Notes under the pieces: model-generated | Seen by the model: only the letters and a program-made list of their open reading frames with translations | What the model was told of the DNA's origin: nothing | Databases searched by the model: none | In this document: piece after piece, positions 1 to 64,000 of the stretch | Layout of the letters: the number at the start of each line of letters is the position of its first letter | Position numbering within the stretch: position 1 is the stretch's first letter | Source of the DNA: Parasitella parasitica NRRL 2501 | Taxonomy: Eukaryota > Fungi > Mucoromycota | Reading direction: 5' to 3' | Assembly: GCA_025201805.1 (NCBI GenBank) | Contig: MU619246.1 | Span: 175,627-239,626 of the forward strand | Length of the DNA: 64,000 bases | Position numbers and translations under genes: made by a program

Positions 1-90
1 AAAGAGGTGGAAAATTATAGAAGAAACACCTTAATGAAATAAAGGGAATGTGTTGTAGTGATATGAAGGGAGTACGGTATAATAAAGATT

Positions 91-1888
91 TCAATTTTCA
101 ATTTTCCTTGTGTGGTAAAAAAAAAAGGAGCGAATGCCCTCAACAGTCGAAAACCGCTTGCACAGATCTTCTTCTTGTGCGTATTGCAAACAATGATTCC
201 AGTTCATCTTCCCAATGTTAATTTTGCGGTTATTGGTAATAAATTCGAAATCATCTTGCATATTGGAATCTTCTGATGTTATTTTTTTAAGACTGCAGCT
301 TGGTAGAGGTTCTAAAGACGAAACAGTGTCCTCTAAGGTCACGTACTTTCTTTTAGCCGACCGATTAAACTCCAATGCACAAGATTCGTTTTAAAGGTGC
401 CAGGAATATTTGTGAGGGAATCTTCTACTTGCGCAGTAATCTTTCATTGCTGGAACAAATCACATCAACAATATTCAAGAAATCTTGCTCTTTTTCACCC
501 TCTACTTTAATGGACTCCTTAGCAAGGCGCAACAGCATCTGGATGGTGGGATGATGAGGATGGGAATGACCGTATAAGGTTGGTGATTGTTCAAGAAGAA
601 AACTTGATAATGCCTATAAGGGTGAAATGCTGACATCAGGTTCTTCAATTGTGAAAGTTGATTTTGACGTAAGGTAACACGACTTTGCCCTAAAGTCACA
701 GCAAGTAATAGATTTCATCCATGGCTTCTTATTGACAGTGCGGTAAATTTGAGAGATTTACGAAATAAAAAAAAAAATATAAAAATAAAAGCGATATGAA
801 ATTACAATTATAATCAAGTTTGGGGTTCTTTATTATAAAAGTATACTCAGGTTTTATCTATAGAAAAACATTTTAGTATTTATAGGATTTGAATTGTTGT
901 ATATCAGTTCTCATGGATGAAGCATTGATCCGAGAGTCAATGCGTTAATTTGTCGTTGTTTAATTTTAGGTTTTCAGGGGAAGCAAATTATGCTGAATGC
1001 TTTCATCATTGATGGAGATTTGCGTAACATTAGTTGGCCGTGTTAGGATGGCTATCGTCATACTTTAGTTATTGTGTTAAAGATATCCTTATCTAGAATG
1101 ATGGGGAAAAACTCATTGAATGACGAGCTGCCATAATTGATATCTTTGTCATTATTATTCTTATTCTGAATGTTTTTTGTGTAAGAGAAGGTACTTTGAT
1201 CAGGAGTATTTTCCTTCACGCGACATTCATTGATAAGGTCTTAAATTGTATTTGTAATTCGATTTGATTTAAATGACTTTATATGTTATGCGAACTCGAG
1301 TGGTATGAATTGACTATGCGTGACATTTGAGTCTTATTTTTTCAGTTATGCGCTTTTAATTATACCATTCCATTGTAGACAGGTTTAAACTTTGTAATCA
1401 AAAAGTTGAGGGAGACAACTTATCAGTGCAAAATACCAAAACCAACGGATACGTTTTATAAAGTTGTTGGACAGTTGACAGTATTGGAACAATCTTTGCA
1501 TGAAAGCTTCATTAACTATCAGCTGTGCCTCTATTAAAATTGGAGGGAGTGACTTTTGGATACCAAGGTGAGGAATATACAAGACATCGCTACAGGGTCC
1601 ATTTTGCCATTCAGGGCTTACAGTCGTGTACGTTCCTTTTGCAACGCCCAGTAGATCGGATGCGATAAGGTCAACCACATTTGTTGATTTCAGAATCATT
1701 TCACTAATTCGATCCTTTCTAGGCAATTGGTCCTTTTGTAACTTAAAAATAAGAAGGTCGCTGTGCACTTTGGAATAAGCACAAACGATAAGAAGTTATA
1801 ATTAGAGTATAGATAATATGTAAATATTCAATGCTGAATATCACTTACATTCGTTTTCATTTTGAGATTGTTCTTCAGGTACTGACAT
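91..1888 (-). pseudogene. PD-(D/E)XK nuclease-like gene (Rpn/YhgA-like motif), disabled and split by an insertion at 739-1377
   Basis: ATG at 1888, short exon, GTAAGT intron, then SDVLYIP..PPILIEAQLIVNEAFMQRLFQYC (D...IExQ...M.R...Y). Removing 739-1377 plus one GACAG copy rejoins the frame as FKPV|NKKPWMKSITCCDFRAKSCY...PL*ALSSFLLEQSPTLYGHSHPHHPTIQMLL. The C-terminus is ORF 91-375. In-frame stops and frameshifts are present. Confidence 0.6.
739..1377. mobile_element. 639-bp insertion with 5-bp target duplication (GACAG); possible solo LTR
   Basis: GACAG at 734-738 and 1378-1382. The insert starts TG and ends TA (near the TG...CA rule). Its excision restores the surrounding reading frame. Confidence 0.55.
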
Positions 1889-2042
1889 GGTGAAAGAACT
1901 GTTTGAAAAAGAAAAAGAAAAAAACCAAAATCTGAATGTGCTCTATACCCAGGAAATGAAATACGTCGTAGTCGTCAACCATTGAAGCTTGGAAAGAGGA
2001 TTATCTTATCAACTTTATAAAACCTCATAGTAGTGACAAGTA

Positions 2043-2145
2043 CAGTTGAACTGATTAATTTTGTCAGTTCAAAAAAAATAAATGTCGTTAGTAAAAAAAT
2101 GAATGTCGTTTGGCAAAAAACAAATGTCACTAACCTAAAAAAAAA
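2043..2145. repeat. Tc1/mariner-type terminus (TA|CAGTT...) with 21-bp-period subterminal repeats, directly downstream of Fanzor
   Basis: TA at 2041-2042 followed by CAGTTGAACTG. A TGTC core recurs at exact 21-bp spacing, four copies. About 70/100 gapless identity to the terminus at 2874-2973. Confidence 0.7.
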
Positions 2146-2195
2146 ATATCTGTTACCTGCATAAAATAATCAGGGCGTTAATCTTGGTGGAAAGT
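2135..2195 (-). ncRNA. Candidate Fanzor omegaRNA (scaffold and start of guide)
   Basis: Minus strand TTTCCACCAAGATTAACGCCCTGATTATTTTATGCAGGTAA overlaps the Fanzor stop and precedes the element end, where omegaRNAs are known to lie. ACC/GGT pairing is possible. The resemblance to a Mucorales Fanzor1 scaffold is from memory and unverified. Confidence 0.5.
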
Positions 2196-2875
2196 TCCTG
2201 TTTTGTTGTCTTAAGAAAATTGTCAGTCGTCTGCCTGTCTTCCTCAAGGAGATTAAAATCCTTCTGAAGTTTAATACAGCTGCAAGATCTCGATTCCATA
2301 GTCGGTTTTCATTGCTTGAACACATACTGCTTCGACATCTTAAAGAAGGTTAGTCTTCATAATCCAATGTTACGTGAGCATATGTATTTTTATTATTTAC
2401 CTTGTTAGGCCATGACACTTTACAGTGGGCATTTTGTGTCGTTGATATGACCTAGGGTTTCGGATTGTTTTAAACTTTTGATCGAGCTTGCCACCACAGC
2501 CTGAGCAGAGGGAAGATATTTTGTAAACTTTAAAACCGTTCTTTTGCAGCATCTTGATCAACCCAGCGTTTCTAATTGGTTCATGGTATTTGGCGTTTGG
2601 TGCAGACCAATTTCCAATTATCAGAACTGAATTCGATCCAAACTTCGTTTTCAACTTGTTTACCAACTGCGCATCATTTTTGTTGTAGTATAATTTGCTT
2701 GAAAACTTGAATTTTCTGAATGGCAATAACTGCAAATTTTGTAAAACATCATGTACACATTGTTTCAAGTCGTTTCGATAATTTGTCAGCATTTCCAACG
2801 CAAGATTGACAATTTCGGTGTTAGCGGCATCGATTAAACGTTCTGATATATGTGGTTGCTGAAGCATTTTATGTA

Positions 2876-4373
2876 CAGTGCGGCCGGGAAATATTGTCCG
2901 TTTTACAAAAATAAATGGCGATTACAAAAAAATATTTGTCGTTTACCAGAAAATAAATGGCGCTAACTAGAAAATGATCGGCCGTTTCTCAATTTTTATT
3001 GGCCATTTCTCAGATTTACTATGGCCGTTTTACGAATTCACTTTGTCGGTTTACTAGACTGTTCTGTTCGCTATGTTGTAGAAGCATGGACGTAAGCCAA
3101 CTAACTCTTAGAATTCTGTTTTATTCAGGCAATTGATGATTTGGCGCTTCGAGTGTCTACAAAATCCACGGAGATCACTTACGCGTACATCGTTGCACGC
3201 ATCAGCAATTCTTTGTGATAAGTTCTCTTCGCTTAGCAGCCTATGGCGCTTCATCTTTCCTTTTACAATGGCCCAAAACTGCTCAATTGGGTTCAGTTCT
3301 GGAGAATAAGGAGGTAGATACATCACTCGATATCCTCTGCTCTCAATCTTTCTCATCATTGGATGCGACTTATGAATAGTACAATTATCCATAACAAGGT
3401 AACTGCCCTTCAGATTTGCATCCATGTCCATAATATCGAGAAGCTCATTCATGAATTTCACAAAGTGAGCTGTGGTTGTACCTTTGGAAGGCGGCTTGGT
3501 TTCTTCTTTCTCAACTTCCACATACTCTATGGTGGGCTCCTCAATGACAATCCCTCCTGTCTGCTCTTTGCCCCTCGCAAGCTTTCTTTTCTTTGACTTC
3601 TCTGCTTGAATTGTTTGAGGCTTCTGTCCTCTTGGCTTTCTTGGTGGAGGCTTTTTCATGACAACGTGAAGAACACTAGAAGAATGAATGGCGCCAATGA
3701 TAGTATGTGAGGGGGAGCGAGTCTTTGCAATATCAACAATGGCAGGTGTTCCTACTGCTGATCTAGCCCAATTGCTCCTCATGTTGATATTGAATCCAGC
3801 CTCATCAATGAAGACGCAGTTTGTGCCGTAATCAAGATCAGAATCCTTCCAATTCATGAACCATTCATATCGTTTTTGCAAGTTTTCGGGAGAGTTTCTC
3901 GCCTTGGGGTCGAAGGTTGGCTTCTTGATGGATATGAGCATATTGTTCCTCAGATGATCATTCATTTGAGACTTCGAGATTTTGAAGTCTTCAAACTTGG
4001 ATGTCAACATATCAATGATATCGTCAGCACAAAGCTGCGAGTCTTTTTCAATAACATCCTGGATATACTTCTCATGTTCTCCAGTAAAGGAACTGGGTCT
4101 GCCTGCGTTTTTTTCAGATTTCTTGTAGGCTACCTCACCCGTCTCGTTATAGTGCTTCCACCAACGCATAGCGGTACGAGGGTTTATACCCAGCTCTTTC
4201 GCTGCTGCTGTTACCCTTCCTCTTTCCACAGGGCCTTCAAGCATTCTTTCAATAAATGTTTCTCTTGTGAGATCATTGTGCTGCTTGTAAGCGCGGTCCG
4301 AGACATATTTAGCAACTTTGAAAGGCTTTACAGAAACATCTTTCATAATGACTTCTTTGTCTTGTGGTTTAAG
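2876..4373 (-). mobile_element. Tc1/mariner-IS630 superfamily DNA transposon nested in the Fanzor gene; the other end lies in the gap
   Basis: TA at 2874-2875, then CAGTGCGGCCGGG and 21-bp-period repeats. Fanzor coding sequence resumes right after the TA (xHKMLQQPHISERL) and continues beyond the gap at 4979. Confidence 0.85.
3108..4373 (-). CDS. DD34E Tc1/IS630-family transposase, 5' end in the gap
   Basis: Open frame with HTH (AAAKELGINPRTAMRW), FIDEAGF, VMDNCTIH and YLPPYSPELNPIE; 34 residues lie between the second D and the E. Confidence 0.93.
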   Translation of the reverse strand, partial: LKPQDKEVIMKDVSVKPFKVAKYVSDRAYKQHNDLTRETFIERMLEGPVERGRVTAAAKELGINPRTAMRWWKHYNETGEVAYKKSEKNAGRPSSFTGEHEKYIQDVIEKDSQLCADDIIDMLTSKFEDFKISKSQMNDHLRNNMLISIKKPTFDPKARNSPENLQKRYEWFMNWKDSDLDYGTNCVFIDEAGFNINMRSNWARSAVGTPAIVDIAKTRSPSHTIIGAIHSSSVLHVVMKKPPPRKPRGQKPQTIQAEKSKKRKLARGKEQTGGIVIEEPTIEYVEVEKEETKPPSKGTTTAHFVKFMNELLDIMDMDANLKGSYLVMDNCTIHKSHPMMRKIESRGYRVMYLPPYSPELNPIEQFWAIVKGKMKRHRLLSEENLSQRIADACNDVRVSDLRGFCRHSKRQIINCLNKTEF

Positions 4374-6919
4374 NNNNNNNNNNNNNNNNNNNNNNNNNNN
4401 NNNNNNNNNNNNNNNNNNNNNNNNNNNNNNNNNNNNNNNNNNNNNNNNNNNNNNNNNNNNNNNNNNNNNNNNNNNNNNNNNNNNNNNNNNNNNNNNNNNN
4501 NNNNNNNNNNNNNNNNNNNNNNNNNNNNNNNNNNNNNNNNNNNNNNNNNNNNNNNNNNNNNNNNNNNNNNNNNNNNNNNNNNNNNNNNNNNNNNNNNNNN
4601 NNNNNNNNNNNNNNNNNNNNNNNNNNNNNNNNNNNNNNNNNNNNNNNNNNNNNNNNNNNNNNNNNNNNNNNNNNNNNNNNNNNNNNNNNNNNNNNNNNNN
4701 NNNNNNNNNNNNNNNNNNNNNNNNNNNNNNNNNNNNNNNNNNNNNNNNNNNNNNNNNNNNNNNNNNNNNNNNNNNNNNNNNNNNNNNNNNNNNNNNNNNN
4801 NNNNNNNNNNNNNNNNNNNNNNNNNNNNNNNNNNNNNNNNNNNNNNNNNNNNNNNNNNNNNNNNNNNNNNNNNNNNNNNNNNNNNNNNNNNNNNNNNNNN
4901 NNNNNNNNNNNNNNNNNNNNNNNNNNNNNNNNNNNNNNNNNNNNNNNNNNNNNNNNNNNNNNNNNNNNNNNNNNNNNNGATAATAAGGTGTTGACAGAGG
5001 CTCTTGTTTTAATGTATTCCACATAGTTGTCTACGTTTACAGAAGAAGATTTGGTTTCCGATAGCGTGGCTTCTGCAGCTTTGATAACTTTTGGCTTGGT
5101 TTTCTTTAGCAACATTTTGAAGTGTCTTGATAATTTACTTTGAGTTGCGTTAGAATACACTAGGGTTTGTTTGTCGCTCGTTTTGCTTGTTTCTTTCATG
5201 CAGTATAGCAAGTCTCTTCTTCCTGGATCCATGAGCACACATTTTCCATTAGTTCCCTTCAATTCTTCTTTTGCTAAATTTTCGATATATCTCGTTTCAT
5301 CATCGGCTACATTCTTATCACTCTTGACTGGCGGCCCTTTTCGGGAGGTATCGCAGTTCTGTTTAATGATACTGGCACCAACTCCATCAATTTCAAGAGT
5401 ACCTTTGAAGCTTAAGTATCCTTAGTCTTTAAAAGCCTTGGTTTTAAGATTGACTATAGATCCCCAGTTCTCGAGTTGACTTCTTGGCATCAAAGGTTTC
5501 TTGCTTTGAATAATATGGTAGTGGATAATCTTGTTGTCTAACGTCATGTAGCAAGGAATGAATGTCGTTCTTAATGGGAAACAGAAAAATTGCTTTAGCT
5601 GCACCGCTTCAAACAATTCAGCAAGTTTAACGATGGCTTTGAAGTGGTTTTCTGGATTAGCCTTTATATCGTAGAAGATTGAGTCCATTTTAAACATGTA
5701 ATTTTCTGGATATGCCGACAAGAAAGTTTGTACTTTTGGTTTTGATGATTCATTCAAAATATCAACGTTGGGTATGCCTTTTTTAGCTGCAGCTTGTATA
5801 ACTTGGTCACAGGGATTGTAAGCCTTTTGTCGTATCGCTTCTTTAATAGCTTCTTCACTAAACGCATTGGACGCCATTTCTTTACGGATAGTATCCGCTC
5901 TTTCTTTTTTTTTCACAGAGCTTATTTAGTAGAGTTCGCAATCTATTTCCAAAATGGGTCTTTATGTTGTTAAGATAGGCAGTTTGGATCTTGGTGCACT
6001 CATGTAGGGCTATTTGTTGAGCATTCACCAGTTTGATTGGAGTATAATTCGCGTCTTCCAAGTAAGATTGTTGATATTTTGCTATGAACTTCCTGTACTC
6101 CGCAGTCGTGTCTTTAAGCTTAACAGACCTGCGGGTAGTATTTTGGATCAGAGACAAGAACACTTCCACAAAGAATTCTTTTCGTGGCCAGTTCTTTCAA
6201 GAACATGTATTCTGAAAAAGCAAATGTGTGAGTGATGACTGTATGAGTAGTATTCACTAGATTATACAATCTGCAAACATTCTGGTTTCCATATATTTTT
6301 GATAGTTGTTTTCACTGTCATCACCTTTTTTCTTGTTTTATCATCAAAGCTTTTCGTTGTAGAACCAGGTTTGGTAGCAGTAGAGTCAGACTTGGAAGTA
6401 GTAACATTGGGTATATTCATGAAACTATCTGGTTGTGTAGTCTTGCTTGGTTCACCTATCATTGGACCTTGAGCATTGGTGTTACGAAAGCCGATCTTGC
6501 TTGTGCTACCAATTTCGTCTTTGGCAGAATTGTCGCTTTGTTTACCTATGTAATGGGTGTTTAAAATGCTTTGATTCTTCAACACTTATGAATATAATGT
6601 ACTAATACATACTTCTTTTTCTAAAGGTTACTGATGGCTGAAAATCATCGTCTGAATTGTCGGTTATAGTTTTTTCATATGTGTCTACCATCTTAGCTTA
6701 AATTAGTAACGTTTTGGTCAGAAATTAACATGTATCTTCATCGTTTCTGTTCTTAAAAGACTCCTCTTCAGAGCAAGAAGTAAAAGTATCCTTCCGACTT
6801 TTCGTCATCTGTACTTTTCTGAAGGGAATAGTTATTTATATATGGTGTCTTCAGAAAACTAGTTTAAAAAAGAAACAAATGTGTAGAAAAAAAAACAAGA
6901 CACAAAATATTTATGGAGA

Positions 6920-7560
6920 ATGCATTGTAGGTTCTAATAACGACAATATGTGCCATTTGTTATTTCAAAATAGACAGAAATTACAGGTTGCACTGTTACA
7001 GAATTGTTCCATAACGTTTATCACTAATGCCTTGATCTTGTAAATGAACTGCCATGGCCTTCAGTTAAGTTCAGCAGGATAAAAAATGACATCGTGGTTA
7101 TGATCCTTGAGATATTTGTAGCAGGCTTGTAATCAAGAATCAATATTAGTTGTGTTGTCCTCGACATTTTTGTTTCAACTTACTGTATCAAGCGCCCCAT
7201 AGAACATTTGTTTAAAAGCATTATCAACCAGCAGCATGCTGAATAATTGTAGCTTGACATCTTAGTCGACCATTTGTACTTGCAATTGTGGCTATACAGG
7301 TATTTTCAATTAATTTTATAAAAATGAAATAAGACGACAATGCAACTTACCTTCTATCCTTTATAGTTGGTACAGGTTGGAGCAATAAAAAGTGAAATTT
7401 TTTCAAAACTCACTGAGAGTTGATTTTCCTCTTGCAAACTATAAAGTACTTATTACAAACTCTTCTCCATGCCTTTCCTTAAACCTAGTCTGACTTACCA
7501 AATACCTTTCGTTTGGCATAGCACTGTGTTTGCTATCGTACCAGGAATAATAAGCTTGCA
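6920..7560 (-). pseudogene. Degraded TE-associated gene remnant upstream of Fanzor, possibly PD-(D/E)XK family
   Basis: Broken frames read ACYKYLKDHNHDVIFYPAEL/LKAMAVHLQDQGISDKRY. Intron-like signals are present but there is no long ORF. Confidence 0.3.
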
Positions 7561-8519
7561 TATTCAAATCCAGACATAATCAAACATTTTCACCTAAAGA
7601 AAAAAAAGTGTAGAGCAAGTCTAACATATTAATGCAATTTACGCATTTTTTTTTTAATTTAAGCAGAGTAAAAGAGGAAGATGACAACTTCTCACTCCCA
7701 GCTGGGGACAATTGAAAGTTGCAAGATGAGAAAAGTGATAAAACAATTTTTTTTTGGTAAGCAAATGCGATGCCTCTCAAGGTCGTGTCTCAAAGAGACT
7801 GTATTTGACACACATTCACTTGATAATCATAATAATTTACTTTACATAGATTCTGTATAGTTAATTGTAATTGATATACTTCATATAATTTAATTTAATG
7901 CTGTTATTTCTGTTTTGTTGTGATTGGCGAATTGTTATTTTTAATTTCACGTTTAGGGTGTTGTCTCCAATGGTTTCAAGTAGTTTTGAATAAAGATTCG
8001 TATGAAAGATTGATATCAAAATGTATGATTTGAATAATAAAAAATTTTGTGTGTGAATGGCCAAAGAAAGCAGCGACCCAGAGTATGTTCCTTTGATTTC
8101 GAATAGCATAAGGTTGGATTTTTGATTTAGACCTTTTTGGCAATGCGATTGATAAAAAAGTGGCGGGAGAATTTCTCTGATTGGTCGGAATATACGTTTA
8201 CTGTACGAGTACAGGATGACCAAAAAGTCGATCTTTTCGAATCCAATTCCTTAAAGTAGTAGGCGTAAATACAATACTGTACTCTGATAACCTTTTACTT
8301 TTTGTAGTTGTTTCTTGCATGTCAGTGTCTTTCAGTTCTTCCTCGACTATCTTTTTTTTTTATTTTTGATATATTTTATGCAGGTTTGTCAATCTTGTCG
8401 GTCTGAATGACAGGTTTACAACAAAAAGCAGCTGCTTCATTGCCAGACTTGTCCACTATTTCACCTCTACCGTCTTTTCAAAAGAAATTCATTTGAAAAG
8501 TTTGGAGAATAAAAAGTCA

Positions 8520-8645
8520 AAAAGCTGGTCAACTCAAATATTACAATTTGGTCAATCTATTTCAAGAAATTGGTTAAATTAGCTTCAAACAGATGGTCAA
8601 ATTAATTTCAAATTTTTGGGCGCAAATGTCAAAAAAATGGGCGAT
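8520..8645. repeat. Degenerate ~22-23-bp-period TGGTCAA array (TE subterminal-like)
   Basis: TGGTCAA, TGGTTAA or TGGGCG near 8526, 8549, 8571, 8594, 8617 and 8638. Same motif and orientation as 10485-10604. Confidence 0.45.
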
Positions 8646-8674
8646 CTTTTCAAAAATTCGGTAAATTGGGAGTT

Positions 8675-9277
8675 TTCTTTGATAGCGGCGATTAAATGCG
8701 TCCAAAATCAGGAAAGAAAAGTTCTTTCAAAAACTCCATTTGGACAATCAGAAAACAAAATTACTTCTTTGAGGCAAGATATCATCCTCTGATATTATGC
8801 TTACCACGGCTGTCAGTCTATGATAATAGCTGTATTTTTGGATGCTCTACACGATGGTATTATTTCATAATTTCTCGTATGCTTATGGAAGGAATTATAT
8901 CGAGAAAAACTTAAAACAGATCAAGAGGGAAAAGTCAATATTTTGCTTAATCAGAGCGCATTTTCAGTCTTTCAGATCAAAGAATGGTCTTTTGCGATCA
9001 TTTTCTTCCAATATATGCTATAGTAAAAAGTTGCATTTTTGAGGTCAAAATCGAGGATAATGCATAATTGATGATTTTGGATGCGTGGATACAAGGAAAA
9101 AATCGAAAAAATCCGTCATTTTGCATCGAAAAAAAAATCATGCTCAAATTGCACCAAAATCATATATAATATAGTTTTTTCCCAATGGATACTACTTCTG
9201 GTGTTTTCAGGGCACTTTTGATTATGAAAATTAGTCAAAAAATGACACAAGAAGCTAAAGTTCTTGCTTTTAAGCTG
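8675..9277 (-). repeat. ~600-bp non-coding transposon end, copy 1 (inverted copy at 38919-39521)
   Basis: Colinear reverse-complement match to 38919-39521. Homology stops at a TA-flanked terminus (minus strand TA|CAGCTTAAAAGCAAGAAC). Confidence 0.85.
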
Positions 9278-10484
9278 TAGAAATTTCTTATTGGACTATC
9301 TCACGTCAATATCCATTCTAGTGCACGACGCAGTTCAATACAGTAAGTATTTTTGATGCCACAAGTATACATTTCTTCATAGTAATATGATCAAACAGGT
9401 GTGGCTCATCGAGTTGGAAGCAGAAGAGGATAATTAATGAAGATAATATTTTGCTGTAACAACCCTTTATTATTTGTGAATAATTCATAAGTTGTTAATT
9501 GCTAGTGACAGAGAAGCCCTTGTACCATTGTTAATAATGCTTAATGTCAGTTCAAAAGTTCCTTTTTCTTTTGTAATTCTAATGCTAAACATGTAAAATA
9601 GAAAGTAAAATAGAGGTTGAGGATAATCTCACTAACAAAAGTTAAGCTTCATAATAAGCTTCTGGTAGATTTCAGGTTCCAGACACTGTACTGTAAAGTA
9701 TTAAATTCTGCATTAAGCACATTTTTGCTCACCAACTCGTCCGTTATAACGAGTCCCGGCTGTATTTCCTTTTCTTGATATTGGATATGCTGATTTCATT
9801 TTCTGAATCTGCTATGAGATAATGATTTATTTCTGTTAAATCGGTATTAACAAGGTTTAATAACCGAGGCGGATAAAGGGATACGTTTGCTTATTCAACT
9901 TTCAGATTATACTTTGGGGGTGAGGAGGAGGGAGCTATTGTTTGAGGCTGTTCCTGTTGCATTACACCATGTTTTACGACATGATTGCACATATTTATGT
10001 GTAAGACATTGAAAATCTTCAGCAAAACAGGCCAAAAGGACGAGCAGCTGTAAAGAGAAACCTGGTGTAAGGTTGAAAACGGACTCCCCTTGTCACTTGC
10101 GCAATGGATGGTTCTTATATGTACATGCTTTGGGTTTCTTCTGCACATGTGGAAGTTGTATTGGGATCTGTAGTCAGAGAAATATTGCTAGAAAGAACTC
10201 TTGTTTTTTTGTGTATGGTTAGAGACGAATTTCTCGATGTTACCGATATTACGGCTATCTGTATGCATCATCCATTTGGATTTCGTCCCTTGCTACATTT
10301 GAACATACATTTATTATTAGACTTATGACTAATGAAGCGTTTTTTCTCAGTACATCCCATTGGTTCAACTTCCATCCTAATCTTACTCATACTATGACCA
10401 CCCAATATGATATGAGAACCGAAGTAGCTACAAAGCTGAATATGATGAATTAGTGGAACTTTTATTGGTATCATGGTATAAAAA

Positions 10485-10604
10485 CCTTTGGTCAAACTAT
10501 TTGTAAAATATGGTCAAATTAGCCTGGTAAAGTGGTGCTAAAAAATAATTTCGGAAGTGGACCAATTATTTTCAAGAAAATGCCAATCTCTATAAGCCTG
10601 ACTG
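10485..10604. repeat. TA-flanked Tc1-like terminus with ~22-bp-period repeats
   Basis: Ends ...CCTGACTG|TA at 10604-10606. The reverse complement matches the 2043 terminus at 25 of 42 positions. Confidence 0.5.
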
Positions 10605-10641
10605 TACTCTTTCTGTCTAAACGCAACTCTTCAACCTCGTC

Positions 10642-11596
10642 ATGAGCAAACCAATAAAGACGTAAGATGCTATACACTTTGATTGTGAAAGCGTCTAAGT
10701 TAACTATAGAATAAAGCGGATTTCTTTTTCAAATGATACTGGGACAGAAGAGGTTCATATTTTAGTTCAAGAAGTAATATGTTATTTTATGTTATTTTCT
10801 GTAATTAAATCTGATCCTTTCTGCATAGGTTCTCGATGCAGCTTATGGGTGTTATGTCTGGCCATCAGCACTAGTATTGGGTGAATTTGTTTGGCACCAT
10901 CGTAATCAATTTAAAAATAAAACCATACTAGAGGTAAGCGCTCTTTGACACATCTTTTGCCGTCAACTGATTGACTCTGCAACTGGCATAGTTGGGTGCT
11001 GGGACATCTATACCGTCTATCGTCATTGGGAAATCATCGCCATCAGCGCATTTAATTTTAAGCGATATACCTTCAATTTTGCCGGTAGTGCGAAGTTGCA
11101 TTCAGCTAAACGATTTAAAAAGAGCTCGGATACTCGCCATTGAATGGGGGCAGTTTGGCACAGAAAATAGTATAGACACTGTAATAAATCGCGTGGAAAG
11201 AGAACAAAAGGCCAAGATAGACTACATCCTGGGAAGCGATACTTTCTATGAGCCATCACGTAATGTTTTTTATCGAAAGAATAACACAAATATCTAATGT
11301 ACCGTTTAGAATTTGAAAATCTGCTAGTTTCTATATCTTTTGTAGTCCATAAACACAATGGAGACTGTAAATTTTATACCACATATCAAGAGAGAAGTCC
11401 CAAAAGAAGCATCCAGTATCTTTTGGACAAATGGAAACTAAAATGCAGGCAAATTTCTAAAGATTCGTTCGCATTTGATGAGACCAAGTACAGTGACAAT
11501 GAAGATGATGAGTCAGAGGTAAAAGTAAATGCAGGCACATTATCGAGTGTATTTCTGCTAGAAATATCTTCTATTGATTTTCCATTTGCAGAATAA
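10642..11596 (+). CDS. METTL23-like SAM-dependent protein methyltransferase (Methyltransf_16), 5 exons
   Basis: Spliced product contains YGCYVWPSALVL, ILE|LGAGTSIPS, IEWG, ILGSDTFYEP and YQERS. Confidence 0.85.
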
Positions 11597-11767
11597 ATAC
11601 AGAATGTATACACCTTTCAATCAACGTTGGCGTCGTTCTGTCATGGAGTTCGCCTTTAATGTGACCCTTTTTCCTCAGTCCTGATGTGACGAGAAGGAAT
11701 TTGACATGTCTGGATGTTTCTTAAATATTTTTTTCCTCCACTTTTCTTATACACATATAATATTATA

Positions 11768-12616
11768 ATGTCGACTTTACGTAATGCAGTTCAAAGAAGA
11801 AACCACAAAGAGCGTGGCCAGACAGCTGGAAGAGAAAAATTTGGTCTCTTGGAAAAGAAGAAGGATTATCTTTTGCGTGCCAAAGATTACCATGGAAAGC
11901 AAAAGAAGCTAAAGGCAATGAGGGAAAAGGCATTATTTAGAAATCCCGATGAATTCTACTTTAAAATGATCAATAGCCAAACCAAAGGTGGCGTGCACAT
12001 TCAAAAGCGTAATGAAGAGCTACCAGATGAGATGGTTCAATTGATGAAGACGCAAGACAAAGAATACATTAAATATCAAAGAGATCTCAGTAAACGAGTA
12101 AGTGTTGGTAACGATGATGTTTATACGTATTGACAAATGCACTTTATATAGAAATTAGAAAAGTTACAAGCATCACTTCATTTCATAGACGATGGAAAGA
12201 ATTCAGACGATGAGGAAAACTCGGATGATGATAAAAAACCCACCAAAAAAAATAAATCGAACCACATTGTTTTTGTGGATTCAAAAGAAAAAGCCCGCAA
12301 ATTTAATCCTGTCGAACATCTCGATACCTTACCTGAACTAGTCAATCGTAAATTCAACAGACCTCGCATTTCAACATTACGTGAGACCGCCATCGTTGCA
12401 CCTCACACAGGCAGAGAATTAAAGGACATCAAAAAGGAAAGAGAGCGCTTATACATGGAACTCCAATCTCGTATGAAGCGTGAAGAAGAATTGTCAAAAG
12501 CAGAAAGGGAACTAGCGATACAAAAGGCCTTGAGACAAAAGGGGAGAAAGAAGCAAGTGGGCAAGGATGAGTATGGATTACCAACGTACAAATGGAAAGC
12601 AGACCGCAAAAAATAA
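11768..12616 (+). CDS. UTP11: U3 snoRNA-associated protein 11
   Basis: MSTLRNAVQRRNHKERGQ..REKFGLLEKKKDY..RNPDEFYFKM...YKWKADRKK; one intron at about 12098-12151. Confidence 0.95.
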
Positions 12617-12630
12617 ATAAATTTATTGAT

Positions 12631-13843
12631 TTATATGTTTTGAACCATACCAATTTTAATGGATTGATCAAATGAACTACATGCAAATAACCCTTTTTTA
12701 TCCTTGTTCCAATCCAAAGAGATGATGGGGTGTTTTGACAGATTGAGCACATGAGCTACTTGCAAGTCCAGGCTGTATGTGCTTAGATTACCATCTCCAC
12801 CTGCAACACTAAAGTAGTCAGATTGTTGTGGTATATGTCGGATGGACCATAATGTCGTCTTTGATGGAGACTATTTCGAAAATGTTTGGTTAAAATTACC
12901 GACAAAAGGGCTGAGCAATGAATATACCTGGATCTCAGATATCTTTCCAGTAGCAACGTCGATCAAGTATGCGCTGGATAATGTACTCGCCAAGATTTTA
13001 CCATTGTTAAATTCAACCGAACAAATACCGTCTTTAACATGTGTTTCCCATAAATACTGTGATCCATTGACATGAAATAATTTGATGTCTCCATCTTCAT
13101 ATCCAACTGCAATCACCTTCTCTCCCTCCAATTGACCTTTTCAATCATGTTAGTTTCATGTATCCCTTCCTTCCAGCTTTCTGTGCGTGCTTTACCATAT
13201 GCCACAGCCCATATATCTTTTGATTCTTTGGATTTGATGGTTAGAACTGCCTTCTCTTGCTGTCGAACATCCCAAACTTTTACAGTGCCTGATCAATTAG
13301 AGTGTTAATTAAGCTACTCTACAAAAAAGTGAGTTCCTTACCATCACGACTAGCAGTAACGAGTTCTTGTGGCTCCTTTGGCTGATTGTAGCTATCTATC
13401 GAGTTGATGATGCTTTCATGTGCTTTAAAAGACATTAATGGGATATCGAAACGCTGTGCATCCCTGAATTGTTGTAAGATTAAGATCAAAATCGAAAGTG
13501 CATCGTTTCCAAGATTATGCCTCACCATATTTGAAGCTGGCCATCGAAATCGCCTGTTGCTAGGTTACGTGCTTGCCCTGTAATTGCTGCGCATCGAACT
13601 GCGGAATTCGTTTCAGTCTGTGAGGAAAGCATCAGCATCAGACACTTGTCTAATCAATCTATACTGATTTACCTCGGCTGTTAGCTCCACTTGTTTTCCA
13701 ATAAGGTTATATACCGCCATTTTTCCTGTTCCATGATTAGTAGCTCCAACAACACACGCTCTTGAAGAATGAGGAATCCACTTTATGTCGTAAGGCGTGA
13801 AAGAAAGCTCTCTATCTACCAAACAAGCACTTTTTATAGGCAT
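12631..13843 (-). CDS. WDR92: WD-repeat protein 92 (Monad/DNAAF10) homologue, multi-exon
   Basis: FTPYDIKWIPHSSR..GTG, LATGDFDG, AHESIINSID..ELVTASRDGTVKVWDVRQ, GYEDGDIKLF..WETHVKDGICSVEF, TLWSIRHIPQ, LDWNKDKKGL..SFDQ are colinear with WDR92. Confidence 0.85.
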
Positions 13844-14328
13844 TTTTTTGAAAGAAAATGAACAAATGTGACAAATTTTTTCCTTATTAACTAATGCGGT
13901 AGCAGATTTTTGATTTCACTCACTTTGTAAAATTGCACTTCCGAAGTTTGTTGCTAAATGAGTTGGCATCTTCTGAAGTAAAGAAAGTTTAGTTTATAGA
14001 CAGTGTTTATTTATATCAAAGCAAATAGGTATCAAAAGCCTAGTACAGTATTCTTATACGTACTATATTACTAATAATACTTCTGTATTGATTTATCATG
14101 TAAAAACTTGAATTTTTAAACATATTTTTAAGGGAGATGACTTTGAAGATATCAATTCGCTACTTGTTCATAAAGAAAAAATGAATCTATACTTATTAAA
14201 CTGTATGTGGAAATTATTTGATAGGCACACTCAGCTCAAGAGGGGGGGGGGAGGAGGATCTAATGGAGATAATAAAACAAGTTTATGAATAACAAATAGG
14301 TGCAAAAAATATATATAACTAGAAAAGA

Positions 14329-17300
14329 TTATTTGGTAAAGACGAGATCAAACTTGGCACCGTTGACATCTTGTTTTTCTTCAATAATAAGTATCTCGGA
14401 GACAACCATTTTACTGATGTCTTGCAAAGGCTTTTTGATAACCTTGACCAAGGTAGCCTCTTGATTCTTGATAACCTTGACTAATTCAGAGTCTACTTCA
14501 GCAGCGGCGAAGCGATAATACATGCTGATTTCATCGGTAGGCAACAAATTGGCCTTTTTTCTCAAACGCTGAACACGATTAATGATTTCACGTGCAATAC
14601 CCTCTTCCTCTAACTCGGGGTATGATTTGACATCCATTAAGACCAAAGAGTCCTTATCAGTATTAGCCTCATAAGAGGCATCAGAAGCTTCAAAATAACG
14701 AACAACATTAAGATCTTCATCAGTGACCTTAATACCAGAAACAATAAGCTCCTTTGTAGTAACAAACTCCTTGATCTGATCGCTAGTCATTTCAGGAAGA
14801 CCCTTCTTAACCTTCATGGCATCCTTCTTGAGTTTTTGACCCAAAACCTTCCAATCAGCCTCAGCCTTGTATTTGACACCATACTTGTCCTCGTTATCGG
14901 TGATCACAATGCTACGAACATTCAGTTCCTCGGAGATATATGATTCTAAGGCCTTGATGTCGGCATGGTATTGAGGATCGCTGTGGATAACCACCAATTC
15001 CTTCAAAGGAGTCTTGAGGGAAATATTCTTGCGTTCACGAATTGTACGGCCCAATTCAATAACGGCTTGCATACGCCCAACGGCACGCTCAATTTCAGGA
15101 TCATAGTATTCTTCGCAGACAGAGGGGAATTCCAGGAAATGAATGGAACGATCATCAGCAACTTTGGGGTTCTTGGAAGCAAAGTCCTTGAGGTTTTGAT
15201 ACATGTTTTCAACCAAAAAAGGTGTGAACGGAGCCATGGTACCACACAAAGTGAATAAAACTTCGTAAAGAGTGCTCATGGCCAACTTGGCATCCTCCAG
15301 ACCATTTTCGCCCTTTAATCTCTTACGATTGAAACGAACATACCAGTTGGTGAGAGTATCGATCATGTTCAACAAACGAGGCACAACAGTGTAAAGTCTA
15401 TAAGCACTCATCTCGTTACGGATGAATTCAATGAGAGATTGGCAGGAAGCCAAAATCCAGCGATCCATAACATTATCAGAATTGTTAGTGTCATCGTATT
15501 TGAAGTGAAAGTCAAAGTCATAGTCCTTCTTCAAGACAGCAGCTTGGGTAAGGAAGAACTTGTAGGCATTGTACCAAGGCAAGAAGACCTTAGAGATGAC
15601 ATCCTTAACACCTTCTTCCTTGAACTTTAAGGTTTCAGCACGGACAACAGGAGAGTTGATGAGATACAACCTTAAAGCATCAGAGCCAAATTTGTCAATG
15701 ACAATTCCAGGCTCAGGATAATTCTTAAGGCGTTTACTCATCTTCTTGCCGTCAGCGGCCAAAACAAGGCCACTGACAATTACATTTTTAGCAGGAGGCT
15801 TGTTGAAGAGATGGGTAGACAAAACCAAAAGAGTGTAGAACCAGCCACGCGTTTGATCAATTCCTTCAGAGATGAAATCAGCAGGGAAAGAAGATTCGAC
15901 CTTCTCCTTGTTTTCGAAAGGGTAATGCTGTTGAGCATAGGGCATAGAGCCAGATTCAAACCAACAATCAAAGACTTCTTCGACACGACGAAGGACACCC
16001 TTACCTTGCTTGGAAGGAATAGTGATGCCATCAATGCTTTCACGATGAAGATCAGTGATAGGAGAAACACCACTGAGCTCTTCTAATTCACTGATAGAAC
16101 CAACGCAGACAACTTCTTCGTAGTCATCACTGACCCAGATAGGCAAAGGAGTACCCCAGTATCTGTTACGAGAAATGTTCCAATCGCGAGCATTAGTAAT
16201 CCAATTGGCGAAGCGTTTTTCTTGAACAAAAGCAGGAACCCAGCGCATCTCCTTGTTACAATCCAAAATTTTGTCGATGATAGGAGCGACACGAACGAAC
16301 CAGGCAGGCACAGCCTTGTAAATGAGAGGGGTATCAGAACGCCAGCAGAAGGGATAGCTATGCATAAACTGTGATTGAACAATCAAGCGACCCTTTGCCT
16401 TGATATCCTTTTGAATAACCTTATCAGCATCCTTGACGTACATACCCGCATAATCAGGGACTTCGTTAGTAAAGATACCAGAATCGTCAATAGGAAGAGG
16501 TAAATGGCCATCAGCAGTAATAGCACCGTGCTCAATACACACTCTGTAATCGTCCTCACCAAAAGCAGGAGCATTTTGAACAATACCAGTACCGGAATCA
16601 TCAGTAACATAGGTATCTACCATGATTTGGAAAGCACAATCCTTGAATTCCTCATAGAAATAATTGAACATGGGAACGAGCTTCCATCCCTTCATTTCAG
16701 AACCCATATACTTTTCGAGAACTGTAAACTTGGCCTTTTTAGGGTCTTTGTAGAGCATAGAAAGACGCTTTTCCATCAAAATGTACTTGTTTCCAGTAAG
16801 TTCGTCTTGAATCTTGATGTATTCAAATTTGGGATGAACACAGACACCCATGTTGGAGGGTAAAGTCCATGGAGTAGTAGTCCAGGTCAAAACTTGGGTA
16901 GTCTCATCGTCAACCAAAGGGAACCCAACAATAACTACGAGACGCTGTGAATAATAAAATAACACCATGAAAAGAGGGAAAACTTACTGGCAGGATCGTT
17001 CACATCCTTATAATTTTGAGAGGATTCAAAGTTAGATAGAGGAGTAGTACAGCCGGTAGAATAAGGCATGACCTGTCAAACACGTATAAGAGCCATGGAA
17101 ACTATAAGAGGTAAAAAATAAAAATAAAAATACATACTCTTTTACCACGGTAAACTTGGTCGTTCTCGAACAATTGCTTGAAAACCCACCAAACAGTTTC
17201 CATAAAGGTAGGGTTCAGTGTCTTGTAATCGTTATCGAAATCAATCCAACGAGCCATACGTTCAACAGTTTTACGCCATTCGCCAGCATATCTCATGACG

Positions 17301-17791
17301 ATAGCTCTGCATTCGGCATTGTACTTGTCGATACCCATATTCAAGACATCCTGCTTACCAGTAATACCCAACTTTTTATCAATTTCATATTCAACGGGAA
17401 GGCCATGAGTATCCCAACCGAAGCGACGCTCAACGGAATGACCGGTGTTGTGGGCATAACGTGTGACGATGTCCTTAATGGTGCCAGCCAACAAGTGACC
17501 ATAGTGAGGAAGACCGGTGGCGAATGGAGGTCCATCATAGAAAGCAAAGACAGGCTTGTCCTTGTTTAATTTCATGGAGGTTTGGAAAGCATCAATTTCT
17601 TTCCAGAATTCCAGAATCTTCTCCTCTTCCTTGGGAAAGCTAGCAGTAAATATAAAATGTTAGCATACCTGCTGTTACAGTTTAGGAAACACGTTTTCTT
17701 TACTTGAATTGACCAGATACTATCGTGATGTTTTATTAGTACTGCTACATATATTTTCAGTCTCGGTTTACTTACAGTCAGCCAAAGACAT
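14329..17791 (-). CDS. ILS1: Isoleucine--tRNA ligase, cytoplasmic
   Basis: [49 protein letters not shown] and KMSKR motifs. Two 16-nt 5' micro-exons give MSLADLSGQFSFPKEEE. Confidence 0.97.
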
Positions 17792-18017
17792 TTTGTAAAA
17801 GAAAATGAAATAAAGAAAAGTGAAACGTTGAGTTCCGATGTGTTTATAAAAGATTTTTTGATGGTGCTATTTGGTTGTTGTCAGGTAAGGTATACCTCTG
17901 TTTGAATAACCGAATAAGCCACACACTGTGCCTATATCAATTATGACAATTACAGATATCTTGCTCTTATTGGCTTGATCATTTTACGAAAACCGCAGTT
18001 TTTGTTGATGAGGGTAT

Positions 18018-18024
18018 TGACTCA
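18018..18024. promoter_or_regulatory. Possible Gcn4/CpcA site upstream of IleRS
   Basis: Perfect TGACTCA about 230 bp upstream of the ATG. Aminoacyl-tRNA synthetase genes are known general-control targets in fungi. Confidence 0.35.
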
Positions 18025-21000
18025 TCCCGCTTGTGATATTATAAATACTCTACTTTACCTGAGGTGGCTATGCTAAGTATGACACTTGTCGGTTTCTCTC
18101 CAATTTAGATATCAATACTCGTACACGCATACACATGCATTTCAGGCACAATGAACGTGATGCCTTAGTTTTAATTGGAAATCAGGTTCAAATCCAGAGT
18201 TCGATCAACATGTTTTAACGTAAAATACCCTGAGTTGGCCATTTCCATTTTTTAGATTAATCTTCAGTCATTATTTTTTCCCACTAAAGATGACCCAAAT
18301 GTATATTGAATTCTCTTATTTAACGAATATATACACACTAAATTGAAATTTTTAGCTGCTATTTTATACAGTTAAATTAGATGCAGAATGTATTCATTTT
18401 ATTCGAAAGACTATGTTCTATATGACACGCATAACGATACCGTACTTTTTTAAGTTGCCAAAATGCCTGTCATAATTATGATTCCAATCTGTTCAGATAA
18501 CAAGTGAAAAAGGCTATAGAGTATCCAATTCATTGAACGAGAATTACTTCTCTATTCGATTACCTTAGTATGAGAGTACGACCATTAGACGAATTAAGTC
18601 GACAAAAGCCAACTCAGGGTTTCACATTTCGACATATCCCAATGTATGTTAGCTGTCCTCTGCGGTGAAGCCATCATGATTGCGTCTGGTTGTGATTCTG
18701 ATAAAATATTCGTAGTCAAATTTTGGTCTTTTAATCAATTGTTTTGTTCTTCGTTGGCCAAACTCGCTTTACTTTGTCGTTTAAGCTAATAAGAAGCCCG
18801 TTTCTATCAGGACAATGGCAGATAGGTGAGAGAATAGAATCACATTAAGCTCCATTTCTCAGACATTCATGATTGGGTAGCTTCTTAACTAAGTTGGAAA
18901 ATATTTCGATTAACAACGCCATCTTCTTCATTAACTCTACGTATAACTAGTCTAGCTTGATCTTCATCATTTTTCTATCAACAATAGTTTCATCACCTAG
19001 ACCGCGAAACATTCAAACTTTATATACATATTTCTTTTTATCTTGATTTCCCTCTTTAATGCATCCGATTTGGTAGTTTGAGAAAAAATCCACATTAACA
19101 TACTCAATAGGCCAAACGATATTTTCTAGTTGTTTGATATTTCCATGATCAGGATTTTGTGCTAAAAAGGCATGAGATTGAGCAATTTCTTGATTGGTGA
19201 CTCTTTGTATACAACGACGAAGAATAAGCTATTGATGAGCAATAAAAAATAATCAAGTTCAATACATAAGTAGATGACAAATAGTGTATAAAAAGATGGC
19301 ATTTCTGATCAATGAAGTCATTAGTTTTTGTGTCTGATTTTATTACTGCCATATCAATTCTCATTCTTTGGGGTGGTATTTGAAGTAAATCATAGGCATT
19401 ATTGATTTACACACTCCTAATATAATGACGTTGTGTATAAAAACATCCACAGAATGTATCCGTAATGATGTGCAATACAGCATTTTGTTTTCTTGCCATG
19501 ATGAATCGCCTTTTCTGCTAATTCTCTTTTGTAACAAAACATGTTAATAAATTTAACTGTGGCTGGATTTGACATTAAATGGTAATTTTTTGCTATTACG
19601 CGATTATTTCTTAAAGACCCACACTGTATCAGTTGACCAGAACGAGATATCGAAAAGACTGCGACATTTATAAAACATTTGTAATGAAAGTTAAGCAAAA
19701 AGGATCTCATGGATTTCAAACTTGAAAGGAATGTAGGGTATCATATAACAATACATTGAATAATTAAGAATTATGTATCTTCTCTATTTTATTTTAGCTG
19801 TTACAGAACTTTATAACATCTTGTCATATAGGTACTAGTTTATTGCACAAAGAATATTGCAAAAAGATCACAATCGTATCAATTTCCGTACCAAGCCTAA
19901 AAAGGTAGTATCAAGGGATTATAGTGTTTGATTCAGTAATCAAGGGCGATGCTTGTATGTATAAATAATTTGGGTGCATCATGTTAAGCTTTGGCTCTTT
20001 GTTATTGAGAATAAACATGAAAAGGTGCAAAGTAGTGGTTGTATATTCAGTGCATAATCAGCTGTTCGTCCACACATTGTTTGTTCGATGATACATCTGT
20101 ACTCATTATATAGTTTTTTAAGGGGCTGTGTCATGTCTAATGATCATGCAAAGGTCGTGTCTTCATTGTAGCATTTAATAATGTTTTCGAGCTACTATAT
20201 TCGTTTGCTTAAATGCCCAAACCAGGCCAACAAACAAAAACATTCGAAATTGTATATGATAGAGTATAGATACGACTGCATTTTATGTATGAGCTTAATC
20301 ATGTTTAACTCATGATACCATGCAATTAAGGAGATGTTGCTCCAGAGTTACTTGGCTGCTTCTTTCATTATGAGCTTGTTGGCTAAAGTACCAAAACAGA
20401 AAATTGTTGTTAATATTTGGCTGGGTGCCACGTGTCTAGTTGTTGAGTGCGTATCTATACTAAAAATCAATCTAAATATTGAAAAAAAAAGGGGGTAGGT
20501 GCCTTGAAGTTAACCTAGTACAATTCGAGTTACAAGATACCACAACAGTAATTTGAAGCCATTTTTTCAGTGTAAAATCGATCGTTCGCTTCATTATCTT
20601 TTGGAGACTATGTCATAAAAAGAAAAACGTTTTGGTTTATGCACATACCAAACTACTGTGAGAATCTGTATACTCCCTGGAATAAAGGCTTGGTGCTCGC
20701 TATTTTGATAAAATTGCTCTTCGGTGCTTACTTTTGCCCTGCTGGCATCGAAATTAAGTTCGTTCGTTGCCATGGAAACAAAGGTATACCTCACCTGTCA
20801 AATTTCGTCTCGATCATATCCAATCTCCTCTCTGCAAATGTACAGATATTAAGCCTTATCGATTAATGTTGATGGATTACCCAAAAAAAAAAAAAAGGCA
20901 ATCAGAATTTTACCTTTAAAATGCCTCATAAATTGAAAGAGGTCAAATATATTTACTCAAACTTATTATAGTTTTAGCACTAAGTAACTAAAATGGAAAT

Positions 21001-21374
21001 TAAAGATTACACGAGCACACAAACAAACATAAATACAAATACACAAAGTGAGGATCCGAGTAAAAAAAACTAAAATATTTGATTATCCGCATTATGTATG
21101 ATATTCAAAAGAAACACTTGAACCAAATAGAATCATTTGATATCAATAAATAAATAAAGTATAACAGAGTTTGGAAGAAAAGTTAAAAGATTATAGAGTA
21201 GTACAATTAAAGAGACTATAGCAGGTATCGTTATAGATATATAGATATTTTTTATTAAAAAACCATGTATGTATACAGAAAAGGAACAACAAAAACGGGA
21301 GTCAATAATAAAGAAGATGCAAAACAAAAATAGATGGAAAGAAATAATAAAGGTATAATTATATGAAAACAAAA

Positions 21375-21993
21375 CTATTGGACAAGGACATCATGAAAGG
21401 AGCCATTCATCTGCTGTTGATGGTGCTGGTGAACTCTAGCATTACCACCACGCATGTAGAGTTGTTGATGGAAAATAGGAGAGGTATTTTTCATCGTACT
21501 ATATTGTTGAGGAGGTACAGATACAGGAGCCATATTCGAGGGATCGATGATTGGAATGGCTCTTCTAGATTTTGGAGGTGTTGCACTTCCTAAAGAAGAC
21601 ACAGACGACATGGAAGGTGAGGTACTTGGTGAAGATTGAGGTGACAAACGTTGTTGGATACGATCGCGATGTTCCAGTACCTCTGACGAGCATTGGACAG
21701 GACAGAATTCGAAATCATCGTAGAAATTTCGAGCAAGTTCCAGTTGTGCTCGGATTTGACCAAGTCTCTCTGGAGAGCTACGAGATGCTTTTGAATGCGA
21801 CAAGGAAGGCGATGCTGTTTTGTAATTAATATAGGTTCTTATAAAAAAAAAAAAAGTAACATAAATACTCACTGTTATGTTGTTGTGATTGTTGACGGTG
21901 AAAATGATATGCCTGCTGTTGTGCTTGTTGATGAGCTTGTTGGTTATAGTAGATGGTCATGTTATTATGGTGATGTTGATTGACAGGACTCAT
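21375..21993 (-). CDS. Hypothetical Gln/His/Ser-rich protein, 2 exons
   Basis: ATG at 21993, GTGAGT intron, exon 2 with LARNFYDDFEFCP and RRAIPIIDP. Confidence 0.7.
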
Positions 21994-23631
21994 GCTATAT
22001 TATACACAAATAAATATATGAAACTAAGATGAAAAGAAAAAAGGAAGACAAATGATAACCATATTTATATACCTTTTTCAAAAGGTGAAATGTAATGCAA
22101 CAAGTTGACTCTCATTGGACTCGTATATATATTCTATATTTACTATATTAACCAATAAGACCGGCTAAACAAGGTAAAACCAAATAGTCCAGACACACAG
22201 ACTAAACCCCACCATTTTTTAGGACACCAACTGCGCCCTAACCCGTTAAAACCGGTAAAATTATAAATACTGAATTTTTTTTTTTGAAATTGCTTGGAAT
22301 GAGTACAATGGTATTTTCTTATATAAAATCTTAATAAGATTACAGATAGGTAGTTATAACATATGTCCAGCAATGTGTCACTATGGATTTGACTTTAAAT
22401 CCGGAGAACGTCATTTAAAAGATTATGTGGAAGCATAATCCAAGTTTGTTTAGGTTAAGACGACTTTATGCATTTGATTTGAATCAGCCATTCAAAACGT
22501 TTGTTTACTTGGCCCCTTTATAAACATTTTATACCACTTGTATTAGTATATCATTTGAGAATTCAAAAAAACTGCCCACACTAAAAATCTAATGATATTG
22601 TTCAGATTATGATAACTCAATTTAGATTTATTCGAGTACGCAAATTGTTTGTTTAGTAGTGCTATTTTCTTTGTTTTTCCGTCTGTTTGTGATGCAGATT
22701 GCAGACAGATGCATGTATACAGTACACACGCTGTATCATGACAGATCGACAATCATAAATTACCATCTGTTGTCATGACAACACTATTATTGTGCATTTC
22801 GAAAACAAAAGCCGAAATATTTAGCTTTGTTCAATTATGAGAAAGAGAAGTTAGTGCATAACTGCATGAATAGAATACAGAAGTTGACTGTTTCAGCAAA
22901 TAAAAACAAATAAATTCTACTCTCTCTTGCATTTGTACTCTGCCCAACATTGAAATGTTGTTGGAATCCTTTTTCTGATGAAATAAATTCCATGTAATTG
23001 CAAGTAGGTTAAGTTTAATGCATTCGATAGAGTAAAGAATCGACCAAGAAATTGAAAGATGAAGAAGAGAATAAACGTCTAGAATTACTATATGAGTGAT
23101 TGAAGACAAAGAATATGCTTAATGTAGCCATAGAATCATCTTCAAATTATGTAGCCTGATTTACAGATGGTATTGATTGTCTTGATAACAAATGTATTAT
23201 ATGATACTAGAATTCTTCACCGCTCATTTTCCAAAGACAAATCAGATGCAAAACTTAACTATATCGCAAATCCAATCTCGGAAGCCTTGCTCTATACAGA
23301 TGAATTTTATTACATTAAGGTTTTGGATATATGAAAAATTCGTATAAAGCAAAACGTTGTTTTAAGATTTCAACGGTGGCCGTTGATTATCCATTATTTG
23401 ACATTTGTAACCAATAAATTAGAATGCTTTCGCATTGGGAAAAATACTAGTTTCTTTCATATTGTAAAGTAGGAAAACCAAGGCGAAGAAGACCGCTTGA
23501 TAGGATAGTCATATTTTAAAAGCGAAGATTAGGTGCCATATATCATCATATGAGTCGAATTAGACTTTTGCTAGAAATATGTCCTTAGAATACCAGATGA
23601 GAAGATCAGCGCATAGTAATTTATTTTGTAT

Positions 23632-24723
23632 TTATAAATCGACGCAGGTAGAGCCGTCATTAACAACATCTAGAACCTTGTAGAAACATTCAAAATCACC
23701 ATGTTGCTTAAACAAAGCGATTGCAGCCTCTGCAATTTTATCAAAATTCTTGGTAGCTAAAGCTAGAATAGTTGGACCAGCACCAGAAAGACAAATGCCC
23801 AAAAGCCCGTCATATTTTTGGTGCGTGATATTGGATAATACTTCAGGGAGACCAGGGATCAAATTTTTACGGTAAGGTTGATGAATTTTGTCTTGCATGG
23901 CATTGTAAATCAATTCGGGATTGGGAGGTGATTGACTTAACGCTGTCGTCAGCACAGCTAATCTTTGAAAGTTGAAAACCTATCGCCGGCATCAAATTAA
24001 ATCAACTTGCCTCATACTCTTAACTGAACTACTTACAACGTCTTTCCTTTCATAAGAAGTAGGGAGCACAGCTCTAGCCTTTGCTGTGGCAACCTCAAAT
24101 TGGGGCACAATAGCAATACATTTAATTTCCTTTGCCCAACCCAAATTAACATAATGACCAATGCCAACAGGAGGTTGAGGAACTTGCTGTGATAAAGCGA
24201 TGTCTAGTAATGATTCAGAAGCAGGCACACCCTTCATTGCACTAGGATCCAATTCGCGCAAGTAGGATGCAACAAAACCACCCATTAAAGCAGCAGCGAC
24301 ATTGTCAGGATGACGCTCAATCATCAAACAATAATCCAATAATCTATCCCTTGAGAGGTTCAATTGACCAAGAGCATTGCCCAACAAGACACCACCAACA
24401 ACAGCAGCACCAGAAGAACCGAGACCACGGCCGAGAGGGATTGGGTTGTCAACATGGATTCTAAGGGGTTGAGGCAACTGAGAAATACCGTTTGCAGAAA
24501 GGACATAGAGAGCAGTCTTGGTAATCAAGTTGTGCTCTGGAGTAAGTGGAACATCCTTGGCGCCTTCTCCGGAATAGGTCATCTCAAAAGCCTTACCTTC
24601 CTCTAAAATTTCGACATCCATCGTTAGATACAATGAAAGGGAAATCCCTAAAACATCAAAACCGGGACCGATATTAGCAGTTGAACATGGCGATTTAATA
24701 CGGAATTTTCTAGGCGTATTCAT
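23632..24723 (-). CDS. THR1: Homoserine kinase
   Basis: PCSTANIGPGFDVLG, IPLGRGLGSSG, ERHPDN, DKIHQPYR and LSGAGPT motifs; one intron at about 23981-24034. Confidence 0.97.
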
Positions 24724-26547
24724 GTTTTAATGGAGTTCTCCTAATCTATAGCTTCAAAAAAAGAATGAATTAGGCGATAGAAGAAAGTCGATGTTGATGC
24801 CTTTTTACATGTTGTCAAATGAACTAACTCAGTCGTGACTGTAAAGAAGTGTGTCGTTTTTTGTCACCAAACTGAGGACAAGATGCAGGCATTTAATTGG
24901 ATATGCAGGCACTTCTTTAAATGTTAAGATGTCATTGTTTATGGTAGATTTGATATGTTAATTCTTCTGTGATTCCCATGTATAAGATTGCTTTTATGAA
25001 GTTTAGAAATAGAAAGAAATCAGGAAGAAGACATTGACCATCTGAGCACTGACATGTCCAAGCAATCACTGTGTTGCCAAGACGACACACTCAAAATTAA
25101 AAAAACATCTAGTCAATCATGGAGTGGTAAATTTACCATATCTGATCCTTGTCAAAACCAAGGAACAATAGGCATACGTACATAGACAACGTAAAAAATG
25201 AAGGGTATTTCTATTTGATATGTTAGAGTAAATCATGACGAGCATACCGATTAAACCGAAAGAGAGAGAAAGGTAAAGAAATCAGAAGAAAAGAAAACTG
25301 ATAGCTTAAATACTCTACATTACTGTATAATTGCATTCCAGAAAGGCTATAGCATCTCGCAACTATCATAAGATCTTGAAAGAGCAAGAGATACTCGCTT
25401 GATTTCGCTGCGTTTTTTTAAGAAAAATGCATGCCCTCATTACACATCAATCGTTCCTTGCACTGGGCAAGCGTTGATACAAGTTTTTTTTTGTTTGTAT
25501 GACATCTTGCTTTAGAAAAGGAGTACTTAAAATCATGAACACCTTCTCAACCACTATTTTAGTCTTAATAAGCAGTTTTGAATATAAAGCTCTCTTGCTT
25601 TTGTAGGATAAAAAAGAGAGTTAGATCGGCCATCAGGGGTTTTTCAAGGGCGTTTCGTGCGATTTTGTATAGAGCATGTTTATCTTATTACGGCGCATTG
25701 AGCTTTCTTCGCATTTTTGCATTGCCGGTTATAAACAACCTGAGTTTACGATGAGAAATACCATGTATGAATCATTTAAAATAGCAATTATTGTGTAGAA
25801 GGTGGAATATTTTTTGAATATAATCCTATACACAATGATGAATGTCTCACTTGTCCCAGACACTCTAGTTAAGTATCTTGACACTTTTTATCATAAATAC
25901 TCGCACAATAAGGATTTGGAGCCTAAATTGTTACACAAAGCAAAACGCTAGGTTCACTACAAGTTTTCAGTACAATGCTGGCACTAAAAATAATATAGAG
26001 TAGGTCATTACAGCATAGACATTCCATGTCATGATATCGTAACCTGATCTCTAATACCGCTATTAATCTATAATAAAAAAGGGTTGTAAGTTCAGCTGTG
26101 CATGGAAGGCCATCTACAGCTTAAGTTATATGAGAGAGGATAGATACAGAAAGCAGTTATGACAAGTTTCAAAATACTCGCTAAATTTGCACCGTGATCA
26201 CCAGATTCAATAGCCCCAAAGCTAGCACTACTTGAGCTTATACAGAATGTCTAAAAGACTGCTTGGAAGTTACAAGAAAGGTGCTAGGTAGGCATTCATT
26301 GCAACATATCGCCGAGAATTACCTACTAATTAGTAAATCCTTCTTTGATTATGATGTAATTGAAACAGGATATAAATCCACTCGTAAATTGTCCACATGA
26401 TTTCACTGGGTTTTAAGCCTATTGTTCACTTTCTGCGTGTGGAGTAAAGCATATAGGGGGCTGCAGAAGACAGTGGTACCAATTATAAGCGTTCGCCTAC
26501 CTTTCTTTCTTTTTTACTTTTTTTTTCTTTTACTTTTTAGACCAAAC

Positions 26548-28301
26548 ATGGCGGACACAGCTACCACTACGACACCACACGAAGAGAAACACTGGCTTAC
26601 TGCACAAACCAAAGAGCTGTTTGCTAAATTCAACATTGGCAATCTACTGTTTTGCTATTGCTTGCCATTTTTCTACGTATTTTATCCAGCACTGCTGATG
26701 CCGGCTATATTCTTACGGTCATTGTCGCTTGTTATCGGCTGGATTTACAAGCTTGTGGTTGCTCACCACCACCACACTGAATTTCCAACGACTAGAAGAA
26801 ATAACAACAACGTCCAAAAGACGGAACCGCCTTCCCTGGTTGAGGACGAAATGAACAACATGTATTTTTGGCTGCAGAGATGCTCCATCTGTCTTGATCA
26901 AACCTACAGCCTGTGTTTGGAGTCTTGCCGTGATCAGTTTTGCAAGGATTGCTTTTCTAGGTAATATATTCTCACACTCACTTGGTACTGTGGAATTTAC
27001 AACCGGAATAGATACATTGAAGAAACGGTAAACCAGTCTTGGGGTTTGGGCGTCAGTCGAATCAAATGCCCTGGTAAGCATGTTGCTTACAAATGACATA
27101 TAGCGGCAAAACTCATGATTCAAAAATTACAGTTTGTCAAGAAACGATCAGTCAGGCCGAATGGAGTAGATACGTTTCACAGGATATTGTTGCCAAGTAC
27201 AACAAATACAACCAACCTTATAGACCGTTTTCTCGATACTGTTCTACGTGCGAGCATCCTGTTGCTCCATGTACGTCACCACGATTTCAAGGCGTTTCCA
27301 GAGAGAGGCAAGTAACTCTTTTGTTACGAAAAGACATGGAATTAACTCCCACAAGTAGCCGCCTCGAACAAATTGCCAGCGATCTAGATGCATTTTCAAA
27401 AGCGATCATCAACCCAAACTTGACCGTGTTCGTCGATCAAATGCTAATGGCGTTTTTGACCACTTGTCAAAAGGGCTCCACATTTCGTATTGGCCGAGTT
27501 CAAGATTTGTACAATCAAATGATTCCTGTCTTGGTCAAGATTGCAACGAAACAGCCAGATCTATACGACCAGGCATCCCATCTCTCAAAGCAATTGGTTG
27601 CCTTGGAAGTGATACCTGAAGCATGGAAACAAACCCAATTTTGGCATGTGGCCAATTTCCCTGTAGAACAATGGTAATTTATCTATTTTTATTATAACTT
27701 TAAAATTGTCAATGTACTCAACAATATGGCCATAGCAATCATTGTGGTGAGAAATCTTGTTTGCAGTGTGGTGAAAAGGCTCATGCAAATCAAAATTGCC
27801 TAGAGAATTTGAAATTGAAATTGCAAAACAATCAGGGTGGAGAATTGGCATCGACCATTCAATGGAAATTAAATCACACGTAAGTATATTGCGTGTCTTT
27901 GCTGGTCGATAACAGACACTTACCTCTACCTAGTCGTCCTTGCCCTAATTGCTCAGTCATGATCAACAGAGATGAAGGATGCAACAAGGTAGATTGCTTG
28001 TTATGCGGACACAGATTTTGTTGGCGATGTGGTTCTGGCTGGTCTCAGCAGAAATGTGGTTTCTACAAATGCGGAGAGGAGCAGCCAGTATTGTCGCAGA
28101 CAGCAGAGACAGCTGAATTACAGCCGACAATGGTAACCCCTGTTACAAACAATGTTTCGAAAGAAGAGGAGCCTTCCAAGGTAAGCAGCAGCAATGTAGA
28201 AAATGATGGGGTTTTTTGTTTATTTGTTGTTGCAGGCTGAACTTGGTGTGCCTGACATGCATGCGATTGACGCACGTAGACAGGTTTCTTCCATCGATTG
28301 A
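26548..28301 (+). CDS. RBR (RING-IBR-RING2)-type E3 ubiquitin ligase with an N-terminal hydrophobic segment, multi-exon
   Basis: RING1 CSIC..CRDQFCKDC..KCP; C-terminal RPCPNCSVMINRDEGCNKVDCLLCGHRFCWRC. Confidence 0.8.
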
Positions 28302-28583
28302 TTTATTTATTTACTTGACCTTGTATTTATGAAAACCCACTTTTAGATATACCACTTCAAAACGCATTTCTTGTACAAATAAAACCTTATATTATGAAAA
28401 AAAAAAATGACATGGTTTGTTTGTTTATTTGTGTTTAAATGAATATGTACTAAACGAGATAAAAGAAAGGGGTTTGTTTTCTCTTCTGAGGGATATATAA
28501 ATATTTAAAAAAAAGGAAAACTGTACAATATAAACTTTTTTGGTGTAGTAATGGTATATTTTTGAGCCAACGGGATCAGATCT

Positions 28584-29009
28584 TTAAGCAGAAGAGATTA
28601 AATCCAATGCTAAGCGCATGTCATCATCCAAGGGCAGCAATAGATCTTCAAATTCATCGTCTTCGTCAACAAATGTCTTTTGTTTCTTGGTGGTTGTAGT
28701 TGTAAATGGCACTTCAACAAAATCAAGATCTGCAAAAATGTTTTCATCTTGATCGTTGTATTTGCGTTTGTTATTTTTGGACGAAATGCTTTCTTTATCA
28801 TCATCTTCCTCTTCTTCGTCGTCTTCCTCAGCAGATAATTCTGGCATGTCATCCCAATCAAGGACAGCGAAGTCGTTAGACTTTGGGGCGGTGGATGTTA
28901 AACCGAGGATATTCAATAATTCAACATCATCCACTGTGGCTGCGACGTCAACAATAAGAGAGACGGAGGTGGGTGTAGTAGTTCCGGCAATAGGAGAGTC
29001 AGCGTTCAT
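28584..29009 (-). CDS. Small acidic hypothetical protein (about 141 aa)
   Basis: Clean ORF MNADSP... with an acidic tract and KRK; TATA-like element upstream. Confidence 0.6.
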   Translation of the reverse strand: MNADSPIAGTTTPTSVSLIVDVAATVDDVELLNILGLTSTAPKSNDFAVLDWDDMPELSAEEDDEEEEDDDKESISSKNNKRKYNDQDENIFADLDFVEVPFTTTTTKKQKTFVDEDDEFEDLLLPLDDDMRLALDLISSA

Positions 29010-31220
29010 TTTTGTGGTGTATTTTAGTTGGAGTGTGAAAAAATAATAATGTGATGAGGAGGGAAAAAAAATTTGGTTTGGTTTATATACAAAATTAAGA
29101 AAAAGAAACAAGGGAGGGGGGTGAGGGGGGTGATGTGGGGGGTTCATGGAGCCGGAGAAGCAACATGATTTAACTTGTTTTTTCATGTTTCGCATATTGC
29201 TATTCGGTGAGAAAATGTATATTCATTGTCTTACAAAGCTAAATAAAGCGGGTTTACCATATTCAGAGGAGTGCCTTGTTTCTCTCATCCCGTCCCCCCC
29301 CCAAAACCCAAGAAAGCACACATGAATGGGTTTTCAGCATGCAAGTCATCTGATAAACACATCTACCTGTATCTTTTGTATCTCCTTAAAATCAACACTT
29401 AATTTTTAGATTCAATAAAGTTGTCAAGAAAGAACTCCCGAATAGAATAATCTTAATATGACAAAGAAACCTATTTGACGTCAGCTTAAAATAGAACAAA
29501 AAAAGCTTGGTGAATGGGCGCAGCGTAGTTTTTTCTTATATCAGATGGCTGGGGTACCCTGGACTAGAATTTTCTTGTCAGCATTTATTCCAACTTGACA
29601 ACAACGGAAAAGAAATCACATGAAAAAAAAAGAGTGTAAATATTCATCGTCGCTTGGCGATTGAAAAGAAATCATCTGATTTTGGCTGACAAGCAAGCCA
29701 AATTCATTTAAACATAAAGAATTAGGATGGGCTCCGGGTAATATAATCCATTTGGATCATCATTATCGCCTTAATTAAAGTTTTTGTAATCTCCTCTCCT
29801 GCATGTTCGTTTTTTGTTTTATCCAATCGATTTCTATTTAGTATTGGTTAAGAACAAAATAGATAAAAAAAATCCCTCTCCTCCTTAAAAATCTCGGCCT
29901 CTGGTTACAAAAAAAAGAGACACTGTTGCATGGATTATTACGCAAAAAAATAATCTTGCCTTGTATCTATCTGATCGACAAAAAAACCTCAATCTGCACA
30001 TCGGAAAATGGTGATGACTTCAAATGAAATGCAATTTCTTCATTGAGTTTAATTATCCATGCATCATACTGATTTTCTTGTTTCAAATTACAATTCCTAT
30101 GATTCAAAAAAAAAAAAATTTTTTTTTCCGTAGCCCATCGGTACGTAGCCCATCGGTCATATTTAATCCAATCAACAATAAAATGCTTTCTTCGATATTT
30201 TGTTTCTGAATTTTTATACAAGAGAGCGCGGGCTTTCACACCAGGTGTAACGCATGTGATTTCGATAGTTGTGTATATTTATTTTTTTGATCTAAAAAGG
30301 GTGCTACGGTACGATTAGGAAATACATTGGACCAGTACTACTTATTTTGTACGATTTGGCGCGAAATTGGGTTGATCTGCTATAGATGTGCTGGCGGCAA
30401 AAAGCAGAGAGCATTTGATGTGATCCAACGCTATTAGGTTGTAGCCAATTGATCAAGATATGATTACAATAGCCACATGGTTACTATCAATGATTTGTTA
30501 TATTAACGTGTGTAAAAAAAAACGTAAATGTTTCACCAAAGCAATGAATCATTAGAATGGCGTATTTCTGATATCACAAACTCATATTCTTTGCCTCGCT
30601 CCACCTACTTTTAATTACCCTTTCAAATGTGGCATAAATTGTGAACGCTTTTTTTCAGTAGGGATCAAAATACCCACATTGTATGTTGAGAAGTATCTCA
30701 TTCTATACCCCCATTAAGAGGAAAATCGAGTTTTTCTCTGCAAGACCAATTTTTTTACACTGCATGCTTATGAAAATGTCTGTGAGAGCCATGAGCTTCT
30801 AATGCTCATATACATCTTGAAAACCCTGCTTTTGCTTTTTGAGAGATCTGCAAAAACATTATCAGGAAAATTGTCTTTTCATTGAAACCTTCTGGCTCAC
30901 TACTAAAGTTAACACTAACTTTAGTCAATACACAAAACATGGTTGCTATAATATATTGAACGATGTCAAGTCAAAGCGTTTGATTTTTGCTTTCCTGAGA
31001 ATTTTGCAGATTTAACTTCGCTGGGACATTTGAGCAATCTAAATTTCGTTTAGCATCATTACAACGTAACTTTTTACAGCAAAAGTAAAATTAGGTTCAT
31101 GTGTATCAGCTCAGATAAAGAGATACATTTTTTAATGCGCTTTTACAGGAATCTAAGCTATGCCCCTATATGCCCCTACATGCAACAGTTGTTTCAGGAA
31201 TTTTGCCATCTCCTTAAATA

Positions 31221-34200
31221 CAGTTAATCCAATAAATTATGTTGCTGGGGACGAATGAAAAAATCGCTTGAGCGAAATTTAATTCCTGATTGGCCGACAT
31301 TTACTTCTAATTAAATATCGCCTCTTAGTTTTCGTAAGCTTTTTGAATATCGTTCTCTTATAATCTCTATTGTAGACTTATAGAATGAAAAACTCTTTTT
31401 TATGAAGATGGACAGAACAGTATTTAAAAGCTTTTGCAACCGTGTCGATTATTCTCTATTTTAGTAACAGCAAAATTATGTGGGTAGACCTCTCCCCCAA
31501 AAATGAAATACACGGACTCTTAGACACAAAAAAACGATGACGTTGCATTTTATTTTATAGTTTTGACGGCATTTAAAAAAGTTCTTAAAGTAAAGTTTTC
31601 ACTTCCAACTCCTTCCACCACTCAGTTCTCAAAATGCAGTTAGAAGATATTCTGTTTTCATCTTCTGGTAATTGACACAGTTTTAAATACATATTATAGT
31701 CTTTTCTCTCTTCTCCTCGCTCTATTATCTTACATTCATTTTATCCTTTTCGTTTCAGTATAATTATCCTTATCCATATTTTCGCACCGCTTCTGATGGT
31801 CCCCAAGTCCATCTTTACGTGTAACAAATAAAACTCATTTTTTAAAGAAAAAGGTACAGTTTACAAAAATTATGGAATTGTTATTAATGGCATGTAATTG
31901 TAGGAGGCAATTTATACAAATCAGACCAGCGATAATTTGCACTCTACTTTTATAATGTGGTATGTTCTTTCCAAGCAGGAGAGCATCTTAACATTAGATG
32001 TAAAGACGGGCCAACTTGGCATGATGAGCTTATCTTCTTGAGATGTANNNNNNNNNNNNNNNNNNNNNNNNNNNNNNNNNNNNNNNNNNNNNNNNNNNNN
32101 NNNNNNNNNNNNNNNNNNNNNNNNNNNNNNNNNNNNNNNNNNNNNNNNNNNNNNNNNNNNNNNNNNNNNNNNNNNNNNNNNNNNNNNNNNNNNNNNNNNN
32201 NNNNNNNNNNNNNNNNNNNNNNNNNNNNNNNNNNNNNNNNNNNNNNNNNNNNNNNNNNNNNNNNNNNNNNNNNNNNNNNNNNNNNNNNNNNNNNNNNNNN
32301 NNNNNNNNNNNNNNNNNNNNNNNNNNNNNNNNNNNNNNNNNNNNNNNNNNNNNNNNNNNNNNNNNNNNNNNNNNNNNNNNNNNNNNNNNNNNNNNNNNNN
32401 NNNNNNNNNNNNNNNNNNNNNNNNNNNNNNNNNNNNNNNNNNNNNNNNNNNNNNNNNNNNNNNNNNNNNNNNNNNNNNNNNNNNNNNNNNNNNNNNNNNN
32501 NNNNNNNNNNNNNNNNNNNNNNNNNNNNNNNNNNNNNNNNNNNNNNNNNNNNNNNNNNNNNNNNNNNNNNNNNNNNNNNNNNNNNNNNNNNNNNNNNNNN
32601 NNNNNNNNNNNNNNNNNNNNNNNNNNNNNNNNGGGCCAACTTGGCATGATGAGCTTATCTTCTTGAGATGTAAATCTCCTGACTCATCACTGTTCTTTTG
32701 ACTTTCTCTTGTATATACCTGAACACGCTATTGGGATACTGGCGGGTTTAGTCTATATGCAAGAGTGCCACATTATAGAAGTTTTAAATAGGGGCAAAGA
32801 ATACAAAAGGTAATTTATGTTATCGTGCAAGTGAAAACTACAAATGAATATGGAATAGAAATACTGGCATCATTTAATATAACAAGCAAGTAAAATAAGC
32901 AAACTAACAAAGATTATTAATAAATGAATATAATGTTAACATTTATTTTGACAATGTTAACAATGAGTGTATCAATGCATAAATGGGGTTTTTAATATGA
33001 TAGGAGTTAATTGAACTGTAGTCTCCTTTTTGCGTATTTGATGGCCATTTTGTTGAGGTTGACTTTTTTGACCCTTGAACCTGGTAGCTGTGTGGGTGTA
33101 TGGTAGGTCTTCAACTTTTTCAAACTTGACTGATTGATTTTCTCATGTTTCAAAGTGGATAATTCGACGATTGTTTCTTGCAGGACATTTTTCAATTGAT
33201 TCATTATAGGGAATATTGCATTGATTCTATACATATCGTGATAATCGATTGGAATGTAGAAGCTGCTTTGCTTGTAAAAAGTATAAATGTAATCATATTT
33301 ATGTTCCATAAGATAACAGGAGCAGCAGGCTCCACTTGTAATCATACCAGCGATTACAACATTATTAAATCCTTCGCTTTCAATAGAGTCGAGTGTATCC
33401 TTCATATATCTAGCCATCTTGATTGCATCCCCATTTGATCCTCCTTTGTCGCGTTCTGGCTTAGATTCAAGAGCAAATATCAGATGTTTCGACTGGTTTG
33501 TCACAACAGAAAAGTCTCTTTTTCGAGCATGTCCACTCAGTGATGGATCAATATCAATGAATCTCTTCTTTGACTCGCGGATCTCCTTATCAGCACCGAA
33601 AGTTGTCTATCTTTTGTTGTTTGGGAAATAGTTCTCTAAAACTGGTAAAATACCGTTTTTCACTGTTGTGCTTTCGTTTAATGATTTGATAGAATATCCT
33701 TTACAATATGTTTGTTTGCTAGAAATAAACAGAAATAAATAAATACAAGTTGTAGTAATAATTATTTAACAAATCTTAATACTTGCAATGCGTGTAAAAT
33801 AGCTCTGATGTGGCTAGGTAAGTTCAATATTTTTAGCTTTTCTTCTGCTTCATCAAAATCTCCTTCTGTAATCAACTAAATAAAATATATTAATTGTCAA
33901 TTTTAAACCTTGTTTTTTTCAGTGTACCTTGGTAAAGTAAGAGATACCGTCAACATAGGATTTGACATCTTCTTCTTTGTATTTCAAGAAACTCTCCTTA
34001 ACTTCGCTGCAAGCTTCTTCATAATAATCAAATCGAATCATATTTGAATCAACATCATCATCTAAAAGAATAATACCATTGATAGAGAGTTCCTCGTCAG
34101 GTTCTAATACAGCACTGCAATCAGTACAGTTGTTCACCAATTCATTTCTTCTTTTTAAAAAAGAAGTTGACAAATCGTATCCACTTTTTAGAATCCACTT

Positions 34201-35303
34201 GTTATTGATGTTATCCAAGTCTATTGTGTCACTTGCATTGGTAGAAATCAGATTATCCTTAGCTGTCTTATAAGGCTTGGTTATATTAGCTTCTTAAGTA
34301 GAGTCTGTGCCTGGGGTGCTTTCTCTGTCTTCGTATTCGGATTCGCTCGTTATTTCTTCTTCGCTTGAATCCCTATTACTATTACCCTCATTTAAATCTA
34401 TTAAAAAAAGTTTAATATATAATTATTTTAAGCAGAGAAAAAAAAATACCTGAGAAGATCCTCGCTCCTGTATTTAAGCTATAAATATTCTCTTCTAGTG
34501 CCCTTTTTTCTGCTGCTTCTTTTAATCTTTTCGACTGAAAGAGCAGAGAGACTCTTTCATCAGTTGTCACATTCTATATTTTATCATTGATTAAAGACAT
34601 ATATGTTATTTTTCTTTTGTTGCGATAGCTGTAACCTTTATGTCTTTTAAAATAATCTTAGCCTTCTTCTTGCATGCGCTGGTGTTTGACTTTCCTTTTA
34701 TGATTGCGCTCAAAGTTTTTTGTAAGGTACTGCTACTTTCTTCTTGATCTTTAAGTCTTCAATAAATTATTTGCAAAAATCAATATTGATAAAATTATCA
34801 ATGTGATTTTGTACAAATTTTGTAGGGCTGCTTGATTTCATTGAGTTTTCAGAAATAGATCGCTTTTCAGTCATTTTCTTGAGGTTAATGTGAATAAAAA
34901 GCTAATTCTTTGGAACCCTCAAAATTATAAAAAAAAAAAGTAACGTCATGCTTGAAAACGTGAAAAGTGCAACATCATAGTTGTTTTTTGCCTAAGAGTC
35001 CGTGTATTTCAGTTTTTTGGGAGGTGTCTACCCGCTGTTAGTTTAACATAATTGAGAATAAACGACACTGTTGCAACTGTTTTTAATATCGTTTTATCCA
35101 TCCTCATAAAAAAAGAGTTCTTCAGGAAAACTAAGAGGCGACATTTTATCCCTGTGGCAGCGAAATCTCTTGACATTTTATCCCTGTGAGAGCGAATTTT
35201 GATTCCTGATTGGCCGACAAATACTTCTAAATTAAGCGCTTTTTTATTCCTGATTGGGCGACATATTGTTCGTCCAGGGCAAAATAATTTATTGGATCAA
35301 CTG
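31221..35303. mobile_element. ~4.1-kb non-autonomous TIR element with long (~330-bp) imperfect TIRs, carrying a nuclease-like gene
   Basis: The left end TA|CAGTTAATCCAATAAATTATGTTGC matches the reverse complement of GCAAAATAATTTATTGGATCAACTG (ends 35303). Further inverted blocks include TCGCCTCTTAGTTTTC and GAAATACACGGACTCTTAG, spanning 31221-31555 versus 34963-35303. Confidence 0.85.
33007..34874 (-). pseudogene. PD-(D/E)XK (restriction-endonuclease-fold)-like cargo gene with premature stops
   Basis: Multi-exon; GHARKRDFSVVTNQSKHLIFALESK..DAIKMARYMKDTLD gives a D...ExK signature. In-frame stops near 34296 and 33608. Confidence 0.6.
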
Positions 35304-37012
35304 TTCATGTACGCTCAAAGGTGACAACAGCGTATACAGGCCTCCCTAAACTGATCACAACTGCATAGGTAATCTAGGATTGGGTGAAAACATAGCTTAT
35401 AATGGAACAAATTGAGATCAAATTACTGTTGTGTTCCTTATTTGTGCTAAAGAACCAGATGCTCCTGATTGGCTAGTTAGAGACAATTGAGGATTATGAT
35501 CGGCCAGTCTTTTACCTGCTGATGGGGGGAGCATACTTTCTTTGTATATTTGCATATAATATGGTATTCAATGCATGCATCCCTTAGACCAAAAAAAAAA
35601 GGTTGCACCCTGGTTGAACAAAGAAAGTAAATGTATCTTATACGCACTAAACTAACAGTATAAATGATTGCAATATAATATGGTCTTATTTAGGTTTCAA
35701 TTACACAAATATGCATGTACGACAGCACATATTTATGCTGCTACGCAGAGCTACAAGATTTTACTCTAAAATTAGACGCTATCAGTAGTGAGACTATATA
35801 CATTTTCCTACCTTTAATGATTAAACTAGTCTCGAAGAGCCGTGTTAAATACGGCAATTGTGAATTTAGTGTGTTTGGCGTCTTGAATGTGTTCCAAATT
35901 GCAAAGGAAATTTTCATCATATTATTTGCTACTTGGCGTCGCGTTGCCATAATGTATTACAATTTTTGCAGACAATCTTCGCAAACAGGTACACTCATAC
36001 CTTTAACGCCACTCACACCGCTCGAAATATCTGTTTTCGCAAAGAAAGCCGCTTCTTAAAGTTTTACAGCTTAGTTTTAGTTAAGTTTTCAGGCAATGAA
36101 GCTTAGTGTTGGTCACTTTGGCTCTTCCTGGCGTAAAATTAGTTGCAATTATCCTTTGCAACAAGTTTAATATCACTGGGTATTTTAGAGTAAAGCAACA
36201 TAAAAAGTGGTTTTTTTCAGTTATATATTCCTTTTCAGAACTTGTTTTTATCGATTCTTTTGCTTATCTTGAACATGTTTTGAAGTCGGTAATAGAGGTA
36301 TCGAAGAAGGCGAATTTTGAAATTTTACACTAAACAGTTCCAATGTAGCAATTTCTGTGCATACTTTGGCCAAGCACTGTGAATCACCTGCTTGAATTTT
36401 TTTTTCTGTACACGATCTCTCCATAATCAGCCTTGAATGCATTTTTAAACATTGAACATGTTTGATGGTATGTCGGTGTTACTTGTTACTCTTCTTGCGA
36501 CAGACGGAGTACTAAGATTGTTGCTTGAATATGCAATGAAAAATATCATCGTTGTACTCTTGAGACCGGCAAGTTTCATAATAACTCAAATATATTTTAG
36601 CACGAAATACAACTTCAGGTATTATAGTCTTGCTCATTGAAATAGTAGTCGCTTTAAAGCATATTTATCTTGAGGCTTTTTTTTTGGTTAATGTACGAAG
36701 GCCTTGATTTGAGTTTTCTTTAAATTCGTCTTACTTAGTAGCACTATAAGATTGACATTTAGACGATTCTGAAGATTTATGTCTAGGCTTATGGCATTTA
36801 GAGCATATATATTGATTATTAGTATTACTTAATGAAGCTTTCAACCTCTTTGCAGCTCTTTTTACAGTCTTGATACTATCAGACTGCTTTGCTGGTACTT
36901 GATGTGCCGATACAAAAGTTCTACGTTTGATGATTCACGTGTGTGTTTTTCGTCTATTTATTCGTTGTATTACAAATGATAAATATAGGACTTTAATTTA
37001 GAAAAGTTCATC

Positions 37013-38319
37013 TTAATGTTGTTGTGGATTGGGAGTTTGCGCACGAGGGAGAACATTATTTGTTGATGAAGGACGAGAGTTCTGTGTCATATCCAACCCT
37101 GTTGAAGACAAATTGTGCTTCGTTTTTACAGCAAGAGAGTGCGATGTGTTGTAGTCTGGCGTAGTTAAATAAACAAGACTGTGGCGACTATCGTTGAGCT
37201 GGTAGCTACTGAACGGTGTATTTGCTCGAGACACAGAGTCATTTTCAGAGCTATAATCATCATCGTTGAGCATGGCATGCTTGGAAAATTCTTCGTTATT
37301 ACGAAAGAATCGTACGATTTTAGCATGTTCCTGCTTCGATTGATATCTATGAAGAATCCACAAAAGACAAAGCACCAATACTATAAAAAGAACAATTGCT
37401 GTAGCCAATACTCCCCATAGCCAGTTGGCAATTTTGTGAAACACATCGGGACCAACTATACAAACACCATTATTGGAACATGTTCCTGACAAACATTCTC
37501 TATCTTGATCGCATGCTGAATTAAGCTCTTTGGATTGAATGCACAAAAATCCAGAGCACCAAGTGCCGTCTGTACAATTATCCCGAATGATTGTTTGTTG
37601 TATAGAGTCGCCAGCTGCATCATAGCTGATATATGTAGAGCTATTATTTAAAGGTGCACATTGTGTGTAAGGGCCATGTTGTAAAAATATAAATAGATAA
37701 AAACTTACAAGTCAGTACCACAATTGCCTCCAAGAGGTGATCCCTTTATAAAACAAGTTGAATTTAAACAGATAGAATTTGATCCTGAGCACTCATCATC
37801 ACGTTGCTAATTAGAAGAATTATTAATTTTGGAACTTTTTGGTTTCTCCTAGAACAAGTAAAGTATGTCAAAACTTACGACTTCACAGCGGGATCCTATT
37901 GGCACCTGTGGCGTACAATGAGACTTACTGTCTGGGCAAAATGTCGACCCGTTGCATCTGACTGGAAACTCCCTCACTTGTGTATCCCAACTATAAAACA
38001 TTATATGTTCAACATACCGTTCATAACACACACACAAAAAAAATCGTTACCCTGCAATGTAATCTGCATTTGAGCATCCTTTGTAATTGCATGTATTGCT
38101 CGCTGGATCACAAAAAAGATAAACGTTATCACATGAATCATCGTATTGCCAGCTTTCTCTATTATCGTGCAATTGACATTAATACTGTGCATCTGACCTA
38201 GGCCATACAAAATCATACCTGTACACAGGTGTTGAATCACATAATTGTCCATATTGTAATGCCATGATAGATGTCACCGAATATATTAAAATGCAGGATA
38301 TAATGTTAAATGCAGGCAT
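37013..38319 (-). CDS. Type I membrane protein with a Cys-rich extracellular region, multi-exon
   Basis: Signal peptide MPAFNIISCILIYSVTSIMA, repeated Cys modules (CNGSTFCPD..C..C; CDQDRECLSGTC) and a TM helix WGVLATAIVLFIVLVLCLLWIL. Confidence 0.75.
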
Positions 38320-38918
38320 AGTAATGGTTTATTTGTTGTTTAAAAATTTAAAAGTAAAAGTAGAAGATTTATTATCAAACATGAAAATTTTCAAGCTATA
38401 AATAAATCAAATACATTGGGCGACAGCGGACATTCATCAACAATCTGAATCAGATAAAAACAAAAGATAAGCCAGCTAGCAATGGCAGTACTACGAAGGA
38501 GCAATCGATAGCCCAAAATATCTGAGAAGAGACATAAACTGAGATCAGCTTCACAAATTCTACAATGGAAACTGCCACCAGTCTTTTTATGGCTTTCGAA
38601 AAAAAAGTTCAAGTAAATGATAAATGTCACGGTGTTTGTGATAATATTTATTCATAAATGACTAGTAGGGTTTTTTTATTTTTCAATACAATAAAAATTC
38701 TTCATCAACAGTATCGATTGGTACTTCAGATACCTGAAACTGAGCAATTACCAGCAAGCCACACTACAAAATTGCTTGAATTTCAATAGTTGATGAATTA
38801 TTCCAGATATAATATCCGTTAGATATGGAGATCTAAATAAGCTCAAATATTTAGACAAGTCTATAATACTGCATAGGCATTTAAACTAAAATATCATCCT
38901 CAGATTGATATTTTTTTA

Positions 38919-39521
38919 CAACTTATAACCAAGAACTTTAACTTCGTATGCCATTTCCTGGCTGATTTTCATAATAAAAAGTGTCCCGAAAACGGAAGAA
39001 ATAGTGTCCGGTGCAAAGCAACTATATTATATATGATTTTGGTGCAGTTTGAGCATGATTTTTTTTTCGATGCAAAATGATGGATTATTTCGATTTTTTC
39101 CTTGTATCCACCCATCCAAAATCATCGAATGTGCATTATTCTCGATTTTGACCACAAAAATGCAACATTTTACTATGGCATATATTAGACGAAAATGATT
39201 GTAAAAAGTCATTCCTTGAACTGAAAGACTGGAAATGCGCTTTGATTAAGCAAAATGTTGACTTTTTCCTCTTGATCTGTTTTTGAGGTTTTCTTAACAG
39301 AATTTCTCCCACGAGCATACGGGATGTATGAAATAATGCCATCGTTTAGAGCTCCCAAAAATACAGCTATTATCATAGACTGACAGCCGTGGTATGCATA
39401 GTATCAGAGGATGATATCTTGCCTCAAAGAAGTAATTTTGTTTTCAAATTGTCCAAATGGAGTTTTTGAAAGAATGTTTTCTTCCTGATTTTGGATGCGT
39501 TTAATCTCCGCTATTAAAGAT
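38919..39521 (+). repeat. ~600-bp transposon end, copy 2, leading into a decayed transposase
   Basis: TA at 38917-38918 followed by CAACTTATAACCAAGAAC; inverted homologue of 8675-9277. Confidence 0.85.
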
Positions 39522-39959
39522 AAATGGTGTTTTCTTTTGAAGAAAGTATTAGCTTTGAGAAGCTGTAGCCTACCCAATTCAAGAGAAAAGAAATTTAAAA
39601 CTAATTTATTAAAATGATGTGCTTCTTGGCTTTTTAATGGTAGTACTTGCATGTCTATATCTGGCCTGACGATCTCACGCTCCGATTTTGAAAAATACTT
39701 TTCCGAAAAACAAGTCAGAAAAGTCTCTACCTTCATCTGATATCGACTTAAAAAGTACAAAAACTTGCTCTAAACTATGCAAATGAATAATCGAAAGGTG
39801 TTTTATAATCTCCATTGCTTTGCCTTAATTGCTTTTGTGTCTGAGATCGCTAAAAAAATTTTCTTGTAGTTTTTGACTTTTTTCTGACAAAAAGACTAAG
39901 TTCGCATAGACCAAAATAAAAAAAAAATAAAAAAAATCAGGCCCCTAAAACCTACGCTG

Positions 39960-40300
39960 GTTTTGCAAAGACACACATTTTTGAACCATGATATTATGGA
40001 AAAGATGGCACAGGTTTGACTAGCTGTTCTACTGTCTTCTAAATTAGAAGACGTCAGATCAACTGAAGGTAAAAAGAGTGATACAATCTGCCACCAGGAT
40101 AATACACCCATTCATAAAAAATCATCTGTATGGAAACTTATGTAATCCCAAGGACATAAATATGTTTATCTTCAACCTTGCTCTCCGTTCCTGAATCCAA
40201 TTAAAGGTTTTTGATCCAAAGTCAACAGACACACTTACACCCAGAATCACATATATTTGTCAATAGACAACCGTATCCTTTTTTAAAGACTACCTTGAAC
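39960..40300 (+). pseudogene. Tc1/IS630 transposase remnant
   Basis: QDNTPIHKK...GHKYVYLQPCSPFLNPIKGF*SKV. Confidence 0.7.
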
Positions 40301-43013
40301 TTAAAAAATATGATGTAGATAGCTTATTTCACAACACAATCTTTAAAATAGTGTTCTAAATGCTTCTGAAGCGACAATTGTGGCGATTTCAATAAGCTGC
40401 TCGTCTCCACTGATATTTATAGTGATGTGATCCATTTCATTTGCTTCCATTTTGCACTTGAATTTCCGTTACAATCTTTCAGCACAATGAAGGTAACCTT
40501 CTTGTTCACGTTGGTAGATCGAAGTAGAAACAATGCAAAATCAAACGTACATGTTTGACGGTTGTCAAGTGCTGTGATGTGTGGACTGACAGCGTGCAAG
40601 ACGTGCTTCAGGTATTTTTTTTATCATAGTATGGGCCTTGTACAATAAAAGCACAATACTTTCTCAGCAGCAGAACAGTGATCGTACTTTCAAGCTTGAG
40701 TATATCTGCTGTTGGCGAAGAACAAATCCTTCAGTGCCTTTTGTTCATAAAAGCAAATGAGAACTTATCCAGTTCACTAAGCAAAAGATTTAAGACGGAT
40801 AAAAGCACATCCGTAGGTAAGTTTTTCTTTATTAAGATTCTATGGGGCTCTCTGATTTGAAGCAGATGCAGTATTTATGATAGCACTTGCGAATATATTA
40901 GTGGACCCTTCATCAATATTGAGTTTAGAAATAGAGTTTGCGATGGTAATCGAATCAATTCAAGCTCGTTGTATTCTAGGAGGAAATAAGAAAATCGTTG
41001 AAGAGCCTCAACAAGACTACAGCTATTGATATACGGCTTGAAATCTTGAAATCACAGGAGTTTTGATGAGAATTATAGTCGCAAATTCTCTGGTGACTTT
41101 GACTGGATCAGGCATTCTATTTACACTTTGTTGGTATTCATGGCACATATGGCAATTTTTCAATAGTGCCTTTTGACGATTTAGAAAATATATCGATGCT
41201 CTCAGTTAAGCAAATCATTATATCAGTTATGCTTGAAATTTTAGTATTTATTATTTTTTGTGAAAATCAATTTAGTCATGATAAATATATCGGATTTGGT
41301 GCTTCGGAAGCAAGAAAAGTGCACGATTGTGACGAAGGAACAAAGAGAATGGAAGATGGGTCTAAAAGATAGAACACTTTTAATTCAAAAAATATGAGAG
41401 ATCAAAGATATAAACAATTGAATTTATGTTCTTGAATCACTTTTTTTACGACGGCAGATCGCTCTGTTCAGTATGCGACAAGGATAATCAAATTAACAAG
41501 AATCTATATTTTCCAATGATATTTCCGGTTTTGGTTCAACCATTTTACCTGTTCGCTATTCTGCTTGGATTGCTAAAGAAGTTGCTAATAAATTACAAGA
41601 TGCATTGCATAAATCCGTTGAATGCGGTAATACTGAATACTTCGAGTTGGTAAGATAACTACTGGGATAATAGAAAAAATAAAGCTATTATACCAGAAGT
41701 ATCAAAATCAAATGATTTTCGTAGTGGAAAGAAGATCAAAACAATATGATCAATATGGATGAAATTTTTTAATAAATAGATAGTAAATAAGAGTGAGGTT
41801 TGAAATAAGAATATTTTTTGTCTTATTTTCTGAAAATTTGATCAATGCAAATTGCTCTGATGTAGCCGAGGTAATTGGAGATCGATTGAGCACGGTAGAT
41901 GGAAAAAGAAAAGGGGAGCTTAAAGGATGAAAGTGGATAGAGTATGAGGGGATAGAGGGGAAGATGAAGGCATAAGAAAACAGATACATGGCAGAAGTCA
42001 AAGGTGTAGGGAAGAGCGTTGACAGTAGAAATATGTTACAAAGAAATGGGCGATATTGAGAAGTGAAAAAAGATAATTGAGGGCAGGAAGGTGTGGACAG
42101 GAAATAGTCTAGAGTAAAGTGAAGGACTAGGAGGAATCTTGTCGGCGAAAAAGAACAGCTTATAATTTGTTACTTTTTTAATTGAAGCAATAATCGACTG
42201 TCTGAAAGCGTTGGGAAATACATGTTCCTTTTGCCACAGAGGAACCATCTGAAACTGCATTACCAGGCTTAATAGGCTACGGGTGCGTTATCATTAAACT
42301 AATGCCGGCTACGCTGTATAAAACAATGTTATAGCGAGAAAGCATCATGTTTGTGAGTAATTTAACATTGCTGTTTGTCGCCATCAAATATTTGCTATTT
42401 ATATCATCGAGTCTCCACGATAGGTTCTCACTAGATACAGTCTGTTGAGGGGTTTTGAAATCATAATGTCGAAATGTTACTAATTTTTTAATTCACAAGC
42501 ATGCATTCTGTTACCAATCAATTCATAATGGAAACCATAGAATAACATGCTAGTGTGTGGAAGTGGTTGGTAAAAGGTGATTGCGGTCAACTTGAACACT
42601 TCACCTAGCTCAAGCAAACAGAGTCTTAAAATCGAGATACACTTTCCTTTTGAAAATCAAATCCCATGTTGAACATCTTGAGTCTTAAAGTTAAGGCTTT
42701 TTTGAGGATATAAATGAGGACCAAGGTTTTGTTGGCCACTCCCACACTCCAGAACTTACATTCATCTGCTTCATCAGCGAGGGCTTGATATAAAAACCAG
42801 AATGCTTACCTTTAACATTAAAATGCAATTAATAAATCAGAATGATTGACAAAAAATAAAACTAGTTAATGTTCATGATCAGTTTTGGACATATTTTATT
42901 GCCTAAAAGCATTGTTTTACTTAAAGTATGAGCGGCATGATTTTTTTGTTTTTGTTTTTCATCAATATATGTACACGACTCAAGTCTATATATAACTCTA
43001 CAACAAAACAGGG

Positions 43014-44182
43014 TTAATAGAAACCGTTAACAGGCAAATTACTGAATGTAAATGGAGCTTGCAGTTGTGATCGAGGTGGTGGTGGTGGACCTTGGTTCAT
43101 CATGTGTTGCTTCATTGCTTCTTCATTTCGCTTTTTCTGAACTTCTCTTTCCTTTTTTTGTTTACGCCATAGCTTTCGCATTTCTTTGAATTCAGCAGGA
43201 TGCCTTTTTGGCCCCTAAAATAATAAAAGAGATAAATACATGTGTCGAAAGATAAAATAAATAACAAAAAACTTACATGTTTTTGCATGCTAACATGGGC
43301 ATTCAAGTGATTCAGTGTGCCGTATGCCTTTGAACATCCAGGCCAAGTACAGTGATATAATCGCTCAACTTCATCATATCTTCTACGCGGCCTCTTCTTC
43401 TGATTTGTGCCAGGAATGGCGACGAAGGAGTACTGTTTTTCTGCTGACGAACTGCTTGAACTTGACAACTGACGAGCTCTTTGCTGTTGTTTCTGTTGTG
43501 TCTGCTGCTGCTGCTGCTGCGGTTGCTGCTGCGGTTGCTGAGGGTGCATCATGGAAAGTTGTGGTTGCGGTTGCATTAAATGAGGGTCGTAATTGGATAA
43601 ATACATGGAGGAGGGCGCTGTTGTAGAAGCTGGATTCATGGAGGCAACATTAGGCTGAATAGCGTATATGCCATCTAGGGGTAAATTTGCAGGAAACTCG
43701 TTTGCAGCAGCAGCGGCGGCGGCAGCGGCAACAGGATCCATTAATTGAGCCATATTTGTTGTTGCGACGGGTGCAGCATTCGTTGTGGGATATGTCGTGG
43801 TGTGAGTGGTATTAAAATTATTGAATAACCCGTTATTCTTTTGATGTTGCTGTTCCGGATAAGTCAATACAGGAATCATACCAGCAGCAACAGCAGCAGC
43901 GACAGCGGTAACATTAGCAGCCGTAGTATCAGTCGATCCTTGAGACACTGCATCTTTCTTATTGGTTTTGTTCGGTAAAAGTTGAGATAAAGGTGGTAAT
44001 GAGGGTAATTCTAATGGCTGTAAATATGCTTGCGGATGTTGCTGCTGTCTTCGATTCAATAAACCACTTTTTGCTTGTGGAATCACCTGCGATGTGTTTA
44101 CGGATGTTGTAGTGGGCTGTGGTTTATTGTTGATGGCAGGGTTATTCAACGAAAAATAGCTGTTATCATCGGATTGTGTCAT
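43014..44182 (-). CDS. Con7-type C2H2 zinc-finger transcription factor, 2 exons
   Basis: KRPRRRYDEVERLYHCTWPGCSKAYGTLNHLNAHVSMQKH|GPKRHPAEFKEMRK; long upstream intergenic region. Confidence 0.88.
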
Positions 44183-47100
44183 TTTTTTGAAATAAGAATA
44201 TGAAAAAGAGAAAAAAAAAAAGTAAAAAAGAGAAAAAGAAGAGCTCGAATGAATTTATCGAATTTTTTTTCCAGCAGAAACAAATGTAAAAAAAAAAAAA
44301 AATTCTACACATCTCAATGATCAAGGCACACAAACAGAAATTGACGAACGAGGACTGAGCCTTGGCTCCCCAAATGGAAAATGGAGAAAATAAGGGTCAA
44401 TACATAACGTCATAAAGGTTGTAAAAATCCAAATCGAGTTAGATGCAGATGTTCTGAGCCTGCTGCTCTTTCTTTTTTTGTTTATTTGACCCAATAAACT
44501 TGAATGAAAAATATGGATTATCCATTGTGACGAAATACTTTATCCTATGACGATATGAAATTTAAAATCCAAGCAATCAAAGGTATACTTCTCTACATTA
44601 TATTATTTATGGAGCAATTATACTGCATGTATGAATAGTTACACTGGCATTATCCAAGCCATTGATCTTCGAATATATTTTTAACTTAAAGGCAAATGCA
44701 CACGCACAAATCAGAAACATTTTGTAGATTGAAATATTACAGAATTGATGAATAAAAAGATCGCCGTGTAATTTTTTTTTTTTTGCTAATCCCTTTGTGG
44801 CCTTTGCTCCTCTTTTTTCTTTTCTTTTTACTGATCTGCATCAATCAGTTCATTGTGATATATAAATAGTACATTGGGCACAAGCCTTTTGAATACCACA
44901 TGCCTTTTTTTTTTTTTTTTTTTTTTTTCGCAAAGCAATGCTATTTGTATTAACATGCCATCGTCATTCTGTCATGAAATACGTCAGTAAGAAAGTGAAA
45001 TGATAAATATACAAAATGTCAATACAGTGTAACTTGACAGATTAAAGTTTTGTTTTAACCATGAATAGAATGGTTTTGAAGAGAAATATTAACAATATGA
45101 CAGATTTAAAACATGTGTAACTACAACTATTTATGCAAGTAAGATGCCTCCTCTCTTCTTTATCTAATATGATGGAATGAAATCTTTCTCCTCAGCAAAT
45201 ATTGCAGGCAATAATATGATAGGCTTTAGCAAGCGTATAATTATCAAGTTTTGCCATCTTTTTTGATTTAGAAAAGAACATCCTTTCAATCAAAAAGTGT
45301 TTATTTATGCCAAAGGCAAATAAGCTACATCACACATATTGTGATGTGAAAGACTTGAGAAAGAGAACTTCCTCCATAATAAACAGCCATGCCTTGTAAA
45401 TTGTTTTACTGTATTTAGACGTGCATTCATGTAGTTAACAAATAGCCTAACCAAACATTTCGGCTGTGGAAGGTACAAGATTGAGACTTGGACAGATAAA
45501 ACTTGCAGTGTTTAAAACATGTAACAAATATTAGCAACCTGGTCTTTTGCTTGCAATTTTTACTAATTTACTTACTCTCGATGATTTATCTCAAAATATC
45601 TGTATATTTATATCCAAAAATCCTTTTGATAATGAATGTAGATATCAGGAATCGTTTTACGAGATTACGATGCTAAAAATTATTTGAGATCAAGTAAATA
45701 TTTTCAAAGGACACTGAATTTTGCTTATCTGCTTTGCTGTATAACATTAGTTGTCGAACGTATTTTTAGGACATGTTTACACTTTCTCATAGACAGATGG
45801 AGATAATGCCATACGTTTATTAACGAGAAAATTATTGAAACGAGCTCCAACTCTTATTTTAATTTAAAGATATGGAGTGCCATCTATTTTAGACTCAAGT
45901 GGTACTTTTGTAAGCTTGTCTCTCTGATTGAAAGCATTGAAATGTGGGAGCATTTGAAATAGTTTTTCCTGCATTATAGCATGGATCGTCATGTCCGTGG
46001 TATTTCGAAAGATGTAAAAGAGCACCAGGTGCAACTTGAAATCGTCATCGAGCTCTACCAAATCTAGCAAACAAAAACAAGTCGAAGAGGTCTAGACCGG
46101 CCAACTAGTGAGGACGAGGACTTGCAGAGACAACGAGAATACAACCTGTAAGTACAACGAAATAGACACAGCTTTTGCCTCCTTATTCTAATTATTGATC
46201 CAAGTAGACTGCAACGAAGTGTAGTAACCTGATAATAGGTCTAAGTTTTGTATGATTTATAATATCAGTTGACTACCCATTTGAGTTATATATTCAATAT
46301 CTTACTTCTTCTATAAAATTATACTAGATTATATAGCATTGTAAATCTAATTAAATGGCATTGAAATCTATCCTGAACACATATCCTAAGCCCCTGAACT
46401 GTCAACATTGGAGAGTGATTTATTCGCTAGATATGATCCTCTATCTTGGGAGTATTGTTCATTAATTAAAATAGTGCAACTCATGTAATTTTAAAATATC
46501 TTGAAAAATGTAATGTGTTGAAGTGAGCCAGGTAAAATGTGTCGCACATACGTCTGCTCTTGTGCTACTTACGATATAAGGTTTCTTATCATGCATCATC
46601 TATAATATTGTGATATGTGCGGAATGGACCTGCATGATACACGCGTATTGAGAACTCGAAGTAAAAAATATTTTATGATGAGAATTTTCTGTCTATGAGA
46701 ATATGCGGCGGATGACCGAAACAAAAAAAAAAACAAAAAAGAGGCAACTGATACTGCAGCAATTCTCATGGTTACATACAGATAAATAAAGCTTTGTAGT
46801 GACGATGGCTAGCATATTGTTATCAAAGTTGGTAAGGCAAATATGCAATGAAACACTCAAAAGGCTTTTTCGAGGTTAATTAATAAATCTACTCAGTGAA
46901 TCATGCTCTGATGTTGTATGACCTCAGGTTTGGATAGGAAAACATTAAACCTTTGTTTAGTGATCATGAGGCGAGCTGAATGTTTGATTTAACAATCCAA
47001 TCTTTTGACTCGGCAACAATCATTATTCTCCAGCTATCTTTATCTTTACGCTCTCGTTCCTTAAAGTAAACCATATATTTAAGAATGCCATTGCTGCTTG

Positions 47101-50100
47101 AACCATTATTAAGATAATCCGGAGTAGCAGTTACAGCGACAGTGTCGAAAAACGTGTAAGTGTATTTATAAGTGTATCTGTAAAAATAAATAGTAAAAAA
47201 TCATATACGGGCTGGCATCTAGTGATTTTTGCACTTTCTCTACGTTAGAAATCGGCCTTCGTTTACGCAGGGTCCATCTCGCTAAAAAGAATGAAATTTA
47301 CTGTTTTCAAGTGTATAAGTTGTCTCCATAGAATTCCATAGTTACCACTCATTTGTCATGGCAACCGTTCCTGATCGAAACCAAAATTGAATATATCACC
47401 GGTTAATCTATAAAAAAAAATAAAAAATAAAAAATAAAAAAATAGAAGTAATCATGGAATGTCTTGCATATAAGTGTTGTATCCACAGAATAACCATAGT
47501 TACCACAATATTTCATGGTAACTGTTCCTGATCAGATCTAAGGTTGAATGTAGCCGCATATTCTATTATATAGCAAAAATGAAACATCGTAAAAAATACT
47601 CGAGTTGATCATATTTCTTAGGTTCATTGAGCAAACATTGTGAGTTCTTCTTCTATGACCCTCTCTTCCGCAAGATGTACATCTAACAACTACTTGATCT
47701 AAGGGGTATTTATTAATGTGTATTTATTTGAGAATTTAAAAATTGAAATGGCGTACTCTCATTCATTCTGTGAAATACATTCACTATATTGATCTGCATT
47801 CCACTTCTAGATTCATCCAGTTACCTTTATATTGATATGGACTACATATGTGCACAGTTAATACGATGTACAATACAGACTTATACTACATAAGCTTTAG
47901 GTTAGAAATGGCACTATTAGGATTGTTGATGCTATAGACTTATACCAATCTCTCAACATAAGTTGTAGACATTTACTAGATATTATAGAATGTGCAACAA
48001 GCTTATGCCATATAAGATCTATGCTTCAGATGCGTAATCCCGGTTTCCAGATACGCACTACAAGACATATACTTATACCTATGATACTAGCTTAAGATAA
48101 ATTATGTACTACAGACTTTTACAATATGTACAATACTAAAGTATATTCATGACATGCTATAGACATGCTACATATACAGATATATGCTAAGGTGAATACC
48201 AAGTGATATAAACTCAGACATGTACTAGTAGCTTAGACTAAATAAGACTATAGTAGAAACGATATACGCTTATGGACCGATATTAATAATTTTCGCATGG
48301 AAGGTTGATCAGGTACTCCAGGTAAAGTCTATCTACTCACTCAGATAGATTTAAGTTATCTCCAGTCTGCTGAGATGTTGTTTAGCATGAAAGTAAAGCT
48401 GTTAGTTGATCAGAATGACCCTACACTTTAATTATGACAGTAGAACATTCATGAATAGCTTAAGTATATAAATGTTCATCTACCTGGCCAGTAGATGAAT
48501 TGTAGTTTCATACACTTGTCGATATAATAATAAAACATATACCTTTATCAAGTTGACATTTATTGCTTTTATTTGATTTTTTTTGAGTTTTACATATAAA
48601 TAGCTTGAACTTTTTCAAGGATTTCTGCAAATAATTAGATGAATACTGTATGAGAATCATTGTTTTCTGCTTATAACTTTATATATTTATATATATATAT
48701 ATATATCAATTATTCATACATAGAAATGGTTTTATTAGACAGCTCTGACTTGCCGCTATGTTTTTCAGGTTCGATTGCGGTTCTACTGTGCATTTAGCAG
48801 AAGTTTTGGCTAAATATCTATCAATCTGATAATTACTGTTGTTGTTTGACCCAAATAAATGTCATATACCAATTTAGGAAGATTTGGTCAAATAAATAAA
48901 TAATTTCGACACAATAAAATGATAGAGAAAACTGATTTATCAACTATAAAATTAAAGATTTATTGATTCATTTACCTTTTTTTTTTTTTTCATATTCCTT
49001 ATCTGCTATGCCCTTGTGTAGACAAGGCACAATAACATTGGTTCTGTTCATAATGACACAACCTGAATGAATCCTTATACCTCCCTTCTTCTCTTCCCCA
49101 TGAACGGCATACAAAATAATGCCTTTTCCGAATCTCTTTTAGAAGAAGCACAAAATCGCAAACTAGTGAGTACTAAACAACATAGCCTCTTTAACAGTTC
49201 CAGATTGGGAAATTGTTTTGCTATTATTCTTAATAACCAGCTAAAGCAGCTATTTTGTGATGCAGATTTCAACATTGACCTGAAAGTCAACTGATTTTGC
49301 GAAATACCAAAAATATCTGAAAAAACATCAGATAATCCCAATTAGTTGAGGAAAATTGTGCGTTGCGTTTTTAAAGTTGTGTAAGGCAGGTTTTTGTTAT
49401 CAATATGTGGCACACATACGCTGATTAGGGGGGAAGGACACTTAACCCCTGGAAGTTGGATGCTTGTGATGATTTGGATGATTTGGATAATTTATATGCT
49501 ATGAATGGAAGGAGCGTTTATTCTAGAAATCTAAAAATACTCATATTTACGAGACGATGTCGATCCAAGTTCTTGATCCAGTGTCTGTTTTTTTTCACAA
49601 AATGTTTTTCTATGCACATTACTTGACAAAATTGACAGGCTTTGATTTTTGATAACACATGTTTAACATATGCTTTTGGCCTTGAGTATCATGATGAAAA
49701 ATATAGCGTTATTGGCAAAATAAACATACTGCTTGGCTGAACAGAAAAGAATCAAAGTAAGCTACAAGCCCAAAACATCAGTAATCATGAAAAACAAGCA
49801 CGGACAAGATATTAAGTATGGAACAACAATCTACTGTACATACAGGCAACTTTTCCTTGCCTCCCTCCCCCCCCCCCCCCACAGTGTTTTATTTGAAATA
49901 ATTATATCGTGGCCGTCTCTACTCCTACTTTATTCTTTCATGCAATCGATCAATATGACCCCACATCGATACAGTGTATTACACTACACCGAGATAGAAA
50001 CAAGGTGTACACACAGACAACATTAAGGCAAGGCTGTATGTATACTCAAACTATATGTACCAATATACTTTGAAATGCAGTGGCGTTGACAGTGGTAAAA

Positions 50101-50231
50101 TTTAAAAGAAGTAGTAAGAGCGAGATACTTTTTATTTTTGATAATGAATGTAGTGATTATTATTTACAAAATGTATATATATATAAATGTGTGGTGTGAG
50201 GGCGGTAAAGTTAATGACGGAAGCGCATATA

Positions 50232-51095
50232 TTATGATAAACCAAGCATTTGAATTTTGTTGCTTGAATTTGATTCATCATAGGAAATAGGGTCATTAAA
50301 AGGTGTACTTGGCATGGACTCATCATCATCATCGGAAGTCTCTTCTTCTTCAATGATGATCAGGGAATTAAATCTGGGGGGACAAGAATTCTGATGCACG
50401 CCCCCTTTGGGTATTATAGAATTGAGTAGAGGTGGCACAGGAAATTCCATAAACTCGGTGTCATTTATACAGAACACGGAATCTTGTTCCTTTTCTTGTA
50501 GAATCTGTGGCTGTGGCTGTGGCTGTGGTTGTGGTTGTGGTTGTGGTTGTGGTTGTGGTTGTAGTTGTAGTTGTAGTTGTGGTTGTGGTTGTGGTTGTGG
50601 TTGTGGTTGTGGTTGTGGTTGTGGTGCTAGCTGCACTTTTTCTTTCGTAACTTGAGGTGTCTGAGATGGCTGCGGTAGAGGTGGCAGTGATGATAAAATG
50701 CCTAGGTCACCATTTGTCCATTCAATCGTAGGCAGCTTCATAGTTTGGAATACATCGACGAATTCAGGCTGAGGATCTTGTCTTGGAGTAGATGACCTTG
50801 TGGATTTATTGACAGTGACAGCAATTCTTTGAAAGAGACGAGACATTGATCCTAAATGGTTCTTCATGTTGGCTGCCGCTGCCGCTGCTGCTGCTGCTGC
50901 TGTTTTTTTACGTTTGTTCTCTTGCTCTTGTGTGTCCTGGACGTCATCTTCTTCATGTCTACGTTTTAGAGAAACAGAAGGTGGATGAAAGAAATTGGTA
51001 ATGCTTGTGCGTTTTTTTCTTTCATCCTTGAGGTAGGTGTTGTAGCCAACAGCTGGTGGAAGGTTTGAGGGTTTTTTGGTACTGAACATTGTCAT
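50232..51095 (-). CDS. Hypothetical low-complexity protein with a (PQ)n repeat
   Basis: 287-aa single ORF with NLS-like KRR/KRKK; TATA upstream. Confidence 0.65.
   Translation of the reverse strand: MTMFSTKKPSNLPPAVGYNTYLKDERKKRTSITNFFHPPSVSLKRRHEEDDVQDTQEQENKRKKTAAAAAAAAAANMKNHLGSMSRLFQRIAVTVNKSTRSSTPRQDPQPEFVDVFQTMKLPTIEWTNGDLGILSSLPPLPQPSQTPQVTKEKVQLAPQPQPQPQPQPQPQPQLQLQLQPQPQPQPQPQPQPQPQPQILQEKEQDSVFCINDTEFMEFPVPPLLNSIIPKGGVHQNSCPPRFNSLIIIEEEETSDDDDESMPSTPFNDPISYDESNSSNKIQMLGLS
50506..50625. repeat. Coding hexanucleotide microsatellite (TGTGGT)n
   Basis: About 20 tandem units encoding PQ/LQ. Confidence 0.95.
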
Positions 51096-51563
51096 TCTTT
51101 TTTTTTATGTTGTCAAGTATGTATGTGTGTTGAGTGTGCTTTTGAATTCTTGGTAGAAAAACAAGTGTTTATATATACTTTTTTTCTGATGGGTCCCCCA
51201 CAAATACAAACCCTGCCCCTTCTTTTCCTTTCTTCAGCATCATACAGATATTGGTGGGTTGAATCCCTCCCCCCCCCCCAATTTTATATGGAGCAATGAT
51301 TTCTCCACATACATTACATAAAGTAGACAAAGCCTAGTAGTTATGATGATTTATTTACTATTCAATTGTAGGTACTTTTCAATATATTTTGATCTAATCT
51401 GACAAGAAAAACGATTGCAATTATCAGATCAGATCAGGCCAGATCAAATCAGTAATTGGTAGAATATATAAATTACAATAGAGTTGTTGAATTTCTGTTT
51501 GGAGATATGGTTGTATGGGGGGGGGGGGACGCTGCACTTTTTTTTCCCTGACTCCTTGATGTT

Positions 51564-54500
51564 TTATAGTATATCATTATCGGGTTTCTGCTCTGTGGAA
51601 GTCGATCTTGATTGATTCAGGAGAGAGGAACTTGTTGTAGTGCCGCTTTGACTTTTATTGCGCTTCATGCGTGGCCTATTTTGGGTATCTGAATCACTTT
51701 TTGAGGGTTTCAATGTCGGCTTATTTTTCTTATCGCGATGGTTGCTAGCAGTTGTAGATCTTCTTGTAGGTTTAATCAAGTTGCTTACGCCGGGCAATAA
51801 TACACCAGGCACATTTTTCTTCTTGGACAGTTCTTCAATGCGTTTCTTTTCGGCTTCAAATTGTTCATTGACGACGGGCAAAGTACCAGCAATAGTAGCA
51901 GTAGCAGTAGCGATAGATTTACTCTTTTCGTCTGCATTCGTATTCCTCTTCCATCTTCTCCAACCTTCAAAATCAATCAGAGCTTGCATGCAACCCCATT
52001 CAATGATCTTTTTTTCGAGCCATTCCAAACTGACGGGTTTAGTGAGGAAATCATTGCATCCAGCTGCAAGTGCTGCATGTCGATCAGACTCCAGCGAGGA
52101 GGCTGTCAATGCCACAATGATAACAGGCGATCGAAATATAGAGGGTTTATCGTCGTTTTTGGAAGTTGTTGCTGTTGCGGAGGATGTTGTTAAAGGAGTA
52201 GCTTCTGCTTTCATTTCATTCACAGCAGCAGCAGCAACTATAGCAGCAGCAGCAACTACCTCAATTGGCTCTTGCTGTAATTGTTGCTGTTGTTGTTGCT
52301 GTTGACGGAGAAAGGATGATGACATGGGCAACACACCGATCTGCTGTTCTTTTTCTATGCTACGGATTGTTTTGGTTGCTTCGATGCCGTTCATCACAGG
52401 CAATTGGATATCCATCTATACAACTGTTAGCATAAACCATGTCGTTTGCATTCGCTTCACTGCAATACCATACCAGAATCAAGTGAAATCCTCCAGATTT
52501 CCATTTATCAACAGCCTCTTTGCCATTGCTGGCTACAGAAAATTTGATCTTGTGCTTCTTCATCCAAGCAGACAATATGGCCTGGTTAATGATGTTGTCT
52601 AGTTTCAGATCGAGTTAAACTATTGCGGTATAGGCACACATAACTTCTAGATACCCTACCTTCTACAATCAGCACGTTGATTGGGGGACTGACAGAATTG
52701 GCAAATGGAGTTCCCTTGGCTTTCTTCTTCTTTTTGTTCAGCTTGAAATTAGACATGGTCTTGGACAGCTTTTTCTTTGTAATTTCGTCAGTGTCGACAG
52801 CAACAGCAACAGCAGCAGCAGCAGCAGTGGTGGTGGCGGTGGTGGTACCGGCAGAGTCTGTGATTTCCACACCTGAGCGCAGTTGTCCCGCAGCATCAGC
52901 ACCGAGCAACGTGCTGGTGGCAGGAACGTTTCTAGCAGGCAGCATGACATTGGGTGATTCAGTACTAGTTGTATCTAATGTATTGGAAGATGATCCACTG
53001 CTGCTGCCATTCTTGTCTGCTGATTCATTCTCTAATTCTGCAGCGGCAATACTTGCAGCAACGATGGTAGCAGCAGCAACAGGTGAATTGGCTGACACTA
53101 CACCTAATGCGCTGGCTAGAGGTGCTGCCTTTGCGTTCAGATAATCTTGCTCAGAAGTTTGTGCAGTGTTGTTGGCAGATCTACGTTTTTGGTTCACACT
53201 AGCGTTCGAGGCGCTGGCACTGGTAGGAGCAGCAGTAGCAGAACAGGTAGTATGAGGGCTCAGTTGCTGCTGATGCTGCTCTGGATGAGATGAAAAGTAG
53301 TTATCACCGTTTGGAGGATGTGGTGGCGGTGGACTAAACAATCCACTGAGTGGCCTATTCCCATTTCTGCGACCAGGAGAGATATCGTTTGGAGATACTC
53401 TATTATTCACCTCGCTTGGAGCAGCAGCAGCGGCAGCAGTGGCGATTTCTCGTTGAACCAACATTGAAATAACAGGAGGCATTGGACTTGAAGGGGAAGT
53501 GGCGATAGCCGAGAAGTGTGGCTCGACCACTGAATTATGCCAAGCAGTGTGCAAGGCCGTCAAGAACCTCCTAGGGCCTGCAGGTTTAGGAACTACAACA
53601 ACACGAGGCATGCTGAATGGATCTCGGAAAGGCAGGAGGGCGTAGCATTGGATGATGTCTCGAACGGCCTTGTACTTTGTCAAGCTCGTGAAATGAATAA
53701 TGGCGGTGGTGCCTTGATGAAAAAAGTTTTGTGGAGTCGATGTAGACTTCTTGTAATGGTGGTGTGGATGATGATGGTGAGCTGCTCTACGAACTCCATG
53801 GTGCGCTTGTAGTACGTTGGCAGAGGCAGCAGGTTGTGATCGAAATTCTGCTAATTTACTTTCCAATGTACCGATGTCATCGTCGATCAGGATGAATGCG
53901 GGAGGGATGGAGTGAATGTGTTCTTCTTCAATAGCAGGAGAAGGTACGGGTGGTGTGCTAGGTTGACGAGGCGCTACCGGGGTGGATAGAACATCGTTTG
54001 CTGCCTCTGCCACTAATGGAGTTGAAGCTGCAGACGAACCGGGCGAAGATGAAGAGGCATCGGTTGCGGTTTCCGCAGCAGTTGGAGCGCTATTGCGGTT
54101 TGCAACAGGAACGTGGCTGATGTCTGTATTCCAGCTTGCAAGACAGCTCGTGAGGTGTTTGGCAAAGATACTTTGCTCAGGTGCATGTAAAACCATCTTC
54201 AACCCCTTCAAATTTTCAATGAACTGTTCCAAATCCCTCAAGCTAGGTTCGTTTGCAAATTTGACGTTGGCATAATGACTCTTGAGCAGATAGCTTTCCT
54301 TTGTAAAAAACATTTTGTTGTCAATGTCTTTTTTGCTGCCTCGAGCAAGATCAAACGAGATTTCGAATCTAGTCTGATTCATGTCTGTGTCCTGATCGAC
54401 TGCACAATCAGCGTTTATGTATTGCAATAATTGAGCGGTTAAATTGGCATTGGGCAATAGAGCTGCACTGGCATTTCGAATCGCTGGCGAACTGGTATGA

Positions 54501-55893
54501 GTGATATAAAATGTAATTTTACACTGCTGCGCATCATTTGTGTTTGCAACATTGAGTCCAACTTCGATACAAGCTCCTGGAGTACAGCATTCTAGTACAT
54601 TACGAAGGTGCTAGTAAAAAGTTAGCTTGCGTTCTTTCCAATACGCTATACTGAGACATAAGTCCCCCCCCAGGAATTTCAAAAAAGACTCACATTAAGA
54701 AGAGCATGTCGGATAGCACCTTCATCACCAACCACTGAGGTATGGTGAAGGCTATTTTCACAATGATAGATGACGAAATTAACATCTAATTTAGATGCAA
54801 CACCGGCCAAAGCATCCCCAATATTTTGCAGCAGTTCACCAATATCCAACTCCCCCAAAATCAAATCAGGTAGTTGCAGTGAATTGGCATTCGAAGTCCT
54901 CACCCAAGCTTTCACTGTTAACTTTGACAGTAATTGCAAATGGGAACTTACATGGCAGACTTGTCTAATTGTGGTATTGATCGCAGAAATGCTCGCAATA
55001 GGCACAGCTAAAGAACAAGCGCTCAATAACTCATGCGCATTCGACAAGATGGCAGCGGGAGAAAACTGTTCCAATGTTGTGATCACCATCAAAGCAACAT
55101 CATGAATTTCTTGTGAGACAGTAGACAAAAAGGCTAGACGATGATTGCTGAAATCTGCTGTATGCTGATCTACGAATTCTTGCAATCTCACATGTTCTCT
55201 TGATAATCTTGATTTCAATCTCTCTGATTTTGAGTTGTTTGCTAATAGTATTCTTTTTGCAAAAGCAAATATAAATGAAGCCAATATAGACAGGGCTACA
55301 AAAAGGGTGTGGAATTGTTGAAATAATTGGTATCGTTGGATGGGTAACATGAAATTGGTGGATGCCATGACAACAGCGCTTGCGCGGGTCCAGTTGAGAT
55401 ATTGACCAAGATGCTCGGTTCTATTCTTCAATACTAGTATCATAAACAACCACCACAGCGTATAAAACGGTAAAATAGCGTATGGCATCCAATCTTGATA
55501 ATGCTGTATCACAAAATCAATCGACGGCACACTGTAAATAACAAATCCACACTCTACAATCGACCCTGACAAACACAAGATATTTGCAATCGTTGTCATT
55601 CGAAATATTTCTCTAATAATCTCATCCTTTTCTTGCTCTTGTTCGGCCTCATCCTCGTAATCTTGTAATTGGATCAAGGGTAGCTTTATATTGAAGAATC
55701 CGTCTTTTTCTCCCTCTTCTGATTTTGGTTGTTCTGCTGAATCTGCGGTTGTTGTCGAAGAGTAACTGTTGAAGTATAAATCAGATGTAGTCCAAGCAGA
55801 TCGTAGATAACCTAGTCGAGGTCTTTTATACATGCTGGAGCTGATCGCTGACGACGACACACTGTTGTCCTCCTTCTTATTCGAATCTGTCAT
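51564..55893 (-). CDS. SSK1: Ssk1/Mcs4-type response regulator with TM segments and a degenerate His-kinase-like region, 4 exons
   Basis: PPINVLIVE|DNIINQAILSAWM..GGFHLIL|MDIQLPVMNGIEAT..PVIIVALTAS..AAGCNDFLTKPV..WGCMQALIDF; also PKPAGPRRFLTAL. Confidence 0.88.
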
Positions 55894-56175
55894 TTATGAA
55901 TACAAGCAGAGAAAGTTGAATTGTGATAAAATAAGAAAATAGATGAAAGACAAAAACAAAAAAAAAAAAAAGAAAAAAAGAGTCCCTATTTTATTACTAC
56001 AATCGCTTGGATACGGTCGATACAGGAATCATTGTCGTTTTCGGTACGTAGACATTTTTTTTTTTTTTTCACTCGTTGCACTTTTACTAAACTCTGCAGC
56101 AATGCTTATAAGAAGGATTATATAGAAGGGAAAAGATATTAAACATGCTTCTTATTTAAACAGTCGTATAAGCAA

Positions 56176-57070
56176 TTACAAAGATGGCTTTGAGGAACTT
56201 GATTGCAAGATTTCTCCATTAAGCATTTTAACTCTAAAGATCTTACTTTTTGCTGCAGGCCAAAATTGCTCGATCGGGTTGAGCTCTGGCGAGTATGGGG
56301 CGTAAGAAAATATAATTATAGCCCCCTTTTCTGTAACCAGATCAGTTATGTAAGGTCTTTTACAAATAGAGGCGTTGTCGATAATTAAATATGCCTCTTT
56401 CAAATATTGAAATTGGTCCATGACATCTCGAATTTTCTTTTTCGCCTACTGAGAGAGGCACAAGCTGAGAGGTGGGAAGACTAGGCATTCTTACGCCAGT
56501 ATAAATCACACCATAGACATAAATGTCCCCTAAAATGATATGAGACACAGTTTAGAGATTCTCAACTTCTATTACAGGTGTCTTTTCCTTAGGTCCCCAA
56601 GCACCAGTACGCTTTAAATTAGCGTGGAAACCGGATTCGTCGATAAAGATGGCAATTATAATATCAACTTTCAAGAAATCAAGAACTGCGGTCAAACCAA
56701 TTGTGCTCGATATTCAGCTTTTTGACATACCCACTTGGTTTAATTTCAAAAAAAAAGTGTCTGTGTTTTCCTTATATAACCTGGCAACTGGAACAAGGGA
56801 CACTTCGCAATCATATGGTGAATGAAGTTGAACTTTCAATATGTATAAGTTTTTTCTTCTTTTCAGCTTCTTCATTTTTATTTTTCCCCTTCTCTGAGTA
56901 TCGGATTCCTCGTTAATCTAATCAGAGGCTCATCTGATTTGCAAATACTGACCAAGCGTTGCCAAATTCCTGATTTGAGGAGCATATTGATCAACTTCCA
57001 TCAATTCAACTCTAGTGTCATCTCTTTGTCCACTTTGACCATCTTCAAAGAGTATAATGTATTCACTTTC
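56176..57070 (-). pseudogene. Tc1/IS630 transposase remnant
   Basis: IFIDESGFHANLKRTGAW, IIDNASIC and YAPYSPELNPIEQFW lie in broken frames. Confidence 0.8.
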
Positions 57071-57103
57071 GTTTGGGGCTTTAAAGCCTTATATTTCTTT
57101 ATT

Positions 57104-57220
57104 CAGATGAGTGCTTTTAAGTAAATAAGTACCTTTGAGTAAGTGGATTCTTTCAAGTAATTGTGTTGTTTTAACCAAATGGGCGCCTTCAACCAAATGA
57201 GTGCCTTTAAAAAATGAGCG
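57104..57220. repeat. Degenerate 18-bp tandem repeat (6-7 units)
   Basis: Units such as CAAATGAGTGCCTTTAAA and CAGATGAGTGCTTTTAAG at an exact 18-bp period. Confidence 0.7.
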
Positions 57221-57733
57221 ACTTACTTAAACTTGACTTTTTTGTTTTTATTTTATTTTCGCACTTGTTACCTGGATTTCAGCTGTGTAAATCAATACGC
57301 TAAGTAGATGTACAAAATAGCATCTATTTGGCTCTTGCCAAACTTCATTTGTGATGGTATGAACATGTATAAATCCGATACTCGATGCAAAAAATCATAT
57401 AAGAAGAACAAAGCTTTCTACTTCAGAAATTCATTTGGTATTGTACCCTTAAGATCAACAAAAATCTTAGATGCCAAGGAGTCCTTGATTGTATCGAACA
57501 TGAATTGAGATAAAGTGGCACCAATCGATACAAAACCTTTTTCATCTAAATGATTACTTATCTGTTAAAGGAGTATACTTCCGTTGTTTCAATGAACTGA
57601 GTAATAGATTACAGAACAACTCTTTGATGATACTGTATTTGACAGCATGGACTTTTTTCATATTGGATGTTACAGTCACGAGACTTTTAAGTGGTGTTAC
57701 CAATTATGTTAAATAATTGTGTGATATGAAGAC

Positions 57734-59480
57734 TTACAGAGGGGGAGAAAAGGTTGAGGTACCGGTGGGGTATGCAACTACGGGGGATGGTGTGCTGACA
57801 GACGATGGGTCGGCTTGGTAACAGCAATGCCAAAAGAAAAGGGTAACGCACAATAATGTGCGGAGGTTTTTCAGCGTGATGAATGAGTGAAGGCAGGATA
57901 ATGCCTCAGACATGGGGATGCGGCCAATTTCTGTCATGGTAAAGAAATGTTCATGTATCATTTGTGTCATATAAAAAACTAACTGGCATCCTACAAAGCA
58001 TTGTGAAATGGTTATGATCAGGAACACACTGAAGTAACTTTTTTCTCCTTACCATTGACCTGAAAAGTGAGAATAGGGCGTTCATGCCTCAAGACGCTGT
58101 TGCGCGACAAGACGGCGAGCTTGAGTGTGTCCAAGCAAAGGGAGTGGCTGGTGGTGTTGTCACCGCCAAGCTTGACTTCCCAAAAACCAAGGGATTGCCC
58201 AAACGCGCATTGGGCCAAGGTGGATACAATGGCGTCCGGACGAATGTCAGGGGTCAGTGCGTCTTCCTTGTTCGACCACCGTAATACGACCTTCTTCGCT
58301 GTATCCGCCACTATGGACGACAGTAACGGATCATAATACCTGGTTTGTACATCTATTTCCCCCAACGTGTTTTTGTCTGCGATAGGGTCAAACGGTAGTT
58401 TCACAAACCTACAATGAACATAGATGAAGGGAAGGGCAATAATTTCATATTAGTACTTACACGCGTTCTTTTCTCTACCACACAACGTTACTTACAAATC
58501 AGCAATGCCTTCGACGACATTGGACTTAAAAGGACCCATGCTAGTCGCCAGAGTCATGAGGTGGAACTTGGCAACTTTTGGAGACATGTTCTCCTCATCA
58601 ATGGCGGATACAATGTTCACCATTGCCATAAAGTCATCATTGGTGAAATTTGGGGCATCGGGTGGCAGATTGCTGAGTAACGCTTGAGTTTGATGCTTTA
58701 ACAAATTCTTGAACAGTTATTCCCCCCAAAAACAGTCATTTTACATTCGCTGTGCTGCTCATTCGCCAGGAAGAGCACACCCGACAAGGCTAAGATCTCT
58801 TGAATGTTTGATTCCAAGGGGACAGGCTTGGGAATGGCGTCTGCTTGATACCGGTATTTTAGAAAAAGAGAAGTGATGTCGTTGCCGCCAATAATCCAAT
58901 GCTTTTGCTTTTCGTTGTCACTCCTTTGTCAAGTATGATCATACTCTTGATTCAAATCTTGATTCAAATCAGCTGCCATTGCTGTTGCTATAGGCTGTGA
59001 TGCAGTGATGACCTGTAATAATTCTGTGGTTGGGAATCAGACACCAACATATTATCGACCGCTTCGGAGCAGTTGGCTGCAGCAGTTGCCAAAGTGTATA
59101 TTCGATTGCGTTCCTTCCAAGGTGAGACACCGGTTCTCAAGTTCCTGAAGGAGGCGAGATTGCTCTGTTTCGGGCATGTTGTTGGTAATGATGGCCCTAT
59201 ATCGAGCGTGGCAGCGCCTGCGTTCATAGTGATCATGCTCCAGGGCAAACGCCTTCAAGGTCAGCGTACTGACGTTATAAATGCACCATTGAGCATCAAC
59301 TGCTAACACCCGTGGTCGCTTCTTGTTTGGTTTTAGAATGATGGCCGTATCCGGTTCCTCTGGTGATTGTTGCTCATTATTTTTGGCTGTTTTGGTTTTC
59401 ACCTTATATTTTTGGAGCGCAACTGACGATCATTGGCAATAGAAGATGATGGCGATGTAAAACCAAGTACAGATTTCGCA
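57734..59480 (-). pseudogene. PD-(D/E)XK nuclease-like TE-associated gene, disrupted
   Basis: TLGEIDVQTRYYDPLLS..VLRWSN..DIRPDAIVS..SLGFWEVK..LCLDTLKLA..ILTFQV; multi-exon with frameshifts. Confidence 0.65.
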
Positions 59481-59547
59481 TGAAAATCAATAATTTTTTG
59501 AAGAGAAGAAAGGTTTGACTGATGAATTTATTTTTACTGTATTAATT

Positions 59548-60493
59548 TCAGTAAATCTCTTCTTCTGTTAAGTATTTAGGGAAAAAACTTATACTATGTT
59601 CAACTTAACCATGGCAGTTTTCTTGAGCTATTTTGTGGCGATTACTCTCAATATACTTCCTCAACTTGGGAGCCGTGTGAATTCTAGCATTATCCATAAT
59701 GAAATAATGCGGAGGAGCATTGTCTCTGTCAATACTTGCAATGATTTGTTTGATAAAATCAATGAAGATCTCAGCAGGAGCGCCTCCAGGAACTTGCTTC
59801 ACGGATACATCTTCGATACCATTGTAAGAAATTCCAGCCAAAACAGAAATATTGATTGCTCTTTTTGTCTTGGTCCTTACAACAGCATTTTCTCCTTTCT
59901 TTGACCATCCTTTTCCTCGAATCAAGTTGGCATTGAAGCCTGCCTCATCGACAAAGATGCAATTTGTTTTGTATGAGATGTCAAGCTGCTGCAAATTCTC
60001 CACAAAATCTTTTCTGCTTTTAATTACTTGTGGGGAATTTTTGTTTTCTTCCACAGGTTTTGTTTTCTTGAGCGTGAAACCAACTTTTTGAAGAATATGG
60101 TTGTGAATTTGCCGAGTGGATAATCCCTTGTCAGCAAGGTTAGGAAAATTCTTGAAGAGCTCGCCTCTGATAATACCTAACGTAAGCTGAGGGTCATCGT
60201 CCAGCAGGTGGATAATGTACTTGGTGTGCTCTTCGGTGAGTTTTACGAGCGATTGAATTCGTCCTCCTCGCGACTTGTCTTTTACAGTTCCTCTTTCCAT
60301 ATATCGATCGACGATATGATTAACTGTGGACCAGGACAAATTAAAGAGTTTTGCAATTTTAGCAATCGACAAGTCTTCATCAAGAGGCTTTTCGATGATA
60401 AGCTTCTTTACATGGTAACTAATACGAGTGTTTCTTCTTGTTCTTTGCTTTTTGAGGAAGAAGTAGCAGAGTTATCATTATTAGAAGACATTT
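59548..60493 (-). pseudogene. Tc1/IS630 transposase with an internal deletion of the catalytic E region
   Basis: HTH, FVDEAGFN and IMDNARIH are present. The frame jumps from RHK to IAQENCHG*VEHSISFFPK, so the YSPxLNPIE segment is missing. Confidence 0.85.
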
Positions 60494-60616
60494 GAAAAGT
60501 GGTAAATGAGGAAAGAAAAAATGCAGGGGACTATTACTGGTACTTGGCAACAAACTCTTTGTTTATACTGTACTTTACTAATCAATTAGCTACGTTCTAC
60601 ATCACCATCATCATTT

Positions 60617-62330
60617 TTAGTTTAGACTTTCTTCTTTTTCAAAGGTGAAATTCTGTATTAAATAACAGTGAAGGTATTTTATTGTGCAGACATCTTCGAT
60701 TTTTTTTGAAGTTAGTCTTTTTTCAATAGAAGTATATCTTCTTTTTTGACTTTCCGTTGTTCGTCTCTGGAAAGCGATTTCGTTAGCTTCCAACATCTTG
60801 ATGATTTTTGGAATGTGGCTTTCCTTAAGACTAGACATGGAGGTGGGAAATTCCTTCCATGGCCAATTTTTTACAACATCTGTTGAATCCGTTCCTGCAA
60901 AGTTTTTCCAAAGAAAATTTTTGTAGGAAACGTGCAAACAGATGTCTATGAATTGATTAGAAATAAGTCGAGATGTTCGCTTACCACATATACTTACTGT
61001 AAGTCTTCAAGAGGCTCTCTCGAAGTTAATCCCGAATTTGAGCTTTTCCAGACTTGTTTTCCGCCTTCTTAGTCAACTGAATTCCTTTCGTGTTGTTAAT
61101 GATAGTGGGAGGAACGTCAAAAGGCATTGTTCTCTCAATATCACCACCAGGAGAGGACATATCATTGCTACTAATAGCAGCTATTCCTCTTAGGAAGCGA
61201 GGCAGGGATAAGTTGTCACCCTGACTTGAATCCACTTGTTCTAGTCTTTTGAGATTATCCTCGTCTTCATAATCTCCATCATCACGAGCCATGTTACCGC
61301 CTTTTTTACCGTCATTATTAACATTGACATTAGCTTCATTATTTACATTGCCATTATCAACTTCATCCATATCAACTTCATCCATATCAACATCATCAGC
61401 GTCAACATCAGCGTCAACATCAGCGTCAGCATCAGCGTCAGCATCAGCATCAGCATCAGCATCAGCGTCAGCGTCAGCGTCAGCATCAGCGTCAGCGTCA
61501 GCATCAGCTTGTACAAAAACAGGATCCAAAACTCTTGGATATCCTATTCCGAATAAAGTTATCAATAATTATGTATAATATAGTCTACATATAACATACC
61601 TTGTCCTGCGGTATATGAGAAAACATTTCTCGTAAGACAACCTCGCATCGACATCCCATGCGCGTCGATTTCATCTTTGGCTATCGTAGCAGCACCTATC
61701 GAAGAGATTAGAGCCAGTCATTTGCTTAAAGATCTAGATTTCATTAATCATCATCATACCTCCACTGTGTATGACAGCACTTGGGAACATCAAGTCCCTT
61801 GTCGTATTATTGACATAAGCGAGAATGAAATGCGTTTGGTAATTGTTATGCATATATGAGAGGCTTTTTTTTAGCTTCTTCATGTCTCTGTCGTAAAACG
61901 TTTTACGGACAGACAAATCCCCAGGCATATTCTTATTTAGATCATTGGTTTCCTGTTCCAACTGCTGATATTCAGGAGAGTTTTCTGCCTTCATCTTCTT
62001 GTATAGCAGTTTGAAGACTTTTTGCATCTTCTCGATGTTGTCAACTTTTTCATTGTTTAACCTTTTTTCATCGGCGTACTTCTTGTACTCTTGCTTAAGA
62101 AATACTGTCCAAGAATTATATTGAGTTTTCTTTGGAGGAGAGAACGTCCCAATAAATTCAGAATTTATCTCCTGGCAAAGATGCCCAGCTACATATCGTC
62201 TTGTTTCATCCGGCGAAAAGTTGTCCTCATCGCGTAAATACTGGGAGATCAGAAGATCTACGCCAGCCAAGAGGCTCTCGAACTTAAGAGTTCTTGCATT
62301 AGGATTAAGAAAAAAAATGGGGGCAAGCCA
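60617..62330 (-). CDS. Hypothetical multi-exon protein with an HMG-box-like segment and an Asp-Ala repeat; intactness uncertain
   Basis: [20 protein letters not shown]...[15 protein letters not shown], a (DA)n tract and C-terminal VVKNWPW. Lies directly upstream of the transposase on the same strand. Confidence 0.45.
61392..61508. repeat. (GCRTCA)n microsatellite encoding (DA)n
   Basis: Tandem GCATCA/GCGTCA units. Confidence 0.9.
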
Positions 62331-64000
62331 TGTTGAATCATGTTGAATTGCAGTTATAAAGATTTGAGAAGAGAAAAGAGGTGAGTATTATTTACAGGGT
62401 TCGATCGTTTCTTAATAAAAAGCTCGGACATGTAAATATTGAATAGTGTCTCAAGTGGTATGCTATATTTGGTTTTGGTTGGTTGCCAAATATAGACCAG
62501 ATGAAATGATGGTTAAGGATTTCAGCTATCTGTGCGTCGAATTTGTGTAAATACTTGCCTTTGAAAAGGTAAAGCAAATCCCATGTGATTATGGCAGAAG
62601 CAAAGCAAAGGTTGCCTGGATGTGTGGGCGGAAATAACGTCCGAAAGCAAGGGAAGGGACAAAAAAAAAAAATTATTAAAACACACACTGTGTATTTTAA
62701 AAATATTTCCCTATTGTTAATGTTGGGTGTTTGTTTATCCTAGGTCAATAAAGTTGGATTCGCCATAATCCAATGATTTGCTGGTTCGAAGATGGAACAC
62801 AATGGCAACCGCTTGCTGGGTACCACGATGTTGTTTTCAGTCCATAATTATTGTAAGCATATCTAAGAAATTCAAGTTTCGGGTGCCTTGATCTCTTAAG
62901 ATCATGTACCGTACTGTCTGGCAGAAATAGTGAATTGTTCTCAAATGATGCCATTCTTTCATAATTAGATCCGAAGGTTTATAAGAACCCCAAACCATAC
63001 AGTAGGCATCTTTACTTGGATACTCTTTGGGTCATCGACTGTCTGGAAAGGTTACCACTGCCTAAGACACCAGCCACATCATAATCATCGCCACTATCTA
63101 TCAATATGAGAGCAAAAGACAGAAACATCAATCTTAAAATCCTGTAAAGTAATTACACTACAAGAATACAGCAAAATAACCAAGTTTTTGGATTTTTGAG
63201 AATTCGGCGTTAAATCTAGTGCTGTATATCCCATTTTCAAAAAACTAATTGAAAATATATAAAAATTTTAGAAAATTATATAAAAAAAAAGATGTACGTA
63301 TGCAACAAAGCGTGAAAAAAAAATGGCAAGCTCTTTAGAAAAGAGTAAATCATGTCAAAAGTCGAGTGAAATAGCTCGAAATACTCGATTTGGACATGAC
63401 CTAACTAAAAGAGGCCATTTTTTTTTAGCTGTACACTCTGTTCTATTTAATAATATTTTGTTAAATAGTCGACTGTACCATCCTTTCCATTGTGATGTCT
63501 TTTCAAAATAGGAGAATTACTTAGGCTTCTTGTCTGTTCATCTTTAATCCAATCATATTACTCTAAATGAGGATCTTGTATATCTACCACCAAAAATAGG
63601 CCAGTTTGAGATGTTATGGTTTAATGTGTATAAACAAAAATACAAAATTACAATTTGAATATTTTAAAATATATTCACAGAGAATTTAATCGAGTTATTT
63701 CACAAAATAGCATAGAGATAATTGTTTAAAGATCTGGAATGAGAATGTTCAAAGTGGCTGCAGAACAAAGAGGCACTATTGTGTATTTTATATGGCCAGA
63801 GTTTGCTGTATTCAGTTGCCACCCAGTTCGTTAATGCAGGTGAAAATGTCAATTCGTCGATCATAGATCTGAATTATACTTTCGTTTGGTCCCTAGATGT
63901 TTCCCCCTGAATTTTGTAGTGCGTATATCTATTGAAAAAATCATCATTCACAATTACTAGAGGAGAAACAGTGTTTACCAAGGAGATTATGTAGAGGGAG

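Follow-up and report, generated by a model that had tools for sequence, protein, structure and literature searches.

The locus described here, on the minus strand of a window of 64,000 nucleotides from Parasitella parasitica NRRL 2501, raises the question whether a series of open reading frame (ORF) fragments represents one gene encoding a Fanzor, a eukaryotic RNA-guided nuclease, and whether this gene resides in a Tc1/mariner-type transposon. From the alignments and homology searches we conclude that positions 6995–2043 are almost certainly a dead Fanzor1 copy in such a transposon, split by a recently active nested element whose left part would lie in an assembly gap. The coordinates of all features are given in Table 1.

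Table 1. Features of the Fanzor1 locus and matches of its pieces to PpFz1 (window positions).
Feature	Position	Strand	Basis or remark
Whole Fanzor1 element	2043..6995	-	Enlarged by nested element and gap; full-length sister is 3193 bp
Left inverted end CAGTGCAACCTG...	6952..6995	-	Alignment with sisters
Exon 1, MVDTYEKTITDNSDDDFQPSVTFRKR + 1 nt	6613..6691	-	DDDFQP..RKRS motif matches PpFz1 N-terminus
Predicted intron 1, GTATGT...AG, 67 nt, phase 1	6546..6612	-	Frame runs on into ORF 6262-6585
Exon 2, 5′ part (REC/WED and RuvC-I)	4979..6545	-	Frames 6545-6265, 6275-6172, 6181-5885, 5916-5425, 5421-4979
Searched piece	6265-6585	-	9cf0 residues 490-531, E 0.046 (weak)
Searched piece	5885-6169	-	9cf0 residues 579-668, E 1.4e-30
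Searched piece	5425-5916	-	9cf0 residues 664-825, E 5.3e-50
Searched piece	4979-5421	-	9cf0 residues 833-976, E 1.7e-43
Assembly gap, 605 N	4374..4978	.	Expected: ~193 bp Fanzor, TA and first 376 bp of nested element
Nested Tc1/mariner element, visible 1498 bp (nt 377-1874)	2876..4373	-	Transposase ORF ends 3108 (DDE_3 + HTH); TA 2875-2874
Exon 2, 3′ part (end of FRI, RuvC-II region, zinc-finger Cys1-3)	2401..2873	-	PpFz1 match and alignment
Searched piece	2400-2867	-	9cf0 residues 1046-1206, E 1.9e-39
Predicted intron 2, GTAAAT...AG, 62 nt, phase 2	2339..2400	-	Between zinc-finger Cys3 and Cys4
Last exon	2170..2338	-	Cys4 2337-2335; RuvC-III Asp codon (NRD) 2289-2287; stop 2172-2170
Searched piece	2173-2337	-	9cf0 residues 1213-1259 (C-terminus), E 7.7e-8
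Homologue of PpFz1 omegaRNA 5′ part	2156..2193	-	SL1 stem-loop 2188-2169; conserved AATGCAGG-type box 2163-2156
Right subterminal repeats and inverted end	2043..2155	-	Alignment with sisters

Six pieces of the window were searched one by one against the MBP-PpFz1 fusion (PDB code 9cf0; residues in fusion numbering). The collinear matches of these pieces to PpFz1, together with those of a sister ORF elsewhere in the genome to PpFz1 (E = 1.7e-140) and SpuFz1 (PDB code 8gkh; E = 4.4e-28), two experimentally characterised Fanzor1 proteins of solved structure, support the Fanzor identity proposed in the original prediction. All motifs named there, DGVG, DPGRRDL, IGNWS..HEP, CxxC...C(x5)C and NRDLAAVLN, were found. 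The RuvC-I aspartate is retained in DPGRRD (Asp codon 5229–5227), which aligns with DPGRRD of PpFz1 and DPNKRD of SpuFz1, and so is the RuvC-III RD motif (WNRDLAAVLNF, compared with WNRDQAAVLNF in PpFz1). The C4 zinc ribbon following [TS][TS] is likewise present as SSLCSGC ... CHGLTR|C, with the first three cysteine codons at 2507–2505, 2498–2496 and 2417–2415 and Cys4 in the last exon, and its pattern fits the Fanzor1 motif of Bao and Jurka (PMC3627910). The RuvC-II glutamate, which precedes [TS][TS]xxC, is missing in the window copy, which reads VYKISSLC where the sisters have VYLLGEYKTSSLC and PpFz1 has IDEFRTSSFC. As this residue is present in the sister copies C201 and C57 but deleted in the window, the family qualifies as Fanzor1, while the window copy would be inactive. 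The RuvC-II site is not IGNWS..HEP; the catalytic glutamate sits in GEYKTSS of the sisters. A Pfam search with all window pieces and the sister ORFs returned no match above threshold (best, Cas12f1-like_TNB with E = 0.14), hence Pfam is blind to this Fanzor1 family. Judged by its sequence, the passenger gene is a Fanzor1 of the PpFz1 subgroup with the FRI insertion domain.

The five listed minus-strand ORFs (6262–6585, 5882–6169, 5422–5916, 4979–5262 and 2397–2867) are present at these positions, and the unlisted last exon reads as claimed, preceded by a phase 2 intron with GT..AG borders. That the pieces join into one protein holds for their order, which is collinear with PpFz1, but not for a single reading frame, which is broken by frameshifts, a TAA codon and a nested transposon with the gap. 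Two pieces had been missed, namely exon 1 (6691–6613), which carries SDDDFQP..RKRS, and a third-frame segment at 6275–6172. The gene would contain two predicted GT..AG introns, one of them backed by the intronless relative P0004/L046, which reads through the predicted junction between Cys3 and Cys4 and bears out the proposal that an intron splits the zinc finger. The DNA-like sequencing run X7 contained no intron-sized joint at either predicted intron, which is not evidence of silence; the joints of X7 are deletion variants of family copies and were found in DNA runs too.

The searches of the assembly yielded about 25 Fanzor1-like loci, and about 15 copies or fragments of the window family. 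The intact siblings expected elsewhere in the genome did not turn up in this assembly: the sole full-length family copy, C57, is frameshifted, and every other locus has deletions, a truncation or stop codons. Within the same assembly, no locus closer to PpFz1 than the window family was found.

The two sides of the gap are discontinuous, with Fanzor sequence from position 4979 upwards and nucleotide 377 onward of a nested element from position 4373 downwards. This nested element has a length of 1874 bp, perfect inverted ends of 176 bp and an intact transposase ORF of 473 aa with DDE_3 (E = 3.5e-24) and HTH domains. No fewer than five matches in the genome span the whole query with at least 99.5% identity, and TA flanks three sampled copies; the nested element is a young, recently active member of the Tc1/mariner group. 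The TA next to its right end aligns with TG in the sister C201. According to the proposed course of events, the 1874-bp element would have inserted into the FRI/RuvC region of the Fanzor gene, and its left part together with about 64 Fanzor codons would now be hidden in the assembly gap. The content expected in the gap amounts to 376 + 2 + 193 = ~571 bp as compared to 605 N, the ~193 bp of Fanzor sequence corresponding to the said codons and including the YPQP loop of the FRI domain. The split of the gene is caused by the nested transposon and not by the gap alone, a cause absent from the earlier account of the Fanzor gene. The sides of the gap do not derive from different genes: since a single open frame spans both parts in the sisters C201 (452 aa) and C101 (479 aa), the parts on both sides of the interruption belong to one gene. 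A scaffolding error that brought together two partial Fanzor copies of unrelated origin across the gap, so that the halves were never one gene at this place, is very improbable. The numerous family copies and fragments could mislead scaffolding, the gap sequence is unread and the nested element is cut off before its left junction, but the halves share their orientation, are collinear with the 3193-bp sister and show similar divergence from it (92–97%), the expected missing length fits the 605-N estimate, and perfect inverted ends of 176 bp readily explain a break in the assembly. We regard the insertion into one Fanzor1 gene as a clean case of a nested transposon accounting for an assembly gap.

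Lesions were listed from an alignment of five copies and from tblastn frames. The predicted decay of the copy was confirmed by at least four frameshifts (−2 after 6271, −32 after 6185, +1 at 5913 and −1 after 2202), an in-frame TAA at 5424–5422 and a 15-nt deletion after 2526, which takes out the RuvC-II glutamate. Owing to the 1-nt deletion after 2202, the C-terminal tail is out of frame, and a 1-nt difference after 6533 may be a lesion either of the window copy or of the sisters. Given the frameshifts, the nonsense codon, the deleted RuvC-II glutamate, the damage to the SL1 stem of the guide RNA region and the nested insertion, the window copy could not act as an RNA-guided nuclease, and nuclease activity would not be expected of it. 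It is extremely improbable that splicing bypasses the lesions and the locus still encodes a fully or partly functional protein. This is implied by the public gene model P0018, which reproduces the pieces 5425–5916 and 4979–5421 with the stop skipped, but this model of 160 aa stops within the RuvC-I region without the nuclease core. Moreover, the locus lacks the RuvC-II glutamate, its RuvC/FRI region is split by 1.9 kb of a foreign element, and several frameshifts are present. With the copy read as a pseudogene, the annotation is to be corrected, P0018 having been assembled from pseudogene pieces.

Alignment of the ends with the sisters C57, C101, C201 and C62 showed that the Fanzor1-carrying element extends from 6995 to 2043 on the minus strand. 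Of the span given previously (2043–6808), the right end stands, whereas the left end lies about 190 bp further left. At the right end, the sequence ...CAACTG|TA is found at 2043/2042–2041, 127 bp past the stop at 2170, in agreement with the claim that the gene ends about 130 bp from a TA|CAGTT terminus; at the left end, TA at 6998–6997 is followed by one extra A at 6996. A subterminal deletion of 99 nt relative to the sisters lies beside the left inverted end and is placed by the alignment after 6969. The assignment to a Tc1/mariner-type carrier is supported by the termini CAGTG...CAACTG, by the TA that flanks about ten family copies, including sisters with TA on both sides, and by the homology of the ends to those of the nested element with its DDE_3 transposase (71% identity over 102 nt). 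The carrier, with its inverted ends and target duplication, is a non-autonomous Tc1/mariner-type DNA transposon of a eukaryotic genome, and Fanzor1 is its passenger gene. At the level of the family, and not from the window copy, a strongly one-sided TATA was observed on the left flank of the insertions.

In intact relatives, the protein binds a short RNA, which is encoded by the 3′ end of its own ORF together with the sequence directly behind it, and cuts DNA beside a short motif, the TAM. RNA-guided, TAM-dependent DNA cleavage was shown for PpFz1 (PMC11423790) and SpuFz1 (PMC10432273). By analogy with TnpB, a Fanzor1 would favour the persistence of its element by cutting sites from which the element has been lost. 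PpFz1 (PDB codes 9cf0–9cf3; Xu et al. 2024, PMC11423790) has the same domain order between DDDFQP..RKRS at the N-terminus and NRD..AAVLNF at the C-terminus, and its FRI insertion of about 100 aa in RuvC is common to the family. Its cyclophilin-contacting P-x-P (P614/P616) corresponds to YPQP in the sisters, the window family has a homologue of the 5′ part of the PpFz1 omegaRNA, including the 7-bp SL1 and the AATGCAGG box, and the left-flank TATA of the family fits the PpFz1 TAM, ATN. The aligned matches are only moderate in similarity, and the window family therefore differs from the PpFz1 family; the exact 27-mer of the PpFz1 omegaRNA is absent from this assembly even with up to two mismatches allowed. 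In contrast to PpFz1, the window copy is a pseudogene, and the scaffold of the window family lies 110–190 nt within the element instead of adjoining the end. SpuFz1 (PDB code 8gkh; Saito et al. 2023, PMC10432273) is homologous to the sister ORF in WED, RuvC-I, RuvC-II (DEYKTSS) and the zinc ribbon, but it lacks the FRI domain, its omegaRNA is longer (~90 nt) and its identity is much lower.

Mariner-type elements that carry a Fanzor1 gene, lack their own transposase and are flanked by TA duplications have been described (Bao and Jurka 2013, PMC3627910), and the families catalogued there include MCi-1 to MCi-10. As found here, these Mucorales Fanzor1/Mariner elements contain Fanzor1 as sole gene, Tc1/mariner-like ends and a TA duplication, and form multi-copy families. 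The bacterial TnpB of IS200/IS605 (e.g. ISDra2), likened by description, shares the RuvC D-E-D triad, the zinc ribbon, a 3′-encoded guide RNA and a left-flank TAM, whereas the window gene is eukaryotic, intron-bearing and much larger, and its carrier is a DDE transposon of the cut-and-paste kind, not a TnpA element. The locus is thus an ordinary relic of a known kind (Bao and Jurka 2013; Saito 2023; Xu 2024) and has little weight as a single locus, belonging to a fungal group with Fanzor1 families catalogued since 2013 and having a closest relative of solved structure. Across the copies, the one-sided TATA flank is conserved, as are the SL1 stem and the FRI/cyclophilin-binding loop; these features bear on the working of these nucleases in their native hosts.

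The 3′ end of the gene carries a putative homologue of the guide RNA, in which 31 of the first 39 nt are, by eye, alike to the published 71-nt omegaRNA of PpFz1. Both the sisters and other species retain the SL1 stem, in part through compensatory changes; in the window, two of its seven pairs are broken by G-to-A changes, and a deletion of 39 nt relative to the sisters directly follows the scaffold. This deletion would mean that the 3′ half of the omegaRNA is lost only if the native RNA is unspliced, like the yeast-expressed PpFz1 RNA. Splice-site-like signals bracket the right end of the family, and both candidate signals are kept in the window copy: CAG|GT closes the conserved guide-RNA scaffold at the inner position given above, and a branch-like CTGAC with AG (AG 2052–2051 in the window) is located 8 nt before the right terminus. 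One can speculate, although we consider it rather doubtful, that the segment from the scaffold CAG|GT to the terminal AG is a real intron. The 39-nt deletion would in this case fall inside the intron. Splicing would put the scaffold beside the flanking DNA, the spliceosome would assemble the guide, and the TATA on the left would serve a functional homing system as its natural TAM.

Minus-strand pieces of 7000-2040 were each searched separately against the sequences of solved structures. The five open reading frames and the unlisted last exon from which the original prediction had assembled a Fanzor protein were all present on this strand, and all six pieces matched one chain in collinear order, that of Parasitella parasitica Fanzor1 fused to MBP (PpFz1, 9cf0), albeit weakly for the first piece. 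This supports the Fanzor1 assignment. For three pieces, the second-best match was the Spizellomyces punctatus Fanzor1 (SpuFz1, 8gkh), while a Pfam search of the pieces yielded no recognition. The 440-aa ORF of a sister copy on contig C201 of the same genome aligned over its entire length with PpFz1 (E 1.7e-140), and the protein family is large (E up to 0.001: 1128 cluster representatives). Overall, this is an ordinary pseudogene belonging to a known kind.

The end of exon 1 reads DDDFQPSVTFRKR and resembles the N-terminal DDDFQPPIIRRKR of PpFz1, and the stretch missing between the first two ORFs is supplied by a piece in the third frame. The intron proposed to split the zinc finger was located between Cys3 and Cys4, and the intronless relative P0004 (contig L046) reads uninterrupted across this junction. 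The public 160-aa gene model P0018 (4979-5916) was built from two pseudogene pieces; its invented introns bypass the in-frame stop, and it is a mis-annotation.

Features of the Fanzor1 locus (window coordinates unless a locus is named; residues in 9cf0 fusion numbering)
Feature	Position	Strand	Detail	E
Carrier element, window copy	6995-2043	-		
Start codon	6691	-	ATG	
Intron 1	6612-6546	-		
Piece	6265-6585	-	residues 490-531	0.046 (weak)
Third-frame piece	6275-6172	-	YNLVNTTHTVITHTFAFSEYMFLKELAT	
Piece	5885-6169	-	residues 579-668	1.4e-30
Piece	5425-5916	-	residues 664-825	5.3e-50
Piece	4979-5421	-	residues 833-976	1.7e-43
Piece	2400-2867	-	residues 1046-1206	1.9e-39
Intron 2	2400-2339	-		
Piece	2173-2337	-	residues 1213-1259 (1259 is the final residue of the chain)	7.7e-8
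Lesion	after 6271		2-nt deletion	
Lesion	after 6185		32-nt deletion	
Lesion	5913		1-nt insertion	
Lesion	5424-5422		in-frame TAA	
Lesion	within Fanzor ORF		nested transposon insertion	
Lesion	after 2526		15-nt deletion	
Lesion	after 2202		1-nt deletion	
Lesion, non-coding	left end		99-nt deletion	
Lesion, non-coding	after 2156		39-nt deletion	
Nested element, right end	2876		TA at 2875-2874	
Candidate splice signals	2157/2156 and 2052-2043; L028 5692-5843; L033 6812-6995			

Alignment with four sisters together with tblastn frames provided the list of lesions and bore out the proposed decay; judged by its sequence, the window copy is dead. RuvC-I (DPGRRD) and RuvC-III (NRD) are intact, and the RuvC-II glutamate was lost through the 15-nt deletion. 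The RuvC-II site reads GEYKTSS in the sisters, compared to DEFRTSS in PpFz1 and DEYKTSS, containing E541, in SpuFz1. The motif IGNWS..HEP highlighted previously is a conserved strand rather than the catalytic site, which lies downstream of it.

A search of the fungus' own genome revealed that the parts flanking the interruption share one open frame in the sisters on C201 and C101 (452 and 479 aa); therefore, both parts come from a single gene. Within the interruption, 3111-4373 (1263 bp) encodes a DDE_3/HTH transposase, and 2874-4373 has five genome matches over the whole 1500 nt with 99.5% identity or more. A complete copy on C34 spans 1874 bp; its 176-bp inverted ends are perfect, it is flanked by TA, and its transposase ORF of 473 aa is intact. 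The window part corresponds to nt 377-1874 of this copy. The Fanzor ORF is thus interrupted by a young Tc1/mariner element. With at least five near-identical copies (99.5% or more), this 1874-bp element is probably still active in the host fungus; copies were observed at window 2876-4373 and on C34, C65, C35 and C16 (L029, L031, L032, L045). The gap is expected to hide its first 376 bp and about 193 bp from the coding sequence of Fanzor, and this content of about 571 bp is consistent with the 605 N; the assembly broke here because the inverted ends are perfect. The hidden codons would include the FRI-domain loop YPQP, whose counterpart in PpFz1 is P614/P616, residues contacting cyclophilin.

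The full-length sister carrier on C57 comprises 3193 bp, begins with CAGTGCAACCTG and ends with CAACTG. A TA follows the right terminus in 6 of the 7 sampled carrier copies with this terminus kept, and the ends of carrier and nested element are homologous (71% over 102 nt). The carrier has no transposase of its own, like the Mariner-type Fanzor1 elements for which Bao and Jurka described the same arrangement (PMC3627910).

Comparison of left flanks from independent insertions (L026, L028, L034-L037, L040-L043 and window 6996-7000) revealed TATA directly before CAGTG at 10 of 11 left ends with readable register. In carrier copies, the dinucleotide following the right-hand TA is free to vary, and no TATA bias of this kind is seen in the related nested element. 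The TAM of PpFz1 is 5'-ATN-3', and the one-sided TATA fits a TAM-like constraint; alternatively, the extra left TA is part of the element rather than of the target.

About 15 family copies or fragments (83-98% identity) are present in the assembly, of which only the frameshifted C57 copy is full length. Four copies share an 813-nt internal deletion which removes much of the nuclease core, including RuvC-I and the FRI domain (reference nt 1806-2618); they reside at different loci on C161, C76, C50 and C105 (L035, L036, L037, L039). Two copies share a 311-nt deletion. As these deletions are common to several copies, deleted forms multiplied after part of the Fanzor gene was lost. The intact siblings suspected elsewhere in the genome were not found in the assembly: none of the 39 matches to an intact foreign Fanzor1, distributed over about 25 contigs, covered the query without stops or truncation. 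In a divergent Fanzor1 ORF on C16 (L027 3592-5163; 523 aa, 40-54% identity), the TDGVG strand and almost all of the FRI region are missing; it represents an FRI-less subfamily or else one more deleted copy.

Window positions 2193-2156 and the same place in the sisters are recognisably homologous to the published 71-nt omegaRNA of PpFz1; in the sisters, 31 of the first 39 nt are identical when compared by eye. The PpFz1 omegaRNA itself, searched as a 27-mer with up to 2 mismatches allowed, has no match in the assembly. Its 7-bp SL1 stem (PMC11423790) is retained, with some compensatory change, in the sisters and two other species. In the window copy, two of the SL1 pairs are lost to two G-to-A changes, and the 39 nt following the scaffold in sisters are missing.

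In four other lineages, as in half of the family copies here, the conserved scaffold ends with a 5' splice-site-like CAG|GT; the right terminus is preceded, at 8-11 nt, by a branch-like CTGAC and an AG (CTGAC...AG: 8 nt). The segment from CAG|GT to AG is a candidate intron whose removal would eliminate the right end of the carrier from the transcript. L046 (Logan contig SRR10989974_44487, 2886 bp) comes from another sample and is a compact Fanzor1 element without introns. Its inverted ends measure 30 bp and its open ORF 732 aa. The scaffold box is located just 40 nt from the right end, the canonical guide-RNA layout, and splicing is therefore unnecessary in this element.

Follow-up and report, generated by a model that had tools for sequence, protein, structure and literature searches.

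A decayed Fanzor1 omegaRNA scaffold inside a Tc1-like transposon of Parasitella parasitica and the likely source of its guide

Judged from its sequence, the minus-strand segment 2193–2156 of the window (the whole analysed stretch of 64,000 nucleotides from Parasitella parasitica NRRL 2501) represents a decayed omegaRNA scaffold belonging to a Fanzor1 gene which is itself dead and is carried by a Tc1-like transposon. The original prediction had placed a compact scaffold here, followed by a fixed guide encoded within the element and implying that the nuclease does something other than cut the empty donor site. The working guide is instead most likely the host DNA just past the terminal TA of the element, brought to the scaffold by an NCAG:YUGU helix through looping or splicing, a reading to which we give a little better than even chances. 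We regard a fixed internal guide serving some purpose other than homing as less likely and do not favour it, since a flank-derived guide fits better both the target-adjacent motif (TAM) and the comparative anatomy of the elements.

The scaffold remnant was recognised by its homology to the published omegaRNA of PpFz1 (Saito et al. 2023; Xu et al. 2024, PDB 9cf0–9cf3). Between TCCACC and GGTAA the published RNA and the window match at 30 of 39 positions, and between TCCACC and GCAGGUA the published RNA and the family-A consensus match at 32 of 39, both counted by eye; the published RNAs were compared by eye and left out of the stem-loop 1 (SL1) alignment described below. The likeness to a short Parasitella Fanzor1 scaffold, which the original prediction had pointed out, was therefore correct, and the minus strand at 2193–2154 reads as it was quoted. 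The scaffold lies on the sense strand of a gene matching PpFz1 and overlaps its last exon, 2338–2170. A 23-nt degenerate motif made for the scaffold gave 10 matches in the 32.8-Mb assembly and none with a reversed control, and nine paralogues could be aligned through the scaffold, so that a chance match is not the explanation. The resemblance to PpFz1, which comes from the same organism and shares 57% identity in the exon containing the RuvC-II and zinc motifs, extends base by base through a 7-bp SL1, a UUAWCG loop and the ..UUAAUGCAGGUA.. linker. The window copy differs from PpFz1 in that it belongs to another paralogue family, its reading frame enters the scaffold, its SL1 is broken and 39 nt have been deleted. 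An Rfam scan of 1900–2500 at E<=1 returned no match, and the exact PpFz1 3' segment is absent from the assembly containing the window.

The scaffold belongs to a decayed element of what we call family A, occupying 2041–6995 on the minus strand with its limits set where homology to the paralogues starts and stops. The left terminal inverted repeat (TIR) begins with CAGTGCAACC at 6995 and the right terminus reads ...CAACTG-TA (2043/2042–2041). The Fanzor exons were used one by one as separate queries. The exon at 2873–2401, covering RuvC-II and the zinc ribbon, matched PpFz1 (PDB 9cf0) with E=1.9e-39 and about 57% identity, and an annotated P. parasitica protein with 100% identity. It is followed by an intron (2400–2339) and by the last exon (2338–2170), which carries the RuvC-III motif LWNRDLAAVLNF and aligns with the C-terminus of PpFz1. 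The gene is interrupted by a nested Tc1-type element at 2874–5000, also on the minus strand, encoding a transposase with HTH domains and a Pfam DDE_3 domain (E=3.5e-24). The left end of the nested element is hidden by a run of N (4374–4978), its right end is ...GCCGCACTGTA at 2884–2874, and between the stretches of Fanzor homology on either side there is a gap of approximately 175 nt. Over its last 102 nt the nested element has 71% identity with the right end of the Fanzor element; it is thus a related autonomous DDE_3 element with similar ends, and a plausible source of the transposase moving family A in trans. The right end of the nested element has the same design of subterminal repeats but reads CCGGCCGCACTGTA, without an AG 10 nt from the end.

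The scaffold remnant itself comprises the 5' arm of SL1 (2188–2182), the loop UUAACG (2181–2176), the 3' arm (2175–2169), a linker and GCAG at 2160–2157. Two changes within it, A2182 and A2170, are private to the window copy and both break SL1. The change at 2170 creates the stop codon TGA at 2172–2170 from the TGG found in all other paralogues, and AAGA is read where the other family-A copies have AAGG. The predicted overlap with the last Fanzor codons is thus real in this copy, the stop lying inside the scaffold, but these last codons are peculiar to it. At 2156|2155, paralogue alignment shows that 39 nt have been lost from this copy alone, leaving the junction GCAGG|TAACAGATA. With a transposon nested in the gene, a private stop, a broken SL1 and this deletion, the window copy is dead. 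Its left end (6900–7000) is also damaged, the junction being TA-A-CAGTG and not TA-TA-CAGTG, and about 100 nt of its left subterminal region are missing relative to other copies.

Beyond the scaffold, the CAGATA, T-run, subterminal repeats and TA end that had been described were all found. CAGATA (2152–2147) and ten T (2146–2137) come directly 3' of the scaffold and lead into repeats with a period of 21 nt; a repeat search delimited these subterminal repeats of about 21 nt, with the core AACGACAT and a T-run, to 2153–2071, and they are probably transposase-binding sites. The terminal part of the right TIR (2067–2041) contains a branch-point-like CTGAC (2067–2063), an AG (2052–2051) and the last 10 nt UUCAACUGUA (2050–2041), in which CUGU is complementary to the GCAG of the scaffold. 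Host flank, CTTGTCACTA..., occupies 2040–2021 and, under a model in which the guide is taken from the flank, would be the former guide of this copy.

Family A has at least nine copies in the 32.8-Mb assembly. Four intact copies of about 3.2 kb have the structure TA|CAGTGCAACC...CAACTG|TA, with imperfect TIRs of approximately 50 bp, CAGT...ACTG termini and a TA duplication as in Tc1/mariner elements, of which they would be non-autonomous members with Fanzor as cargo. Alignment of the paralogue 3' regions, the check proposed with the original prediction, showed that conservation reaches the element end at 2041 and that the flanks diverge from 2040. The other family-A copies carry some 39 nt more between GCAGG and TAACAGATA. 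This segment is wholly or mostly kept in L003, L004, L005, L006 and L008 and in the PpFz-type outgroup, and it has been shortened independently in L007 (by 11 nt), L002 (by 24 nt) and, more extensively, L009. The scaffold end that had been proposed at GCAGGUAA (GCAGG|UAA) is therefore the junction of the deletion private to the window, and the guide proposed to follow it, CAGAUA and the U-run, is an artefact absent from intact copies. Stops, deletions or nested insertions disrupt most copies in the assembly. The genome also contains Fanzor1 families that are more diverged, at least three in number (contigs C16, C22, C1, C99, C107, C138, C2 and C87; loci L027–L045), most copies of which carry stops; the C16 copy has an open exon of 523 aa and a differently built 3' tail.

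The distance from the CAG to the end of the element is 116 nt in the window copy, 121–154 nt in intact family-A copies, 75–90 nt in family B, 162 nt at the PpFz-type locus and 150 nt in Rhizopus azygosporus. Among further contigs it is 77 nt in L090, 41 nt in L095 and 40 nt in L096, and the scaffold has a similar position in Pilaira and Cokeromyces. Thus in every intact relative examined the scaffold ends 40–162 nt before a Tc1-type terminus and is internal to the element. The homology among family-B copies does not end at the scaffold; in the fuller alignment it continues for approximately 64–79 nt to the Tc1 end. What follows the scaffold is conserved among paralogues and is not a variable flanking guide. 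The part of the original prediction which held that the sequence after the scaffold is encoded by the element is accordingly upheld for the window, all paralogue families, other Mucorales and the published RNAs. A fixed internal guide that works as such is not favoured given the TAM match, the lack of an evident target in this genome, the proneness of the segment to deletion and the NCAG:YUGU complementarity, each taken up below. L096 and L097 represent the same locus from two independent sequencing runs, and in both the element continues for 40 nt after the scaffold, to the ...CCCTGTA end, the flank beyond being identical over about 820 nt; the 40-nt stretch holds a 7-bp hairpin, UUUCCCA...UGGGAAA.

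In the intact relatives the scaffold consists of a 7-bp covarying SL1 with a UUAWCG loop, a 12-nt linker and NCAG. SL1 was aligned across ten lineages, namely families A and B, the PpFz-type locus, Rhizopus azygosporus, five Logan contigs and the window. Paired cells made up 81% of the total compared with 65.5% in shuffles, none of 500 shuffles reaching the observed value, and slid controls were only 27–49% paired. Five of the seven pairs have changed on both sides. The covariation which the original prediction proposed to look for is therefore present in the family as a seven-bp stem, a stem which the window copy no longer has: two pairs of SL1 are invariant except in this copy, where they are unpaired, and it retains four of the seven pairs.

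The published Parasitella RNAs have the same internal position. Xu et al. 2024 reported a 71-nt PpFz1 omegaRNA from RNPs produced in yeast, with a 7-bp SL1, an SL2 of 4 bp, the TAM ATN and a guide whose first position is near nt 50, and termed its scaffold 'the smallest known scaffold'. A 49-nt scaffold with the guide directly after it cleaves DNA in vitro. Saito et al. 2023 listed two Parasitella RNAs with different scaffolds (supplementary loci 58 and 59). The only experimental Parasitella RNAs, obtained by sequencing yeast RNPs, are 71 and 89 nt long and both end inside the element; the parts following the scaffold in the two RNAs of Saito et al. are identical at about 18 of 22 positions. 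At a third locus, L092 (LN733591), the same 'guide' segment was found almost unchanged at 5503–5524, upstream of a 111-bp right TIR at 5544–5654. By comparison of these loci, the published native Parasitella 'guides' are thus element DNA and not flank. The literature treats the 3' part of the PpFz1 RNA as guide, and no mention of its position inside a Tc1-like element was found there.

These RNAs are the best case for a fixed, element-encoded guide directly downstream of a compact scaffold, with a role beyond cutting the empty donor site, for instance against a fixed sequence in related elements or host fungi. RNAs of 71 and 89 nt are bound by the PpFz proteins in yeast, their guide parts are nearly the same at two loci and almost unchanged at a third, and a 49-nt scaffold with an adjacent guide is active. 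However, the conservation at the three loci is not confined to the guide. The L092 protein is near-identical to PpFz1 (PDB 9cf0) as far as residue 400 or so and clearly diverged beyond, SL1 has diverged with compensating changes, and the RNA tail after SL1 is near-identical again. The C-terminal half of the nuclease and SL1 seem to have been exchanged jointly as a module between elements. Given that only these parts have diverged, the PpFz-type elements are mosaics with common outer parts, which better explains the conserved 'guide' and makes it poor evidence for a selected fixed guide; selection on the segment was considered and rejected in favour of mosaicism.

The joint divergence of protein half and SL1 also bears on whether the scaffold functions at all. 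It could be a relic, a Fanzor unit with a right end of its own having been captured long ago in a Tc1-like shell, so that the RNP would be left without a meaningful guide and the gene would decay as a passenger. The broken state of most copies in the assembly and the internal position of the scaffold in all lineages examined are what such a history would leave. Yet SL1 pairing is kept by compensatory changes across genera, long intact open reading frames persist in many Mucorales, and the C-terminal half and SL1 diverge as one module, all of which argue for continued selection on the RNP and make a relic quite improbable.

The TAM gives a clearer indication of where a working guide would lie. 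The left flank ends in ...A-TA in all five elements for which it was read (four family-A copies and the PpFz-type L092), so that in the inferred empty site the right flank would be directly preceded by ATA, in agreement with the published PpFz1 TAM, ATN. A 2026 review reads the 5' target-site duplication as part of the Fanzor TAM. An RNP whose guide came from the right flank would recognise the empty site, with the TAM A-TA followed by that flank. A function other than cleavage of the empty donor site is therefore not favoured, the identity of TAM and insertion site being what a flank-derived guide predicts. A genome search with the family-A equivalent of the guide, of the kind proposed with the original prediction, found paralogues only, plus one weak 3-mismatch match on C205. 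The PpFz guide gave four 3-mismatch matches compared with one for a control, and neither search indicated an evident target. In addition, the internal segment is unrelated between families and, within family A, has been shortened independently by 11, 24 and 39 nt.

One further layout can be read either way. L095 (Logan contig, 1–2886) consists of a single complete element, bounded by perfect 30-nt TIRs and encoding a Fanzor of 732 aa without introns. Its right TIR would follow a 49-nt scaffold exactly, and at its left end, on the bottom strand, the same TIR sequence is preceded by ATG, compatible with an ATN TAM. This may be a coincidence or may hint at a guide which matches the TIR and cuts the other end of the element, as a fixed guide would. 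Weighing all of the above, a fixed guide seems unlikely.

For a guide derived from the flank, the NCAG of the scaffold would pair with the last bases of the element, YUGU before the final A, to make a short stem-loop 2 (SL2). The intervening 30–150 nt of subterminal repeats and TIR would either be looped out as a dispensable insertion or be removed by the spliceosome, and by either route the flank would come to lie immediately 3' of a scaffold of about 50 nt. In the fold of L095, SL1 and an SL2 closed by GCAG:UUGU (P 0.95–0.98) are followed next by the flank, with no room for an intron. The NCAG:CUGN helix was predicted with P 0.94–1.0 when the complete tails of family A (C57, C101) and of L096 were folded without splicing; its probability was low in R. 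azygosporus, L090 and one family-B copy. In an engineered omegaRNA of SpuFz1, the Fanzor1 of Spizellomyces punctatus, the distal part of SL2 is dispensable. Some complementarity between CAG and CUG is expected in any case, as Tc1 termini read CAGT...ACTG, and the modelled RNA leaves only one or two nucleotides between SL2 and guide compared with about four unpaired nucleotides in the PpFz1 structure.

The splicing route would use a donor CAG|GUA... and an acceptor AG 10 or 14 nt before the element end. Put in full, the guide RNAs of Mucorales Fanzor1 would be assembled by the spliceosome, with a CAG|GUA donor at the scaffold and an acceptor 10–14 nt inside the Tc1-type end, thereby removing the whole terminal repeat, making SL2 (NCAG:CUGU) and fusing the scaffold to the flank. 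This proposal is tentative and we would sooner expect it to fail than to hold. Hypothetical spliced RNAs, joined from the locus sequences of five lineages and folded, had SL1 and SL2 within 47–52 nt, near the 49-nt PpFz1 scaffold. GUA follows the CAG in nearly all lineages, and an AG precedes the end by 10 nt (9–11 nt in two family-A copies) in family A, family B, R. azygosporus and L090. In the PpFz type and L096 the distance is 14 nt. Four lineages have a branch-like motif 12–15 nt upstream of the terminal AG. Most lineages thus have the three signals (GU, branch point and AG), with GC in place of GU in three of eight family-A copies and family B being without a clear branch point, but an AG near the element end also occurs in the left TIR and so follows from TIR symmetry as well. 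If splicing does occur, the 'native guides' published from yeast RNPs are unspliced intron sequence. Saccharomyces cerevisiae is not expected to splice such non-consensus signals, and the yeast RNAs may therefore be unprocessed, which also counts against reading them as evidence of a fixed guide. No description of spliceosomal processing of a Fanzor omegaRNA was found in the literature.

Family A has a second intron-like segment. In L078 (6190–6260) and the other family-A equivalents, 60 nt of the form GUACGU...CUAAC...YAG follow the scaffold, a segment deleted in the window at 2156|2155. Removing it would recreate a donor-like CAG|GUUAGU, as at a recursive splice site. Were this segment alone removed after GCAG in family A, the guide would be the next internal sequence (UUGUC...), within the subterminal repeats. 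The donor, branch point, acceptor and length are typical of Mucorales introns, and the junction CAG|GUUAGU followed by ...GACAU resembles the PpFz1 scaffold end GUAAGCAACAU. On the other hand, the donor dinucleotide is GU in only four of eight family-A copies (GC in three, GA in one), the PpFz-type locus L092 has no equivalent acceptor, and the guide would still be internal, so that the TAM arguments apply equally. We consider this outcome very improbable.

Transcript evidence for splicing was sought among the contigs and none was found, no contig being demonstrably a transcript (L089, L090, L091, L093, L095, L096, L097). L089 and L093 are unspliced contigs of genomic type, L090, L091 and L095 retain the donor, and the origin of L096 and L097, genomic or transcript, is ambiguous. 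L090 stops about 5 nt past the element terminus. The conserved coding intron is absent from L090, L091 and L095, which could be read as a sign of cDNAs and hence as evidence against splicing of the tail. This reading was rejected; L095 is genomic, given that the contig spans a single complete element whose perfect TIRs coincide with the contig ends. A search of metagenome contigs for the scaffold close to a Tc1 end gave at least 120 matches, and among the matches listed none adjoins a Fanzor gene while six have an SL1-like stem by chance.

A flank-derived guide, whether reached by looping or by splicing, would bring the Mucorales elements close to SpuFz1, whose TAM, CATA, is the conserved 5' flank plus the TA duplication and whose scaffold spans a 30-nt inverted repeat before a variable guide of 14–15 nt from the flank. 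In both cases the scaffold lies at the 3' end of the Fanzor1 gene, and the layout of L095 is identical. Unlike SpuFz1, most Mucorales elements have 75–162 nt of TIR and subterminal repeats between NCAG and the end, a stretch so much longer that it calls for a further event, either a large loop or splicing. An overlap of splicing element and guide RNA at the right end of a transposon is known from the IStron TnpB omegaRNA (Zedaveinyte et al., PMC10690162), where the production of a functional guide depends on how the RNA is processed. There a bacterial self-splicing group I intron competes with the omegaRNA, whereas here a putative spliceosomal intron would help to build the guide RNA. With the TnpB omegaRNA of IS200/IS605 the Fanzor scaffold shares an overlap with the 3' end of the nuclease gene, a guide after the scaffold and a TAM that equals the target-site motif. 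The IS200/IS605 scaffold ends exactly at the right end of the transposon; the Fanzor scaffold here does not.

Fanzors are eukaryotic RNA-guided nucleases under development as genome editors, and to our knowledge no natural role has been established for them. In this fungal clade, the structurally solved PpFz1 included, the scaffold lies 40–162 nt inside the end of a Tc1-type transposon, and the window copy itself is only a dead witness of this architecture. Two possibilities follow, either a fixed guide carried by these nucleases or a transposon end which is looped or spliced away to give a guide derived from the flank. Either outcome would alter the understanding of Fanzor biology and of omegaRNA design.
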